Shown here: positions 1 to 64,000 of the stretch, in pieces | Layout of the letters: every line of letters begins with the position of its first letter | Numbering within the stretch: position 1 is the first letter of the stretch | Notes under the pieces: model-generated | Seen by the model: the letters and a program-made list of their open reading frames with translations, nothing else | The model's database searches: none | What the model was told of the DNA's origin: nothing | Made by a program: the position numbers and the translations under genes | NCBI GenBank assembly: GCA_041737595.1 | Contig: JBGSRK010000014.1 | Coordinates: 118 to 64,117 of the forward strand | DNA length: 64,000 nucleotides | Source of the DNA: Patescibacteria group bacterium | GTDB lineage: Bacteria > Patescibacteriota > CPR2 > UBA1875 | Direction: 5' to 3'

Positions 1-8
1 TTGTTCCA

Positions 9-100
9 GTGATTGTCGGAATTGTCGTAGTTGACGTTCGCGAGTCCACCGTTGTCGGAGTTACCACCGATCAAGCGGTTCGAAGCACTCTTGAAATATT
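9..100 (-). repeat. Copy R1 of a conserved 63-nt segment encoding FKSASNRLIGGNSDNGGLANV on the minus strand. It is about 88% identical to 460-535 and lies in a reading frame that stays open to the window edge.
   Basis: Direct comparison of 32-95 with 468-531. The minus-strand frame has a stop at 99-101 and no ATG after it. Confidence 0.5.
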
Positions 101-403
101 ATCTTCCTTCGTCCATGCACCATGGCTTCATTGCTGTTGCCATTGTATTTTATCAGAGAGCTGCATCAGTATCAGAACCTCTCATAAAGGAAGACAAGGA
201 GTTTCTTTTCCTTCTTTTGGAAGGGAGTAACAGTCCGTCTACCAGCCGTAACCGATAAACCGATGAGACGTCACCCGTAAACATGATATATGTAAATCGT
301 GGGAATTGCTATTTTGTAGCGAAAGGCTCCGCCTTGCAAGAGCAAGACGGAGCCTTGGGATCCCAAGGAACCAAGTTCCAAGTGACCAATGTAGGCCTTC
401 GGC

Positions 404-1342
404 CTACGCCAGAACTCCCAGAGGACGGACCGCGTGGCTGCGCCAGCGACTGCCGGAAGTGTCGTCCACGACGTTCGCGAGTCCACCGTAGTCGGAGCGA
501 CCACCGATAAAGCGGGACGAAGCACTCTTGAAGAACTCCTCGTACCAACACCAGGTGCTGGTGGTGCCGTCATCCTTGCGCGGCATGTTCATGTAGAGTT
601 GCGGGATGATGTTGGCCTCGATAGCCATCTCCAAGCGAACCTGAGTCGGCTCGAGGCCGAGGCGCTCAGCAATGGCCGCCTTCAAGTGGTCTTCCCACTC
701 GATGGAGGAGATGCCGAAGCGACTGGTCTGCGGACCGTACTGGTAGCGTGCGAGCTTACCATCCTTGCGGAGGCGGTCGATCACGCGACCCATGAAATCA
801 CGGTCCTTGGCGAACATCTGCTTGCCGTCGTTATAGTTCGGCTTCTTGCGGGTGTCGATGAGGACGACCCTTCCTGGGAGAAGGTCACCACTCGCCTTGA
901 CGAGGGTTCCATCATCGTTACGGTGATACAGGTTGCCGTTTTCGGCCTGATCCCAGTACCAGCTCTCGGGCTGGATCTTCCAGCCATCAAACGACGTGTT
1001 ACGCATGAGGACAGTCGACGGCAAGAAGTGGACTTCAAGGCCCAGCTTCTTCCACTCGGCGATCTTCGCGTAACCGTAGCGCTCGATGGTCTCCCGCATC
1101 AGCGTGAGGTCGAACTCCTGGCCAAAGAAGGCCAGGTGGGCGACACGTTCCGCGTCGAGAAGGTTCATGACCCACTCGTCGGGGATGAATGCCGAACTAC
1201 CGTTGATCGCTTGCGCGATCTTGTCCAGTGTTGCCGCGTTGTTCTTGGCAACTTTGAACACCTCCATGGTGACGCCGCGCTTTACGAGCTTGCGCTCAAA
1301 GTCGGCGCCGTCGGATAACGATTCGAACAATTTCTCAGACAT
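404..1342 (-). CDS. Hypothetical protein (312 aa), high GC (about 58%). Its C-terminus carries the FKSASSRFIGGRSDYGGLANV motif. Likely horizontally acquired.
   Basis: Long ORF with GC3-rich codons. An RBS aggagatgg lies upstream of the ATG at 1342. The stop codon sits inside the hairpin gtaggccttcggcctac. Confidence 0.6.
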   Translation of the reverse strand: MSEKLFESLSDGADFERKLVKRGVTMEVFKVAKNNAATLDKIAQAINGSSAFIPDEWVMNLLDAERVAHLAFFGQEFDLTLMRETIERYGYAKIAEWKKLGLEVHFLPSTVLMRNTSFDGWKIQPESWYWDQAENGNLYHRNDDGTLVKASGDLLPGRVVLIDTRKKPNYNDGKQMFAKDRDFMGRVIDRLRKDGKLARYQYGPQTSRFGISSIEWEDHLKAAIAERLGLEPTQVRLEMAIEANIIPQLYMNMPRKDDGTTSTWCWYEEFFKSASSRFIGGRSDYGGLANVVDDTSGSRWRSHAVRPLGVLA

Positions 1343-1607
1343 GTGACCATCTCCTATGGTCGTGGCATCCTCTGATGCCTCCGCTCCCTTATTGGAGCAG
1401 CAAAGAAATTACGAATTTCAATTTCATAAGTTCTTTGCCACCCCAATTTGGGATTCTGTAAATTCTGACTTGCAAGGTACAATAGTACGTGATTATAGCA
1501 TAGTTTATATGGTTCTGTCAAGATTTTTGTGGCTAACTCTACGGATTCCCACTCAAAAACACTCTCGGATTGATGGGAATGTGGAATACATTGATTTGAA
1601 AGTGTAG

Positions 1608-2101
1608 ATGCGGACCCGTAGACCAACCTGTATCTCCACGAGTGCCGACAATAGTGCCCATTTCCACCTCTTGCCCCTTAACAACACTTATTACAATAGA
1701 ATATCATTCTGGCAGAAGAAGAAAGATCAAGCCGATGTTGATCTGAAAGAGCTTTATAAATTTCGACAGTCACTTATTGAGAAGAATATTTCTGGCGTTT
1801 ACTCAGACGATATTTTCAAGGAACAAAATGCGATACTTGAGGGAAAGATAAAGGACGTTATGTTTGTAAAAAGTGATGAAGTAATGACAAAGTACAATCT
1901 TGAGTCAATTACGAAGTTTATAGAAAACAAGTTTGAAAACCTCGCTGAGACATACAAAAACTCCAACCTAGATCAGGTCAGAGCTCTTATGTGTTCGATA
2001 TTTCCATCTGGATTGCAGTGGAACTATTCGGGCTATTCGAACACCGATATTTCCCCTTTCTACAAGGGAATTATGACTATGAAAGATGGGGGTGTCTCTT
2101 T
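1608..2101 (+). CDS. Hypothetical protein or gene fragment. The ORF as drawn runs into tRNA-Glu, and its N-terminal third is low complexity.
   Basis: Six-frame ORF 1608..2150 on the plus strand. AT-rich, native-like codon usage. The true start may be internal. Confidence 0.25.
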
Positions 2102-2176
2102 TGGTAGTCCCAACGGGAGTCGAACCCGTGTTACTAGAATGAGAATCTAGCGTCCTAACCACTAGACGATGGGACC
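2102..2176 (-). tRNA. tRNA-Glu, anticodon CTC, 75 nt, with the CCA end encoded.
   Basis: Reverse complement reads GGTCCCATCGTCTAGTGGTTAGGACGCTAGATTCTCATTCTAGTAACACGGGTTCGACTCCCGTTGGGACTACCA. It folds as a cloverleaf with a 7-bp acceptor stem, loop TTCTCAT with U33 and A37, and T-loop TTCGACT. Confidence 0.85.
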
Positions 2177-2421
2177 TCGTCGGAATCATTTGTCAGGTTT
2201 GGACTTTGGCTTAAGCCAAGTCTACATTTTTTCAAGATCTCTCCTCTCCAATCAAAATCGACAGATTTTAACTAAAAAGAAACTAATTAACCAAACTGAC
2301 TTCTATAAATTTTATTGCGAAATTGATTTTAACAAAAATAACTCTCTTATTCAATCATTCAATATAATTAATAAGAAACCATCTAGAATATTTTATTAAA
2401 AAGTTAATTATAAAATAGTTA

Positions 2422-2829
2422 TTATTCGGCGAGTTCTGCTTGTTCTGTTGATAGGCCATCAAGAAACTCATTAATTTGTTTTTTTTCTTCTTCACCCATT
2501 TCAATATAACTTCCAAAAAAATCCATCCAAACAATTTCTGGTTCAACTGGCATCCCCATTTCAATGAATTCTTGATAATACCCAGTATTGTTATCTAAAT
2601 ATGACTGGAGTAATGTTGTTTTCTTTTCAATGTCTTTAATACTATATAATTTTGCTTGTAGTTCTAATATTATTTGTTGGTATTGTTCTTCTTGATCTTT
2701 TATTTCTTGGCTGGTTTCTGCAGTAATTTCAGGTAAAGCTTGTTTTAAAATATCTATTCTATCAATCTCTGCTTGTATTTCCTTATCAGTATTTATTTCT
2801 GGTGTGCCTTCTACTTCTAATCCATCCAT
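2422..2829 (-). CDS. Hypothetical acidic protein (135 aa).
   Basis: ORF with native AT-rich codon usage. Confidence 0.5.
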   Translation of the reverse strand: MDGLEVEGTPEINTDKEIQAEIDRIDILKQALPEITAETSQEIKDQEEQYQQIILELQAKLYSIKDIEKKTTLLQSYLDNNTGYYQEFIEMGMPVEPEIVWMDFFGSYIEMGEEEKKQINEFLDGLSTEQAELAE

Positions 2830-2865
2830 AATATTCTCCTTTTATAAAACTATAATATCAAATAA

Positions 2866-2898
2866 TAAAATAATCCGCCAGTTGGCGGATTATTTTAT
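2866..2898 (-). terminator. Rho-independent terminator downstream of the small zinc-ribbon gene.
   Basis: Hairpin aatccgccagttggcggatt at 2872-2891 with T/A-rich flanks on both sides. Confidence 0.6.
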
Positions 2899-2935
2899 TG
2901 AAGAGATATCTCTCAAGTTCTCTTTAAATTTCGAA

Positions 2936-3082
2936 TTATGCTTTACCCATAATTCTGTACATTCCTGTACCACATTCAGGACATTTGCCCTTCATTGCTT
3001 TTCGTCCGTTTTTCATTGTTACTTCTTCTGCATCAGCCATTTCTCTTTTGGCTTTACATTTTACGCAATATCCTTCTGCCAT
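2936..3082 (-). CDS. Small zinc-ribbon protein (48 aa), DUF5679-like. It reads MAEGYCVKCKAKREMADAEEVTMKNGRKAMKGKCPECGTGMYRIMGKA. It is absent from the supplied ORF track because it is under 60 aa.
   Basis: Hand translation. RBS ggagg lies 6 nt upstream of the ATG. Two CxxC pairs are present. It is followed by the terminator above. Confidence 0.6.
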   Translation of the reverse strand: MAEGYCVKCKAKREMADAEEVTMKNGRKAMKGKCPECGTGMYRIMGKA

Positions 3083-3223
3083 CTTTGCCTCCTTTCAAGG
3101 TTTAGACTTAATAATACGCTTGATATAAGAATGAGCCACCGCTTTTAGCTTGTCAAGCACAATTTGTGGATAAGTAAGATAACTTGTACCCCTAAATTAT
3201 ATACTTTCCCCTTTATAAAGGTA

Positions 3224-4144
3224 TTAATTGCTTTTTTTAAATTCTGTAAAAATATCTACTGCAGCGACTGCTCCTTCGCTTGCGGCCGTAACTATTTGTC
3301 TTAAACCATTTGAATTTGTAGTAATATCTCCGGCTGCCCAAACACCTTTTACAGAGGTTTTTTGTGCCACATCTACGATAACTAGATCTTTGTCTGTTGT
3401 TTTGAGCCCTAATGATTTATAAAGTATTGTCTGAGGTGTTTGCCCAATCTCTATAAATACGCCATCTAATTTTAATTCATTTTTTTTACCTTCAAGTAAA
3501 ATACTTTCTACTTTGTCTACTCCATGAATTTCTTTAACATTTGTTTCAAATAAAATTTCTATTCTTTTATCTTTTTTTAATTTATCTTGCCAAGCTGGTT
3601 CTGCGCGGAGCTCAGGTTTTCTTACAATTAAATAAACTTTCTTTGCAATATCAGCAAGATAAAGGGCAGCAGTGACAGCAGAATCTCCACCACCAACAAC
3701 GGCAACAATTTTTTCTCTATAAAAAAATCCGTCACAAGTGGCACAATACGCAACTCCTTTACCTTCAAGTTCGTTTTCCCCTGGCACACCTAATTTATTT
3801 CTTGCCATTCCTAATGCTAAAAGAACAGATTTTGCTTGATATTCAGCGTTTCTACCTAATAAAGTAAATCCTTCTTTTGTTTTAATGATCGATTGTATAT
3901 CATCAGATTTTGGGCTTGCCCCAAAACGCCTTAGTTGATTAAGCATTCTGTCTGCAAGATCGTGTCCTGGTGTAACATCTTCAAGCCCAGGATAATTTTC
4001 AATGTCATAAGACTCTGACATATTACCACCAGGTGTTTGTCCAATTATCTCAAAATCTACTTTATATCTTGCAGCATAAATTCCAGCAGATATCCCTGCT
4101 GGTCCAGCTCCTACAATTACTAAATCATGTTTCTCTCTTTTCAT
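3224..4144 (-). CDS. trxB: Thioredoxin-disulfide reductase.
   Basis: GAGPAG FAD motif, the CATC redox-active motif, and a second NAD(P) GGGDSA motif. Confidence 0.9.
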   Translation of the reverse strand: MKREKHDLVIVGAGPAGISAGIYAARYKVDFEIIGQTPGGNMSESYDIENYPGLEDVTPGHDLADRMLNQLRRFGASPKSDDIQSIIKTKEGFTLLGRNAEYQAKSVLLALGMARNKLGVPGENELEGKGVAYCATCDGFFYREKIVAVVGGGDSAVTAALYLADIAKKVYLIVRKPELRAEPAWQDKLKKDKRIEILFETNVKEIHGVDKVESILLEGKKNELKLDGVFIEIGQTPQTILYKSLGLKTTDKDLVIVDVAQKTSVKGVWAAGDITTNSNGLRQIVTAASEGAVAAVDIFTEFKKSN

Positions 4145-4218
4145 AATAACCTTTCTAACAACGTCTTATTATAACACAACAAATATTTTGAATTTTAAAC
4201 GAAAATTATGGCCTAATA

Positions 4219-5124
4219 CTAAGCAATCCCTGCAAACCCGAAAGACATTAATCCTAATACGACTGCAGATAAAAGTAGTGCAACTCTGAAATTAAAAAGG
4301 TGACTTCTTGAGGCGTTGAGACCTAATCTTCTAATCATTATTCCATCTACTATAATTAATCCAAAGATAAAAAACCAAAGCGCAAAATAAGGAGCCTTAG
4401 AAGGGAATGTAGTATTGTCTAATGAAAATTCTGGGATTAATTTTTGGCTACCAAGTACATTTTGTGTTTCTGAATCTTTCGCACTAGCAAAAGCAGTTTT
4501 AGGTTCACCGAAAATTTGGACAACGACTGTGGTTAAATTTCCGTTAATTTTACCACTACCAACCGCAACACCAATTTCTTGAAATCTATTATTTAAAATA
4601 TTTTCTTTGTGAGTAGGGCTATTCATCCATGCCTTAACTGTTTCGTCTGAGTTTGAAAATCCTCGGGCTAAATTTTCTCCGGCAAGTAAATATTGATATC
4701 CTGTATTCGAAACAAAATCCCATGCTGTTTCACCATTTGGTCCCGAGTGATCCCAATAATTTTTATTAAACATATCTTTGAGTTTTAATTCAGCGGCTTT
4801 GTCTAAAGTTTCATTTTCATATAGTTCATTAAGATTAATATTATCTCTCTCTTTATTCGAAAGAATAATAATGTTTTTTGCAATTGCTTTTGCATCTCCA
4901 TTCATTATTACAGGACCAGAATACATTGTTGTTCCCATCATAAATTGTGAAACGAGTAGCGCTATTGAATATAAAGATAGTGCTTTGTGACGGAAAGCAT
5001 GAGGGCGATAGGCATTCCCTTTATGAGGAACAAATAAATGTTTGAACAGTTTTTTAATTCTTTTGAGCATTATCCCCTGCAACTTTTTTAACTGTAGAAA
5101 ATAGTGATTCTGGAGTTGAATCAA
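4219..5124 (-). CDS. Membrane-anchored CAP/SCP/PR1-like domain protein. The start is probably internal, because the ORF overlaps the upstream receiver gene.
   Basis: Residues GENLARG ... HSGPNGE ... NSPTHKENIL look like CAP-domain motifs. N-terminal and C-terminal hydrophobic helices are present. Confidence 0.55.
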   Translation of the reverse strand: MIQLQNHYFLQLKKLQGIMLKRIKKLFKHLFVPHKGNAYRPHAFRHKALSLYSIALLVSQFMMGTTMYSGPVIMNGDAKAIAKNIIILSNKERDNINLNELYENETLDKAAELKLKDMFNKNYWDHSGPNGETAWDFVSNTGYQYLLAGENLARGFSNSDETVKAWMNSPTHKENILNNRFQEIGVAVGSGKINGNLTTVVVQIFGEPKTAFASAKDSETQNVLGSQKLIPEFSLDNTTFPSKAPYFALWFFIFGLIIVDGIMIRRLGLNASRSHLFNFRVALLLSAVVLGLMSFGFAGIA

Positions 5125-5434
5125 CTTTTAAAACAAACTCATCTGCACCATATGTAAGACATTTTTCTCGATTATATTTATCTCCATAGTTTGTATAAAT
5201 AACAATTGGTGTTTTAGCAGTTTTTCCATCTTGGCGTAATAACTCCAAAACCTCAATACCAGATAGGCCTGGTAACATTAAATCAAGAACAATAATGTCG
5301 GGGTTAGTTTCTTTAGCCATTTGCACCCCACCACTTCCTTCGTGGCAAATAGTAACGTTCCAGCCTTCAGATGTAAATTTTTGAGAATACATTGCAGAAA
5401 GTTGTTTATCATCTTCTATTAATAATAATTTCAT
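5054..5434 (-). CDS. Single-domain response regulator (receiver only).
   Basis: The DD...D...K receiver pattern: MKLLLIEDD, DLMLPG, and the phospho-acceptor Asp context. Confidence 0.75.
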   Translation of the reverse strand: MKLLLIEDDKQLSAMYSQKFTSEGWNVTICHEGSGGVQMAKETNPDIIVLDLMLPGLSGIEVLELLRQDGKTAKTPIVIYTNYGDKYNREKCLTYGADEFVLKVDSTPESLFSTVKKVAGDNAQKN

Positions 5435-5442
5435 ATAACTCC

Positions 5443-5625
5443 TTATTTTAATAAAAATAGCAGTCCAATTATTGCATGGAAAATTGCAATAATTAATAAT
5501 AAAACCCCACCAATTTTATGCCAGCTAAAAGGAACCTTAATTTTACCCAAACCAGACAAAACTTGGAAGGTTAAGTAACTTAAAATAAAGACTCCACCTA
5601 AGATAATAATATATTTTATTTGCAT
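5443..5625 (-). CDS. Small hydrophobic membrane protein (60 aa).
   Basis: ORF with two predicted TM helices. Confidence 0.35.
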   Translation of the reverse strand: MQIKYIIILGGVFILSYLTFQVLSGLGKIKVPFSWHKIGGVLLLIIAIFHAIIGLLFLLK

Positions 5626-5659
5626 AAATATATTATAGCAAATATTAACTATTTTTACG

Positions 5660-6313
5660 TTATTTAAGAGTTCCGACTACTGGATATTTTGTGATAGATG
5701 ATTTTACATGTCTAGAATAAAAAGCATCTGTAAGATCTACTCCAGCGGGATGACCATAATGGTAACCATTTACAAAAACACTTGTAAGGTCATATACAGT
5801 TCCATCTATTGCAAGATAAGCAGGTTGATCATTTTTCCCATCATATTGGGCAAGTTCATCTGTAGTATAATATTTTTCAGTTTGAGTGTTTGAGACATTT
5901 GTTGTGGTGTCTTTAGTTATAATACTAGTAGTATTATCTATTTGAGTTGTTTGGTCTTGATTTGTAATTGCACTAACACTCTCTGTTTTTGGTTTATAAA
6001 TATATATTAAATCAACATATAAAAATCCTAAAACAAATATTAAATAGAATAATATAAGAAAAATTTTGCTAAAAATATTCCAAATTTTCCAACGCATAAA
6101 TGAAAGTCTTATCGCATAAAATGAATGTATAGTAAAAAAGATTAACCCCAAAATTGGTAAAAGATTATTATGGAGATTTGTAGCTATACTTGGGTCTATT
6201 ATTCCCTTTGTCATTCCAAAGCCACTAATAAAATAGGTAAACATAACAAAAAGCAATCCCCAGGCAGCAACCCTATCAATTTTACACATATAGTAACTCA
6301 GACATTTACTCAA
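5660..6313 (-). CDS. Membrane protein with a C-terminal cytochrome b5-like heme/steroid-binding domain.
   Basis: N-terminal TM helices. C-terminal DELAQYDGKND...GYHYGHPAGVDLTDAF resembles the b5 HPGG motif. Confidence 0.5.
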   Translation of the reverse strand: MSKCLSYYMCKIDRVAAWGLLFVMFTYFISGFGMTKGIIDPSIATNLHNNLLPILGLIFFTIHSFYAIRLSFMRWKIWNIFSKIFLILFYLIFVLGFLYVDLIYIYKPKTESVSAITNQDQTTQIDNTTSIITKDTTTNVSNTQTEKYYTTDELAQYDGKNDQPAYLAIDGTVYDLTSVFVNGYHYGHPAGVDLTDAFYSRHVKSSITKYPVVGTLK

Positions 6314-6322
6314 TGGACCCTC

Positions 6323-6994
6323 CTATTTTTTTTCTAATTTACCATCTTTTAGTGAAAAAGTCAGATCAGTTTTGCCCGCAACAGAAAGATCATGAGTAAC
6401 AGCTACAATAGTTGTATTCTCAGAACGTGAAAGTTTGTGTAATAAATCAAAAATTATTTTTCCGGTAGCACTATCAAGATTCCCTGTTGGTTCATCTGCT
6501 AGAATTAACTTTGGTTTATTTGCAAGCGCACGAGCTATTGCTACTCTTTGTTGTTCCCCACCAGAAAGCTTTCCAGGTTTTCTATTATGTTTGTCTTTAC
6601 TTAACCCAACTTCTATTAGCAGTTTAGAAGCTCTTTCTGCTCTTTCTATTTTCTTTACATGAGCAAATTCCATGGCAATCATAATATTTTCTATAGCAGT
6701 AAGATTTGGGATTAAATTATAGTTTTGAAAAACAAAACCAATTTTTTTTGAACGGTAATCTACTTGCTGTGCTTCAGTCATTAACACAACATCTTTCCCA
6801 TCTATAATTACTTCTCCTGAAGTTGGTTTATCTAAAGCCCCAAGAATTGAAAGTAATGTACTTTTACCACTTCCACTTTTACCAATAATTGAAACAAATT
6901 TTCCTTGTGGGATACTAAGTGAAATATTATTTACAGCTTTTACAATGTTGTCGCCAGATTTATAGATTTTTGTTGCTTTTTTTACTTCTAACAT
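6323..6994 (-). CDS. ABC transporter ATP-binding protein of the MacB/LolD-like family.
   Basis: Walker [10 protein letters not shown], signature [14 protein letters not shown], Walker [12 protein letters not shown]. Confidence 0.85.
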
Positions 6995-7003
6995 ATTTAC
7001 TCC

Positions 7004-8353
7004 TTATTCCGCCCTCATTACTTCGGCGGGTCTTACTTTTGATATAAAATAGGCTGGGATTGCACTGCCAACAATTGCGATAATAAATGCAGCTAAAATT
7101 GCATACAAAATGATATCAGGACCAACATTAACTTGAATATTTTTAATATTTGTTGTTCCCATTTCCATTATTCTTCCCATACCTCTACCTGCTTGTTGGG
7201 GTGCTTGTGTTGTTGAACTACTACTATTTTGAACCAATAATTTTGTAATTGGGCTTGCACCTAAGAATCCTATAAATGTTCCGATTATCATCCCCATAGA
7301 AGTCAAGGTGATTGATTCAACTATAAATTGAGCCATCACCCTTATATTTGTAGCCCCAATTGCCTTTAGAACTCCAATTTCACGTCTTCTTTCGCGCACA
7401 ATCATCATCATTGTGAGCAAAATAATAACAGCACCAGCTATCATTGACCCAATTAAACTTATTGTAGAAATACTTTTAATATTTTCAAGTGGTTCAATAG
7501 CAGTTTTTGCTTGATCTGCTCCATTCGTAATATCTACTGAGTCTCCTAGTACATTTTTTGCTTCAGTTACTACTTCATCAATATCACTAATTGAAGCTAC
7601 GGTTACTATTGCACTTGAAATCTCTCCAGTTTGTTCAGTTAGTGTTTGAAGAGATATAAGAGGAACAATTACCTGGTTGTTGGAAAAGCTATTACCAGAA
7701 TCATAAATGCCTACCACTTTTATATCTTTGTCATATGCTGTAAATGTTGAACCTAAAACAAGAGAGTTCTTTTCAGCAAGATCCTTCCCAATGATAGAAA
7801 TATTTTCTGTTTCATCTCCATTAAATACTTCTCCTGAAGTTAATTTAAAATCACCTCCTCCAATACTTTGAGATAGATTTGTTGGATTATTTGTTCCAAG
7901 GATCATTACGGGTGGAGTAAAAGATCTTGTAGTAGAAGTTGATGTTGTCCCTTCGGTTGGTGTATCAGATGGTGGTTGTCCTCCACCAGTTTGGTTAAAT
8001 CTTTGCCCAAGTGAACCAGCATCAATTGCAGAAACTAAACTTGAATTATCCGTTGTTAATCTATTATTTAAACTCTGAATAGTACCAGTAACATTTTTTA
8101 TTTCATTAACCTTATCAATTTGAGCACTTGTTAAAGGTTCTCCTCCTCCTTCAAATCCTCTTACTCCCGCAGGAGAAATTGTTATAGTATTCCCTATTGA
8201 TGTTTTGACTGATGCAATCTTTTCATCAACCGCGTTTCTTGCAATCAACATGGTTAGGGTAAGCCCAATACTTAAACCTAAAATAAATACAATAGAAACT
8301 GTCCGAATAGAATTTCGGAAAGCATTTTTAATGCCTCTTTTAATTACCTCCAT
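7004..8353 (-). CDS. ABC transporter permease of the FtsX/MacB family, with a large extracytoplasmic domain.
   Basis: N-terminal TM helix, a long periplasmic segment, then a C-terminal FtsX-like 3-TM bundle. It is operonic with the ATPase. Confidence 0.8.
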   Translation of the reverse strand: MEVIKRGIKNAFRNSIRTVSIVFILGLSIGLTLTMLIARNAVDEKIASVKTSIGNTITISPAGVRGFEGGGEPLTSAQIDKVNEIKNVTGTIQSLNNRLTTDNSSLVSAIDAGSLGQRFNQTGGGQPPSDTPTEGTTSTSTTRSFTPPVMILGTNNPTNLSQSIGGGDFKLTSGEVFNGDETENISIIGKDLAEKNSLVLGSTFTAYDKDIKVVGIYDSGNSFSNNQVIVPLISLQTLTEQTGEISSAIVTVASISDIDEVVTEAKNVLGDSVDITNGADQAKTAIEPLENIKSISTISLIGSMIAGAVIILLTMMMIVRERRREIGVLKAIGATNIRVMAQFIVESITLTSMGMIIGTFIGFLGASPITKLLVQNSSSSTTQAPQQAGRGMGRIMEMGTTNIKNIQVNVGPDIILYAILAAFIIAIVGSAIPAYFISKVRPAEVMRAE

Positions 8354-8422
8354 AAAACTCCTTTTGTTTATACTATTTATTATACGTTAAGGTTTTGAAA
8401 TATATTTCAAAAAAAGTTTAGA

Positions 8423-9085
8423 TTAGACTATTTTTAATTTTGGCCATCGTTCTAACCATTTTTTATCTTCAATACGTTTATTAAAAATGTTTTCATAATA
8501 TTTATTATTTTGATGGCATGGTGCAATAATGAGTTTAAGTTTTAATAAATCATCAATTCCCCAAGGGGCTAATAACACTACATTATCATTTTCATCTAAA
8601 GCTGCAGCGACACAGGTTGCTGTTTCTACCCAATGTGCCAATCCATCTTCGGCAGAATTATATGGTGGTACATTATTATATTTATGGGCATAAGCTTGAT
8701 TTACAATTTCCCAATTTAAATCTAATTTTTTTTTAAGCTTTTTAGACAAAATTTCATCATTTTTTTCTGAACAATTATTTTTATCAAAATATGCCAGATC
8801 TATATCCTTATATAGGTATTGTGGTTCAAAATTATGTTGAATATCCCAAACAGTATCTCTAATAAACCCAGCTCCAATAAACCAATTAGGGAGATTTGCT
8901 GATTTTGCAGTTTTTAACACGCTCATCATAAAATCACTTTGTTCTATGAAGGTTATTAAATCTTTTTTATTATTAATCAAATATTTATTCCTATTTTGGA
9001 TGTAATTATTTATAAAATTTAATTCGGGAAGAGGGATTTTCCTCACTCCGATTCGGTATCCGGACGCTAGACTTAGAATGTTCAC
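8423..9085 (-). CDS. Putative nucleotidyltransferase-family protein. Its N-terminus is uncertain: the first roughly 25 codons of the ORF lie inside repeat (a).
   Basis: GAGFIRDTVWD...DIDLAYFD looks like a nucleotidyltransferase fold. Confidence 0.45.
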   Translation of the reverse strand: MNILSLASGYRIGVRKIPLPELNFINNYIQNRNKYLINNKKDLITFIEQSDFMMSVLKTAKSANLPNWFIGAGFIRDTVWDIQHNFEPQYLYKDIDLAYFDKNNCSEKNDEILSKKLKKKLDLNWEIVNQAYAHKYNNVPPYNSAEDGLAHWVETATCVAAALDENDNVVLLAPWGIDDLLKLKLIIAPCHQNNKYYENIFNKRIEDKKWLERWPKLKIV

Positions 9086-9125
9086 TCATTCACATTCTAC
9101 GCGCTCCCTTCGAATCATTCTTATC
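9024..9125 (-). repeat. Copy (a) of a roughly 100-nt repeat family. A second copy lies at 63898-64000. The minus-strand 3' end, AATCCCTCTTCCCGA, mimics the tRNA-Gln T-arm and acceptor 3' strand.
   Basis: Pairwise comparison with 63898-64000 gives about 75% identity. The shared string GGGAGGAGGGATTCG also occurs as the reverse complement of the tRNA-Gln 3' end. Confidence 0.5.
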
Positions 9126-9144
9126 TTATCATAATCAAACTTCT

Positions 9145-9219
9145 TGGTTCGGGAGGAGGGATTCGAACCCCCGAATGCATGGACCAGAACCATGTGCCTT
9201 ACCACTTGGCGACTCCCGA
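9145..9219 (-). tRNA. tRNA-Gln, anticodon CTG, 75 nt, with the CCA end encoded.
   Basis: Reverse complement reads TCGGGAGTCGCCAAGTGGTAAGGCACATGGTTCTGGTCCATGCATTCGGGGGTTCGAATCCCTCCTCCCGAACCA. It has a perfect 7-bp acceptor stem, loop TTCTGGT, and T-loop TTCGAAT. Confidence 0.85.
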
Positions 9220-9465
9220 TTATAAATTATCAAATAACTTTTTTAATTTCTTACCACCTCTCAGAGTCTTCGAGTATTTTTCCCTTTTTAAAGCCTCGTC
9301 ATATGTTGTAAATGACTCAGAATAAATTAGAATTAATGGTCTTCTACTTTTGGTGGCAAATACGCGACCCATTTTATGGTCTAAAAGTCTTTTGGTCAAA
9401 TTTGAGGTGGAACCCTTGTATAGCTTTCCGTCTTTTTCGCTACGTAATACATAAAAGTGATTCAT
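9220..9465 (-). CDS. GIY-YIG nuclease-family protein of the UPF0213/COG2827 type. The start is taken at MNHFYV, and the stop codon directly abuts the tRNA-Gln 5' end.
   Basis: MNHFYVLRSEKDGKLYKGSTSNLTKRLLDHK...RRPLILIYSE...AL.REK matches the GIY-YIG consensus. The ORF 9220..9540 extends upstream through a tRNA-derived leader. Confidence 0.7.
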   Translation of the reverse strand: MNHFYVLRSEKDGKLYKGSTSNLTKRLLDHKMGRVFATKSRRPLILIYSESFTTYDEALKREKYSKTLRGGKKLKKLFDNL

Positions 9466-9480
9466 AGTCTCTCTTATCTT

Positions 9481-9534
9481 ACCACTTGCCTGCCCGAGAC
9501 GACACGTCTCGTGTCGGCCAGAGGCGACTCCCGA
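9481..9534 (-). pseudogene. Fragment of the tRNA-Gln 5' end. The acceptor 5' strand and D-arm, TCGGGAGTCGCC...CAAGTGGTAAG, are split by a 35-nt GC-rich insertion that contains the palindrome cgagacgacacgtctcg.
   Basis: Exact match of accacttg and ggcgactcccgat to the tRNA-Gln at 9201-9220. The palindrome lies at 9495-9511. Confidence 0.5.
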
Positions 9535-9595
9535 TTGCATATTTAGTATATGTTAAAAATAGATTCTGAATCAAGTTTAGAATTACAAATAACAT

Positions 9596-10051
9596 TTATT
9601 CTATATTTTTAATTTTGTAGGACTCTTCAAGTCCGCCAATTTCACGAAATTTAAAAGTATTCCCAAGTTTTAAACCCATCATTTTTTGGGCAATTGGAGA
9701 TTCGTTTGAAATCACACCCTTAAGTGGGTTAGCAGTAGCACGACTCATTATTATAAATTCACGTTTATCGCCATTAGCTAAATCCTCTAAAGTTACCCGA
9801 GTACCCAAAATTACAGAAGCGGGTTCTTTTTCATTAAATTCAGTTAATACGGCTTCATCTAAAATAGACAAGACCTCAGATAGCTGATTTTTAAAGACAG
9901 CTAATTTTAGAGCGTCTCCGTTTTTCTTACGCTCTTCTTTTTTTGCAGCAATTTCAAGCTCTTTTTTCTTTGTTTTAAGAGCATCAAGTGCAAGTTTAGT
10001 AATTTTAATTTTATTTTCTATTGGTGTCATTGTGCGGACATTGTACACCAA
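9596..10051 (-). CDS. GreA/GreB-family transcription elongation factor paralog.
   Basis: C-terminal VISNESPIAQKMMGLKLGNTF matches the GreA FKBP-like domain signature. The N-terminus is a K/E-rich coiled coil. Confidence 0.65.
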   Translation of the reverse strand: MVYNVRTMTPIENKIKITKLALDALKTKKKELEIAAKKEERKKNGDALKLAVFKNQLSEVLSILDEAVLTEFNEKEPASVILGTRVTLEDLANGDKREFIIMSRATANPLKGVISNESPIAQKMMGLKLGNTFKFREIGGLEESYKIKNIE

Positions 10052-10070
10052 ATATACCCAAACGTAAAGA

Positions 10071-11501
10071 TTATTTTATTGTTTTGATTGCTTTTGAAAT
10101 TCGGCTTTCAGATTCTTCTTTTCCAAGAGCCCAGAGTAGTTCGGTGGGACTTGGTGATCTTTCTTCACCAGAAAGAGCGAAACGAACTGGCCAAAAAACA
10201 TCTCCATTTGAAAGATTATTCTCTTCAACTACTTTTTTTAACACATTTTCAAAATCTACAATACTCATCTCCTCCCACGTCACTAAAGTGAAGTAGGCAA
10301 GTGCTTTGGTTACGAGGTTGAGAGCTTTAATAGTATCTTCTTTATTAGATTTTTTGAAAATAAGTGATTTTGGGTCATATTTAGGTAAATTAATATAAAA
10401 ATCAGTATTTTCTAAAATATCAGATAATTTTGTGAGTCTGGTTTTTTCTATTTCTAAAATACGATCAAAATTAGAAAGAGTTAATATTTTTGCATCAGGA
10501 TACAATTCGTTTATAATTTTTTGCAATTTTTTTGTTTCTGTTTTTCTAATATATTGACCATTCATCCAATCAAGTCTTTTTAAATCAAAAACAGCTGGCG
10601 ATTTATTTATATCAGAAAGTTCAAATCTTTTTATAAGTTCATCTTTAGAAAAAAACTCATCTTCTGTTTTAGGGTTCCACCCTAAAAGTACTAAGAAATT
10701 AAGAAGTGCTTCAGGTAGATATCCTTTCTTTTTATAATCTACTACAGACGTGTCTCCATCCCTCTTAGAAAGCTTTTTACCTGATTCACCTATGGTTACT
10801 GGCATATGTGCAAAGCGTGGCACCTCCCAGCCTAGGGCTTCGTATATAGCAATATTTTTAGGGGTTGAGGGAATCCATTCTTCCCCACGGATAATATCTG
10901 TTACCCCGGAATCATGGTCATCTATAGCGGAGGCTAAAAAATATGTAGGCCAGCCATCAGATTTCATAAGTATCTGATCATCTGAAAGCGCATATTCAAG
11001 ACTCATTTTTCCCCGAACGGCATCATCCCAATTTGCTCTACCCTCTTCTGGCATGGCGAATCGAATAACATAAGGTGTATTATTTGCTTCTAAATCTGAA
11101 ATTTTTTCTTTAGATAATTTTCGACAGTGTTTATCATAACCAGGTGGGAGACTATTTGCTTCTTGAAATTCTCGAATATCCTTAAGTCTTTCTTTTGAAC
11201 AAAAACATTTATAAGCCTTCCCTTCAGAAACTAACTTTTCGGCATAATTTTTATGTATTTCTTTTCGGTTTGATTGATAGATTATTTCATCATCAAAATC
11301 TAACCCCATCCATTTTAATGAACTTTCAAATTCTAGAACTGCCCCTTCCACTAATCTTTCGCGGTCAGTGTCCTCAATTCTTAATAAAAATTTACCATTA
11401 TTGTGTTTTGCCCAAAGATATGAAAATAACGCAGTGCGCATTGCACCTACATGTAGGCCTCCTGTTGGACTTGGGGCAAATCTTGTTACAACTTTATTCA
11501 T
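10071..11501 (-). CDS. gltX: Glutamyl-tRNA synthetase.
   Basis: HIGH-class motif RFAPSPTGGLHVGAMRTALF and the KMSKS-like KLSKR motif. Length is 476 aa. Confidence 0.9.
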   Translation of the reverse strand: MNKVVTRFAPSPTGGLHVGAMRTALFSYLWAKHNNGKFLLRIEDTDRERLVEGAVLEFESSLKWMGLDFDDEIIYQSNRKEIHKNYAEKLVSEGKAYKCFCSKERLKDIREFQEANSLPPGYDKHCRKLSKEKISDLEANNTPYVIRFAMPEEGRANWDDAVRGKMSLEYALSDDQILMKSDGWPTYFLASAIDDHDSGVTDIIRGEEWIPSTPKNIAIYEALGWEVPRFAHMPVTIGESGKKLSKRDGDTSVVDYKKKGYLPEALLNFLVLLGWNPKTEDEFFSKDELIKRFELSDINKSPAVFDLKRLDWMNGQYIRKTETKKLQKIINELYPDAKILTLSNFDRILEIEKTRLTKLSDILENTDFYINLPKYDPKSLIFKKSNKEDTIKALNLVTKALAYFTLVTWEEMSIVDFENVLKKVVEENNLSNGDVFWPVRFALSGEERSPSPTELLWALGKEESESRISKAIKTIK

Positions 11502-11575
11502 GAAATCATTTTAACTTGAAAATAAGATATTCTCAATCAAAAAAGACCGCATGTGTGGTCTTTAATATTTATGAA

Positions 11576-11720
11576 TAAGGCTGTTGCAAAACTCTCCGAA
11601 ACGTCATTGCGAGGAGTATTTTTAGTAAAATACGACGTGGCAATCTAAAACTTAAGCATAAAAGAGATTGCTTCGCAGGTTCGCAATGACGTTAGAAAAA
11701 CGTTTTTCAACAGCCTTATT
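11576..11720 (-). ncRNA. Structured element with nested long-range inverted repeats. It lies in the gltX leader or, equivalently, the 3' UTR of a small Cys-rich ORF. Its class is unknown.
   Basis: The outer pair aataaggctgttg (11576-11588) and caacagccttatt (11708-11720) encloses an inner pair aacgtcattgcga (11600-11612) and tcgcaatgacgtt (11681-11693). Confidence 0.3.
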
Positions 11721-11896
11721 TACATAAGCTCTGGTGAATCTGGCTCACAAATACCATTACAAGAAATACAATTTTTTAAAAAATGAATTTGTAAACTTGG
11801 ATCTGGATAAGTAGTTACCATTTTTTTAATAATACAGGCCACGTTTGGGCCACATTTATACTTTACTTTTGCAGTGTCAATTTTAACCGATTCCAA
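11720..11896 (-). CDS. Small Cys-rich, ferredoxin-like or zinc-binding protein with a putative TTG start and RBS agggggaa. The ATG alternative gives 35 aa starting at 11827.
   Basis: Hand translation: ESVKIDTAKVKYKCGPNVACIIKKMVTTYPDPSLQIHFLKNCISCNGICEPDSPELM. Confidence 0.3.
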   Translation of the reverse strand: MESVKIDTAKVKYKCGPNVACIIKKMVTTYPDPSLQIHFLKNCISCNGICEPDSPELM

Positions 11897-11959
11897 TAGA
11901 ATTCCCCCTACTTTTTAATTATACGCAACTTACGATTATGCATTATTAAGGTTATATAA

Positions 11960-14659
11960 TCAAGAGATTCTTTTTGCCCGCGATAGACCAAACTTAATTA
12001 CTTCTAGATATACCAAGTAAACGATACTAGCAATAATTATCATTGGCCACATTATGGCAGGGATTGGTGCCATTTTTGCAAAATTATTAAGCCCAGGGAT
12101 ATACACAACTAAAAAGACAAAAACAATAGAAGCTATAGCAGCATATATAAGTTTCATGTTACCAAAAAATAATTTATAAACAGGTTTTGTGGTTGAACGC
12201 AAAGAAAAACTATTTAATATTTGTCCTAAAGCAAAAACTGTATAGGTTATTGCAGTACCCGTAAATAAAAGATTTAAATCAGGTTTTACCCCTATTTGCC
12301 AACCATTTGAATACATAAATATTAAAAAGACAGAAACAGATATTATACTTAGTCCAATTCCTGAACGTAAAACATAATAGATGCTATTTATATTAAACAG
12401 TGGTATTTTTCTATTCCTGGGTTTTCTTGCCATAACATCATCTTCTTCAGTATCTACTCCAAGTGCAAAAGCAGAGAAAGTTTCTGCCCCATAATCCATT
12501 AGAAGTATTTGGATTGCAAAAAGAGGCATTATCCCAAGTACAATTCCTGCAACAACTGAAGAAAGAGCGGCTACGTGAGTAGTAAATTCGAATTTAGTAA
12601 ATTTTTCAATATTTTCATAAACTATTCTCCCCTCTTTTACGGCCCAAACAATTGATGAATAACTATCATTTAAAAGGACCATATCTGATGATTCACGAGA
12701 AACATCTGTCCCAGAAATACCCATTGCAATACCGACATCTGATGATTTTAAAGCAGGTGAATCATTTACCCCATCCCCTGTTACGGCAACAATGTTATGC
12801 ATTTTCTGTAACGCTTTTACAATTCGAAGCTTATGCATTGGGTCAACTCGGGCAAAAATAATATCCTCATCATGTAAAAGTTCTATAAGTCCATGATCAT
12901 TTAGTTGATTTAATTTCTCTCCATTTATTACTTTAGGATTTTCAGAAAGACCAACTCTTTGTGCAATTGCCGAAGCTGTAAGACCATGGTCACCAGTTAC
13001 CATAATTGTTCTAATCCCAGCCTTTTTGGCTATTTTAATAGTCTCTTTTACTTCAGCTCTTGGGGGATCGATAATCCCATAAAGCCCCAAAAAAACTAAA
13101 TCACCTTCAATTTTTTTGTTATCTTTCTTTTTATAGGCGCAGGCTATTACTCTTAGAGCTCTAGAAGATAGATTATCAGTAATATTTTTTATATTATGGA
13201 TATCTTTAGGGGTAATATCTAACTCATGACCATTTTTATAAATCTTTTTACACATTGAAATAATTGGATCTGTTGCTCCTTTAAAATATACCGTTTCTTC
13301 CCCTTTCTCTTTAATAACTTTGGCCATGAATTTTCTTTCTGAGGTAAATGGGATTTCTTCTGTTACAATTGCCTTTTCACGAACTTTAAATGTATTAATC
13401 CCAAACTTTTCTGCTGCAACCAAAATAGAAACTTCTGTCGGGTCACCTATATATTCTGGTCCATTTGGTTTTTCATAATTTATATCAGAATTGTTTGCAT
13501 AAACTCCAGTATTAAAAAATTTATTAAGAATCCTTTTTTCTGTTATCCCCAATGGAAGTTCATTATGTAATATTTCCCCAGAGCTACCATAACCAGAACC
13601 AGTAACAGAATACATTTCGCCGTCAAAATAAATATCTTTAACAGTCATTTCATTTTTTGTTAGAGTTCCTGTTTTATCAGTTACAATAACATTTATTTCC
13701 CCTAAAGTTTCAACAGTTGAAAGTTTTTTTATGGCAGATTTTCTTTTAGCCATTCTCCGTGCACCAATCGCAAGTGCAACTGAAATTGTGGCAGGCAAGC
13801 CTTCTGGAACAATTGCTGCGGCAATTTGAACTGCAAATAAAAGCCCCTCAGAAAGATTAAAATATCTATTTATCAGATAATAAGCCAGAAGCAGCCCAAA
13901 CATAACAAAAACAAATGATTTTGCTACAATTTTTGCAATATGATCAGTTTCTTTTTGAAGTGGAGATTTTTGTACATTAACTTTTGTTGTTTCTTGAGCA
14001 ATTTTACCTAGTTGGCTCGACATCCCAGTTGCAACAACAACTCCAATCCCATTCCCAGAAATAATTTGAGTTCCGGCGAATAAAGAACCTAAAATATCCC
14101 CTAGTTCAAGATTTCTATTTTCCCTGCCCAGGGCTTTTTTTTCTTGAGGTTCAGATTCCCCTGTTATAGTAGAATCGTTAGTATAAAGTTCATTTGTTTG
14201 TATAAGTCTAATATCTGCAGAAACCTTATCCCCTTCTGAAAGATATACGATATCCCCAGGAACAAGTTCAGTTGAATCTATTTTCTTTTTGTTCCCATCT
14301 CTTATCACAGTTACTGTTTGTGGGAGGTGGCTATTTAGGGCTTCGATTGTTTTTTCTGCCCTATGCTCTTGGATAAAACCAATAAGAGCATTTATAAATA
14401 CAATTAAAAGTATAACGATACTATCCTTATATGAGCCAATAATTGCTGAAAATATTGCAGCTGAAAGAAGAATAATTATTAATAAGTCTGTAAACTGTTT
14501 TAAAAAAGAGAATATAAGTGAAGCTTTTTTGCCACCTTTAAGTATATTTGGACCATATTTTCTTGTACGATCGGCAACTTCAATATCAGAAAGACCCTCC
14601 TTAGTCGTTCTTAGATTTTTAAGTACTTCAGAAATGTTATCATATAGATACGTAAGCAT
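11960..14659 (-). CDS. P-type cation-transporting ATPase, of the P2 Ca2+/Mg2+ type.
   Basis: Phosphorylation motif DKTGTLT, TGES, and hinge GDGVNDSPALK. Ten TM helices. Length is 899 aa. Confidence 0.9.
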   Translation of the reverse strand: MLTYLYDNISEVLKNLRTTKEGLSDIEVADRTRKYGPNILKGGKKASLIFSFLKQFTDLLIIILLSAAIFSAIIGSYKDSIVILLIVFINALIGFIQEHRAEKTIEALNSHLPQTVTVIRDGNKKKIDSTELVPGDIVYLSEGDKVSADIRLIQTNELYTNDSTITGESEPQEKKALGRENRNLELGDILGSLFAGTQIISGNGIGVVVATGMSSQLGKIAQETTKVNVQKSPLQKETDHIAKIVAKSFVFVMFGLLLAYYLINRYFNLSEGLLFAVQIAAAIVPEGLPATISVALAIGARRMAKRKSAIKKLSTVETLGEINVIVTDKTGTLTKNEMTVKDIYFDGEMYSVTGSGYGSSGEILHNELPLGITEKRILNKFFNTGVYANNSDINYEKPNGPEYIGDPTEVSILVAAEKFGINTFKVREKAIVTEEIPFTSERKFMAKVIKEKGEETVYFKGATDPIISMCKKIYKNGHELDITPKDIHNIKNITDNLSSRALRVIACAYKKKDNKKIEGDLVFLGLYGIIDPPRAEVKETIKIAKKAGIRTIMVTGDHGLTASAIAQRVGLSENPKVINGEKLNQLNDHGLIELLHDEDIIFARVDPMHKLRIVKALQKMHNIVAVTGDGVNDSPALKSSDVGIAMGISGTDVSRESSDMVLLNDSYSSIVWAVKEGRIVYENIEKFTKFEFTTHVAALSSVVAGIVLGIMPLFAIQILLMDYGAETFSAFALGVDTEEDDVMARKPRNRKIPLFNINSIYYVLRSGIGLSIISVSVFLIFMYSNGWQIGVKPDLNLLFTGTAITYTVFALGQILNSFSLRSTTKPVYKLFFGNMKLIYAAIASIVFVFLVVYIPGLNNFAKMAPIPAIMWPMIIIASIVYLVYLEVIKFGLSRAKRIS

Positions 14660-14737
14660 CTGTACGTAATTTTAACTTAAATATATGTTATTTTAAAGAT
14701 AGAAAAATAGCGCATAAAGTACTTAAATTTTAAATAG

Positions 14738-15058
14738 TTAATATATCTCTCTCGCAGCTTCAATAATAGTTCTCATCTCTTTGTATTTATCCTCTGTCCC
14801 CATACAAAAGAAATTACGACAAACCTCTGGTCTTTTTTCGTGGATCGAACAAATATTATTTTTAAGATATATACAGCTTCCATCATTTTTTTGTTTTAAG
14901 ATATTAGCCCCATATTCGGAGGCAAATTTAAAATCATCAATTATCTCAATATCATTAAAAACAGTTAAATATTTACTTGAATAATATTCTTCTTTATTTA
15001 GGTTGATTAAAAATAGCTTACAACATAATCCGCACATCTTACATTTTAGTTTAGACAT
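14738..15058 (-). CDS. YkgJ-family Cys-cluster protein (UPF0153).
   Basis: CKMCGLCCK ... CSIHEKRPEVCRNFFC pattern. Confidence 0.6.
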   Translation of the reverse strand: MSKLKCKMCGLCCKLFLINLNKEEYYSSKYLTVFNDIEIIDDFKFASEYGANILKQKNDGSCIYLKNNICSIHEKRPEVCRNFFCMGTEDKYKEMRTIIEAAREIY

Positions 15059-15091
15059 AATTAAATTTTATCATAAAAAATATTATATAAA

Positions 15092-16321
15092 TTAGTGAAG
15101 AAATTTATCTAGTTCTTTAGCTTCTTCGCTTACCAAAAGAGACATCTCGTTATAACCAAGTAAACTAAGGCCATCAAGACTCCTAACACGCGAAAGAGCA
15201 ACATAACCAAGGCCGTAGGTAAAAGCACGAGAAAGGTCAATTTCTGCATAATCAAGGGTCATCCCCTGGCTCTTATGAATTGTAATTGCCCAAGCCAAAC
15301 GCAAAGGGACCTGTTCTATCCAAGCATTTGAATTTGGGTCATCAGCCCCCCACTTAATTGGGGCCGCTATAATTTCTTTACCTTTAAAAGTACGCACAAT
15401 AGGATAACCTTTTTCTGGGTCAAAGCCGATTATTTCTCCTGTGGTGCCATTAACATAACCTTTTGGAAAGTTATTAGAGACAAACATTACAACAGCTCCA
15501 ACTTTAAGTAATAATTTTTCGGGGGCCATGCAACCTTTTTTCATTTGAGTGACAAAAAATTTCTCACCACCAGCTTTCATTTTGAAAGTAATTTCTTCCT
15601 CTGGAATTAATTCTAATCTTACTAAATTATATTCGTCTACGTTTGAATTATGTGTAAAAAGTTTTGTCGGAATAATATTTTTTGAAAAGGGATATTTAAA
15701 ACGTTCTCTTAATAATTGACAAGAATCTTCTGTGACACGTGATTCCCTTATCTCATTTAAGAGTCGATATAAATCATTACTTTCGTTTTGACGATATTGC
15801 TTTTCAAGATAACAAACAGCTAAATCCATCTGTGACCAAACAGCAGATTGATTTATAAAATCTCCTCCATTTTTAACTCTTGAAACTGGTGGAAGCTGGA
15901 AAAAGTCTCCACAAAGAACAATTTGTAAACCTCCAAATGGCCCAAAATCTGTTCTAACTCTTCGACAAATATCATCTAACATATCAAGACGATGAGCGTG
16001 AAGCATTGAAATTTCATCAATAATTAGTACCTTAGCTTCTTGAATTCTTTTAATTGCTTGTTTGTTATGAGTAAATAATTTTTTAATGTCAGATTTGGTC
16101 ATTTTATCTTTGATACCCATTCCTGCCCAAGAATGAATAGTAATGCCTCCTAAATGAGTGGCCGCAATGCCAGTTGATGCCGTAATGCCAACAGGAATCT
16201 TTTTTTTATTTAAATATTCAATAAATTGGTTTAATAAATAAGTCTTTCCAGTACCAGCTTGACCAGTAATAAGAGTATTACGTCCACTGACTAATATTTC
16301 AAATGCTTCTTCTTGTGTCAT
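15092..16321 (-). CDS. PIF1/RecD-like SF1 DNA helicase.
   Basis: Walker A GQAGTGKTY, DEISM Walker B, and the helicase C-terminal motif QGMTLD. Confidence 0.8.
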   Translation of the reverse strand: MTQEEAFEILVSGRNTLITGQAGTGKTYLLNQFIEYLNKKKIPVGITASTGIAATHLGGITIHSWAGMGIKDKMTKSDIKKLFTHNKQAIKRIQEAKVLIIDEISMLHAHRLDMLDDICRRVRTDFGPFGGLQIVLCGDFFQLPPVSRVKNGGDFINQSAVWSQMDLAVCYLEKQYRQNESNDLYRLLNEIRESRVTEDSCQLLRERFKYPFSKNIIPTKLFTHNSNVDEYNLVRLELIPEEEITFKMKAGGEKFFVTQMKKGCMAPEKLLLKVGAVVMFVSNNFPKGYVNGTTGEIIGFDPEKGYPIVRTFKGKEIIAAPIKWGADDPNSNAWIEQVPLRLAWAITIHKSQGMTLDYAEIDLSRAFTYGLGYVALSRVRSLDGLSLLGYNEMSLLVSEEAKELDKFLH

Positions 16322-16507
16322 TGAGCTATTATCTATTTTATTGACCCTTTTTACTAGTAGACAATATATATTTGATTGTTAAATATGTGTGTTATTTATC
16401 TAACTAAGTAAGCGCAGGGACTAAATAAAGTGAAGACCGCCTTTCAGCGGCCTTCTTTAGGTTTCCGTTGATAAGCGGTCAGTTGCATTTTATGGAGGAT
16501 CTTGGCC

Positions 16508-17266
16508 TTATCCGAAGAGCCGGCAGTACAGAGCGTAACCTGTTATACCTAGTACCGCCAATCCTGCGATAAGAAGGAACATTCGTCCTTTTGCTCGCGC
16601 TTCTTGGGCGGCAAGATTGGAATAGTAGGCTTGTCCAGCGGATTCGGGGAAGTACTCATCAAGAAGCATCTCCTCTTCTAATGGACTCATAGTTCTGGAC
16701 TGCATGAACATCGGTGTTTCCTTCCCAGCCGGGTTGGCTAAAAGCAAAAACCACAGAACTTCAGTCAATACCTTGTAGCCACCACCTTGAGCAATGTTGC
16801 GGTTTGAATCCCCGCCCAACAGCTCATTAGACGAATCCAGCCATTTCTCCCGTTCTTCACGGAAGTAATAGCCACCGACAGCATTAGAGAACCGTCGTTC
16901 CCAATCGCTCCCACCTTCTCGCTTGCCAGCTAGATAAGCTAGAACGTCTTCTGCGACTTCGATGCCGTAAGGCATATTGTCGCGCATTCCCATGATGGAA
17001 AGACCACCCAGCTCCTCATGAGGCTTCTCCTGGAAAACTAACCTTTCTGCCTCGGATGGATAGAGCCTTTCCAGATTACGGATGTAGTCCTGGTAACGCT
17101 CCTCTTTGATCTTTGCCATACGGGCGTCGTCCTCGGGTCCATAACTAACGAGATACCTGGCTGTAAGTAGGCCATTCCAGTCAGCCATGGGGTTGATACA
17201 ATTGCACGTTCCTCCTTCTCCTCGGTTTACGAACGGACAACCGTTACACATCGAAAATCCCCACAT
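16508..17266 (-). CDS. Hypothetical protein (252 aa) with a Cys-rich N-terminus (CNGCP...CNC) and a C-terminal TM anchor. GC is about 52%. Likely horizontally acquired.
   Basis: GC-rich ORF. RBS aggagga upstream. A hairpin with T-tract lies downstream at 16436-16460. Confidence 0.55.
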   Translation of the reverse strand: MWGFSMCNGCPFVNRGEGGTCNCINPMADWNGLLTARYLVSYGPEDDARMAKIKEERYQDYIRNLERLYPSEAERLVFQEKPHEELGGLSIMGMRDNMPYGIEVAEDVLAYLAGKREGGSDWERRFSNAVGGYYFREEREKWLDSSNELLGGDSNRNIAQGGGYKVLTEVLWFLLLANPAGKETPMFMQSRTMSPLEEEMLLDEYFPESAGQAYYSNLAAQEARAKGRMFLLIAGLAVLGITGYALYCRLFG

Positions 17267-17460
17267 GATATCCTCCTAGGTTCTGAATCAAGAAGGGTCA
17301 CACTATTTTTAGTGTAACCCTCGGATTGAATTCCATTGATATATTAGCATAAAAATTACTTAGCAGAAAGTATTATGAGCTCCATAAACAGAAATATATT
17401 GATATAATTGACCTATTCAACGAAGTAAAACAGGCCAGAATTAAATAAAAAATCATTAAT

Positions 17461-18132
17461 TTATATCATATATTTTTCAGGAAACATGCGGCTGTAAGTA
17501 TAGTTCATTGAAGTTAGAAAATTTAAAAATGGGATAAATACAAAAGGGACAAGACCTAAAAGAGTAATATCAAACATCCAAGAAATATACATTCCAATTA
17601 TCATAATTGGTACAACAAAAGTTGAAGTGTGGTGGTGATAATATTTTTTAGAAACAATTTTAATTCTTTTTGAAAATTCCCATATAAATAATGGCCAAAG
17701 TAAAGTTAACATTTTTGGATCTAGTTCAGTTTTTTTCCCATCCAACGCTAAAAAAAATCTCCAGGTACGGTACATCCAATAAAACGGGAAAAGGCCAAAT
17801 GTTATAAGAGTTAATAAAATAAATTGAGAAGCCGTGATAACAATAACTTCTTTTTTAATTTTATTTGCAAACTCCCCTGCTTTTGCACAATCAACCCAAT
17901 CATGTTTACATTTTTTTGAATCTAGAATTTCCCGACAGATTGGACAAATTTCCTCAGAACAATAAAGGTGATGTAGTTTATTCTTTTTTACACCACATTT
18001 TTTACAATCTTTTTCAGCTGGGAGTCTTTTTGCGCTTTTCCCGGCATCATTAATTATATAGTCAAAATCACAACCAGAGCTCTTGCTGATTGTTTTATTA
18101 CACAAAATACATTTTTCAACTTCTTTTACCAT
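17461..18132 (-). CDS. Membrane protein with N-terminal zinc-ribbon motifs and four C-terminal TM helices.
   Basis: CILCN...CKKCG...CPICR followed by hydrophobic segments. Confidence 0.5.
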   Translation of the reverse strand: MVKEVEKCILCNKTISKSSGCDFDYIINDAGKSAKRLPAEKDCKKCGVKKNKLHHLYCSEEICPICREILDSKKCKHDWVDCAKAGEFANKIKKEVIVITASQFILLTLITFGLFPFYWMYRTWRFFLALDGKKTELDPKMLTLLWPLFIWEFSKRIKIVSKKYYHHHTSTFVVPIMIIGMYISWMFDITLLGLVPFVFIPFLNFLTSMNYTYSRMFPEKYMI

Positions 18133-18225
18133 TTGTGAAGAGATTATACTGCTATTATGCCTTTAAAACAAGATAAAAACAGTATTGTCATAAAAAAAGA
18201 TCAATATTTATGATAAAATAGGCCG

Positions 18226-18807
18226 ATGGCAAATATAGGAATAGATTTAGATGAAGTACTTGCGGATTTTAATACATCCTTTATTGAATTTCATAATAAA
18301 AAATATAACTCAAAATTAAACCCAAATAATATAAAGGATTATTTTTTAAGAAATTTAGTTGATATATCTGCAGAAGAGGAAATGAAAAGATTGATTGAAT
18401 TTTGCGATACAGGTCTTTTAAAAACAGTTTCCCCCTTCCCAGAAGCCATAATAAGTGTCAAAAATCTTTTAAAAAATAATAATTTATATTTAATTACAGC
18501 ACGTCCAAATTTTATGGAAGAAGATACCTTGGAGTGGGTAGAAAAATATTTCCCAAACACATTTAAAGAGGTCATTATTACAAGTCATGTTTTGGATGGT
18601 AAAATTGAAAAATCAGAGGTTTGTCTTTCTAATAATATTAATTATATGATAGAAGATAATAGCTATTATGCTAATGAATGTGCTTCTTTTGGTGTCATTT
18701 CTTTTTTACTAACACGATCTTGGAATATCAATGATACTTTAAAATCGGGGGTAATTAGAGTTTCGAGTTGGAAAGATATTGAGGATAAAATAAATGAAAA
18801 TATTTGA
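18226..18807 (+). CDS. 5'(3')-deoxyribonucleotidase-like HAD-superfamily hydrolase.
   Basis: N-terminal IGIDLDEVLADF matches the NT5C/HAD motif I. Confidence 0.65.
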   Translation: MANIGIDLDEVLADFNTSFIEFHNKKYNSKLNPNNIKDYFLRNLVDISAEEEMKRLIEFCDTGLLKTVSPFPEAIISVKNLLKNNNLYLITARPNFMEEDTLEWVEKYFPNTFKEVIITSHVLDGKIEKSEVCLSNNINYMIEDNSYYANECASFGVISFLLTRSWNINDTLKSGVIRVSSWKDIEDKINENI

Positions 18808-20011
18808 TGTTTGTGTAGTTGGTTCTGGACCTGCAGGGCTTATGTCTGCAATAACTGCTGGCAGTGCGGGACGATCTGTTATTCTTTTAGAAAAAAATGG
18901 AAAAATAGGCCGTAAAATTCTCGCAACTGGAAATGGCAGATGTAATATTACAAATAAGAATATAAATATTTCAAGATATCACGGAGGGGATAAAAATTTT
19001 ATCACTGAAGTAATAAATAAGTTTGATCAAAATAAAACTATAAATTATTTTGAATCATTAGGCATTTTATTAAAAGAAGAAGACAAGGGAAGAATTTTCC
19101 CAGTCACAAATCAAGCACAAACAATTGTGGATGCTCTTACACATGAACTTGAAAAAAATAATGTGAAAATAGAACTTCAAACTGAAGTAAAAAACATTGT
19201 AAAGGAAGATGATTTTATAATTACTCTTATTTCTGGTAATGTTATTTTTGCACGTAAATTAATATTAGCGACTGGTGGGAAAGCAGCACATCAATTTGGT
19301 TCTTCTGGTGATGGTATATTTTGGGCAAGAAATTTTGGTCATACAATTACTCAAATTCATGCAGCCCTTTGTCCTATTGAGGTAAACGAAAGTTGGGTTC
19401 GTGATATACAAGGGTTGAGAGTTGAAGCAAAATTAACTGCTATGGTAGATAATAAAAAAATTGCAGAATTTTATGGTGATACTCTTTTCACCCATTTTGG
19501 GATATCTGGCCCTGCTCCAATGGCATTTTCCGGGGATATATCACCCTTGATAAATAAATCTGAAATAAAAATAATAATAGATTTATTCTCAAATATAGAG
19601 GTTTTAGAGCTAGATAATAAACTGGAAAAAATATTTAAAAATGCAGGTAAAAAATCTGTTAAAAATTCCTTAAGTGGAGTTATCCCCCAAAATCTTGTAC
19701 CAATTATCCTTAAAATTATAGAAATTGATGAAAATAAAAAAGCCGCTGAGATATCAGCAAAATACAGAAAAAATATAGTTAATGCATTAAAAAATTTAAC
19801 TATCACGGTTAAATCAATAAGGCCCTTAAAAGAAGCACAAGTAACAAGGGGCGGGGTTGAACTTTCTGAAATTAACTCAAAAACACTTGAATCAAAAATT
19901 ATAAAAAATTTATATTTTGCAGGTGAAATTATGGATGTTGATGGAGACTCTGGTGGATTTAATCTTCAGTGGGCCTGGTCTTCAGGGTATTTAGCGGGTA
20001 ATAGTATTTAG
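18794..20011 (+). CDS. BaiN/HI0933-like NAD(P)/FAD-dependent oxidoreductase.
   Basis: GSGPAG dinucleotide motif, ATGNGRCN, and a GG..LQWAW C-terminal region. Confidence 0.8.
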   Translation: MKIFDVCVVGSGPAGLMSAITAGSAGRSVILLEKNGKIGRKILATGNGRCNITNKNINISRYHGGDKNFITEVINKFDQNKTINYFESLGILLKEEDKGRIFPVTNQAQTIVDALTHELEKNNVKIELQTEVKNIVKEDDFIITLISGNVIFARKLILATGGKAAHQFGSSGDGIFWARNFGHTITQIHAALCPIEVNESWVRDIQGLRVEAKLTAMVDNKKIAEFYGDTLFTHFGISGPAPMAFSGDISPLINKSEIKIIIDLFSNIEVLELDNKLEKIFKNAGKKSVKNSLSGVIPQNLVPIILKIIEIDENKKAAEISAKYRKNIVNALKNLTITVKSIRPLKEAQVTRGGVELSEINSKTLESKIIKNLYFAGEIMDVDGDSGGFNLQWAWSSGYLAGNSI

Positions 20012-21402
20012 TCTAAATTATCTAAATATGGTTTAATAAAACTACTTCTAGATGGGTGTCTAAGTTTTAATAAAACCTTTGATTCTATTTGTCTTATTCT
20101 TTCTCGAGTAATTCCAAATATTTTTCCAATGTCATCATATGTATGAGTATCTTCTCCATTTAAACCATATCTAAGTTCTATTATTTTTTTTTGTTTATCC
20201 GTAAAATCGTTAAGTAATACATTTAAATCTTCTTTTAAGAGTTTTTTGATTACCAACTTAGCTGTATCCTCAGATAATAATTGTTCATCAACTTCTTCTG
20301 ATTCGACATCTAGTGGCTCTTCTGCCATATTTCTATAACTCTTACTTTTTGCAATTTCGAAGTCTCTAGTTGGTATGCCTTTAAATTTTCTAGTTTTATT
20401 ATCTTTAACTTCTTCTTTTATTGTTTCTAATCTAGCTCTTTCTTTATTTAAATTATCAATAAGTGGTATTAAATCACTAATTATAGACTTATATTCTTTA
20501 ATACGAAAGCTATTAGATAGTGCATTTCCAATAATAAGTTTATCCCTCCATCTGTTTATAATATCTGTGCAAGTCTTTTCGCGTTTTTCTCTTAATATAT
20601 CAAGTTTTCGTCTTGCTTTAGCTATCTCCTCTTTAACCTCAGCAGCTTCTCTTCTTTTTACAATAAAAGTTTTTTCTTTATCTGTTTTTAAATCTTTTAG
20701 TTTTTGTAATTTTTCTTGGTAATCTTTGAGGAGTATGTCCAGTTCTGCTTCAATTGAATTTTCTTCATCAAGAGAATCAGTATCTAAAATTTCTTGATAT
20801 AATTTAGATATATCATCTACATCAAGCTCTCCTAAATACGAACGTTTATTCCAAATTTCATAATTAAGTTTACGGGAAAGAACCTCGATTGCATTTTCCA
20901 AATCTTTTTCTAATATTAATAATTCTTTTTGTGCAGAAATTGTTGCATCGTGTTCTTGGACTTCATCAGATAAATTTTCATAATGTTCAATATTTATATC
21001 TGGATCTTTTTCAGTGTATCTTTTGAATGAATTCTTTATACTATAATAAATTTTAGAATATAAATTTAAATTATCTTCATTAATATTATCAAGTTCTTCT
21101 ACATATTCTCTGATTGCTTCAATTAATCCAGTAATTCCTAATTGTCTTAAATCTTCAACAAATTGAGCTTTTTCAGCATATTCTTCAACAAACTTGTCAA
21201 CTAAGGGTTCATATAAATAAATAAGACGATCAAGCGCCTCTTCGTTTCCAGCTTTTAACTCTTTTAATAAGGAAAATATAGTTTCTGAGTCTCTATAACT
21301 TCTTTCATTGCGTTTTTTTTGTGCTATAAAATCACTTTCGGTATTTTCTAATCCAAGATGTTCCATATACCAAAGTATATTAGTTAAAGTAAAAATAAAC
21401 AA
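20008..21402 (-). CDS. Atypical sigma-70-like protein. It has a region-2.1/2.2-like N-terminal part, a coiled-coil K/E-rich segment of about 250 aa, and a canonical region 4 HTH that ends in RHPSRS.
   Basis: C-terminal ELRYGL...TYDDIGKIFGITRERIRQIESKVLLKLRHPSRS closely matches RpoD region 4.2. The middle of the protein lacks regions 2.3-3. Confidence 0.6.
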   Translation of the reverse strand: MFIFTLTNILWYMEHLGLENTESDFIAQKKRNERSYRDSETIFSLLKELKAGNEEALDRLIYLYEPLVDKFVEEYAEKAQFVEDLRQLGITGLIEAIREYVEELDNINEDNLNLYSKIYYSIKNSFKRYTEKDPDINIEHYENLSDEVQEHDATISAQKELLILEKDLENAIEVLSRKLNYEIWNKRSYLGELDVDDISKLYQEILDTDSLDEENSIEAELDILLKDYQEKLQKLKDLKTDKEKTFIVKRREAAEVKEEIAKARRKLDILREKREKTCTDIINRWRDKLIIGNALSNSFRIKEYKSIISDLIPLIDNLNKERARLETIKEEVKDNKTRKFKGIPTRDFEIAKSKSYRNMAEEPLDVESEEVDEQLLSEDTAKLVIKKLLKEDLNVLLNDFTDKQKKIIELRYGLNGEDTHTYDDIGKIFGITRERIRQIESKVLLKLRHPSRSSFIKPYLDNLD

Positions 21403-21411
21403 TATTTAAAA

Positions 21412-21470
21412 AAAGAAAGACCCGCACTGTATGCGCGGGATCTCCCCTTATACATTAGTGCGGGTAGTGA
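21412..21470 (-). terminator. GC-rich hairpin terminator with U-tract at the 3' end of the high-GC operon 21479-22781. A closely related element lies at 22886-22945.
   Basis: acccgcact ... agtgcgggt 9-bp stem. On the minus strand it is followed by tctttcttttttt. Confidence 0.6.
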
Positions 21471-21478
21471 TTGAGGTG

Positions 21479-21841
21479 CTATGCAACCAGGGCTTCGTCT
21501 GGCAGCATCTTGATGGGTTTCTTCTCCCAGTGATCGCACTTAGGAGGTAGAACGAAGGTTGTGCAGGCTACACCTGGGCTCCTTGGGTTAAGGAGTAGAT
21601 AGTAGGTGTAACGTGAAAGCTGATGGTTCTTCCTTGTACGATCAAGGATCGTCTTTCTGACATTCTTGTGTCGCTTCCCCATATCGTGATGTGAAATAGC
21701 GACATGTACCTCCCGAACATCAGGTTTGTACAAGATAGTTGTCTTGACATTGATGTTTTGAATCTTCTGCTCCATTGTTGCGAGCATCTCCTCTGGCGAT
21801 TGCAAGAACAGCGCCTCCCCGAGTTGTGGATTTCCAGGCAT
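21479..21841 (-). CDS. Hypothetical protein (120 aa), high GC. It is the last gene of a four-gene operon.
   Basis: Its ATG directly follows the stop of the upstream small ORF. The overlapping alternative-frame ORF 21568..21921 has junk-like R/S/C composition. Confidence 0.5.
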   Translation of the reverse strand: MPGNPQLGEALFLQSPEEMLATMEQKIQNINVKTTILYKPDVREVHVAISHHDMGKRHKNVRKTILDRTRKNHQLSRYTYYLLLNPRSPGVACTTFVLPPKCDHWEKKPIKMLPDEALVA

Positions 21842-21940
21842 CTATCGTTTCTTACGTGGTTTAGTGGATGGAGGTGATTTGCCCTTCTTTTGTTTGGGTT
21901 TTTTGTTTTCACGACCTCCACGGTTTCTGGGATGTGCCAC
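21842..21940 (-). CDS. Lys/Arg-rich micro-protein (32 aa), VAHPRNRGGRENKKPKQKKGKSPPSTKPRKKR, with a GTG start.
   Basis: Strong RBS aaggagg 7 nt upstream of the GTG. The stop is immediately followed by the next ATG. Confidence 0.3.
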   Translation of the reverse strand: MAHPRNRGGRENKKPKQKKGKSPPSTKPRKKR

Positions 21941-21952
21941 TAGAGCACCTCC

Positions 21953-22330
21953 TTAGTCATACTCACTGCTTCTGATTTGATCGGCTTTCTCGGTTTCAAT
22001 CTCCCTTTTGCTGAGTATGCCCGACTTGTTGAGCAGTTCATAAGCATACTCGCCAATCAGATTAGATGCAACATCTTCAAGCGAGTTTAAGGGTGGTTTT
22101 TGATTGAGTCCATAATCCCTTATGTTCTCAATTGCAGAATCCTCTGCTTCGATTCCAGATTCCACCCGATCAATCCGCTCAATGAAGGATAGGAGATACA
22201 AACCTCCCTTATTTTCGACGCAGGCGGTCAGCATGATCATTTCAAGATCATAGTCCGAGTCCCCGATCATCTTTATGATATGGGTCATAATCTCGGTTAC
22301 TCTCCCTATTACCCATTCATTGACTTTCAT
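21953..22330 (-). CDS. Hypothetical acidic protein (125 aa), high GC.
   Basis: ORF that overlaps the upstream gene by 14 nt, suggesting translational coupling. Confidence 0.5.
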   Translation of the reverse strand: MKVNEWVIGRVTEIMTHIIKMIGDSDYDLEMIMLTACVENKGGLYLLSFIERIDRVESGIEAEDSAIENIRDYGLNQKPPLNSLEDVASNLIGEYAYELLNKSGILSKREIETEKADQIRSSEYD

Positions 22331-22781
22331 GTTCCCCCCTACTGTGTTTTGCCCTCTTGTGGATATTAGTGAAGTGTTCCAAGATCTTTTTAGAGACTAA
22401 AACGAGAAAATTATTAGTCTCTTTAAAGATGTCTGGATCGATAGCTTCACCAGCAATGAAGTCTTCGAGGGTTTCATGAAAATCAGTAATAGCATCGATT
22501 GGGTCTGGATAGTCCTCCTTGATTGCTTCGAGAACTTCGGAATACCAACCGATCTTCTTGGCGAGGAAGAAGCAAAGTGCCCCTTCATCTACTAGTAGGT
22601 CCTCTTCCAAGAGAAAAAGCCATTCGATGGTGTTTGATGTAGTAATAAGTATTTCGAGATGTTCGTCTACAATCTCATCTGCTGCACCACCGATAATGCG
22701 GGCCATTTCGAGGACCGCAAAGCCACTCTCTATATCACGTACGATTGATGAGGAAACGGTAACTGTTACATCGCTGTACAT
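22317..22781 (-). CDS. Hypothetical acidic protein (154 aa), high GC. First gene of the operon.
   Basis: RBS gaggtgagg upstream. An AT-rich promoter-like region lies at 22790-22850. Confidence 0.5.
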   Translation of the reverse strand: MYSDVTVTVSSSIVRDIESGFAVLEMARIIGGAADEIVDEHLEILITTSNTIEWLFLLEEDLLVDEGALCFFLAKKIGWYSEVLEAIKEDYPDPIDAITDFHETLEDFIAGEAIDPDIFKETNNFLVLVSKKILEHFTNIHKRAKHSRGEHESQ

Positions 22782-22885
22782 AGTACCTCACCTCATTTCG
22801 TATCATTGGAAGTTGGGTCTATTTTATTACAAAATATAAAAGAAGCAAGGGATACATATAAATATATTTAAATATTAGTTAGTAA

Positions 22886-22945
22886 ACTATTTAAGAAAGA
22901 CCCGCACGTGTGCGAGTCAATCTTAATCGCTTAGTGCGGGCTAGA
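22886..22945 (-). terminator. GC-rich hairpin terminator of the EEP gene. The stop codon is embedded in the stem. It shares tatttaa-gaaagacccgcac ... ttagtgcggg with 21412-21470.
   Basis: cccgcac...gtgcggg stem plus a ccgccactaatgatggcgg hairpin. On the minus strand it is followed by tctttctt. Confidence 0.55.
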
Positions 22946-23857
22946 ATCCGCCATCATTAGTGGCGGGAATGGGTATTCGAGCGTTGTAACAACTGGATAA
23001 TGGTCAGATGGGTATCTACCAGAACGACTGTATTTGATTATCTGCCCACCAGAGACCTTCCATTCTGGTGATGCAAATATCATGTCGATTCGTGGTCCGC
23101 CAGAACCAGTAAAACCATGGAATGTTCCAATGGGTTTATCTGATTCTTCGATACAATCACGAAGTAGGTCGAAATTTCTTGCAGACTCGACCGAGTTACT
23201 TCTAAGAACGTTGAAGGTTGATGAATCTGCTGATTCATTGAAGTCTCCGCCAAGAATAACAAGATTACCGTTGTTGTTATGCACCCAACTCGCGAGCATT
23301 CTGACTGACTCTTTTCGCGATTCACTTGATTCATGGTCAAGATGAGTTGAGGCAACTGCAATTGGTTGTGATTGAAATTCATCCCACAGCGTTAGAGAAG
23401 TGTAGCAACGAGGTATTCTATTCCCCCAACTTACTGATTCAGTAAGTTTAGGAGCGTTTGAAAACCAGAGTCTTTCCGTTGTGTTGACCTGAACTCTAAA
23501 TCGGTCTTCACGAAAGAAAATAACTGGGTATCCTCGCCATTGCTTCCCAATACCGGCTGTTGCGACTCGGTAACCTAGAACTTTTGATTTCAGGTAACTG
23601 AGTTGCATCGGGGTTGCTTCTTGAATCATGATGATGTCTGGGGCTACTTCTTTGATGACATCAACGACCATTGTTCTCCTGAAAAGCCAAGAGTCTAATC
23701 CGTCAAAAGCCATACTTGTTCTGATATTAAAGCTCATGACGATAAGCCCATCTCTTTCGGGCCAGACCATCGGTTCAGTTCCTTGTTGTATTCCACTCAA
23801 AGGTACTACTGCAATAAGCAGCAATACTATGGCTAAAAGCCTTAGTTTCCTGCTCAT
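22931..23857 (-). CDS. Secreted endonuclease/exonuclease/phosphatase (EEP) family protein, GC about 50%.
   Basis: Signal peptide MSRKLRLLAIVLLLIAVVPLSG. EEP motifs: IMIQE, GGDFN, and SDHYPV at the C-terminus. Confidence 0.75.
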   Translation of the reverse strand: MSRKLRLLAIVLLLIAVVPLSGIQQGTEPMVWPERDGLIVMSFNIRTSMAFDGLDSWLFRRTMVVDVIKEVAPDIIMIQEATPMQLSYLKSKVLGYRVATAGIGKQWRGYPVIFFREDRFRVQVNTTERLWFSNAPKLTESVSWGNRIPRCYTSLTLWDEFQSQPIAVASTHLDHESSESRKESVRMLASWVHNNNGNLVILGGDFNESADSSTFNVLRSNSVESARNFDLLRDCIEESDKPIGTFHGFTGSGGPRIDMIFASPEWKVSGGQIIKYSRSGRYPSDHYPVVTTLEYPFPPLMMADSSPH

Positions 23858-23937
23858 CGCTTACTCCTTTTCTTGGGAGATTGTGATGGTATTTTAAATT
23901 AATAAACCTACAAATGCAAATTAAACAATTTAAGATA

Positions 23938-25065
23938 TTATTTTTTATTATTAGATAGTTTATTTTCGTGACGTTTTTTAGTTCTCTTGCGAAGTTCTTT
24001 AATTAGTTTTCTAGGATCAGTTGGGACATACCCTCCACGAAGAACCTTTGAAAGATAAAACCTTGAAGAAAGATAGAATAAAAGTGCCAATGCAAGGATT
24101 GCAGAAACACTAACTAATATATTTTCTTTAAGGCCCGCTGAAGCAAGAATAGTGGGTGGGGTATCCCCTCCTCCAGTTTCTATTTCAGGTGTTTCTGGTG
24201 GCACCTCAGGTTGGTAGTTCCCAAAAATAAAATTTTGTGTAGAAGTGTCTGTAGTTACGTTATGTGAATCTGTTAAACCAGTTGTACTTTCCCAACCATC
24301 TTTAAGTATTTCGGTTACAGTATAATCGCCTTGATCAAGTTCAGTTAAAGTAGCTTGGCCAATTAAGTCAGTAGTTACTGTTTCTGAAACATTATTACCA
24401 ATTACTTTAAATTGCCAGCCCGAAAGGTATGACTCACTAGTTTCTCTTATCCCATTATGGTTTAAATCATTATATTTTCTTATGGTTAATGATATTTTTG
24501 GTGTCTCAGGTGTTTCGGGTATTGGCGTTGGTGCTGGTGCTGGGCGAATTCTTTTACCAACTCCAATAACTATGTTTCCACATGATTTTAAAATACCATA
24601 AGCCATAGAACCATCATAATTTTGGTAAATATATGCATCAATTGAAGTAGATAAAAAACTTACAGAAGGGTGACGTTTATAAAGAGGATAAGAAAGACCA
24701 GTTATCTTAGTAGAACCAGAGATGTTATGCCTACCCATGGTATATACATTAGTAGCAATAACCTTATTTGCAACAAGGACCTGGTTTGTCTTTGTTACTC
24801 TACCTTCTTTTAAATTTGGAATATCAGAAATATCAAACCCATATTTTTTAAAAAGTGCTTTAAGCTCTTTTGAGGTTTGATAAGTTTTACCGGTTCCGTT
24901 ATTTAATTTATTAGTTAGTTCAGTTTTTGTTAGTGTTCCACAATAAATTACTGAATTGCCATCACAATCTCTAGCTCCAGCAAATGCAACAGGTATAAAT
25001 AATGAAATATTTAAAAATATTACTAAACTTATTAAAGCTATTTTCTGAATATATATTTTGTTCAT
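23938..25065 (-). CDS. Secreted or membrane-anchored surface protein. Its N-terminal domain is shared with the protein at 47073..49022, followed by one prealbumin/SdrD-B-like repeat, a Pro/Thr linker and a TM anchor.
   Basis: Signal peptide. DCDGNSVIYCGTLT...KSCGNIV is conserved with the paralog. Confidence 0.6.
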   Translation of the reverse strand: MNKIYIQKIALISLVIFLNISLFIPVAFAGARDCDGNSVIYCGTLTKTELTNKLNNGTGKTYQTSKELKALFKKYGFDISDIPNLKEGRVTKTNQVLVANKVIATNVYTMGRHNISGSTKITGLSYPLYKRHPSVSFLSTSIDAYIYQNYDGSMAYGILKSCGNIVIGVGKRIRPAPAPTPIPETPETPKISLTIRKYNDLNHNGIRETSESYLSGWQFKVIGNNVSETVTTDLIGQATLTELDQGDYTVTEILKDGWESTTGLTDSHNVTTDTSTQNFIFGNYQPEVPPETPEIETGGGDTPPTILASAGLKENILVSVSAILALALLFYLSSRFYLSKVLRGGYVPTDPRKLIKELRKRTKKRHENKLSNNKK

Positions 25066-25178
25066 TTTCCCCCTAAAATTATTACATATATATTATGTTT
25101 CTTTTAAATAATTATGTCAACCAATAAAGTAAAAAAGCACCGAATTTTAGCTCGGTGCTTTAATCTATTTTAAATATC

Positions 25179-25778
25179 TTATTTGAAAATTTTAAATTTC
25201 TTTTTTGGTGGTTCCGCTTTTGTTTCTGGTGTAACAGTTTTATATGGTTTTTGTTTATTTTGACTTGTTTTTGTATGGAGCGTAAACCTTTCAGATTCCT
25301 TATCTAAATCATAGAAATCATCTACTTCATTAATTAGTTTAGCCGATGTACTTTTCCCAAAAGATATTACTTCTGCTCGACAACCCTCTGCTTTAACATG
25401 GTGGAGAAGGTCTACATAATCTCCATCTCCTGAAATAAGAACTACTGCATCTAATTTTGGTGCCATCTTCAAAACATCAACTGCAACACCAACATCCCAG
25501 TCACCTTTTTTCTGCCCAGATACAAAAGTTTGAAGTTCTTTTGATTTAACTTCAAAACCAAGACCAGAAAGAGCATCAAAAAATGTTTGTTCTTCTGGCA
25601 TATCAGCCTTAATTGTATAAGCAATCGCTCTAATTAGTTTTCGACCAGAAATTGCTTCTTTTAATATTTCGCCAAAGTTAACTTTGTGCCCATAAAGTGC
25701 TTTTGCACTGTAATATAAATTTTGGACATCAACAAAAACACCAACTCTTTGATCGGGGTTTTTTAAATTATTTAACAT
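25179..25778 (-). CDS. NYN-domain (LabA-like) protein.
   Basis: VGVFVDVQNLYY ... VLISGDGDY motif pattern. Confidence 0.75.
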   Translation of the reverse strand: MLNNLKNPDQRVGVFVDVQNLYYSAKALYGHKVNFGEILKEAISGRKLIRAIAYTIKADMPEEQTFFDALSGLGFEVKSKELQTFVSGQKKGDWDVGVAVDVLKMAPKLDAVVLISGDGDYVDLLHHVKAEGCRAEVISFGKSTSAKLINEVDDFYDLDKESERFTLHTKTSQNKQKPYKTVTPETKAEPPKKKFKIFK

Positions 25779-25821
25779 TTTCCTCCTTAAATTTTATAAT
25801 AATATTAGAAATGTGGACTTA

Positions 25822-26169
25822 TTAAAAACTGAATTTTTCTGGCGGTAGATCAAGTGTTTGCCAATTTCCAAATTCATCTTTTTTAAAAACAGTTACTTTA
25901 TAAGAAAACTCATCTTCTGAAACAACAAATTCTACATCAGCGCCACCAGCTCCCTTATGATAATGGGCTTTTCTATCTAATATTTTAGGGTGAGAAGTTC
26001 TTTCAATTTTTAAACTTCCCAAGGGTGAATCAAATTCTAACGCTTCAATTTTTTGGGGAAGTTTATTCCCTATGTCATCTTCCAAAACATTGTTAGAGAC
26101 ATGAGATTCAAATTTCCCAAATCTATTTTCTATCTTATCTTTTAGATCTTGCCATCTTTCATCGTTCAT
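25822..26169 (-). CDS. Hypothetical protein (115 aa).
   Basis: ORF with native composition. Confidence 0.45.
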   Translation of the reverse strand: MNDERWQDLKDKIENRFGKFESHVSNNVLEDDIGNKLPQKIEALEFDSPLGSLKIERTSHPKILDRKAHYHKGAGGADVEFVVSEDEFSYKVTVFKKDEFGNWQTLDLPPEKFSF

Positions 26170-26170
26170 T

Positions 26171-26779
26171 TTAAACCATATCTTTCTGAGCAGGTGCTAC
26201 TGTGAAATATTCTACTCCCTTATATTCTAACTTATTACCTACTTCAAGTCGAGTAATGGAAGCATTTCTAATTTCAGTTTTATTAATTTCAGAAAAATCA
26301 ACTAAGTTAGTTAGAACTTGAACTGCAGCTATAACTTCACCATGAGTTATTACAGCAATATTTTTCCCTTGGTTTTTTTTACTTATATCTTGAATAAATT
26401 CCTCAGTACGATGTAAAACTTCAGCTATTGGCTCACCAAACTTTAAAAACCTCTCTGGGTGGTTAATGTAAATATCAATTTGTTTTTTATTACGTTTATT
26501 TTTTTCAATACCTTCCCAGACCTTAATATTAATTTCTATCAGCCTTTTATCAATATGTACTTTATTACTTTCAGCAATTATTTTTGCAGTTTCTCTCGCA
26601 CGAAAAAGAGGGCTAGAATAATAAGAATTAATACCAATATTATTTAAGTATTTTTTAATTATTTGAGCCTGAAATTCTCCAAGCTTTGATAATTTAAAAT
26701 TAGGTAATTGACCATAAATAATTTTTTTAGGGTTAAATACTTCACCATGTCTTATAAAAAATATGTTTGTTTTTTTCAA
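26171..26779 (-). CDS. Histidine phosphatase family protein, phosphoglycerate-mutase-like.
   Basis: RHGE catalytic motif (IFFIRHGEV) and a later RARETA. Confidence 0.75.
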   Translation of the reverse strand: MKKTNIFFIRHGEVFNPKKIIYGQLPNFKLSKLGEFQAQIIKKYLNNIGINSYYSSPLFRARETAKIIAESNKVHIDKRLIEINIKVWEGIEKNKRNKKQIDIYINHPERFLKFGEPIAEVLHRTEEFIQDISKKNQGKNIAVITHGEVIAAVQVLTNLVDFSEINKTEIRNASITRLEVGNKLEYKGVEYFTVAPAQKDMV

Positions 26780-27921
26780 ATAATTCCCTCTACGATTTTT
26801 GTTAACTCTTCCGTAGAGATTGTATCAGATGAACCAATTTGGTAAAGTGCTTTATCTTTAAAAATAGCTTTTGTATCTCCAATTATCCAAAAGATGATTC
26901 CATGAAAGGTTTTTTCTGAATATTCCATGTTTGATTCCAAAACAAAATCATCAAAAATTTTTTCGTTAGAAATATTTGATTTTTCAATTAATATAGTAAG
27001 AGTTTTTGATTTATCTGGTAAATATTCATAAATATATGTAATTTTATCGTCTTTTGCATTGGTTTGATAATTTATCTCATAACCAGGAGGTATATATTTA
27101 GGTTTAGTATATTCAAACGATATATTTTCCTCAGCTTTTTTTACTGCTCTATCGGGGTTTATGGCATAAAAATTTACATATAAAACAAATAATATAAAAC
27201 AAAAAATAATGAAAAAAATAACAATTAATGTTAAATATATGCCTTTGTGTTTTTTTGGTGTTTTTTTTGAACTAGTTTTTTTATTTTTAGATGATTCAAC
27301 GAGCCCCTTGGCAAAAAAACTCTTAAGTGCAGTAGATTTTTGTTTCTGTTTTAGGGTGATATTTTCTTTACTTTCGTTAGTTAAAAGTGGAAATCTTTGA
27401 TCTTCGTTAGTATCTGCAAAATTAATAGTTACTTCATCTTTTGGTGTTGCAAGAGTTACTTTTGATTCTTCAATCATATCATCATGGGGTATTGGGAGCT
27501 CTGGTTCATCTATTGGGTTTGGTTGATTATCCATTAAATCAAGCCCATGTATTTTATCCGCTCTTGCTCTTTCATGTTTAATAATTGGATGATGTTTAGT
27601 TTCTTCTTTTAATTTAATTTTAGTGTTTCTTGTATTTGTAATTTTTGAGCTAATATTTTTTTGTTCTAAAAGAGTTTCTTTTAATATTTGATCAAGTGCT
27701 AAATTTTCAGCTTCTAAAATGTCAAGCTCAACTTCTTCTTCTTTAAGCTCTGGGCTTTCATCATTTTGAGAAATAATTTTTGCTCTTGGTGGTTCTGGAA
27801 TTTCGCTAATTTTTGGTTCTTCAATTTTATTAACTTCAAGAGCCTCTCCACAATTAGTGCAAAATAATTTTCCATTAATTTTTATTCCATCAGTCTCTTG
27901 TCCGCAGTTTTTACACTGCAT
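26776..27921 (-). CDS. Zinc-ribbon membrane protein (381 aa).
   Basis: N-terminal CKNCG...CTNCG, a central TM helix and a C-terminal extracellular domain. Confidence 0.5.
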   Translation of the reverse strand: MQCKNCGQETDGIKINGKLFCTNCGEALEVNKIEEPKISEIPEPPRAKIISQNDESPELKEEEVELDILEAENLALDQILKETLLEQKNISSKITNTRNTKIKLKEETKHHPIIKHERARADKIHGLDLMDNQPNPIDEPELPIPHDDMIEESKVTLATPKDEVTINFADTNEDQRFPLLTNESKENITLKQKQKSTALKSFFAKGLVESSKNKKTSSKKTPKKHKGIYLTLIVIFFIIFCFILFVLYVNFYAINPDRAVKKAEENISFEYTKPKYIPPGYEINYQTNAKDDKITYIYEYLPDKSKTLTILIEKSNISNEKIFDDFVLESNMEYSEKTFHGIIFWIIGDTKAIFKDKALYQIGSSDTISTEELTKIVEGII

Positions 27922-27953
27922 ATTTAACCCTCCAGTTATTGCTTATATTATAG

Positions 27954-28919
27954 TCAAAAAGGTATATCCTCATTAACTAAATTATCAGAATATGGTGATC
28001 TATAAAGCTCAGTATTTAAATGTTTAATATATTGAGTGTATAAATCTGACCCTAATTCTCCGTGTATATGTTTATAAGCAATATTTAATTTAGAAGATGA
28101 ATTATCTAACGTCCAAACTGCAATAGCCTCTGTGGTTTTTGGTACAACGGGACTTCCATATTCTATTTCCCCATGATGAGAAAGTATAATATGAACAATT
28201 TCATCTAAAAGATCTTCTGGCATATCCTTTGGAGCAGACGAATTAACCTTTTCAGCCCCTAAATATATATGCCCTAAAAGTTTTCCTTTGTTTGTGAAGG
28301 TTATAGCAGTAGAAATCTCAAATTCCATGGCTTTACCTATATCATGTAAAATAATGCCAGCGTTAACTAGATCCATATTAATTTTAGGAAAATGAAATTT
28401 TAATGATTTTGCGGCTTCTAGCATTTCTGTAACATGTTCTATCAAACCACCATAATATCCATGATGAACATATAGACCAGCGGGGCTTTTTTTGTAAATT
28501 TCAATAAAATTTTCAGTAAATACATTCTTGAGTAACAATTTAATGTGAGGGTTTTTTATATCGTTTATGGTTTTATTGACATCCTCCCACATTTTATCTA
28601 TGTCAAATTGAGATCTTTGTTGTAAATCTTCGATTTCATATTTATCTGTGATACTCAGATTGGTAACTCTAAGTTGCGGACCATTAAATTCATCGATAGT
28701 CCCATTAACTAAAACAACTTCACCTTCAGATACAGTGGCACAATTTACAAAATCATCAGACCATATTTTACCCTTAAGAGTGCCCGTTCTATCAGCAAAT
28801 TCAATATCTATATAAGGTTTATTGTTTCTTGAGGCTTTTTTAACATATGACTTAACGGCGAAGGTTTCGCCAAAGATTGAATCACCAATTTTAAAATTTT
28901 CTATAAATATTTTTTTCAT
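27954..28919 (-). CDS. YhaM-like 3'-5' exoribonuclease with OB-fold and HD domains.
   Basis: N-terminal OB fold. HD motifs HHGYYGGLIEH, HDIGK, and SHHG. Confidence 0.7.
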   Translation of the reverse strand: MKKIFIENFKIGDSIFGETFAVKSYVKKASRNNKPYIDIEFADRTGTLKGKIWSDDFVNCATVSEGEVVLVNGTIDEFNGPQLRVTNLSITDKYEIEDLQQRSQFDIDKMWEDVNKTINDIKNPHIKLLLKNVFTENFIEIYKKSPAGLYVHHGYYGGLIEHVTEMLEAAKSLKFHFPKINMDLVNAGIILHDIGKAMEFEISTAITFTNKGKLLGHIYLGAEKVNSSAPKDMPEDLLDEIVHIILSHHGEIEYGSPVVPKTTEAIAVWTLDNSSSKLNIAYKHIHGELGSDLYTQYIKHLNTELYRSPYSDNLVNEDIPF

Positions 28920-29070
28920 TAATAAATGCTCCTAAGTGCAATATACAATATAAACCCTAGAACTACTCCAACAAGAGTTCCAATCGATATAAAAATAAAG
29001 GCATAATCGTTATTTGATTGGTTAGTTTTCTCCATGAGTATATTTTATGCTTTTTATAATTACAAATCAA

Positions 29071-30072
29071 TTATTTTGATAGAACACTCTTTTTATAATC
29101 ATCAAGATTTTCAAGAGCAATACCAGTCCCTTTTGCTACACATAAAAGAGCATCTGAAGCAACGTGGCAAGGTATCCCAAGCGCTTTTGTAAATAATCTA
29201 TCAAGATTGCGGAGCAAAGAACCTCCACCAGTCATAACCATTCCACGGTCAATTATATCTGAAGAAAGTTCTGGAGGAGCTTGTTCAAGCACACTTTTAA
29301 TTGCAATGATAATTTTTTCTAAATCATTTTGTATAGCCTCAGTCACTTCATTTGCATTTATTGTTATAGTTTTAGGTAATCCGGCAATCATATCTCGACC
29401 CCTAATTTCAATAGTTTTTTCTTTATCAGATTTTAAAGCAGAACCAATTTCTATTTTGATTTCTTCTGCGGTTTGATCACCAACAGAAAGACCATATTTT
29501 TTTCTAACATATTCACTAATAGCTTGGTCTAGTTTATTCCCACCAATTCGAACAGAATTTGAGGCAACTATCCCCCCAAGAGAAATAATTGCAACTTCAG
29601 TTGTTCCCCCACCAATATCTACAATTAGATTACCTGCAGCCGCATCAATAGGAATATCAGCACCAATAGCAGCAGCAACAGGTTCTGGAATAATATATGC
29701 TTCCTTTGCTCCAGCTTGTTTAGTTGCATCAATTACGGCTCTTTTCTCTGTTGATGTTGCCCCAGCCGGAACGCAAATCATAACCTCTGGTCTAAAAAGT
29801 CTAATTGGCCCAGACACTTTATTAATAAAATATCTAATCATAGCTTCGGTGACACGATAATCCGCAATTACTCCATCTCGAAGAGGTCTATAAGCTGTAA
29901 TTGTGTCAGGAGTACGCCCTACCATTTCTTTTGCTTCTTCACCAATGGCAAGTACTTTATTATCATCAGTAACAGCAACAACGGAAGGTTCGTTAATTAC
30001 AATCCCTTGCTTAGGTAAATATACCAAAACATTAGCTGTCCCCAAATCTATTCCAATTCTTTTTGTTAACAT
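29071..30072 (-). CDS. mreB: Rod-shape-determining protein MreB.
   Basis: Actin-fold motifs IGIDLGTAN, DIGGGTTE, and MTGGGSLL. Confidence 0.9.
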   Translation of the reverse strand: MLTKRIGIDLGTANVLVYLPKQGIVINEPSVVAVTDDNKVLAIGEEAKEMVGRTPDTITAYRPLRDGVIADYRVTEAMIRYFINKVSGPIRLFRPEVMICVPAGATSTEKRAVIDATKQAGAKEAYIIPEPVAAAIGADIPIDAAAGNLIVDIGGGTTEVAIISLGGIVASNSVRIGGNKLDQAISEYVRKKYGLSVGDQTAEEIKIEIGSALKSDKEKTIEIRGRDMIAGLPKTITINANEVTEAIQNDLEKIIIAIKSVLEQAPPELSSDIIDRGMVMTGGGSLLRNLDRLFTKALGIPCHVASDALLCVAKGTGIALENLDDYKKSVLSK

Positions 30073-30099
30073 AGCTCGCTTATTTTAACAGAAAATATT

Positions 30100-30657
30100 C
30101 TAACTTAAAAGTGTCATAAGTGCTTCATATTTTGGTTTTATTATTTTTTTAGATTCAGGAAAATGAAGTTTTTTCCATTTGTTTTCTAGTTTTTTTCTAA
30201 CAGCAACCCTAGCTTCGTCTTGGTCTAAACCTTCATAAATAAATGCGGCCTTAAATATTCCTGAGATATTGTCAAAGTTACTCATTGTATCTGCCTCGGC
30301 AATTATCTTTTCTTCAATTGATTTACGATTATTTTTTATTGAGCCTCTATGATTTAATATACACTTTTTTACTATTTTAATTTTGTTTATTGGATAGTTA
30401 ATATTTAAAAGAAAATCATTAGCAATTTTTGCACCTATAATATGGTGGTCCTTTCTTCCATGCATAATAGAACCAATATCATGAAGCCATGCTGAAATTT
30501 CTATAATTTCTTTATCACCACCCAACTTTTTGGAAAGTTCTAAAGCATATTTTACAACAGGTTTAAAATGAAACTCATATGGCTCATAACCATATTTACT
30601 TGAAGGTTTCATACATTCTTTTTTCACAAAATTACGAACCTGTGAAATATAATTCAT
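30100..30657 (-). CDS. HD-domain phosphohydrolase.
   Basis: AWLHDIG ... HH motif. Confidence 0.65.
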   Translation of the reverse strand: MNYISQVRNFVKKECMKPSSKYGYEPYEFHFKPVVKYALELSKKLGGDKEIIEISAWLHDIGSIMHGRKDHHIIGAKIANDFLLNINYPINKIKIVKKCILNHRGSIKNNRKSIEEKIIAEADTMSNFDNISGIFKAAFIYEGLDQDEARVAVRKKLENKWKKLHFPESKKIIKPKYEALMTLLS

Positions 30658-30659
30658 TA

Positions 30660-31922
30660 TTATTCTTCTTTAAGTTTAACTCTTTTAATTTTTGCACCAA
30701 GTGCTCGAAATTTCTGTTCTATATTTTCATATCCTCTGTCGATAATTTCTATTTGATCAAGTCTAGATTCGCCCTGAGCAATTATAGCCGCAATTATTAA
30801 GGTTGCCCCAGCTCGAAGATCAAAACTCGTAATTCTTGTGCCAAAAAGTGGTGTTGGCCCCGTGATAGATGCTTGATGTGCATCTCTCATAACACAGCTT
30901 GCTCCCATTTTTGAAAGTTCAGATATATAACCTAATCGTCCTTCAAAAATTGTTTCATAAATTTCAGAGGTGCCAGTGCTTTGAGTCGCAAGTATAGACA
31001 TAGGTGCTTGTAAATCTGTAGCGAAACCAGGAAATATCTCTGTTCTTATTTTAAAAGACTTAATATCATGAGTAGGAGTTATATGTAAAATATCATCATT
31101 TATTTTATAATTAATCCCACATCGATCAAATTTTGATAAAAGGCTCTCTTGATGTTTTCGAATAAAACCTTCAATTTTTACATCACCCTTTGAGGAGGCG
31201 GCAGCAATAGCAAAAGTCCCAGCCTCTATTTGGTCAGGTATTATTGTATAAGTAATTGCTTTCAGCTTTGTTACACCTGAAATTTTTAAATTATGTGTAC
31301 CAATGCCTTCAATTTTAGCACCAGATTTTACTAAAAAATTACAGAGATCTTGTACATGAGGTTCGGTGGCTGCCATACAAATATCAGTAGTACCTCTGGT
31401 TAAAACAGCAGTAATAATAATATTTTCAGTGCCAGTGACAGAAAATTCTGCACATAGATTAACTCCCCCTAAATTATTACCAGTAATAAAATAGCTATTA
31501 TTTTTTTGGGTTGTGACTGCACCCATTTTTTTTAAAGCAGTTAAGTGTACATCTATTGGCCTTGAGCCAATTAGACAACCCCCGGGGTGTGGAATAGATA
31601 CTTTTTTATTTCTAACTAAAAAAGGCGCGATAAACAAAATTGATGCCCGAAGATTTCTAATCATATCTTTATCTGGATCAGATTTTTTTAAATTAGAATT
31701 ATCTATATTAAGTATATTATTTTCAAAATTTACCTCTGCACCTGATTTTTCTAATATTTTAATCATCGATAATACGTCTTTAATATTTGGAACATTTTTT
31801 ATTGTAACCTTCCCATTAATTAAAGCAGTAGAAGCAATAATTGGAAGAGCAGCATTTTTAGATCCAGATATTTTAACTTTACCTTTTAGTCTTGTTGGTC
31901 CATTGATTACAAATTGTTCCAT
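30660..31922 (-). CDS. murA: UDP-N-acetylglucosamine 1-carboxyvinyltransferase.
   Basis: Length 420 aa. The catalytic Cys context (LIGSRPID), KISGSKNAALP N-terminus, and EPSP-synthase fold repeats. Confidence 0.9.
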   Translation of the reverse strand: MEQFVINGPTRLKGKVKISGSKNAALPIIASTALINGKVTIKNVPNIKDVLSMIKILEKSGAEVNFENNILNIDNSNLKKSDPDKDMIRNLRASILFIAPFLVRNKKVSIPHPGGCLIGSRPIDVHLTALKKMGAVTTQKNNSYFITGNNLGGVNLCAEFSVTGTENIIITAVLTRGTTDICMAATEPHVQDLCNFLVKSGAKIEGIGTHNLKISGVTKLKAITYTIIPDQIEAGTFAIAAASSKGDVKIEGFIRKHQESLLSKFDRCGINYKINDDILHITPTHDIKSFKIRTEIFPGFATDLQAPMSILATQSTGTSEIYETIFEGRLGYISELSKMGASCVMRDAHQASITGPTPLFGTRITSFDLRAGATLIIAAIIAQGESRLDQIEIIDRGYENIEQKFRALGAKIKRVKLKEE

Positions 31923-31984
31923 GTGAGCTATTATATCTTTTCTTGTGTATAAAATACAGTATTTAAGTTATAATATTTATTGAA

Positions 31985-33391
31985 ATGTCAAAAGGACCAC
32001 ATCCTGCTACTCGATTAATAGTATACCCAGTAATTGCTGTGTGTTTTTTTGTGTTATTTTATTTTTTAGCTCTTTCAGCTACTGGTTATAAACTAGAATT
32101 TAAAAATGGCAAAATTACAACCACAGCAACTGGTATGATTGTTGTTGCTACAAAACCTGGTGCTGCAAAAGTATCAGTTGATAATAAATTAGAAATAAAA
32201 CAAACTCCACTCTTTAGTTTTCTTAATTTAACTATTAAGGGAGTATCTATTGGAGAACATAAAGTTAAAATAGAAAAAGAAGGTTATGAAACATGGGAAG
32301 GAGTTTTTAATGTTAAACCAAAGCTTGTTTCCTGGGTTGATTACATAATTTTGGTACCACAGAATAAGAAAACAACAAATTTTAAACTACCAGGCACAGT
32401 GACAGATACAGTATTGAATGATGGTAAAACCAGGGCTGCCGTTTTAGCAGAAGATACAAAAACAAACTTTAGAACCTATTGGGATATTAATCTTCAAACC
32501 AAAGAAAAACAAAAAATTAGAGAAGAAAAAATATTAACCGGTGAAAAGGTCGATCTAATAACCTATAACTATAATGCATCCCGTCTTCTTATCACAAAGA
32601 CTATAGAAGAGAATAAGTCGAACATTGTTTTAGAATCAAAATTTAATGGTAGTGTGTGGAATATAACGTCTCTATACCAAATGAATTTTAATAGTCTTAA
32701 ATTTTCGCCTAGTGCAAAAAATGAGCTATATGTTTCTAAAGAGAGCAATCTTTATAAACTTGATTATGATAAAAAGAATATGAGTGCCGTTATAGCAAAT
32801 AATGTTATAAATTTTTATACAAATAATAATGATATTTATCTAATTAAAAAAACTGAGGATAATATTGGTCTTTGGAGGCTTAATAATAATCAAAAATTAG
32901 AGATTGTTGTAAAGGTATTGCCGGCTTCAGAGGGATATCAATTTAAACACCTTACAAGTTCTGATTCATTTATTGTACTTTCTGAGAAAGATAAAGAATT
33001 ACTATTATATCAAAAAGATAATAATGGTAACCCTATCTCAAAAAGCATCGCCAGAAATGCAAACCGTTTTTTATTATCTCCTAAAGAAGAAAGAGTATTA
33101 ATCCAAACTGGGAGCGGGGTAAAAATTTATGATATAGAAAAATCTACTTATTTTGATGTGTTGACCGATAAAGTTGTTGATTCTGTTTTGTGGTTAAACG
33201 ATAAAAACAATATAGTATATTCATTTGAGGGTAAATCTTATCTTGTTACATATGATGGTCAATATAATAAATATATTTTTGATAATTTAAAAGGATCACA
33301 AATATATGCAACAACATCTTCTCCTAATATTTATTTATTAAATTCTAATAAAGAAATAAATGATCTTGCGGTTTATAGTTTTGATTTTTAA
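31985..33391 (+). CDS. Membrane-anchored PEGA-domain protein with a C-terminal beta-rich domain.
   Basis: N-terminal TM helix. The PEGA-like segment is VATKPGAAKVSVDNKLEIKQTPL. Confidence 0.55.
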   Translation: MSKGPHPATRLIVYPVIAVCFFVLFYFLALSATGYKLEFKNGKITTTATGMIVVATKPGAAKVSVDNKLEIKQTPLFSFLNLTIKGVSIGEHKVKIEKEGYETWEGVFNVKPKLVSWVDYIILVPQNKKTTNFKLPGTVTDTVLNDGKTRAAVLAEDTKTNFRTYWDINLQTKEKQKIREEKILTGEKVDLITYNYNASRLLITKTIEENKSNIVLESKFNGSVWNITSLYQMNFNSLKFSPSAKNELYVSKESNLYKLDYDKKNMSAVIANNVINFYTNNNDIYLIKKTEDNIGLWRLNNNQKLEIVVKVLPASEGYQFKHLTSSDSFIVLSEKDKELLLYQKDNNGNPISKSIARNANRFLLSPKEERVLIQTGSGVKIYDIEKSTYFDVLTDKVVDSVLWLNDKNNIVYSFEGKSYLVTYDGQYNKYIFDNLKGSQIYATTSSPNIYLLNSNKEINDLAVYSFDF

Positions 33392-34389
33392 TAACCAAAT
33401 ATATTTTTAATACTTTTTACTATTTTTGAGATTACTCCACCAATTGAGTTAGAATCGGTTGATGGAAGTAATGAAGATTGATCTACAATCTGTTTTGTTA
33501 CAACCTTAGGTTTGATATATCTAGGTGAAATTTGATCTAATACAACTATAAGTCTACGCCAATTTGTCCCGGCTGGGGTACAAGTCATAAGTGTTAATGT
33601 AGGGGTATCTCCTTGAGCAAGTACACTTATATCTTCTGGTAAAACCTCTTTAACTTCCTTAACTTGGTAAATAAATTTATTCCCCTGATAATAGATTTTT
33701 GCTTGGTCTCCGATGGTAAGTTTAGATAAGTTAACAAAAATATAATTATAATTGCCTTTAATCCACCAAAAATTTGATGAATGGCCAGTTATAAAAGAAT
33801 TTCCAACATGACCCGGTTCAGCTGTCCCAACATAATGGACAACACCTTTTGTTAAATTTTCTTGAATAACAACTTCTTCATTTGATGTAGCCATGATTAT
33901 TGGAGCATCAACATTTATTTTTGGTATGTATAAACGATTATCTGGAGTTACTACTTCACCTTGATCTAAGGGTGCAGATTTCTCCATTGTATATTTTTCA
34001 ACTTCTTGAACGGTAATAATTTTAGCTTTAGTATCATCTGTGGATTTTGCCATTGTAAAGAACATTGGTGCATTAAGTGAAAGCATAAAAATAAGAAACA
34101 AAAACATATAATATATTGAATATCTGAAAATCCATTTATGTTTCCATAAATTAGAAATCTTTTTAAATGGACGATATTCATGAATTCTTAAACCTTCTTT
34201 TTTTGCAATTTTGTTTAAATCTAAAGCCTCAGGATTTATCTCATTTGTACCTGGCTCAATTGACTCTATAGGATTAACCTCACCAATATTATGTCTTTCT
34301 AAAATTTCAAGAAGCTCATCTTCACGATCAGTTTTTTTAAAATGATTTATTAACTTTTCTATTTCTGAAATATTTGGTTCTCTGTTCAC
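33388..34389 (-). CDS. Sortase (transpeptidase).
   Basis: TLTLMTCTP TLxTC catalytic motif, an upstream His (ITGH) and a downstream Arg. N-terminal TM anchor. Confidence 0.8.
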   Translation of the reverse strand: MNREPNISEIEKLINHFKKTDREDELLEILERHNIGEVNPIESIEPGTNEINPEALDLNKIAKKEGLRIHEYRPFKKISNLWKHKWIFRYSIYYMFLFLIFMLSLNAPMFFTMAKSTDDTKAKIITVQEVEKYTMEKSAPLDQGEVVTPDNRLYIPKINVDAPIIMATSNEEVVIQENLTKGVVHYVGTAEPGHVGNSFITGHSSNFWWIKGNYNYIFVNLSKLTIGDQAKIYYQGNKFIYQVKEVKEVLPEDISVLAQGDTPTLTLMTCTPAGTNWRRLIVVLDQISPRYIKPKVVTKQIVDQSSLLPSTDSNSIGGVISKIVKSIKNIFGY

Positions 34390-34445
34390 TTTTCAAACCC
34401 TCCAAAATACATTATAATCATTAAGTTAATTTAATACAAAGTTTT

Positions 34446-34532
34446 GGGTGAGTGGCGGAACTGGTATACGCGTAGGTCTCAAAAACCTATGGGAGCAATC
34501 CCATGAGGGTTCGATCCCCTCCTCACCCACCA
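34446..34532 (+). tRNA. tRNA-Leu, anticodon CAA, type II with long variable arm, 87 nt, with the CCA end encoded.
   Basis: GGGTGAG...CTCACCCACCA acceptor stem, anticodon loop CTCAAAA, variable arm TGGGAGCAATCCCATGA, and T-loop TTCGATC. Confidence 0.85.
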
Positions 34533-34533
34533 A

Positions 34534-34580
34534 AGATCTGAAATCCAACAAGGTTGGATATTAGATCTTTTATAATTTTA
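34534..34580 (+). terminator. Bidirectional intrinsic terminator downstream of tRNA-Leu and, on the other strand, downstream of the patatin gene.
   Basis: atccaacaaggttggat 7-bp stem nested in agatct...agatct, followed by ttttataatttt. Confidence 0.6.
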
Positions 34581-34590
34581 AGGATCGAAC

Positions 34591-34704
34591 GGGCGTGAGT
34601 CTACCTGCATTCGGCAGGTTGGAAGCGAAAACTTGAAGCTTTTTGTGTGTAGCGCCCCGGATTGCGAATCGGAGTAAGCAACGATCCCCTCCTCACCCAC
34701 CAAA
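34591..34704 (+). pseudogene. tRNA-Leu-derived tRNA-like element of 114 nt. It keeps both acceptor halves (GGGCGTGAG at the 5' end, CTCACCCACCA at the 3' end) and the last 22 nt of tRNA-Leu, but has a non-canonical GC-rich interior.
   Basis: The 22-nt direct repeat cgatcccctcctcacccaccaa occurs at 34511-34532 and at 34682-34703. Internal hairpins include cctgcattcggcagg. Confidence 0.35.
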
Positions 34705-34732
34705 TAATTGTTATTAAGTAACGTAGATCGAT

Positions 34733-35617
34733 TTATTCACTAAAGAATTCCTTTGCTTTTTTTATACCATGTTTTTCAAATTCCTCTAACTTATCTTTAT
34801 TGGTCTCAGAGGGTGATAAATAATAATCTGGCAAAATAATATAAATATTTGGTTTAGCATTAATCTTTTTAACCCCGAACATTATGTCTAGGCTTTCATT
34901 TATTTTTTTTGTTTGATGTTTATATTTATTTTTATATTCTTTCCCTAAATTACCACAAAGATGTCTTGATAAAATTCTAAGCCATTCAAAATCAGAAAAT
35001 CTGTGCGTTTTTGGAAAAGTAGCGACAGATATTATGTCTGTGCAACCATCTTTCATAATCTCTTTAATTGGAAAAAGATTCATAACAGTCCCGTCTAAAT
35101 ACTGCTTTCCATTTATTTTAACTAATGGATAATATAAGCCAGGATAAGAACAAGTAGCTTTAATAAGCGACATAAAATTTACAGAATCTTTATTTGTAAA
35201 ATATTCCATATTCCCATTATTTGCATCAGTTACAAATATTTTTAAAATAGTATTTGAATTTTTTATTCTTTCTAGATTAAGGGATTTTTTTTGCATTATA
35301 TCATCACAAAAATAATCTAAATCCATAATATTCCCTGTTAATCGAAGCTTAAGAAATTTTTTTTCTGAAAGATCTTCAGAATATATAGATGTACCGATTT
35401 TTGTTTTTTTGGAAAGTAGATATGACCCAGAACAAGAACCAGAAGAACCACTATAGATATAATCAAAACTATCAGCAAGCCCTAATTCTTCTAAAACTTG
35501 CATTACACCACCACCAAAAACACCTGTCATACCCCCACCTGGTAAAACTAAACCTATAATACGTTTATCATTAGTTGATTTAGCCCTATTAATAAGTAAC
35601 TCTTGAATTTTTTTCAT
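34733..35617 (-). CDS. Patatin-like phospholipase.
   Basis: Oxyanion GGGMTGVFGGG, GxSxG-like YSGSSGS, and a downstream DG dyad region. Confidence 0.8.
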   Translation of the reverse strand: MKKIQELLINRAKSTNDKRIIGLVLPGGGMTGVFGGGVMQVLEELGLADSFDYIYSGSSGSCSGSYLLSKKTKIGTSIYSEDLSEKKFLKLRLTGNIMDLDYFCDDIMQKKSLNLERIKNSNTILKIFVTDANNGNMEYFTNKDSVNFMSLIKATCSYPGLYYPLVKINGKQYLDGTVMNLFPIKEIMKDGCTDIISVATFPKTHRFSDFEWLRILSRHLCGNLGKEYKNKYKHQTKKINESLDIMFGVKKINAKPNIYIILPDYYLSPSETNKDKLEEFEKHGIKKAKEFFSE

Positions 35618-35685
35618 AACATAATTTTATTTAAATTAAGATAATAAGACTAAACATTTTTACGAAATTATTAAAAATAGTTTTT

Positions 35686-36546
35686 TTATATATTTGTACT
35701 ACCATCAATAAACCGGATATCAGCTTTTTCCCCAGGGTTATTATATCCTATTCTATATTTAGTACCTTTTTGTAAAATTACCCTTTTTGTATCAATATCA
35801 ACTTTCATAAAATAATGAGGCAACCCCAAAACATCCCACACTTCAGTAAAAGGTGAAATTGAAATACTCTCCTTGTGCCATCTGTCATTATTTAAGTCTC
35901 TTAAAATAAGTAATATTAATATAATAGTAAAACAAAAAATAACAGCAAGCGAACGGGTAAATATATTAGTATTTAGTATAAATATAGTAGATAAAATAGT
36001 TACAAAAGATAAGCTAATAAGGGTTAACCACTGAACTTTTTCCATTTTATCTTTACCTAAAAGACTTATTTCATTTCTCGTTTTATTAAGTAATACAAGT
36101 GAATCCATTAACTTATTAAAAAGTTCAGGTTTCCCATCTTTTATAAATATTCTCCCCTGGTTTATTGCTTTTTCCAATGTATTAAATTCTAGTTGGAGTT
36201 CGTCTTCATAATTATGTAATTCATATTGCATAGAAGCAATTAAATAATCATCTATTAACTTCCTAAGTTTTTCAGAATAATTTTTATCGATATCAACTGA
36301 AGTAATATAAATAAAGGAAAGTGAGGAAGTTTCTGCTGAAACTAATTTTCTTAAATCTTGAAACCTTGAATACCTCTCAGAAATAGCAAAGGCAGCAATT
36401 ATACCGAATAAAAAAGTACTTATTGTTAATACAATTGTTAAATCTACATTTTGTTCAATATTGGGTAGTAACAAGATAATAGGGGCAAGTATTACAAATG
36501 TAATAATTGAACTTTGCCACGCATATATATAATCAAATTTTTTCAT
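35686..36546 (-). CDS. Hypothetical membrane protein (286 aa).
   Basis: ORF with multiple TM helices and a C-terminal soluble domain. Confidence 0.45.
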   Translation of the reverse strand: MKKFDYIYAWQSSIITFVILAPIILLLPNIEQNVDLTIVLTISTFLFGIIAAFAISERYSRFQDLRKLVSAETSSLSFIYITSVDIDKNYSEKLRKLIDDYLIASMQYELHNYEDELQLEFNTLEKAINQGRIFIKDGKPELFNKLMDSLVLLNKTRNEISLLGKDKMEKVQWLTLISLSFVTILSTIFILNTNIFTRSLAVIFCFTIILILLILRDLNNDRWHKESISISPFTEVWDVLGLPHYFMKVDIDTKRVILQKGTKYRIGYNNPGEKADIRFIDGSTNI

Positions 36547-36606
36547 ATTTTAATTCTACCTAAATTAAGATAATAAGTCCAAGGATCGTTTATTATTTGT
36601 AATTTT

Positions 36607-37551
36607 TTAAATTTTTTCAGCTTTTTTTATTGCCTCTGGTATTTCGCGTAAAATATCTGATGACATGATTCTTTTTTCTATATCTTTCTCGTGTGCTAAA
36701 TTTAGGGCTGAATTCAGCAAAAAAGATGCTGTTGCTGCGGACTCAATTATTTTATCAGGATTTTGCCCAATAAAAGAAGATATTATTGCTGATACAAGTT
36801 CGACAGAAATAATTTCTTTTTTATATTTATTTAGATTGATAATAACTTTTTCATCTTTAACTATAATTTGTTCTGATTCGTTCGCAAAAAATGTAGAATT
36901 AAATTTTTTTGATAAAAATGATAAAATTTCATCCAAATGTTTTTTTATAAAAGATATATTTGGTTTAGTATAATCATTAAATTTTGTAGCATGAAGTATT
37001 TTAAAGATATCATCAACTGATAATATAATTACTAATTCATTTTTAATATTTCTAAAATAATCTATAAGATATTTTTCATCTTCTTTACTTCTTAAAACTT
37101 CAATTCCTTTTATGAAAGCAAAAATTGCATCATCACATATAACGACAGTTTTAGTCGCATTAATAATAACATCCCAAATAAGATGAATAGTCTCCGAATT
37201 CACTGAAATACCTGGCCCAACTAAAATAACATCTGAAGATTTAATTTGTTCTAAAATCATTTCTTTGGATTTTTGTGCAATTGTTCCCCCCGGTGTGGAC
37301 GGCAAAAGTAGTGTCATTTCTTCAGGTAAAAAATCTTTATATAAGTTTTTTAAAATATCTGGGAAACCAAGAGTAATTATTCCGGTCCCTGAACGAAAAA
37401 CAGCTTCACACACCAATGATGCTTTATTAGCACTTCCCCGAGAGCCAGCTAATATAAATATTCGACCACCTTGATTTTTATAATAATGTACTGGTCTCTC
37501 CCAAATTATTTCAGGATAAAGTATATTTTTTTGTATTATTTTTTCAATCAT
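36607..37551 (-). CDS. YjeF C-terminal domain carbohydrate-kinase-like protein, a putative NAD(P)HX dehydratase.
   Basis: ILAGSRGSANKASLVCEAVFRSGTGIITL ... VGPGIS pattern. Confidence 0.5.
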   Translation of the reverse strand: MIEKIIQKNILYPEIIWERPVHYYKNQGGRIFILAGSRGSANKASLVCEAVFRSGTGIITLGFPDILKNLYKDFLPEEMTLLLPSTPGGTIAQKSKEMILEQIKSSDVILVGPGISVNSETIHLIWDVIINATKTVVICDDAIFAFIKGIEVLRSKEDEKYLIDYFRNIKNELVIILSVDDIFKILHATKFNDYTKPNISFIKKHLDEILSFLSKKFNSTFFANESEQIIVKDEKVIINLNKYKKEIISVELVSAIISSFIGQNPDKIIESAATASFLLNSALNLAHEKDIEKRIMSSDILREIPEAIKKAEKI

Positions 37552-38386
37552 TTCGAAGTTCTTTTAATATATCTAAGCTCATTTTTTCGTCGGTAAATCC
37601 TTTAATATCTGGAGTTTCAATTATTCCACATAAATCACATAATTTTGGATGGTTTACAATATGTTCAAATGTATTTAACCCAATTTTGCCCTTACCTATT
37701 TCTTCGTGACGATCCAGTTTAGAGCCAAGTTCTCCTTTGGAATCATTTAAGTGCATTACAATTAATCTTTCGAGTCCAATAATTTTATCGAATTCATCTA
37801 GAACTTTATCAAATTTAATTGGAGAACTAATATCATAACCAGCTGCAAATATATGACAAGTATCAATACATACTTTAATCTGTTTTGAACCAACTTTTTT
37901 AATTATGTTTGCTATTTCTTTAAAACTTGCTCCCATATGATTACCTGGTCCAGCATCAGTTTCTAATATAATAGGTATATTACTATTAGTTGATTCTAGT
38001 GCTTGTTTTAAGGCCTCTACGACCCTTTCAGTACCTTCTTTTTCACCTTTGCCACCATGAGAACCTATATGTGTAATTATCCCTTTAAAACAGGCTTTAT
38101 CTGCAAGCGTTAATCCAGAAATCAGTGCATTAATAGAGTTCATATATATATGAGGGTTATCGGATGCTAAATTTACTAAATATATCATATGACCAAATAC
38201 TGGCGAAATATTCAAAGTTTTTTGATTTTTACAAAATTCCTTTATTTCTTCTTCTGATCTAATTTTAAAACTCCAACCCCTTGGGTTAGATGTAAATATT
38301 TGAATAGTTTCGCAACCTATTGATTTTCCAGTGTCTAGTGCGTTTGAAAGTTTCCCACCGATTGATACATGTGCTCCAAGCTTCAT
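37544..38386 (-). CDS. nfo: Endonuclease IV (AP endonuclease).
   Basis: N-terminal MKLGAHVS, TIM-barrel xylose-isomerase-like His/Asp/Glu metal ligands, length 280 aa. Confidence 0.85.
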   Translation of the reverse strand: MKLGAHVSIGGKLSNALDTGKSIGCETIQIFTSNPRGWSFKIRSEEEIKEFCKNQKTLNISPVFGHMIYLVNLASDNPHIYMNSINALISGLTLADKACFKGIITHIGSHGGKGEKEGTERVVEALKQALESTNSNIPIILETDAGPGNHMGASFKEIANIIKKVGSKQIKVCIDTCHIFAAGYDISSPIKFDKVLDEFDKIIGLERLIVMHLNDSKGELGSKLDRHEEIGKGKIGLNTFEHIVNHPKLCDLCGIIETPDIKGFTDEKMSLDILKELRND

Positions 38387-38478
38387 ATATACATTATAAA
38401 ATTAAAATGCAAAAGTCTAAAGGTAAAAATATCAATTTAAAAAGCTCCCACAAAGAGAGCCTTTTAAATAAAATATTA

Positions 38479-38901
38479 TTATTTTATAAAACCACGAGCA
38501 ATTTTACCAATAACTGGTAGTTCCCATTCCTTATTTTGGTATGCTTTAGTCATTACCATAATCCAGACTACCATATAACCAATCCAGAAAACTGGGATAA
38601 GTAGTGCTGCAAGAGCGCCAATTCCAAAAGTTAATGCCGCAAGAACACTTGCAAGAACAATAATTGCAACATATATAACTACCCCTGCAACGTTTAATAA
38701 AATTGATTGCATTGCTGCAAATTTAACAAATTTATTATCCTTTTCAATTAAAAAGAAGATAAGACCACCTAACCATCCGAATAAATACGCTAAAAGTGCT
38801 GCTACATTTGGTTCTAACCCAGAACCAGTTGCTGCTGCTGCTGCTTTTGGTGCTTCTTTGACCTCTTCTTTTACTTCTTCTGTTTTTACTTCTTCTGCCA
38901 T
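38479..38901 (-). CDS. DUF4870-like small membrane protein.
   Basis: AALLAYLFGWLGGLIFFLIEKDNKFVKFAAMQS pattern. Confidence 0.5.
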   Translation of the reverse strand: MAEEVKTEEVKEEVKEAPKAAAAATGSGLEPNVAALLAYLFGWLGGLIFFLIEKDNKFVKFAAMQSILLNVAGVVIYVAIIVLASVLAALTFGIGALAALLIPVFWIGYMVVWIMVMTKAYQNKEWELPVIGKIARGFIK

Positions 38902-38988
38902 GATTCCTCCTTTTTATATCCATCGATATTAGGATATTAATTTATAATTATCTATAAACATTTTACGCTTAAATAATTTTAATATCAA

Positions 38989-39441
38989 CTAATTGTCAAT
39001 ATTATTTATAATCGTATAAGCGGCAATCCCAAAGGCTACAGATACATTTAAAGATTCTTTTATCCCCTTCATTGGGATATTAACAATCAAATCACATATA
39101 TTTATTACTTCCTCTGATAAGCCACTTACTTCATTACCAACCACAAGAGCGATATTATTCTCTTTAAATTTATTAATATTAATTGAATTTTTTGATATTT
39201 CTAGGCCAATTATCTTCATATTTTTATCTTTAAGATCTAAAATAACTTCTAGTATATTTTTAGAAATAATTATCTTTATATTTTTTTCCGCTCCAAGAGA
39301 TGTTTTTATTACTTTATTATTCGATAATGGGTCCGGAGTTATCCCACAAAAATATATATCTTTAATACCTAATGCATCAGCAGTTCTAATAATTGAACCA
39401 ACATTATGTGCACTTCTAATATTATCAAGTATTATAATCAT
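38989..39441 (-). CDS. SpoU-class tRNA/rRNA 2'-O-methyltransferase, TrmL-like.
   Basis: IILDNIRSAHNVGSIIRTADALG SPOUT motif. Length 150 aa. Confidence 0.75.
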   Translation of the reverse strand: MIIILDNIRSAHNVGSIIRTADALGIKDIYFCGITPDPLSNNKVIKTSLGAEKNIKIIISKNILEVILDLKDKNMKIIGLEISKNSININKFKENNIALVVGNEVSGLSEEVINICDLIVNIPMKGIKESLNVSVAFGIAAYTIINNIDN

Positions 39442-39526
39442 ATAAGTATCTTAATATATCAGATATTTTTTTTAAAGCTAATATTATAATGTTTTTATAT
39501 ATAAGATATTTATTCTAAATAAATTC

Positions 39527-39555
39527 TTGATATATTTAGTTAAATCTGTTAGAAT
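39527..39555 (+). promoter_or_regulatory. Sigma-70-type promoter for rpmA.
   Basis: TTGATA, 17 nt, then TAGAAT. It lies about 25 nt upstream of the rpmA start. Confidence 0.5.
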
Positions 39556-39578
39556 ATTTAAGTTAAAAAAGGCGAGAT

Positions 39579-39860
39579 ATGGCCCATACAAAGGCAGGCA
39601 GATCTACAAGATTAGGCCGCGATTCACAGTCAAAAAGATTAGGTGTTAAAAAATTCGGTGGTGAAAGAGTAAAATCCGGTAATATTTTGATTAGACAAAG
39701 AGGATCAAAATGGGATGCAGGTAAAAACACTAGTGTTGGTAGCGATGATACAATATTTGCTACAACAGATGGTGTTATTAAATTTGAACAAAAAGCTAAG
39801 ACAACCTTTACTGGTAAAAAAATTAGAAAAACTATTATAAACGTAGTCACGCAAAATTAA
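39579..39860 (+). CDS. rpmA: 50S ribosomal protein L27.
   Basis: [29 protein letters not shown] matches the L27 N-terminus. Confidence 0.9.
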
Positions 39861-39880
39861 TCAGCCCCATAAAATAATCA

Positions 39881-39912
39881 AAAAACCAGAGAGTAATTCT
39901 CTGGTTTTTTGA
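39881..39912 (+). terminator. Intrinsic terminator of rpmA.
   Basis: aaaaccagagag taat tctctggtttttt. Confidence 0.75.
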
Positions 39913-39926
39913 TTATTTTATTTTTA

Positions 39927-40370
39927 TTAGGATCTATCAATAGCAATTTTTATTTTTACTTCTACCCCATGCCCAAGTTTTACATTTACTTCATGAACTC
40001 CTAATTCCTTAATCGGTTCTTCTATTTCTATAGCAGAACCATCAATATCAAATTTGTTTTTGTTAATTGCATCTGCAATTTCTTTTACTCCAACAGAACC
40101 ATAAAGATGTCCTTCTTCATTAACTTCTTCAACTAAAACAATCTTTGTTTTTTTAAGTTTTTCTGCAATTTTTTTTACTTTATCAACATTCTCTGATTCT
40201 TCTTTTTTTATTTTTACTAATTTAGCTTGGATTTCTTTCATTTTTTCATCACTTGCAACCTCTGCTAACCCCCTTCGGATTAAAAAGTTTCGTGCATATC
40301 CCTCTGAAACTTCTTTAACATCCCCCACTTTGTAATCTTCAACATTTTGTAAAAATATTACTTTAGTCAT
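39927..40370 (-). CDS. rplI: 50S ribosomal protein L9.
   Basis: MTKVIFLQNVEDYKVGDVKEVSEGYARNFL matches the L9 N-domain. Confidence 0.9.
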   Translation of the reverse strand: MTKVIFLQNVEDYKVGDVKEVSEGYARNFLIRRGLAEVASDEKMKEIQAKLVKIKKEESENVDKVKKIAEKLKKTKIVLVEEVNEEGHLYGSVGVKEIADAINKNKFDIDGSAIEIEEPIKELGVHEVNVKLGHGVEVKIKIAIDRS

Positions 40371-40381
40371 AAATTCCTTTC

Positions 40382-41617
40382 TTATTTAAGCGTTTCTAAT
40401 GCTTTATCAAGTTGAGGGTCTTTCCCTAAATTATAATCATCTTCTGTCATTTTAACCTCAATATCTGGTAAAATTCCTTCTTTACCAATATTTTTTCCAT
40501 TTGGAGTATACCAATGAGCGACTGTAATTCTCATTTTAGAACCATTAGAAAGATTTTCTATTTCTTGTACTGAACCCTTACCAAAAGTTTTTTCACCAAT
40601 TAATGTTCCTCTTTTATGATCTTTTATTGCACCCGCAACTATTTCAGATGCTGAAGCTGAACCATTATTTACTAACACTACAATTTTTATGTCATTTGAA
40701 ACAGCTATACCATTTCCGGTTGCTTTATATGCATTATTTTTAGCAAAAAGAGTGTCTTTTTTTTCTGTTACAATAACACCATCTTTTATAAATTCTGAAG
40801 CAACAGTGACAGACTCGTCTAAATAACCACCCGGGTTATCTCTAAGATCAATAATAATTTTATCAATATCTTTAGAAACAAAATCATTCAATACAATTTT
40901 TAAATCGTTTGTAGTATTTTCATCAAATCGATTAATTGAAATATACCCTACATCTTTATTTTTAATTTCTGATTTAACACTTTTTACAGTAATTTTTGCT
41001 CTAGTTATTTCATATAGTTTTTCTATGCCATTTTTTTCAATTGTTAATTTTACTATACTCCCTTCATCTCCTCTAATTTTTGAAACTGCTAAATTTATGT
41101 CCATACCTGCAGTAATTTCATTATTAATTTTTGAAATATGGTCACCTGCAACTATCCCAGCTTTTTTTGCCGGGGATTCATCAATTGGAGCTATAACTGT
41201 TAATTTATTATCTCTTATGCCAATTTCTGCACCAATCCCTGATATAACTCCCGAAAGGTCATTAGAAAGTTGCTTTGATTCTTCAGGGGTCATAAATGCA
41301 GTATATGGGTCACCTATTGCTCTAGTCATACCATCAATTGCTCCATAAACCATTTTCTGATAATCTAATTTACCATCATAATTTTTTTCAAGTAAATCCC
41401 ATGCTCTCCAAAAAACCGAGAAATCTACAGATGAATTACTAGAGCCTCTCCCAGATAAGTCTGGGGTATACCCATAACCTGAAAATTTAGCATCTTGTCG
41501 CCCTAATATCCAACCAAATATAAAGATAAAAACAAATAAAGCACCAAGGATAATCCTTTTGCTTTTATCTTTTTTATTTATACTTTCTTTAATAAATTTA
41601 TTTGCCATGCCATACAA
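40382..41617 (-). CDS. Carboxyl-terminal processing protease (S41 family) with a PDZ domain.
   Basis: PDZ segment, DLRDNPGG, and a catalytic Ser/Lys region. N-terminal TM helix. Confidence 0.85.
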   Translation of the reverse strand: MYGMANKFIKESINKKDKSKRIILGALFVFIFIFGWILGRQDAKFSGYGYTPDLSGRGSSNSSVDFSVFWRAWDLLEKNYDGKLDYQKMVYGAIDGMTRAIGDPYTAFMTPEESKQLSNDLSGVISGIGAEIGIRDNKLTVIAPIDESPAKKAGIVAGDHISKINNEITAGMDINLAVSKIRGDEGSIVKLTIEKNGIEKLYEITRAKITVKSVKSEIKNKDVGYISINRFDENTTNDLKIVLNDFVSKDIDKIIIDLRDNPGGYLDESVTVASEFIKDGVIVTEKKDTLFAKNNAYKATGNGIAVSNDIKIVVLVNNGSASASEIVAGAIKDHKRGTLIGEKTFGKGSVQEIENLSNGSKMRITVAHWYTPNGKNIGKEGILPDIEVKMTEDDYNLGKDPQLDKALETLK

Positions 41618-41709
41618 TTTTAACAGAAAAAATAGAAATTTAAAATCAAATATTATATGTATTCTAACTTAATTTATTTAGAAATAGAGAAACTACACTT
41701 CAGTAATTA

Positions 41710-42903
41710 TTAGTGAATATAATTTGGATCCCAGTCAGTTCCAATAGTAGAAATTGGGATGTCCATATAATTTAATGGGTCAACTGCATTCCCTGGATAA
41801 GGTCCAACTCCTTGTTCTGACCATCCTGATGGAGTTATAAATAATGAAAAATGAAAATGTGGTGACCAATAAGGGGTTCCCCCTACCCAACCAACTAAAG
41901 TATTAGATGTTACTTTATCTCCAACATTAAGCATTGTTTCTGTAATCATGTGAGCATAAAGGGCATAAAATTCTATATCTTGATTTTCAATATTTACTTT
42001 ATCCATTTTTATCATCGCCCAATTTCCCCATCCACCAGAAGGAGAAGAGCCTTTTGCAAAAACAGTCCCCTTGCCTACTGAGTTTATCTCGGTTCCTGTT
42101 TCAACACCAACATCAAATCCATTATGAATATTGCCTCGATAAGCATTATCAACACCTGCAAATTCTGTCATACCAAATCCTTGAGAAACATACCCACAAC
42201 TCAAAGGAAAGTTAAAAACTGAATATTTTGCTTTTATTATCTTTCCTTCACTTTTACAATAAGCTGTATTTGCCCACGTACCAAATTTTTCAATAAATCT
42301 GTCTCTAATTCTCCTTTCTTCTTCTTCGACCTGAACAAGGTTTGCAACTTTATCGGTTTTTTGTGTATCTATGCTTGTTCTAAGTAATACTTGTATGGTT
42401 TTTAAGGTAGATAAGGACTTTCTTCTTTTTTGAGCATCTTTTTTTAATGCGCTAATACTATCTGATAATTCTTTTAAATTCTCATTTGTTACATTTAAAT
42501 ATTCTGTCCGATCGATAAAATCTGAAAAAGTTTTTGAACTAAATATAAGTTCAAAAAATGATTTATTCCCGTCTTCATAAAGAGCTTTAAGATTTTCAGA
42601 TAAATACCCCTGTTGTTTTTTTAGCTCACTTTCTATTTTTATAAGTTCATCTTCGTTAGATTTAATAGAAGTATCTGTTTTTACTAGTTCATCTTCTAAA
42701 TATTTAAGTTGGTTATCATATCCTTCTATTTGTGTTACTAATTGCTGTCTTTGTTGTCCAAGACTCATTATCTGATTCTTTATTTGTTCTAGATTCTCTG
42801 CCCAACCAAAATATGGGAAAACAAATATTAAAGAAACTAAAATTAGTCCCCAAACAATTATTCCTATTTTTAAATTTTTGTATTTCCCCCTAAATAATTT
42901 CAA
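41710..42903 (-). CDS. EnvC-like coiled-coil M23 peptidase.
   Basis: N-terminal coiled coil. M23 motifs HNGFD and HFHFS. Confidence 0.8.
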   Translation of the reverse strand: MKLFRGKYKNLKIGIIVWGLILVSLIFVFPYFGWAENLEQIKNQIMSLGQQRQQLVTQIEGYDNQLKYLEDELVKTDTSIKSNEDELIKIESELKKQQGYLSENLKALYEDGNKSFFELIFSSKTFSDFIDRTEYLNVTNENLKELSDSISALKKDAQKRRKSLSTLKTIQVLLRTSIDTQKTDKVANLVQVEEEERRIRDRFIEKFGTWANTAYCKSEGKIIKAKYSVFNFPLSCGYVSQGFGMTEFAGVDNAYRGNIHNGFDVGVETGTEINSVGKGTVFAKGSSPSGGWGNWAMIKMDKVNIENQDIEFYALYAHMITETMLNVGDKVTSNTLVGWVGGTPYWSPHFHFSLFITPSGWSEQGVGPYPGNAVDPLNYMDIPISTIGTDWDPNYIH

Positions 42904-42916
42904 ATAACCCCCTAGG

Positions 42917-44110
42917 TTACCAAGGTATTACAGCCTTATATACCTGTGAAATACTATAAGCATGATTGGTTCCAAAATATGGATCATTAATATAATATTT
43001 ACCACCAGATGTACTTTTGGCTAATACAAAGTGAGTATCTCCATAGCTGTTAAGGTATAAACCAAAAATAACAGGCTTACCTTGAGATAAGGCAAGATTT
43101 ATTGCAGTCCAATTCCCAGTCACATTTTGACCATAACTACCTATCATATAACCATCATAAGTAAAACTATGTCTTGAAGCCTCAACAGGTGGAGTTACTC
43201 CGTGTGCCATTGCTAAACTTGTAATTAGACAGCCATAATTCGCATAAGTACAGTCCCAGCAGGGAGCATATTTTTGACTGCCCCAGGGAGATGAAGTTTG
43301 ATTATAATATAAAGGAGTATTAGATGAGACTAGATCACCATTTGCAACACTTTGACAACCACCAGCGGCTATACAATGTAAAATACCCATTCTTGCATTG
43401 TTGCTATTAACAACTGATTGATATGCACTTTCACTCCCATTAGTTTGGACTAGTAAATAATCTTTTTGCTGTTTTTTTATATTTATACTTGTTCTTTGAG
43501 ATAGTGTTTCAGATTTTAATTGTTGTGCTTTATTTCTCTTGGTTTCCATTTCCTTTTTTTTTGAATCTAATTCATTTTTTAAATCAAGAATTTTTGTAGC
43601 ATTTTCTTTTATATTTAATTGCATAACTTCAATATATTCACTTCTATCTAAAAATTCAGAAAAACTTTGAGATTTTGCAATAAGTTCAATATTTGAGACT
43701 TGTCCATCTTCATACATAACACGCATTATTTCACCAAGTTGTGCTTGTCGTATTTTTAAATCACTTTCAGCTTGAGTTATTTGAACACCGATATTGCTTA
43801 TTTGTATAGTGGTAAGATCAATTTCCTTTTGAGCAGAATTAATTTGTAACTGCAACTGATATATTTGAGAATTAAAAAGAGAAATTTCCTCGCTTAATGT
43901 TCTTTTTTTCCCTTGTAGTTGAGTAATTTGCGCTTGAGCTGCAGCACTTTCCGCGTTTAATCTGTCTATTTCCGCTTGAGCCTCTGCTTGAGTCATAGCA
44001 AAAACTTGCAAAGGCATTAAAAATAGCGCCAAACCAATAACTATAGCTTGTGCGCCTTTTATAAATTTAGAAAATATTTGTTTTTGTATTGACCCCTGCT
44101 TTTTGTTCAT
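42917..44110 (-). CDS. PcsB-like protein with a coiled coil and a C-terminal Cys/His peptidase-like domain.
   Basis: N-terminal coiled coil with an AQAQ repeat. The C-terminal domain has a Cys cluster and conserved His. It lies directly downstream of ftsEX. Confidence 0.55.
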   Translation of the reverse strand: MNKKQGSIQKQIFSKFIKGAQAIVIGLALFLMPLQVFAMTQAEAQAEIDRLNAESAAAQAQITQLQGKKRTLSEEISLFNSQIYQLQLQINSAQKEIDLTTIQISNIGVQITQAESDLKIRQAQLGEIMRVMYEDGQVSNIELIAKSQSFSEFLDRSEYIEVMQLNIKENATKILDLKNELDSKKKEMETKRNKAQQLKSETLSQRTSINIKKQQKDYLLVQTNGSESAYQSVVNSNNARMGILHCIAAGGCQSVANGDLVSSNTPLYYNQTSSPWGSQKYAPCWDCTYANYGCLITSLAMAHGVTPPVEASRHSFTYDGYMIGSYGQNVTGNWTAINLALSQGKPVIFGLYLNSYGDTHFVLAKSTSGGKYYINDPYFGTNHAYSISQVYKAVIPW

Positions 44111-44233
44111 TTTCCCTCTGTATGCATATTATATTACTTTTACCAAATGCTTGTCAATAGTTTAAGCACAAAAATATAATATATTTAAGTAATAAAAGAT
44201 CGTATTTTATTATATCATTTATAAGAAAGAATA

Positions 44234-45148
44234 CTACTTAGCACTTTTTAAATACTTACGTAGTGCTAACCATGAACTAGTTACACCGATGATAATACCA
44301 ATCCCGAGTTGAACAAGTAAAATAACAACAACATTATTATATAAATATGAATTAACATCTGACCCAACCCCTCCAAAATAATTTGTAAGTGATGGACCTG
44401 TGTAATAAAGAATCGCTGCAAGTGAAATCATAGTTATAATTGTTGCAATAATTCCATAAAGTGCACCTTCAAGAATAAAAGGACCTCTTATAAACCAATT
44501 TGTGGCACCTACCAGTCTCATAATTTCAATATCATCTTTTTGTGAAAATATTGCAATTCTGATTGTATTAAAAACAATAATAAGAGTAATAAGAGCAAAG
44601 GCGGTTGTTGCTCCAATACCTACTTTTTTAATAAATTCTGTTGCACTAAAAAGCTTATCAATAACTATCTTATTTTCTTTATAACTAACTTTTCTAATTA
44701 ACCCCTTATAATTATCTTCTTCAAAAACCTTAGTGACTTGCTCAAGCTTTGCGGGATCATAAACTTTTACCTCAAGTGAAGCTGGAAGTGGGTTATCTAT
44801 ACCTTCTAGGGATTCAAGCAATTTTTGATTATTTTTATTCTGTTCTTTATATCGTATTAATGCTTCGTCTTTTGAAACATATTTAACTGATTTAACATCT
44901 GAACTGTCAGCAATTACTTTCTGTAAATCTAAAATATCTTCTTCTTTTGCAGTGTCATTTAAATATGCAGAAACATCAATTTTTTCTTGAATTGCTTGTA
45001 TCCCAGTCGTAAGTGCGATATTTACAATTAAAAAGGTAGAAAGCGACAAAAGAGTTAATACCATTATTGTGGTTGAGGCAAAAGATAAGACTCCATTTCT
45101 TACGAAATTTGTAAAACCAGCTTTAATTATTCTCCACATTGTAATCAT
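44234..45148 (-). CDS. ftsX: Cell division ABC transporter permease FtsX.
   Basis: Four TM helices with a large extracellular loop. It overlaps ftsE by 4 nt. Confidence 0.85.
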   Translation of the reverse strand: MITMWRIIKAGFTNFVRNGVLSFASTTIMVLTLLSLSTFLIVNIALTTGIQAIQEKIDVSAYLNDTAKEEDILDLQKVIADSSDVKSVKYVSKDEALIRYKEQNKNNQKLLESLEGIDNPLPASLEVKVYDPAKLEQVTKVFEEDNYKGLIRKVSYKENKIVIDKLFSATEFIKKVGIGATTAFALITLIIVFNTIRIAIFSQKDDIEIMRLVGATNWFIRGPFILEGALYGIIATIITMISLAAILYYTGPSLTNYFGGVGSDVNSYLYNNVVVILLVQLGIGIIIGVTSSWLALRKYLKSAK

Positions 45149-45825
45149 ACGGTATATTTCCCCACTTTTTCATCTTTAATAATTTTACCCTTAGAAAGAG
45201 TTATAACTCGTTTCTTAAGGTTATCAACGATATCTTTATTGTGAGTAGTAAGGAGTACGGTAGTCCCAAAGCTATTTATTTTAAGAAGTAAGTCGATAAT
45301 TTCCCAGGCATTTTTTGGATCAAGATTTCCTGTAGGTTCGTCTGCAATTAATATTTTTGGTTGGTGGACAAGCGCTCTTGCAATTACTACTCTCTGTTTT
45401 TCTCCGCCAGAGAGCTCATCAGGCGTACATTTTGAATTTTTAGAAAGGCCAACAAGCTGAAGAATTTTAGGAACTCTTTCTCTAATTTCTTTGTTTGAAA
45501 TTCCAGCTACTTCAAGAGCATATGAAACATTCTCATATACACTTTTTTTGGGAAGAAGTTTAAAATCTTGATAAACAATTCCTATTTTTCTGCGTAGATA
45601 TGGTATATTTCTTTTTGGGAATTTTGAATAATCAATTCCACCAACATTAATTTTCCCCTTTGTTGGTTTTTCTTCCATATTAATAAGTTTAATCATAGTT
45701 GATTTACCGGCACCAGAATGTCCAACAACACAAACAAACTCTCTAGGTTTTATACTTAGAGAAACGTCATCTAGTGCAGCTTTATCTTTTAAATATATTT
45801 TAGAAACGTTTTCAAATTTTATCAA
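45145..45825 (-). CDS. ftsE: Cell division ATP-binding protein FtsE.
   Basis: Walker [24 protein letters not shown], and [12 protein letters not shown]. Confidence 0.9.
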
Positions 45826-45884
45826 GCGAACCCCCTCATATATTCAATTGTAACAATTGAATATATAATTCTCAAGTATGAAAT

Positions 45885-46976
45885 TTATTTTTCTTCAATT
45901 GGAGTTTTAAGATAAGCTTCAATAAAAATATCTAAATTACCGTCTAAAACCCCTGAAGTGTCTGAGGTTTCTGTATTATTCCTATGGTCCTTAACCATTT
46001 GGTAAGGATGAATTACATATGACCGAATTTGAGATCCCCATTCTGCAGTCATATTTTCACCTTTAATAATCTTAAGCTCTTTTTCTCTTTCTGAATCAGT
46101 GAGTATTTGAAGTCTTGATTTTAATACTTTCATTGCTTTGGCTCTATTTTGTATTTGTGAACGTTCATTTTGACACGTGACGACTGTGCCCGTTGGAATA
46201 TGTGTAATTCTAACAGCTGAATCGGTAGTATTAACAGATTGTCCCCCATGCCCAGATGCTCTATATGTGTCAATTTTTAGATCAGATTCAGGTATAGATA
46301 TATCGGTTTTTTCAATCTCTGGGATTACCTCAACTAAAGAAAAAGAAGTATGTCTTGCTTTATCAGAATCATAAGGTGATATTCTTACAAGTCTGTGAAC
46401 TCCTCTTTCTGATTTTAATTGACCATAAGCAAACGCTCCAGAGATTTCGATAGTTGCCCCCTTAATGCCCGCTTCAGCCCCTGGAGTAGAATGAATAATA
46501 GTAGCAGTAAGATTATGTTTTTCGGTATATTTTAAATACATAGTAAGAAGCATTTCTGACCAATCTTGGGCATCTACTCCTCCAGCCCCGGAATATATCG
46601 AAAGTATTGCATTTTCTTGATCATATTTACCTGAATAGTATGTTTCTGTTTCATGCTCTTTTAATTCTTTTTCTAACTCTTTGGATTTATTTTCAATTTC
46701 TAAAAATATTTCATCCTCTTTTTCTGTATTTTCTAAAAGCTCGATAAGTTCAGTGGCTTCTTTTTCCATTTTTCTCCATGGAGCTACAATTTGTTTAATA
46801 TTATTTATTTTTTTAGTAATGTCTTGAGCATTTTCAGTATCATCCCAAAAATTACTTTTTAGAGATCCTTCTTCTAAAAAATCGAGCTCTATCTCTTTTT
46901 TATCCAATCCCAAGACATTAATTGCCTCAGCAATTCTATTTTTTATATCAATTAATTTTTCTTTTAACTCTTTCAT
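45885..46976 (-). CDS. prfB: Peptide chain release factor 2. It is encoded as one uninterrupted frame with no programmed +1 frameshift site.
   Basis: GGQ motif SGHGGQSVNTTDSAVRITH. The tripeptide anticodon region reads SPY (RISPYDSDKARHTSF). Confidence 0.85.
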   Translation of the reverse strand: MKELKEKLIDIKNRIAEAINVLGLDKKEIELDFLEEGSLKSNFWDDTENAQDITKKINNIKQIVAPWRKMEKEATELIELLENTEKEDEIFLEIENKSKELEKELKEHETETYYSGKYDQENAILSIYSGAGGVDAQDWSEMLLTMYLKYTEKHNLTATIIHSTPGAEAGIKGATIEISGAFAYGQLKSERGVHRLVRISPYDSDKARHTSFSLVEVIPEIEKTDISIPESDLKIDTYRASGHGGQSVNTTDSAVRITHIPTGTVVTCQNERSQIQNRAKAMKVLKSRLQILTDSEREKELKIIKGENMTAEWGSQIRSYVIHPYQMVKDHRNNTETSDTSGVLDGNLDIFIEAYLKTPIEEK

Positions 46977-47019
46977 ATTTTATCTATTTTAACATTATAT
47001 TAACTGTCTTCATAACCAA

Positions 47020-47052
47020 AGAGGCACTTTACTAATGTACATTAGTAAAGTG
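47020..47052 (-). terminator. Bidirectional terminator between the surface-protein gene and prfB.
   Basis: Perfect 15-bp inverted repeat ggcactttactaatg ta cattagtaaagtgcc with T-rich flanks. Confidence 0.6.
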
Positions 47053-47072
47053 CCAACCTTTTATTGCTTATT

Positions 47073-49022
47073 TCATTTTTTTAGAGCGCCAAGAAGATTT
47101 TTCTTTGAACGTATCCAGGCAAGTAGTCCACCCGAAAGTGTCATAGATGCACCGGCAGCCCCGGCAGTTTCAATTGGACCAGAAACTGGAAGAGTTTCTC
47201 CCCCACTTGGTGGTGTTACAGGAGGTGTTATAGGAGGTGTTGTTATTCTTTGGTTACCAAATACTGTAACTTCAGTTTCTCCTTCTTCTATCTCTCTTGA
47301 AAGGGTTATCCCTGTAGTATTAATCCAGTCATCCCTTAAAACTTCAGTAACTGTATATTCACCAGGTTCGAGATCAGTTAGCTCTGCAAAACCATTAGAA
47401 TCAGTAGTTAGTGTTTCTCGGAAATTTGGACCAGTTACTATAAACTGCCATCCAGCTAAATTTTGTTCTCCATTATCTTGAATTCTATTATTATTAGCAT
47501 CTTCAAATTTATATACTTGAAGATTAGATTTTAGCGGAATTCTTTGGTTACCAAACACAACAGTAGTATCACCTGAAAGACGTACATCAACAGTACCAGA
47601 AGTAGTAATTCTCCATCCTGACTGTTCAATTTCTCTAACTGTATATGTACCTGCAAGCAAATTACTTAGTGTTGCAACCCCTGAAGTATTGGTAGTAATA
47701 GTTTGATCAACATTATTACCCGTTACTCTAAACTGCCAACCTGATATTAATGGTTCAGTTAAATTTTCTCTAGAACCATTCCCATTAACATCATTAAACT
47801 TTTGAACATTTAAAGAGTATCTAAGCGGAATTCTTTGATTACCAAACACAACTGTAGTATTACCAGCAACATTTACATTTACAGTACCTGAAGTAGTAAT
47901 TCTCCATCCTGACTGCTCAATTTCTCTAACAGTATAACTACCAGCTGTAAGATTACTTAGTGTTGCAATACCAGAGCTATTAGTGGTAATTGTTCGATCG
48001 ATACCATTCCCTGTTACTCTAAACTGCCAATTTGGTAAAAGTGCTTCTGAAGAAATTTCACGAGTTCCATTACCATTAACATCATTAAACTTTTGAACTG
48101 TTAATGTATATGCGGCAGGAAGTATTCTTTGGTTACCAAACACTCTACCAATTCTTGCTCCTGCGGCTCCTGAGGCCACAAGTGTTTGAGGATTTTGAGT
48201 TGTAACTCTATAACCACTCGGTACCGATTCAGCGATAGTATATGTTCCTCCGGCCATACCATAAAACCATGCATAACCCATTGAATCTGTTACTGCGGTT
48301 TTATTTACTCCGTTACCAGTTAGCCTAAATGTTACGCCTTGGTGTCTTTGGTTTTCATTTGAATCCCAATGACCATTCCCATTAGCATCAATAAATTTAA
48401 GAGCATAAAGTCTATATGTTGGAGCAGGAGCTAAAATTTTACCAGGGACTATATTCCCACAAGATTTAATAATAGCCATTCTAAAAGAGCCATCAGTATT
48501 TAGGTATATGAAGGCCGGGATTGAATTTGAAATAAAACTTTGAGCAGGATGTCTTAAATATAGTGGATAGCTTATACCAGAAACTTGGGTAGACCCTGAT
48601 GTCCAATGTCTCCCCATAGAATAAACATTAGAAGCAATTGTTTTCCCGTTTAATACAACAGTATTTGATTTTGTGACATATCCTTCTTTAAGTTTCCCAT
48701 AGTCAGCAACATTGTAACCAAATTTATTATATAAGGCAGTTAGTTGTGTAGCGGACTGATTTGTTCTTCCGGTACCATTTCTTATTTTATTATTTAATTC
48801 TGTTGTAGTTAAAGTCCCACAATAAATAACAGCATTATCATCACAATCTCGTCCACTACCACCATTTACTATTAAAGGGGAAATTAATACACCAGAAAGT
48901 AAAGCTACTGAAAGTACCACAAACATTTTTTTAAATATATTTTTCATACCCAACTCTTTCTGCCAAGACCTACTAATTTTTACTTGACTTATGAGTATAT
49001 CATACCAAACAAACCTTGTCAA
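47073..49022 (-). CDS. Large surface protein and candidate sortase substrate. It has a signal peptide and an N-terminal domain shared with 23938..25065, then five prealbumin/SdrD-B-like repeats, then C-terminal LPVSG followed by a hydrophobic stretch and the basic tail RSKKN.
   Basis: The C-terminus ...ETLPVSGPIETAGAAGASMTLSGGLLAWIRSKKN fits a cell-wall sorting signal. Repeat motifs WQFRVTGN...YTVREIEQSGWRITT. Confidence 0.7.
   Translation of the reverse strand: MTRFVWYDILISQVKISRSWQKELGMKNIFKKMFVVLSVALLSGVLISPLIVNGGSGRDCDDNAVIYCGTLTTTELNNKIRNGTGRTNQSATQLTALYNKFGYNVADYGKLKEGYVTKSNTVVLNGKTIASNVYSMGRHWTSGSTQVSGISYPLYLRHPAQSFISNSIPAFIYLNTDGSFRMAIIKSCGNIVPGKILAPAPTYRLYALKFIDANGNGHWDSNENQRHQGVTFRLTGNGVNKTAVTDSMGYAWFYGMAGGTYTIAESVPSGYRVTTQNPQTLVASGAAGARIGRVFGNQRILPAAYTLTVQKFNDVNGNGTREISSEALLPNWQFRVTGNGIDRTITTNSSGIATLSNLTAGSYTVREIEQSGWRITTSGTVNVNVAGNTTVVFGNQRIPLRYSLNVQKFNDVNGNGSRENLTEPLISGWQFRVTGNNVDQTITTNTSGVATLSNLLAGTYTVREIEQSGWRITTSGTVDVRLSGDTTVVFGNQRIPLKSNLQVYKFEDANNNRIQDNGEQNLAGWQFIVTGPNFRETLTTDSNGFAELTDLEPGEYTVTEVLRDDWINTTGITLSREIEEGETEVTVFGNQRITTPPITPPVTPPSGGETLPVSGPIETAGAAGASMTLSGGLLAWIRSKKNLLGALKK
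47530..48130 (-). repeat. Tandem in-frame DNA repeats of about 290 bp that encode the repeated beta-sandwich domains of the surface protein.
   Basis: Recurring ggaattctttggttaccaaacaca at about 47534, 47824 and 48123, and gtagtaattctccatcctgactg in each unit. Confidence 0.6.
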
Positions 49023-49087
49023 TAGTAAAAACTAATATATGAATATTAACATGATAATCGTCACTATTATATGTAAAAATAACTAAA

Positions 49088-49777
49088 TTATATTAAAAAT
49101 ATCATCCCAATACCTAGTGAAATCATTAAAATTGCAAGTAATAAGTGCATTTTTCTACCCATGCGTTCTTGCCAATTAATAAATCTTTCAGTTAATATTT
49201 TATTAGAAGCAACTCCTAAAATTATTAATAATGGAGAAACAAACATTAAATTATAAAGACCTAAATAAATCATTCCCGATATAACAGTAGTCTTAAATTT
49301 TAAATACGTTAATATCCCAATGTATACTGAACCAGAACATGGGAGTTCAGAGGCTGCTATGATTACACCTAAAATTATAGCGGAAAAAATATCAGCTTTA
49401 AAAGCAAGTTTACTTGCCATTTCTCTAATTTTAAATGGGATTCTTAATGTTGGCCCTAAATTTGGGAAAAAATATTCCTTAATATTTAAAACACCAAAAA
49501 ATATTGTTAATATCGCTGCTATAAATATCATATACCCAGAAATATTATTAGTAGATAATTTAGTTAAAAGGCCAAGGAGTTGATAATAGAAAAGTCCAAT
49601 AATAAAATATGTTACAAATACAGAAGCAACATATGTTAACCCAAAGCCTAAAATTTCTCTTCTTGACTTTCCAATCGTGAAAAGAACAGAAATAAATAAC
49701 AAAATTACTGAGATTGCACACGGGTTAAAAGAATCTAACAATCCAGTTGATAATACTAATGGTAATGTTACATTCAT
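49088..49777 (-). CDS. CcdA/DsbD-family thiol-disulfide transporter membrane protein.
   Basis: FNPCAISVILLF CxxC-like TM motif and a second Cys pair ELPCSGSV. Six TM helices. Confidence 0.7.
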   Translation of the reverse strand: MNVTLPLVLSTGLLDSFNPCAISVILLFISVLFTIGKSRREILGFGLTYVASVFVTYFIIGLFYYQLLGLLTKLSTNNISGYMIFIAAILTIFFGVLNIKEYFFPNLGPTLRIPFKIREMASKLAFKADIFSAIILGVIIAASELPCSGSVYIGILTYLKFKTTVISGMIYLGLYNLMFVSPLLIILGVASNKILTERFINWQERMGRKMHLLLAILMISLGIGMIFLI

Positions 49778-52380
49778 TTTTCATTTCTCCCATGGCACTT
49801 TTTATATTTTTTCCCACTTCCACATGGGCAAGGTTCATTCCTGCCAATTTTTTTACTGTTAGTATGATCTACTTCTTTTGGAATATCGTTTGTTTTTTCA
49901 TTGCTATCATTAGGGTTAGAAACATTTATACTAACCTTAAAAAATGAGTTAACAATTTCAGATTGGATGGCAGAAAGTAATTTTTGGAACATACCAAATG
50001 ATTCATTCTTATATTCTACTAATGGGTCCTTTTGACCATATCCACGAAGCCCAATCCCCTCTCTCAAATGTTCCATAGCATCAATATGATCAATCCATAA
50101 CATATCAACAGTTTTTAAATATAAAGCATGTTCAAGAATACGCATAATTTTACTTGATATTTCTTTTTCTTTGTTTATATAACCTTCTGAAAATATTTGG
50201 ATCAAAAACTCTTTTGATTTTTCAACATCTTTTGTTTTAAGTAAATCTAATTGAGAATTAGAAATATTTGGCATTATACTTTTTGCAACCTCAGAGACTT
50301 TTTCAGTATCTAATTCTTGCGTTTCTACAGATATAAATGAATTAACTATATTTTCAGATTCCTTTTTAAAATAATCAATAAAATCATCTTTAAGAGACTC
50401 GGCGTTAATTGCCTCTCTTCTTTTATTATAGATGTATTCTCTTTGTTTATTTGCAATATCATCATATTCGACCAAATGTTTCCTTGTATCAAAATTTTGG
50501 CCCTCAACTCTCTTTTGAGCCTGCTCTAGAGACTTTGTAATAATTGAATGAGTAATAGGTGTATCATCTGGAAGCCCAAGAGTGTCCATCATAGTTTTAA
50601 CTTTATCAGAACCAAATATTCTCATTAAATCATCTTCAAGAGAAACAAAAAATTGTGTTGAGCCTGGGTCTCCTTGTCGACCAGCCCTACCACGAAGCTG
50701 ATTATCAATTCTTCTGGATTCATGTCTTTCTGTACCGATAATATGTAGCCCACCAACCTCAATAACCCCATCACCTAATAAAATATCCGTACCTCTCCCG
50801 GCCATATTTGTTGCAACAGTTACAGCACTCTTTTGACCTGCATTTTCAATAATCATTGCTTCTTTTTCATGATTTTTTGCATTTAAAACTTCATGCTTTA
50901 TACCTTCTCTATTCAAAAGGTCTGATAATATTTCATTTTTATCAATAGAAACAGTTCCAACAAGTACTGGCTGTCCTTTTGAATGTCGTTCCTTAATATC
51001 TTTAACAACAGCAAGAAATTTTGCTTTTTCGTTTTTGTAAATAACATCTCCAATATCCTTTCTTATCATTGGCCTATTAGTTGGCATTACAATAACATCA
51101 AGGTTATATATTTTATGAAATTCCTCAGCCTCAGTAACTGCAGTTCCTGTCATCCCAGAAATCTTTACATATAATCTGAAATAATTTTGAAAAGAGATTG
51201 TTGCAAGGGTAATAGATTCTTGCTTAATTTGAACACCTTCTTTAGCCTCAATTGCTTGATGAAGCCCCTCAGAATATCTTCTTCCTTCCATAAGTCGTCC
51301 AGTAAATTCATCAACAATAACTATTTCACCGTTTTTTATGACATAATCTTTATCATTTTTAAATAATGCTTCAGCTTTTAATGCCTGTTCAATGTGATGA
51401 ACATTTTCAATCCCATATGCTTCATATATATTTTCTATACCAAGTAGCTTCTCCATATGGGAGATCCCTTCATCAGTTAATGTTGCTGCATGCATTTTTT
51501 CATCTACAACAAAATCTTTTTCCGGTGTTAATTGTGTAACTAATTTTGCAAACTCATAATATTTATTTGTTGCTTCTTCTGCCGGGGCAGAAATAATTAA
51601 CGGGGTTCTTGATTCATCAATAAGAATTGAATCTACTTCATCAACAATCGCAAAATGAAGGGGTCTTTGGACCATTTGGTCATTGTTCTGGGCCATATTA
51701 TCTCTTAAATAATCGAAACCAAATTCATTATTTGTACCATAAGTAATATCAGTGTAATATGCTTCTTTGCGAGTTATTTCTCTTAAATTTTTTGTTTTTT
51801 CGTCTAATGAATCTTTATTATCAATAGTTTTATCAAAAATATATGCTTTATTATGAATAATTGTAGAGGTTGAGAGACCTAAAAAATCGTAAATACGTCC
51901 CATCCAACCCGCATCACGTTTTGCAAGATAATCATTTACAGTAATTATATGTATACCTTTGCCACAAAGTGCATTTAAGGAAGCAGAAAGTGTTGCAACT
52001 AAGGTTTTCCCCTCCCCTGTTCTCATCTCAGCTATCTTCCCATTATTAAGAACAATACCTCCCATCAACTGAACATCATAATGACGTTGACCTATAGTTC
52101 TTTTAGCAGCTTCACGTGTAAGCGCAAATACCTCAACAAGATATTTATCTAAAATATCAAGTTCAACTTTTTTTAATGATTCTTTATCTTTCGTTTTATT
52201 CTTATCATTTTCTAACTCTTTAATAACTTCATCTTTTATTTCCTGATATCTATCTTTAATTTTTATATCAGAAAGTTTTTGGATTTTATCTTCCAAATGA
52301 TTTATTTCAGCTACTTTTGGCTCTAATTTTATTACTTCTTTGGCATTTGGGTCACCAAAGATTTTACTGAATAGTGACAT
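49774..52380 (-). CDS. secA: Preprotein translocase ATPase SecA.
   Basis: Length 868 aa. DEAD-like motor motifs MRTGEGKTLVATL and DEVDSILIDE. C-terminal zinc finger CPCGSGKKYKKCHG. Confidence 0.95.
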   Translation of the reverse strand: MSLFSKIFGDPNAKEVIKLEPKVAEINHLEDKIQKLSDIKIKDRYQEIKDEVIKELENDKNKTKDKESLKKVELDILDKYLVEVFALTREAAKRTIGQRHYDVQLMGGIVLNNGKIAEMRTGEGKTLVATLSASLNALCGKGIHIITVNDYLAKRDAGWMGRIYDFLGLSTSTIIHNKAYIFDKTIDNKDSLDEKTKNLREITRKEAYYTDITYGTNNEFGFDYLRDNMAQNNDQMVQRPLHFAIVDEVDSILIDESRTPLIISAPAEEATNKYYEFAKLVTQLTPEKDFVVDEKMHAATLTDEGISHMEKLLGIENIYEAYGIENVHHIEQALKAEALFKNDKDYVIKNGEIVIVDEFTGRLMEGRRYSEGLHQAIEAKEGVQIKQESITLATISFQNYFRLYVKISGMTGTAVTEAEEFHKIYNLDVIVMPTNRPMIRKDIGDVIYKNEKAKFLAVVKDIKERHSKGQPVLVGTVSIDKNEILSDLLNREGIKHEVLNAKNHEKEAMIIENAGQKSAVTVATNMAGRGTDILLGDGVIEVGGLHIIGTERHESRRIDNQLRGRAGRQGDPGSTQFFVSLEDDLMRIFGSDKVKTMMDTLGLPDDTPITHSIITKSLEQAQKRVEGQNFDTRKHLVEYDDIANKQREYIYNKRREAINAESLKDDFIDYFKKESENIVNSFISVETQELDTEKVSEVAKSIMPNISNSQLDLLKTKDVEKSKEFLIQIFSEGYINKEKEISSKIMRILEHALYLKTVDMLWIDHIDAMEHLREGIGLRGYGQKDPLVEYKNESFGMFQKLLSAIQSEIVNSFFKVSINVSNPNDSNEKTNDIPKEVDHTNSKKIGRNEPCPCGSGKKYKKCHGRNEK

Positions 52381-52381
52381 A

Positions 52382-52729
52382 TTATTTTCCGAAAAAGTTT
52401 TTTACCCAGTTTTTGGCCTGATGTATTTTATTGGGTGTATTTTTTTCTTTAACCTTTCTTAATTGTTGTTGTAATTTACCTACGACCATATCAATAGCAG
52501 TAAAAATATCTTTTGAATATTCTTCAGCAAAAAGATCATTCCCGGGAATCAAAATTTTTACTTTACAACCATATTTAACATTTGGTGTATCACTCCCATG
52601 TTCTTCAAGGGCTACTTCAGCTTTAACTATATTCCTATAATATTTTTCTAGTCGACCAATTTTTTCTGCAGCATAGTCTCTTGTTTTTTTGTCCATCTCA
52701 AAATGTACATTTCTTATATCAATTTTCAT
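52382..52729 (-). CDS. hpf: Ribosome hibernation promoting factor (short HPF/RaiA).
   Basis: MKIDIRNVHFEMDKKTRDYAAEKIGRLEKYY matches the family N-terminus. Confidence 0.8.
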   Translation of the reverse strand: MKIDIRNVHFEMDKKTRDYAAEKIGRLEKYYRNIVKAEVALEEHGSDTPNVKYGCKVKILIPGNDLFAEEYSKDIFTAIDMVVGKLQQQLRKVKEKNTPNKIHQAKNWVKNFFGK

Positions 52730-52741
52730 AGTTCTCCTTTT

Positions 52742-53977
52742 TTATATAATTTTCTTAAATCCAGTATATTTTTGTAAGACATCTGGAATTGTGATTGAAC
52801 CATCTTTATTTTGATAATTTTCAATAATCGAAATAATCATTCTACCAATAGCAAAGGCTGTGCCATTTAATGTATGTACAAAAAATTTATCTCCATCAGA
52901 ATTGCGATATTTAATATTTAAGCGTCTAGCCTGAAAATCCGTACAATTTGAGGTAGAATGTGTTTCTCTATATTTATTTTGTGATGGTACCCAACATTCA
53001 ATGTCAAATTTTTTTGCAGCAGGTAACCCTAAGTCTGCGGTGCAAATATTTAAAACTTGATAAGGTAATTTTAAACCTTTAACTAGTTTTTCCTCTATTG
53101 ATAGTAAAAAATCATGTTCTTTTCCGGAATCTTCTGGTCTTGAATAGGTAAACATCTCAATTTTATCGAATTGATGCATTCTTAAAATGCCTTTAGTATC
53201 TTTTCCATAAGAGCCAGCTTCTCGACGAAAACAGCTTGAAAAAGCAGCATATCTGAGAGGTAATTGGGATTCATTAAAAACCTCCCCAGCGTGCATTGGC
53301 CCAACAGATTGTTCAGATGTTCCTACAAGATACATATCATCTTTATTTAGATAATATATTTCATCGTCCCCACCATGTTCAAGATAGCCCATTGCTGCCA
53401 TAGATTCGCTTTTAATTATTACTGGTGGGAAAACTGGGATAAAACCTTCTTTTATTAAGATATCAAATGCATAATTTATTAATGCAAGTTCAATCTGTGC
53501 AATTTTACCCTTAAGATAAACAAACCTAGAGCCAGAAACATTAGAACCTCTACCTAAATCAATTTCTTTAGAATTTTCCGTTAATTCAATATGATTTTTA
53601 GGTTTAAAATCAAATTTAGTTGGAACACCCTCTGTTCTTAATACACTATTTTCACCATCACCTTTGCCAATAATTACCTCAGGAAGCGCTGGATTAGGTA
53701 TTGACCTCATGATTTCATTCCACTGTTTTTCAATTGGGGACAACTCTTTCTCTATTTTTTCTAATTTAATTTTTGATTCCTTAATCAATTTAATTTCAGT
53801 ATCTGTAGGTTTTCCAGCTTGTTTTTTTGAACTCCTGAGTTTATCCCTTTTTAATATTAAATCTACCCTTTTTTTATCCAAAATCAAAAGTTTATTAATA
53901 TCAACCTTTGCGCCTTTATCTAGAGATGATTTTTCTACTAATTTAGGGTTTTCTCTAATATATTTTATATCAAGCAT
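52742..53977 (-). CDS. serS: Seryl-tRNA synthetase.
   Basis: N-terminal coiled-coil arm. Class II motifs FRREAGS and GTAFAIGR. Confidence 0.9.
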   Translation of the reverse strand: MLDIKYIRENPKLVEKSSLDKGAKVDINKLLILDKKRVDLILKRDKLRSSKKQAGKPTDTEIKLIKESKIKLEKIEKELSPIEKQWNEIMRSIPNPALPEVIIGKGDGENSVLRTEGVPTKFDFKPKNHIELTENSKEIDLGRGSNVSGSRFVYLKGKIAQIELALINYAFDILIKEGFIPVFPPVIIKSESMAAMGYLEHGGDDEIYYLNKDDMYLVGTSEQSVGPMHAGEVFNESQLPLRYAAFSSCFRREAGSYGKDTKGILRMHQFDKIEMFTYSRPEDSGKEHDFLLSIEEKLVKGLKLPYQVLNICTADLGLPAAKKFDIECWVPSQNKYRETHSTSNCTDFQARRLNIKYRNSDGDKFFVHTLNGTAFAIGRMIISIIENYQNKDGSITIPDVLQKYTGFKKII

Positions 53978-54188
53978 GAATAGATTATAACGTAATTTTA
54001 ATTATTTTTGAATATCAAAAATCCCACACAATTGTGTAGGATTTACTTGGGGATTTATGATTACGAGGGGGAATTACCCCCGGTGGACCAAAACCTTTTT
54101 ACGGGCAGGTCAACTAAATCTAATATATAACATTGCATTGAATAAGTTAATGTCAGAAAACACAAAAAATACCAATAAAGTTTGGAAA

Positions 54189-55709
54189 TTATTTCTTATT
54201 AGGTTTCATTAGAGGAAATATTTGTGTTTCTCGGGCAGGTTTATTTGAAAGAAATGAAAATAGTCTTTCTGATACTCCAAAACCAAATGTTGGGGGCATA
54301 CCATACTCAAGTGCTTCAACAAAATCATGATCATACATTTGAGCCTCTTCGTCACCTTGCTCTCTTAATTTTTGTTGTTCTGTAAACCTTCCGGCTTGGT
54401 CTACTGGGTCATTGAGTTCTGAAAACCCTTTACCCATTTCTGATCCTGCAAGAATAACCTGAAATCTTTGTACTAAGTTATTATTATCTGTTTTTCTTTT
54501 TGCTAATGGCTCAATACTAACAGGAACATCAACTAAAAACCCAGGACCGGCTATATTTTTACGACAATATTTCCAAAGATTATCAATCCCTCGATTAAAG
54601 TTGAAGCCCTTATTATCATAATTAATTTTTAGCTCATTAAGTTTATTTTTAATTTCTACAGTAGTAGTTTTTTCAATATCAATTTTAGTATATTTCTTTA
54701 TTATTTCGCGGAATTTATAAATTTCCCATTTTTTATTAAGATTTATATTAAAATCACCTATTTTAAATTGATATGTACCAAACGTTTCCTTGGCAAGTTT
54801 TTTATACAGTTTTTCAACTAATTTCATACCTTCATTATAATCAGAATATGCCATATAAAATTCCATTTGAGTATAATCTTGTAAATGCTCATGACTCATG
54901 CCTTCATTCCTAAATATTCTTCCAATCTCAAAGGTTCTTTCAAGACCTGCAACCATTAACCTTTTTTGCCATAATTCACCACAAGATATTCTTAAAAAAA
55001 CATCAATATCAAGGGCATTATGGTGTGAAACAAAGGGCCTTGCGTCTGCACCACCTGTAACTGTTTCTATAATTGGTGTTTCAACTTCTAAAAAATTCAT
55101 ATCTAAAAGAAAGTTTCTCATTGTTTGCCAAAATTTAGATCTTTTTACCACCATATCCTGGATTTCTGAATTTGTAATAATATCAAGGTACCTTTTTCTA
55201 AGTCTTAGTTCTTCATCCTTAAGACCATGGAATTTCTCTGGAAGTGGTCTCAGAGACTTAGAGAGCATTCTAAATCCAGATACATCCACAGATATTTCTC
55301 CGGCCTTAGTTTTAAAAACAACACCTTGGGCTTCAATAAAATCACCCATATCAAATTTACGGAGTACCTTATATTTTTGTTTCCCTAAATTATCTTCTTT
55401 GAAGGCTAGCTGTATTTCACCAGAATAATCTTTAATAGTTGTAAAAGAAATTTTCCCATGTGATCTTAATGTCATAATTCTACCAACTACAAAAACTTTT
55501 TTTGTTTTAAATTTATTAAATGAATTAGTAATTTCACTATTATAATTAGTCCTTTTACCAGTAGATGGATAAGGGTCAACTCCTAAGTCTTTTAATAAAT
55601 TTAACTTTTGAATTCTTTCGTTATATATTTGTTTTTCAGTTTTTCCTTCATTCATAATAAAAATAGTATCAAAAAACTGGCTAACTTGCCAGCTTTTTGA
55701 CTCTCTCAA
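54189..55709 (-). CDS. lysS: Lysyl-tRNA synthetase (class II). The start is probably at the internal MNEGKTEK near 55652.
   Basis: OB anticodon-binding domain. Class II motifs FRNEGMSHEHLQDYTQME and GGADARPF. Confidence 0.9.
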   Translation of the reverse strand: MRESKSWQVSQFFDTIFIMNEGKTEKQIYNERIQKLNLLKDLGVDPYPSTGKRTNYNSEITNSFNKFKTKKVFVVGRIMTLRSHGKISFTTIKDYSGEIQLAFKEDNLGKQKYKVLRKFDMGDFIEAQGVVFKTKAGEISVDVSGFRMLSKSLRPLPEKFHGLKDEELRLRKRYLDIITNSEIQDMVVKRSKFWQTMRNFLLDMNFLEVETPIIETVTGGADARPFVSHHNALDIDVFLRISCGELWQKRLMVAGLERTFEIGRIFRNEGMSHEHLQDYTQMEFYMAYSDYNEGMKLVEKLYKKLAKETFGTYQFKIGDFNINLNKKWEIYKFREIIKKYTKIDIEKTTTVEIKNKLNELKINYDNKGFNFNRGIDNLWKYCRKNIAGPGFLVDVPVSIEPLAKRKTDNNNLVQRFQVILAGSEMGKGFSELNDPVDQAGRFTEQQKLREQGDEEAQMYDHDFVEALEYGMPPTFGFGVSERLFSFLSNKPARETQIFPLMKPNKK

Positions 55710-55721
55710 ATCCTATAATGT

Positions 55722-56186
55722 CTACGAAATTTTTTTGATTTTATATTTCATTACCCCTGCTGGGACAGTAACTTCTACTTCTTCACCTTTTTTCTTACCA
55801 ATTAATGCTTGACCAATTGGAGATTCATTTGAAATATAACCTTTTGCTGGGTCAGCCTCAGTTGAGCCTACAATTTTGTATTTAAGTTCTCTGTCTGAAG
55901 CTTCCAAGTGAACAGTACATCCTACATTAACAAGGTCACAAACCATATTTGATTCATCAATAATTTGAGCATTTTTTAAAATATGTTCAACTTCAATAAT
56001 TCTTCCTTCTACAAATGATTGTTGTTCTTTTGCATCAGAATATTCAGAATTCTCTGCCAGGTCTCCATACTCTTTTGCAGTTTTTATTCTATCGGCTACT
56101 ACTTTTCTTTCTTTAGTCAAAAGATTCTCAAGTTCTACCTTAAGATTTTCATAGCCTTCTTTTGTTAAATACATTGTTTTTTCCAT
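55722..56186 (-). CDS. greA: Transcription elongation factor GreA.
   Basis: YLTKEGYENLKVELENL ... ISNESPIGQALIGKKKGEEVEV. Confidence 0.9.
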   Translation of the reverse strand: MEKTMYLTKEGYENLKVELENLLTKERKVVADRIKTAKEYGDLAENSEYSDAKEQQSFVEGRIIEVEHILKNAQIIDESNMVCDLVNVGCTVHLEASDRELKYKIVGSTEADPAKGYISNESPIGQALIGKKKGEEVEVTVPAGVMKYKIKKIS

Positions 56187-56208
56187 AATTTTTCCTTGTT
56201 TTTAGAGT

Positions 56209-56245
56209 AAAAAAAACACAGACTTTTCGCTTTCTGTCTTTTGTG
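56209..56245 (-). terminator. Leader hairpin with U-tract immediately upstream of the greA RBS. It could be an attenuator or leader small-RNA terminator.
   Basis: Minus strand reads acagaaagcgaaaagtctgt followed by gttttttttt, then aaggaaaaatt ATG. Confidence 0.4.
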
Positions 56246-56596
56246 CTTAGTCATTTTATTTAATAGTCAATCAATTGTCAAGTCTATTTTAAAATAAATT
56301 TATATATTTATTTAGTAGGTTTTATAAAATTCTCGCTAAAGATTTTTGATTCAAGATCATTAAAAATTTTTAAGACTGAAAATTCTAATTTTGTTTGATT
56401 ATTTGTAAGTTCTAATTTTTTTATAACAATTTTGCCTAAATACTTATATTTATAATCACAAAATTCCAATGGAACATTAATTGAAAATATTCTTTGACCT
56501 TCTTTAATAATTGAATATAATTTTTTTCCTTCAATCCTAGAATATTAAAATTTTTAGGTAAAACTAGTAATGAATTAATTTCTATTGGAAATCCCA

Positions 56597-57991
56597 TTAT
56601 TTATTTAACTCTTTATTAAAAAAATCATTAAGCTTTGAAATTTCTAATCTTTTTTGTTCCATATTATCTCTATCTCTGATTGTAACAGTATTTTTTTCTA
56701 AAGTGTCAAAATCAACTGTAATGCAATATGGCGTACCAATTTCATCTTGCCTTCTATATCTTTTACCAATATTCCCATTGTCATCAAATTCACAAGAAAA
56801 TTGTTCTTTAAGTATATCAAAAATTTCTTTAGCTTTTTTAACAAGCTCCGGCTTATTTTTAAGAAGAGGGAAAACAGCAACCTTAATAGGAGCTAAGTTT
56901 CTTGGAAATTTCATGACAATTCTATCTTCATCTCCAACTTTTTCTTCAGTGTAAGCTAAATCCATTACTGCAAACAAAATTCTACTTAAGCCCGCAGCAG
57001 TTTCTACAATATTTGGCATATACTTTTTATTTGTTTTTGGATCTGTATAAGAAAGGTCAGTTCCTGAAAATTTAGAATGTTGAGATAAATCCCAATCGCC
57101 TCTGGCATGTATGCCCTCGATTTCATCAAAATTACCAAGTGATTTAAAATTATATTCAATATCGTATGCTTCGGTTGCGTAATGAGCCAGCTTATTATGT
57201 TTATGCCACCTAAGTGACTTTTCTGGAAAACCAAGGGATAGATACCAGTCCCAACGTATCTTCTTCCAAGATTTGTAATATTTTTCCTCATCTTCTGGCG
57301 CTACAAAATACTGCATTTCCATTTGTTCAAACTCGCGAGTGCGAAAAATAAATTGACGAGCTACTATCTCATTCCTGAATGCTTTACCAACTTGTGCTAC
57401 CCCAAAAGGAATTTTAGGATGCAAGGAATCCATTATATTTTTATATTCGAGATAGATACCGCCACAAGTCTCTGGTCTTAAATAAACTACATTCTCTTCA
57501 GATAATGCTTCTGTAGGTGAACCTAAGTTAGATTTAACCATCATAGAAAAAACTTTGGCTTTTGTTATTTCTGTAGAACCACACTTATCGCATTTTAATT
57601 TTTTTTCTTTTCGTAATTTATCTAACTCTCTATTTATAAATTCAATAGATTCCTTATCGGCAGATATCCCCATTCCTTCAAGCACTTTATCTGCCCTCAT
57701 TCTATTTTTACATTTTTTACAATCAATCTGGGGGTCATTAAACCCTTCTAAGTGTCCCGAAGCTTCCCATGTCTTTGGGTGCATAAATATTGCACTATCT
57801 AAACCATAAACATCTTCTCTAGTTTGAACCATATCTTTAAGCCAACTAGATCGAATATTATCCTTTAATAACACCCCATAGTGGCCATAGTCATAGATTG
57901 CAGAAAGTCCGCCATAAATCTCTGACGATGGATATATAAAGCCTCTTCTTTTCGATAAAGATACAATTTTTTCAAAATCATTATTTGCCAA
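56597..57991 (-). CDS. glyQS: Glycyl-tRNA synthetase, alpha2 dimeric class II type.
   Basis: Length 464 aa. Class II motifs FRNEIVARQFIFRTREFEQME and GIHARGDWDL. Confidence 0.9.
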   Translation of the reverse strand: MANNDFEKIVSLSKRRGFIYPSSEIYGGLSAIYDYGHYGVLLKDNIRSSWLKDMVQTREDVYGLDSAIFMHPKTWEASGHLEGFNDPQIDCKKCKNRMRADKVLEGMGISADKESIEFINRELDKLRKEKKLKCDKCGSTEITKAKVFSMMVKSNLGSPTEALSEENVVYLRPETCGGIYLEYKNIMDSLHPKIPFGVAQVGKAFRNEIVARQFIFRTREFEQMEMQYFVAPEDEEKYYKSWKKIRWDWYLSLGFPEKSLRWHKHNKLAHYATEAYDIEYNFKSLGNFDEIEGIHARGDWDLSQHSKFSGTDLSYTDPKTNKKYMPNIVETAAGLSRILFAVMDLAYTEEKVGDEDRIVMKFPRNLAPIKVAVFPLLKNKPELVKKAKEIFDILKEQFSCEFDDNGNIGKRYRRQDEIGTPYCITVDFDTLEKNTVTIRDRDNMEQKRLEISKLNDFFNKELNK

Positions 57992-58319
57992 AACTAAAGT
58001 TCTCCTTACTTGACATTTTTTCTTTTATTTCTGTATCGATTTTACCAAGTTTTTTAAGGTATTCCAAATCAAATAAATATAATTGATATTGTTGTTCAAT
58101 TTTTTCAGGATATTCCTGGGCAAAAACTGAAAGAGTTCTTGTTGTTTCTAAAAACCATTGTTCAATATCTTCGGTTTCCATTATCTCTCCTTCTGTTATT
58201 CCATTAAAGACACAGATTGGAGGTTCTTCATTCCAAACCTTATAATCATTAAGATTCCAAGAAAGCGGTGCCTTCCCTTTTTTATATGTTTTTTTCCAAT
58301 TTTCTTGAGCTTTGTTCAT
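57981..58319 (-). CDS. Hypothetical protein (112 aa).
   Basis: ORF that overlaps recO by 4 nt. Confidence 0.4.
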   Translation of the reverse strand: MNKAQENWKKTYKKGKAPLSWNLNDYKVWNEEPPICVFNGITEGEIMETEDIEQWFLETTRTLSVFAQEYPEKIEQQYQLYLFDLEYLKKLGKIDTEIKEKMSSKENFSFGK

Positions 58320-59038
58320 ATTATTTTTGATTTAGGAATTTTTGGAAGTATATCATATAAATAATTATAAATCACTTCAGAAATTTCTTTTTCATAAATA
58401 TTAATATCTTTAATACTAATGATTTTATTTATATTTTTACTTTCAAATATTCTTAATATTTTATAAACATTTTTTGAAATTTTAACCCCATCTTTATTGC
58501 AATTAACACAATATACTCCTTCAAAGCTTCCAAAATAATAATCACATTCATTAATCGAAATACCACATTTTTTACAACAAGCATAATTTGGTTTATAGCC
58601 CGAAGATTCTAAAATTAAATATTCAAAAAAAGAGATTAATATATTTTGTTTACATTCATCTACTTTATTTAACAATAACAATATTTTTTTTGCATATATA
58701 TAAATATTATTATTAGCAACTCCTTCCTCAGATGAAATATCTAAAAGCTCAATTAGATAAGCAGCCTTTTTATACGTTGCAAGATTTTTAGTTAAATTAA
58801 TATTTTGTTCACTTGATTCGGCTCCAACTAAAATCGGAAAATTTTTACCCATTAATAAATTATATTTTCCTATAGTAAAAGGTTCTATATGACAAGCCAT
58901 CTTGCTTTTTATTTTCCTAGAGCCCTTAGCAATAAATTTTATTTTCCCCTCTTCTTTTGTATAAGCAAAAACGAGACGATCTGCTTCGCCCCAATTTTTT
59001 CTGCCAAGTATTATTGCTTCAATGGATTTTTTTTGCAC
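58316..59038 (-). CDS. recO: DNA repair protein RecO.
   Basis: N-terminal OB fold AIILGRKNWGEADRLVFAYT. C-terminal zinc finger CKKCG...CVNCN. Confidence 0.75.
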   Translation of the reverse strand: MQKKSIEAIILGRKNWGEADRLVFAYTKEEGKIKFIAKGSRKIKSKMACHIEPFTIGKYNLLMGKNFPILVGAESSEQNINLTKNLATYKKAAYLIELLDISSEEGVANNNIYIYAKKILLLLNKVDECKQNILISFFEYLILESSGYKPNYACCKKCGISINECDYYFGSFEGVYCVNCNKDGVKISKNVYKILRIFESKNINKIISIKDINIYEKEISEVIYNYLYDILPKIPKSKII

Positions 59039-59478
59039 TCGTTTATTGATTTTTTAATTTCTTTTATTAATTCATTAGTTGTATAGTTTGATTTTATCAG
59101 ATACTTTCTTATTCCTAAAGTGTTAAGAAAATCAATATCGTAGACTATTCTATTTTCACCATAGTTAGAAACAACTAAATATTCTAAATTTGTTGTATTA
59201 AATTCATCTTTAAGCTCTTTTATTAATTCAAACCCATTTAGACCAGGTAACAATATATCTGTGATAATAAGGTCTGGAATATTTATACCAACTTCGTAAA
59301 TAGCCATTTTTGCATTTTTTACACATTTAAATAAAATCCCCTCTCTAGAAAGTTTTTCTGAAAGGAGTTTATAAAATATTGGGTCGTTATCGACTACTAA
59401 AACCCTGGGTATTAATTTTTTATTCACGTAATTAATTTTACTTTTAAAAAAATGGACATTATATATCAAAATGTCCAA
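59011..59478 (-). CDS. Single-domain response regulator (receiver).
   Basis: VLVVDNDP ... DLIITDILLPGLNGFEL receiver motifs. Confidence 0.6.
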   Translation of the reverse strand: MDILIYNVHFFKSKINYVNKKLIPRVLVVDNDPIFYKLLSEKLSREGILFKCVKNAKMAIYEVGINIPDLIITDILLPGLNGFELIKELKDEFNTTNLEYLVVSNYGENRIVYDIDFLNTLGIRKYLIKSNYTTNELIKEIKKSINECKKNPLKQ

Positions 59479-59505
59479 ATATTAATAAAAGATTTATATG
59501 AAAAT

Positions 59506-59925
59506 TTATGCAGTTTCTTTAAACGCCTTACCCACAATACTTCCTTGATTTTCTAAAACATCAGATATAACTTCCACAACCTCTTCTGGAGTATGTTCAA
59601 CTTTTATAAGATATTCAGCAGCACCATTAAGCATACCTTCGGTAATATTAGGCATCTCACCATAATTAGAAAGAATGACAACTGGTATTTCCTTTGTTGA
59701 ATTATCAGATTTTAATTTCTTTAAAACCTCAAAACCGTTCATTACTGGTAGCATAAGATCAAGAACTACAATGTCTGGCAGTTCTGTTTTAGCAACTTCA
59801 AGCCCTTCAGCCCCATCTTCTGCCTTGACTACTCTGAATCCACTCGAAGTAAACTTTTTATCATATAGATCTAAAAGCGGAACTTCGTCTTCTACTATTA
59901 GTACTTTATAACCCTCTTTAACCAT
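59506..59925 (-). CDS. CheY-like single-domain response regulator.
   Basis: KVLIVEDE ... DIVVLDLMLPVMNGFEVLKKLK ... K at the end of the receiver fold. Confidence 0.75.
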   Translation of the reverse strand: MVKEGYKVLIVEDEVPLLDLYDKKFTSSGFRVVKAEDGAEGLEVAKTELPDIVVLDLMLPVMNGFEVLKKLKSDNSTKEIPVVILSNYGEMPNITEGMLNGAAEYLIKVEHTPEEVVEVISDVLENQGSIVGKAFKETA

Positions 59926-59949
59926 ATATTTATTGTATCAAATGTTTGT

Positions 59950-62067
59950 TTATTTGCCAAATACTTTTAAATAATCAAATTTTAAATCCTTAGTCGGTTC
60001 TGTCCCTGGTATGTAATATTCTAATATGTTTGGTAATCTTTGAGATGAAGAAGGTAGACCAGTTCTAGGTGTTATCCACATTTCAGAGATTCCTTCAGGT
60101 TTTGTAAACAATTCAGCTGGTATATCTTGATGAATAGATTTCATTATATCATTCCAAATATATGCAGCCCCTTCGATACCTGAAACTCGGGACATAACTG
60201 TTCTATCATTGTTCCCCATCCAAACACCAACCGTATAATTTGGAGTATAACCCATTGTCCAGGAATCTGCATAATTATCTGTAGTACCAGTTTTTGCAGC
60301 AACTACCCTATCTTTTAAATATAAAGGGCTAGAGCTCCCAAAAACCATAGATCTTGCTTTATTATCAGAAAGGATACTTGTCATTATATATGCTGCCTTG
60401 TCATCAATAACCTGTTTAAATGATTTCTTTTTTTCAAAAACTACTTCATCTTCTGCATCAATAATTTTGTTTATACTTGTAAAAGAAGCCAGACGACCGT
60501 TATTTGCAAAAACAGAATATGCTCTTGTTAACTCAAAAAGTTTTACTTCTGCGCTACCAAGTCCGATTGATAAACCATAATTATTATCTTCTTCGAGAGT
60601 TGTTATGCCAAGCTTTTTGGCAGTTTCAATTATTTTATCTACCCCAACTAATTTTGCCATTTCAACTGCAGGTATATTTAAGGAGTTAGCAAGCGCGATT
60701 CTCATTGTCACATTTCCGTGATAAGAACCATCATAGTTCCTTGGTTTATATGCCGGATTTCCACCAAAATTAACATATTTGTCAGCAAATAATGAAGAAG
60801 CTGTAAATTTAGACAAGAGCCCAGACATATAAACAATTGGCTTGAAAGATGAACCAGGCTGTCTTAATGATGTGGCAACATTAACTTTACTTTCTTCCCA
60901 ATTTATTCCACCAACCATCCCCGAAATTTCATAATTTTTGTTATCAAGTATTACCGCTGCAGCATTTGTAACTTTTCTACTTTTAAATTTATTCTCAATA
61001 TATTCTTTTGTAATTTCTTCTACTTTTTCTTGAACACTTGGGTTAAGGGAAGTATAAACTTCAAAACCACCACGAGAAAAGTTTTCATCTCCAATCTTCT
61101 CTTTTAGTTCATTTTTAGTATACTCAACAAAATTAGGATATTTTAGTGTCAGACTTAAATTTTGGTCATTAAAATATATAGCTTGATTTGCAGACTCTTT
61201 CGCTTGTTCTAAAGTAATCTTCCCAGTAAGTACCATTTTTGATAATACATACTCTTGCCTTTTTTTTGCTTGTTCATAATCACCTGAAATTGGAGAAAGT
61301 CTTGTTGGTGAAACCGGTAATCCAACAAGCATAGAAACTTCAGCTAAATCTAATTCAGAAACATCCTTATCATAATATGTTTTTGCGGCATTTTTAATCC
61401 CAAGCGCTTGTTCACCATAATAAACATTATTTAAATAATCTTCTAATATTTGATCTTTGGATTCTCTTTTTTCAATTTGAATAGCATATATTATTTCTTT
61501 AATTTTTCTTTCAAAACTTTTTTCATTTGTTAAATATAAATTTTTTACTAACTGTTGAGTTATAGAACTCCCCCCCTGTGAATAATTATTTTCAGAAAAT
61601 AAATCTGTGATTTTAGAAAAACCTGATTTATCACTATTGATAACATTTAAATAAGCGGCTCGTGCTAACCCCTTTGGATCAACTGCACCATGATTATAAA
61701 AATCAGCATCTTCAGAAGCAAGTGTCGCTGTTTTTATAACCTCAGGTACGTCTGAAATTTTAATATAATCAGGATTTTTTGCACCATAACTTTCATAAAT
61801 TATATTATTGTCTTTATCATAAAATACGATTTGTGTAGAATTACTTCTTTTTTTTGCTGTATCAAAAGACTTTGCATAAGAAGAATATACCCCATAACCT
61901 AAAAAAAATGATACTAAAACTAATCCAGATATAGCTGTTAAAATTGATAAAAAAAATATTTTAACTCCTCGAGCAAAGATTTTTAAATATTTATTTATTT
62001 TACCTATATTTTCTGGTTTACTATTAATTTCTTCTATTGTTTCAGAAGTCTTTTTTTCTTTTTTCAA
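59950..62067 (-). CDS. Class A penicillin-binding protein (transglycosylase plus transpeptidase).
   Basis: GT51 motifs EDADFYNHGAVD and GGSSITQQLVKN. Transpeptidase SXXK (SSFKP), SLN and KTGT motifs. Confidence 0.9.
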   Translation of the reverse strand: MKKEKKTSETIEEINSKPENIGKINKYLKIFARGVKIFFLSILTAISGLVLVSFFLGYGVYSSYAKSFDTAKKRSNSTQIVFYDKDNNIIYESYGAKNPDYIKISDVPEVIKTATLASEDADFYNHGAVDPKGLARAAYLNVINSDKSGFSKITDLFSENNYSQGGSSITQQLVKNLYLTNEKSFERKIKEIIYAIQIEKRESKDQILEDYLNNVYYGEQALGIKNAAKTYYDKDVSELDLAEVSMLVGLPVSPTRLSPISGDYEQAKKRQEYVLSKMVLTGKITLEQAKESANQAIYFNDQNLSLTLKYPNFVEYTKNELKEKIGDENFSRGGFEVYTSLNPSVQEKVEEITKEYIENKFKSRKVTNAAAVILDNKNYEISGMVGGINWEESKVNVATSLRQPGSSFKPIVYMSGLLSKFTASSLFADKYVNFGGNPAYKPRNYDGSYHGNVTMRIALANSLNIPAVEMAKLVGVDKIIETAKKLGITTLEEDNNYGLSIGLGSAEVKLFELTRAYSVFANNGRLASFTSINKIIDAEDEVVFEKKKSFKQVIDDKAAYIMTSILSDNKARSMVFGSSSPLYLKDRVVAAKTGTTDNYADSWTMGYTPNYTVGVWMGNNDRTVMSRVSGIEGAAYIWNDIMKSIHQDIPAELFTKPEGISEMWITPRTGLPSSSQRLPNILEYYIPGTEPTKDLKFDYLKVFGK

Positions 62068-62085
62068 TTAAACCTCAATAAAATA

Positions 62086-62259
62086 TTATTTAGAATTTTT
62101 CAAATAAAGTGCATAAAGAACTAAAATAATTGCAACTTCAAGCCATTGAGTTGGTGCAAGCCATAAGTCGCTAGCAGCAAAAGCGCCATAAGTTGCCAAA
62201 ATAACTGGTAACACAGATAAATAAAATAACCAGTCTGCGTATTTTGCAAAATCTTTCAT
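62086..62259 (-). CDS. Small membrane protein (57 aa), MKDFAKYADWLFYLSVLPVILATYGAFAASDLWLAPTQWLEVAIILVLYALYLKNSK. It is not in the ORF track.
   Basis: Hand translation. RBS gaaagggg upstream. Two TM helices. Confidence 0.3.
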   Translation of the reverse strand: MKDFAKYADWLFYLSVLPVILATYGAFAASDLWLAPTQWLEVAIILVLYALYLKNSK

Positions 62260-62285
62260 AATGCCCCTTTCTGCAAATATATTGC

Positions 62286-62816
62286 TTAATTAATATTTTT
62301 AATCTCTTGGTTATCAAGTTCGATATGGTCAGCTTCAACTTCTGAAAGTGCTTTAAAAAATACTTTTAATCTTTCATTTTTTGAATTGGGGATAAATGTT
62401 TCATAAAGCTTAGAGGCATGTTCTTCTTTTATTTTTGAAAATTCTAAATTTTTAAGATCACTTCCTTTTTCTTCACTTGGTTCAAAAATTGAAGAATCTT
62501 TTTGTCCTTTTAATAATTTTATAGCGACATTGTAGTGTTCATTCTCAATTTTTGCCAAATATTTAAAATAACCTTTCATTTTATCGGTTTTGGCTGAATT
62601 TGAGGCTGCACGATAAAATCGAGTGTTTTCATATTCTAATTCTCTGGTGGTTTCTAAATTAGCCTTTTCTGTTTCTGTTAATTCAAAACCTAAATTTTCA
62701 TCTTTCCAAACAGACAATTTAACCAAATACATCCCATGTGCACCACAAAACGGGCAATGAGTTGGGTGTTTACCAAAATACACTTCTCCACAAATTCTAC
62801 ATCTAGTTAGTTCCAT
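62286..62816 (-). CDS. Rubredoxin-like zinc ribbon fused to a ferritin-like, rubrerythrin-type domain.
   Basis: N-terminal CRICG...CPFCG. Later ENEH and EADHIE E-x-x-H pairs. Confidence 0.5.
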   Translation of the reverse strand: MELTRCRICGEVYFGKHPTHCPFCGAHGMYLVKLSVWKDENLGFELTETEKANLETTRELEYENTRFYRAASNSAKTDKMKGYFKYLAKIENEHYNVAIKLLKGQKDSSIFEPSEEKGSDLKNLEFSKIKEEHASKLYETFIPNSKNERLKVFFKALSEVEADHIELDNQEIKNIN

Positions 62817-62929
62817 ATTTCCCCCTATCTATATTAATAATAACTATTTTTTTTAATCATTACAATAAAAATTAGCTAAAAATACAAATCATCAATTTAT
62901 TATGTAAATCTTTCTGATAAAATTTAAAA

Positions 62930-63811
62930 TTAAAAGAAAGATAATAACGCTATCCCAAATATTATAATAGCGATTCCAATTAATTGATTTTTTTGTAATC
63001 TTTCCTTTAGAAATATTCTAGCCAAAATTAATGTTGGGATTGAAAAGGTAGCAGCTAAAACAGTGATTATACTGACATAACTAGTAACGCCATATCCCCA
63101 GGTTAATGCTACATATGCAATAACATCTAAAAGACCCACAAACATCAACCACCTAAATACATTTTTATCCCTAACTATGACGGTCTTTTTTGATGCTTTA
63201 AGTGTGAATAGAAGCATTAATGACATAATTACCCTTAATAATAAAATCAGAACAACCCAGTTTTGTCCTCCTACAATCTTATCCCAAAACGGGAACCAAA
63301 AAGAAAATAACAAAACAGCCAATAATGCCTCTGGTATTCCATTGGCAAAATCTTCTTTTTTAAAGCCTCTTTTTTTAAGTTCAGCAATATCAGTTGATGC
63401 TAAAATAATACCTATAACAATTAAAAAAAGGAATAAACTGGTTTGTAATGTAAGTTTTTCTCCTAGAAATATAGCAGCAATTATTACAGAAAATGCAGAA
63501 TATGATGCCACTATTGGACTTACAATGCTTGCTTTGCCCTTTTCAAGAGCTTTATAGAACATTAGGTAACCAACTGCATCAACAAGCGCCATAAAAATTA
63601 CCCAAGCAAAAAGAGTCCACGTTATACCAGAAAAATCCCCTTTAATTAAGAAAAATAGGAACAATGGAATAATACCAAATGCTTGCATCCAGAATAAAGA
63701 AACTAAGTCCCCCACTTTATCCACTGACTTTTTAGCAAAAAAATCAGCTGTACCCCAACCGATCATAGAGATAAGCCCTGCTACAATTGCAATAATTAAT
63801 CCGTTTTGCAT
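62930..63811 (-). CDS. EamA/DMT-family transporter.
   Basis: Ten TM helices in two EamA repeats. Confidence 0.8.
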   Translation of the reverse strand: MQNGLIIAIVAGLISMIGWGTADFFAKKSVDKVGDLVSLFWMQAFGIIPLFLFFLIKGDFSGITWTLFAWVIFMALVDAVGYLMFYKALEKGKASIVSPIVASYSAFSVIIAAIFLGEKLTLQTSLFLFLIVIGIILASTDIAELKKRGFKKEDFANGIPEALLAVLLFSFWFPFWDKIVGGQNWVVLILLLRVIMSLMLLFTLKASKKTVIVRDKNVFRWLMFVGLLDVIAYVALTWGYGVTSYVSIITVLAATFSIPTLILARIFLKERLQKNQLIGIAIIIFGIALLSFF

Positions 63812-63897
63812 ACTTAAATAATAACATATACAGGTTATAATATTCTAACCATAATTTGATATATCAAAAAATGCTTAACTTAGGCATTAAAATTAGC

Positions 63898-64000
63898 TAG
63901 GGAGGAGGGATTCGCCTTCTCACTCCGATTCGAAGTCCGGGGTGCATCACACAGGAAAGCTACATGTATTCGCTTCCCCCACTCGCACCCGTTCGAATCC
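63898..64000 (-). repeat. Copy (b) of the repeat family seen at 9024-9125, truncated by the window edge. Its minus-strand end GGCGAATCCCTCCTCCC resembles the tRNA-Gln 3' end.
   Basis: About 75% identity to copy (a), including ctcactccgattcg and gggaggagggattcg. Confidence 0.45.

Follow-up and report, generated by a model that had tools for sequence, protein, structure and literature searches.

A tightly packed operon of four small genes lies on the minus strand of a Patescibacteria (CPR) contig, from position 22781 to position 21479 of the window, the whole stretch of 64,000 nucleotides that was analysed. The four genes, called A to D here, are real, co-oriented, co-conserved, under purifying selection and compositionally foreign to their host, a 32% GC genome, and the unit is delimited by a promoter and a terminator. 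The net charges of the products are -20 (A), -12 (B), +12 (C) and +7 (D), and the succession acidic, acidic, polybasic, basic that had been reported in a preliminary description is genuine; all open reading frames claimed there were found on the minus strand. Inspection of the sequences revealed no evident signal peptide or hydrophobic segment in any of the four proteins.

Gene A (154 aa, pI 4.4; 22317..22781, minus strand) is preceded by the Shine-Dalgarno (SD) sequence GAGGTGAGG at 22794..22786. Further upstream, a sigma-70-type promoter (22821..22848, minus strand) combines a -35 box TTGCTT at 22848..22843, a 16-nt spacer and a -10 box TAAAAT at 22826..22821. This block, of the form TTG.TT, 16 nt, TAATAAAATAGAC, is kept upstream of A in the window and in two related loci, L002 and L003, and probably acts as the promoter of the operon; the preliminary description had rightly placed a ribosome binding site and a promoter ahead of the first gene. 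The first 14 nt of gene B (125 aa, pI 4.5; 21953..22330, minus strand) coincide with the end of A (22317-22330), and L002 shows an ATGA overlap. Gene C (32 aa, of which 14 are Lys or Arg, pI 12; 21842..21940, minus strand) begins with GTG, 7 nt downstream of the SD sequence AAGGAGG (21954..21948), which overlaps the stop codon of B. Beyond the end of gene D (21479..21841, minus strand), the terminator scan and the sequence itself indicate an intrinsic terminator at 21421..21439 of the same strand, consisting of CCCGCGC-ATACA-GTGCGGG followed by TCTTTCTTTTTTT. With these overlaps, one promoter and one terminator, the operon shows the co-transcription and coupling of type II toxin-antitoxin (TA) genes.

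Homologues of A, B and D in the same order on two other contigs, together with dN/dS ratios of 0.14-0.21 for A and 0.14-0.18 for D, indicate that these reading frames are more than chance, and all four look translated. The order A-B-(C)-D is common to three independent contigs, and the joint occurrence that the preliminary description proposed to look for does exist, A being found mostly without B to D elsewhere. The set is extremely rare: a database of 5.8 billion sequences (clustered at 90%), which represents some 15 billion proteins, contains just three sequences of B, and within it no more than three loci have B, C or D, C being found in two of them. The protein database returned no homologue of D but D itself, and the proteins neighbouring the operon are all singletons at 90% identity. 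Homologues of A share 76% (P0003) and 56% (P0004) identity with it, and those of B 46% (L002) and 30% (L003). Between the window and L003, identity rises from 30% for B to 53% for D, 56% for A and 78% for the flanking SdrD-like gene. B evolves faster than the other members (dN 0.5-0.9). It is not a paralogue of A: BLASTP produced no alignment between the two, and hhalign gave a probability of 0.1%.

The micro-protein C overlaps a 117-aa frame (21568-21921), and it had been pointed out that one of the two calls must be wrong. The comparison with L003 decides for C. This locus holds a homologous 31-aa reading frame with the same SD sequence, GTG start and TAG stop, and of the codons compared 10 are identical, 13 differ synonymously and 9 non-synonymously, mostly by exchange of Lys for Arg or Ser for Thr; the differences fall 9/5/18 on the three codon positions. 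The 117-aa frame is spurious: L002 does not keep it open, and the GC content at its three codon positions lacks a coding pattern. L002 has no C. A search of PDB sequences with the C peptide returned no matching chain. The 32-aa frame is skipped by standard gene callers and is uncalled in the public assembly.

Gene D (pI 9.5) has 120 codons when read from the ATG at 21841, and 108 when read from an alternative TTG at 21805. The latter is most likely the start, to judge from its conservation and from the SD sequence GGGGAGG (21820..21814) lying 8 nt upstream: the D homologues of L002 and L003, both truncated, start from the TTG at the aligned position and have SD sequences of their own. The tagATG junction reported between C and D therefore exists, in that TAG directly abuts ATG, but this ATG is not the conserved start of D. 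The reading frame shared by C and D in the window, and hence the in-frame TAG-ATG, is a coincidence, because the spacer between the stop of C and the TTG is 36 nt in the window and 35 nt in L003. D had no match in Pfam, NCBIfam, PADLOC, PHROGs or PDB sequences, even at E values up to 10, and its single-sequence AF2 model (pLDDT 37) was unusable for fold comparison. The His-rich core of D might be read as HicA-like, HNH-like, 2H-phosphoesterase-like or HUH-like, but inspection of the sequences led to rejection of these readings, since the motifs are not conserved in L002 or L003 and had no profile support.

The operon had been called high-GC. This holds relative to the host only, the GC content of the operon being 0.43-0.48 compared with 0.32 for the window and 0.27-0.33 for the flanking genes. 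At third codon positions (GC3) the operon reaches 0.43-0.55 against 0.13-0.25 in host genes, and 57 of the 66 window reading frames of at least 90 aa have a GC3 of 0.25 or less. The upstream neighbour, a 308-aa gene of the endonuclease/exonuclease/phosphatase (EEP) family (22931..23857, minus strand; Pfam PF03372, E = 1.2e-18), lies outside the operon and has its own terminator; with a GC of 0.44 and a GC3 of 0.37 it forms a single compositional island of 2.4 kb with the operon. The A-family genes and the orphan genes adjoining them were GC3-rich in every genome examined. Synonymous sites are saturated (dS) between the loci, yet GC3 is high in all three lineages. Translational selection was rejected as the cause, because GC3 is 0.14-0.16 in the ribosomal protein L9 and MreB genes of the host and no codon family escapes the shift. 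A structured RNA gene was likewise rejected, as neither an Rfam match nor a tandem repeat was found. The GC3 signature is explained neither by a simple one-off transfer nor by translational selection.

The content of the locus varies: the EEP gene and C may each be present or absent, and L002 contains an extra 47-aa cassette. The EEP gene adjoins A in L002 (64% identity) and is missing from L003, whose A gene comes directly after the SdrD-like gene. Downstream of the operon, the window contains a sigma-70-family gene (recognised by a Pfam match to region 4) in a neighbourhood of GluRS, MreB and MurA. The operon lies between two copies of a direct repeat of about 55 nt. The upstream copy (22893..22940, minus strand) covers the last codons, the stop and the terminator of the EEP gene; the downstream copy (21413..21464, minus strand) reads CCCGCACTAA ... 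GTGCGGGTCTTTCTT. Within the 64-kb window, a 15-mer and a 10-mer of the repeat are confined to the two repeat copies, with one occurrence in each, and the 15-mer is also found 3' of the EEP gene in L002. As regards an integron cassette, the repeats are terminator hairpins in which no attC core could be recognised, and the neighbours scanned include no integrase.

The family of A is itself rare, with 12 clusters among 1.84 billion representatives, and none of its 12 members matched Pfam. The AF2 model of A is all-helical, with seven helices, and confident (pLDDT 89, pTM 0.83). A fold search with this model against PDB and BFVD yielded nothing at E <=0.001, only generic four-helix bundles with TM scores of at most 0.49. 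Profiles of A and B searched against PDB sequences returned noise, such as the nuclear cap-binding protein at E = 0.055 for A and 8qkh_S at E = 0.022 for B. In more distant Patescibacteria A is a stand-alone chromosomal gene with conserved synteny to housekeeping or stress genes, and most genomes that carry it lack B, C and D. The arrangement A - x - DUF6512 is kept across genomes so divergent that DUF6512 identity is only 42%. Among the neighbours of the A family elsewhere are SOR, PCMT, MsrA/MsrB, HtrA and TspO, which include oxidative-stress and protein-repair genes. A is otherwise accompanied by differing small orphan genes, as a conserved component with variable partners, and among all loci examined only that of the window has a sigma gene beside it. 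No A-family homologue was found in GC-richer, well-sampled bacteria. The 3' part of the A reading frame contains an RNA hairpin (22384..22430, minus strand), an inverted repeat with 17-nt arms and a 13-nt loop. It folds with a z-score of -3.75 in the window and, at the corresponding position of L002, with one of -5.41, and the hairpin is absent from L003 (z about 0); read from the arm sequences, three positions are changed on both arms.

Searches of Pfam, PHROGs, PADLOC and NCBIfam bore out the earlier statement that no recognisable domain is present in A to D, and the 117-aa frame, all 12 members of the A family and the three D sequences gave the same result. None of the four resembles anything characterised, and homology to ordinary metabolic enzymes, which would have removed the interest of the operon, was not seen. 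The resemblance to a toxin-immunity, anti-defence or phage-derived module that had been proposed found no backing in PADLOC, PHROGs, phage, plasmid or IMG/VR searches, nor in an adjacent phage gene, and A stands alone elsewhere. PADLOC-DB gave no significant match for A to D or the EEP protein, the best (Cas3b, E = 0.019, 11.5 bits) being noise. No PHROG matched, and neither tblastn nor blastn found a match in 50,697 phage records (INPHARED). IMG/VR contained no relative of A, B or D, the 72,556 plasmids gave no match (the PLSDB search covering D only), JGI metagenome contigs held no relative of A or D, and no relative of A and/or D was found in GTDB genomes. No integrase, transposase or phage structural gene is located nearby, the neighbours scanned being cellular genes. 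A conflict-type module is nevertheless plausible but unproven, in view of the foreign codon composition, the flanking direct repeats, the variable partners and the fast evolution.

We tentatively favour an autonomous cytoplasmic four-gene module that works by charge-based neutralisation, in the manner of a TA or nucleic-acid-mimic system, while rating our confidence in it as low. The basic protein D would bind nucleic acid (RNA or DNA) or a machine that handles nucleic acid, assisted where present by C, which would be an intrinsically disordered polybasic peptide. The strongly acidic A and B may sequester or regulate D stoichiometrically, B as a lineage-specific, fast-evolving partner and A as an older helical-bundle "anchor", and the A/B overlap together with the SD-led starts of C and D could hold the four products in fixed proportion. 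Such a module would follow a TA or inhibitor-effector logic, in which the binding of acidic to basic partners, the binding of nucleic acid and an effect on growth are all presumed. This reading is favoured by the single transcription unit, the kept gene order, the opposite charges, the direct repeats and the varying content of the locus. The relative pace of evolution is compatible with a rapidly changing antitoxin-like partner beside a slower effector, A has variable partners, and the GC3 is foreign compared with that of the host. It is disfavoured by the lack of homology to toxin, antitoxin, defence or anti-defence families, by the absence of an adjacent integrase or mobility gene, by the dispensability of C, which L002 lacks, and by the failure to obtain a usable model of D. 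Type II antitoxins as a rule match a DNA-binding family. No such domain (HTH, RHH, AbrB, Phd/YefM) was detected in A or B, and the promoter has no conserved operator palindrome, which also counts against the neutralisation module, as does the stand-alone occurrence of A in synteny with DUF6512, SOR, PCMT and MsrA/B, suggestive of a vertically inherited cellular function.

Comparison with known systems gave partial likenesses. The operon resembles type II or tripartite TA loci in its small, co-oriented and coupled genes with one or more acidic partners upstream of a basic protein of about 100 aa, in its patchy distribution and foreign composition, and in B as a fast-evolving putative neutraliser. 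Unlike type II TA loci, it comprises four genes, one of them for a polybasic micro-protein, and A also occurs alone in conserved chromosomal synteny; D had no sequence match to a recognised toxin superfamily (RelE/ParE, MazF/CcdB, VapC, HicA, Doc, GNAT, Zeta and others), nor did toxin or antitoxin families match elsewhere in the operon. A and B share with Ocr and ArdA a small size, strong acidity (pI 4.1-4.5), a cytoplasmic location, the lack of an enzyme family and a position on compositionally foreign DNA. They have neither homology nor a fold match to these proteins and lack a phage or plasmid context, and the model of A appears, as far as can be judged, to be a compact helical bundle rather than an elongated DNA-shaped dimer. 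Like Rsd and AsiA, A is acidic, all-helical and about 150 aa long, and the window has a sigma-70-family gene immediately downstream of the operon; unlike them, it does not adjoin a sigma gene in the other loci examined, and neither structure was among its fold matches.

An alternative that we consider unlikely is an accessory complex of housekeeping type, in which C and D would be lineage-specific basic proteins of nucleic acid, ribosome or nucleoid and A and B their acidic regulators or chaperones, perhaps connected with stress responses. The chromosomal synteny of A with DUF6512 beside the SOR, PCMT, MsrA/MsrB, HtrA and TspO genes agrees with it, as do the core genes (GluRS, MreB, MurA) and sigma-70-family gene around the operon and the purifying selection on all four reading frames. 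Small size and a polybasic character are common among clade-specific proteins of ribosomes and chromatin, and the composition of C is of the kind seen in the ribosomal proteins Thx, bS22 and bL37 and in SPKK-type DNA-binding tails of histones: C has 31-32 aa, about 44% Lys and Arg, abundant Pro, Ser and Gly and no hydrophobic core. Unlike Thx, bS22 and bL37, however, it matches no PDB chain, is missing from a close relative and belongs to an orphan operon instead of a set of ribosomal genes. The occurrence of B, C and D in three loci among some 15 billion proteins, and of C in two, is too sporadic for a core function; moreover, the codon composition differs from that of host ribosomal protein and MreB genes, and the operon proteins evolve faster than the neighbouring surface protein.

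It is also rather improbable that no joint mechanism exists and that four unrelated lineage-specific orphans are co-transcribed by chance, with an incidental charge pattern. Small hypothetical genes abound in CPR genomes, A lacks B, C and D in most genomes and C is dispensable, all of which would fit. Against such an accident, the gene order and the translational coupling have been kept despite saturated synonymous sites, and all four genes show the same anomalous composition.

Quite doubtful in our view is a mobile cassette or genomic islet imported from GC-richer donors, for instance a CPR phage or plasmid that has escaped sampling, with an anti-defence or DNA-mimic role: the acidic A and B would act as nucleic-acid mimics and block nucleases of the host or a competitor, and C and D would be DNA-binding accessories. 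The 2.4-kb island in a window otherwise mostly of low GC3, the bracketing repeats and the presence or absence of the EEP gene, the 47-aa frame and C at the same spot speak for import, and high GC3 in three lineages with saturated dS would fit repeated import. Patescibacteria genomes contain many islands and tracts acquired by horizontal transfer, up to 13% of genome length (PMC12455944). This cassette reading is opposed by the lack of relatives in IMG/VR and INPHARED (A, B, D), JGI contigs (A, D) and PLSDB (D) and of mobility or phage structural genes nearby, by the absence of A-family homologues from the GC-richer bacteria, and by the A/DUF6512 synteny, which argues for vertical descent.

Finally, that C and D form one 153-aa protein through read-through or recoding of TAG, or that a nonsense mutation has turned D into a pseudogene, is very improbable: although only a TAG separates them in frame in the window and the strongest SD sequence precedes C, C of L003 ends in TAG in a frame other than that of D, D of L002 has its own SD sequence and no C, the start signals of D are conserved, TAG is an ordinary stop codon here (ending 12 of the 66 window reading frames), and an independent Logan assembly is identical across 8.4 kb.

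Patescibacteria live as ultra-small episymbionts, and about one in two of their genes lacks an assigned function. In this setting, the locus is a clean example of a conserved, translated gene for a polybasic micro-protein that standard gene callers miss. It also brings to light a rare family of acidic helical bundles, for which a confident model exists but PDB and BFVD offer no significant fold match, and shows a reproducible compositional signature of A-family genes and neighbouring orphans. As a speculation to which we attach little weight, the A family may mark an undescribed class of Patescibacteria-specific small-gene modules, composed of an acidic helical anchor and interchangeable small partners (B, C and D in this operon), whose GC-rich codons, unlike those of the host genomes, persist after saturation of synonymous sites. 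If so, the class would point to a hidden, unsampled mobile pool (CPR phage, plasmid or new conflict system) that re-seeds the loci, or alternatively to a hypothetical selective constraint on the composition of module mRNAs. Should the operon be a TA-like or nucleic-acid-mimic system, this would add a new kind to a phylum in which such systems are believed to be scarce; should it not, it would still provide a tractable set of four proteins.

The four genes A to D lie on the minus strand, from 22781 to 21479. The ORF called as gene A (22317-22781) encodes 154 aa and overlaps by 14 nt gene B (21953-22330, 125 aa); gene C (21842-21940) is a 32-aa ORF with a GTG start, and gene D (21479-21841) encodes 120 aa if counted from its ATG. 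All four have a Shine-Dalgarno (SD) site: GAGGTGAGG for A, a G-run for B, and AAGGAGG for C, 7 nt 5' of the GTG and overlapping the stop codon of B. A GGGGAGG SD is located 8 nt 5' of a TTG at 21805, internal to annotated D. An intrinsic terminator (CCCGCGC-ATACA-GTGCGGG and a T-rich tail, 21439..21421) is present 3' of D. The putative promoter block upstream of A (-35 TTG.TT, 16-nt spacer, -10 TAAAAT, SD) could be aligned in all three loci, i.e. the window and the contigs L002 and L003, which carry related loci. The net charges are about -20 for A, -12 for B, +12 for C and +6 to +7 for D, and sequence inspection revealed no evident signal peptide or hydrophobic segment in any of the proteins. 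On re-examination of ORFs, overlap, SD sites, terminator and charges, the four-ORF layout in the preliminary description thus proved accurate, and the finding as a whole was real and correctly described. Towards its 3' end, the coding sequence of A contains a long hairpin (22384-22430, minus strand; 17-nt arms, 13-nt loop) that lies about 55 nt upstream of the start of B. Its folding yields z-scores of -3.75 for the window and -5.41 for L002 (L002:1784-1858), and reading of the arm sequences revealed three positions altered on both arms; when folding was compared at L003, the hairpin was absent there. Such a hairpin might act in mRNA processing, stability or regulation.

Sequence comparisons show that A to D are real genes. 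The independent Logan assembly (L001) matches the window with full identity across 8,382 bases, and short contigs of other samples carry two close homologues of A, 76% and 56% identical to it. The co-occurrence of the genes was confirmed on L002 and L003, where their order is the same: L002 carries a gene of the endonuclease/exonuclease/phosphatase family (EEP), a 47-aa ORF, A, B and D, without C, and L003 an SdrD-like surface-protein gene, A, B, C and D. Between operon loci dS is saturated (at least 1), with dN/dS of 0.14-0.21 for A and D. Between the window and L003, B is 30%, D 53%, A 56% and the adjacent SdrD-like gene 78% identical; of the two contigs, L002 is the more closely related one in A, B and D.

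At the position of C, L003 has a 31-codon ORF whose SD, GTG start and TAG stop match those of the window. From the GTG onwards, the sequences are VAHSKNRGSKEAKKPKRKKGKSPPSSTSKKR in L003 and VAHPRNRGGRENKKPKQKKGKSPPSTKPRKKR in the window. The alignment covers 32 codons: 10 identical, 13 with synonymous and 9 with non-synonymous changes; the latter are mostly Arg/Lys or Ser/Thr swaps, some of which need two or three base changes. Differences at codon positions 1, 2 and 3 number 9, 5 and 18. This pattern is that of a peptide which is translated and kept by purifying selection, as opposed to a conserved nucleotide element, and shows the micro-ORF to be genuine. The overlapping 117-aa frame (21568-21921) was rejected as a gene: its Arg/Ser/Cys-rich composition is typical of off-frame reading, its codon-position GC profile is non-coding-like (GC1 0.37 below GC2 0.47, against 0.55 and 0.35 for D), and it is broken in L002. 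It cannot run uninterrupted in L003 since C and D are in different frames there. One of the two overlapping calls had been expected to be wrong; codon changes, GC profile and both related loci designate the 117-aa frame as the wrong one and the 32-aa C as the right one. The simplest history for the absence of C from L002 is that C was ancestral and then lost, and therefore dispensable. C, also present in L001, is not called in the public assembly gene set, which lists only the 154-, 125- and 120-aa genes.

As C and D share a frame in the window, read-through of C into D had to be weighed. The spacer from the C TAG to the conserved TTG is 36 nt in the window versus 35 nt in L003, D in L002 and L003 starts at the aligned TTG, each time behind its own SD, and L002 has D without any C; among the 66 long ORFs of the window, 12 end in TAG. 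We consider such read-through, or D being a pseudogene, highly improbable. The conserved start, its SDs, the spacer mismatch and the C-less locus make 21805 the most likely start of D, for a predicted protein of 108 aa. The TAG-ATG junction of the preliminary description is present in the window, but its ATG is not the conserved D start; it may add a minor D product by reinitiation.

No Pfam, PHROG, PADLOC or NCBIfam match was obtained for any of the four proteins, which bears out that they have no recognisable domain, nor was there an informative PDB sequence match. D found only itself in a 5.8-billion-sequence database (90%-clustered, representing about 15 billion proteins), B three sequences in the same database, and A 12 clusters among 1.84 billion representatives in a profile search. 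Neither IMG/VR nor the INPHARED phages yielded relatives of A, B or D, JGI metagenome contigs none of A or D, GTDB species genomes none of A, and PLSDB plasmids none of D, the one searched there. All four families are thus uncharacterised, and B, C and D are restricted to three metagenomic loci. An AlphaFold2 model of A from 12 sequences was confident and all-helical, with seven helices (pLDDT 89, pTM 0.83). Foldseek retrieved only generic helical bundles (best TMq 0.44 in PDB, 0.49 in BFVD; no E <= 0.001), hence no significant match to a known fold. The conserved positions of A are chiefly hydrophobic, which suggests a scaffold or binding function more than an enzymatic one.

What is oddest about the operon is its base composition, which differs from that of the host. 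GC3 is 0.43-0.55 for A, B and D, 0.33 for C and 0.37 for the EEP neighbour, against 0.13-0.25 for host genes of the window (rpL9 0.14, MreB 0.16). The share of CTC and CTG among Leu codons is 47% in the operon versus 6% in host genes, and that of AAG among Lys codons 57% versus 14%. Since G/C enrichment spans every codon family, tRNA-driven translational selection was rejected as the source of the shift. In L003, GC3 is 0.22 for the SdrD-like gene versus 0.54-0.82 for A to D, and A exceeds its neighbours in every other locus with measurable neighbouring host genes: 0.54 versus about 0.32 in L087, 0.53 versus about 0.35 in L085, 0.69 versus 0.30 in L086, 0.48 versus 0.31 in L084 and 0.67 versus about 0.4 in L091. 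The excess cannot be the relic of a single old transfer, as synonymous divergence has reached saturation among all three operon loci; either the genes were re-imported repeatedly from a GC-richer pool, or their composition is maintained in some way. The excess is common to every A-family gene and to several adjoining orphan genes in other genomes. Genes far above host GC3, most of them small and without Pfam match, are scattered in these Patescibacteria genomes (window 404-1342, 16508-17266 and 22931-23857, all minus strand; L087:5580-5906, 8218-8583 and 10366-10734; L086:66-497; L091:199-2477). A 312-aa ORF of the window has GC 0.59 and GC3 0.78, and a 252-aa ORF GC3 0.51.

The window comes from the chromosome of a Patescibacteria/CPR bacterium. 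Its MreB shares 89% identity with the MreB of 'Patescibacteria group bacterium STE_72' and 77% with the one of CPR2 GW2011_GWC2_39_35. Neighbours of the operon include genes for GluRS, a P-type ATPase, PIF1, MurA, an SdrD/SpaA-like surface protein and an NYN protein; none is an integrase, transposase or phage gene. A sigma-70-family gene lies directly downstream of the operon terminator. It lacks an SD, and a promoter-like TTGTTT-17-TATACT (region 21340-21420, minus strand) is located only some 7 nt ahead of its ATG (21366), which suggests that its mRNA is either leaderless or reliant on transcription reading through out of the operon. The TTG start proposed by the ORF finder at 21402 is probably spurious given the public gene call of 452 aa. 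Elsewhere in the window, a free-standing GIY-YIG domain ORF (9220-9540, minus strand, 106 aa, Pfam E = 5.9e-14, GC3 0.37) adjoins a tRNA-Gln gene (9145-9219).

A direct repeat of about 55 nt brackets the operon, with exact blocks CCCGCACTAA and GTGCGGGTCTTTCTT that each occur only twice in the 64 kb. The upstream copy is formed by the 3' end of the EEP gene (22931-23857, minus strand) together with its terminator, and the same repeat 15-mer is found 3' of EEP in L002. There, an insert of about 530 nt (L002:850-1380) separates the EEP terminator from the A promoter; it contains the 47-aa ORF with a strong SD (L002:961-1104), then about 230 non-coding nt ending in a terminator-like hairpin (around 1335-1368), and has no Rfam match. 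With EEP absent from L003, C from L002, and the extra 47-aa ORF unit in L002, the locus looks like a small gain/loss hot spot; no recombinase was found at it.

In more distant genomes A is solitary or stands beside different, unrelated small orphan genes: of 108 aa in L087, 143 aa in L086, 68 and 120 aa in L089 and L090, and 67 aa in L091. B and D HMMs gave no match in these loci. The 108-aa orphan just upstream of A in L087 (5580-5906) is GC3-rich and ends in a polybasic tail, ..KPGILKKKHKRPAKS; C is likewise polybasic, without detectable homology between the two. The order A - x - DUF6512 is common to L087 and L091 (identity 42% for DUF6512, 29% for A), oxidative-stress or protein-repair genes (desulfoferrodoxin, PCMT, MsrA, MsrB, HtrA) surround A in these loci, and TspO adjoins A in L085. 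This synteny and these surroundings argue that the A family is at least partly vertically inherited. By these comparisons, A predates the operon, with B, C and D as recent, clade-specific additions.

Two acidic and two basic proteins on one transcript with coupled translation support a self-contained cytoplasmic module; that A to D have no joint function is unlikely. Our tentative reading, and the most economical one, is neutralisation by charge-complementary binding, the logic of toxin-antitoxin or nucleic-acid-mimic systems: the binding target of D, aided by a disordered polybasic C, would be nucleic acid or a nucleic-acid machine, and B, A or both would sequester or regulate D. The order of divergence fits (B fastest, then D, A, and the SdrD-like gene slowest), as do the foreign composition, the differing partners of A between genomes and the patchy distribution. 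The synteny of A with stress genes suits a cellular role equally well, and a housekeeping complex of basic protein and chaperone, which it would fit, is again an unlikely explanation. Against neutralisation, apart from the adjacent, coupled small genes that type II toxin-antitoxin modules also have, the features tested for toxin-antitoxin, defence and phage systems were not found; as to integrons, the bracketing repeats are terminator hairpins with no recognisable attC core, and no integrase was seen among the neighbours scanned. Mobile anti-defence cargo appears more doubtful still.

That a CPR genome has a small operon of hypothetical genes is unsurprising per se. The conserved polybasic micro-protein and the lasting GC3 anomaly of the A family give this one moderate interest and make it experimentally tractable, and C provides an example of a conserved micro-protein overlooked by standard annotation.
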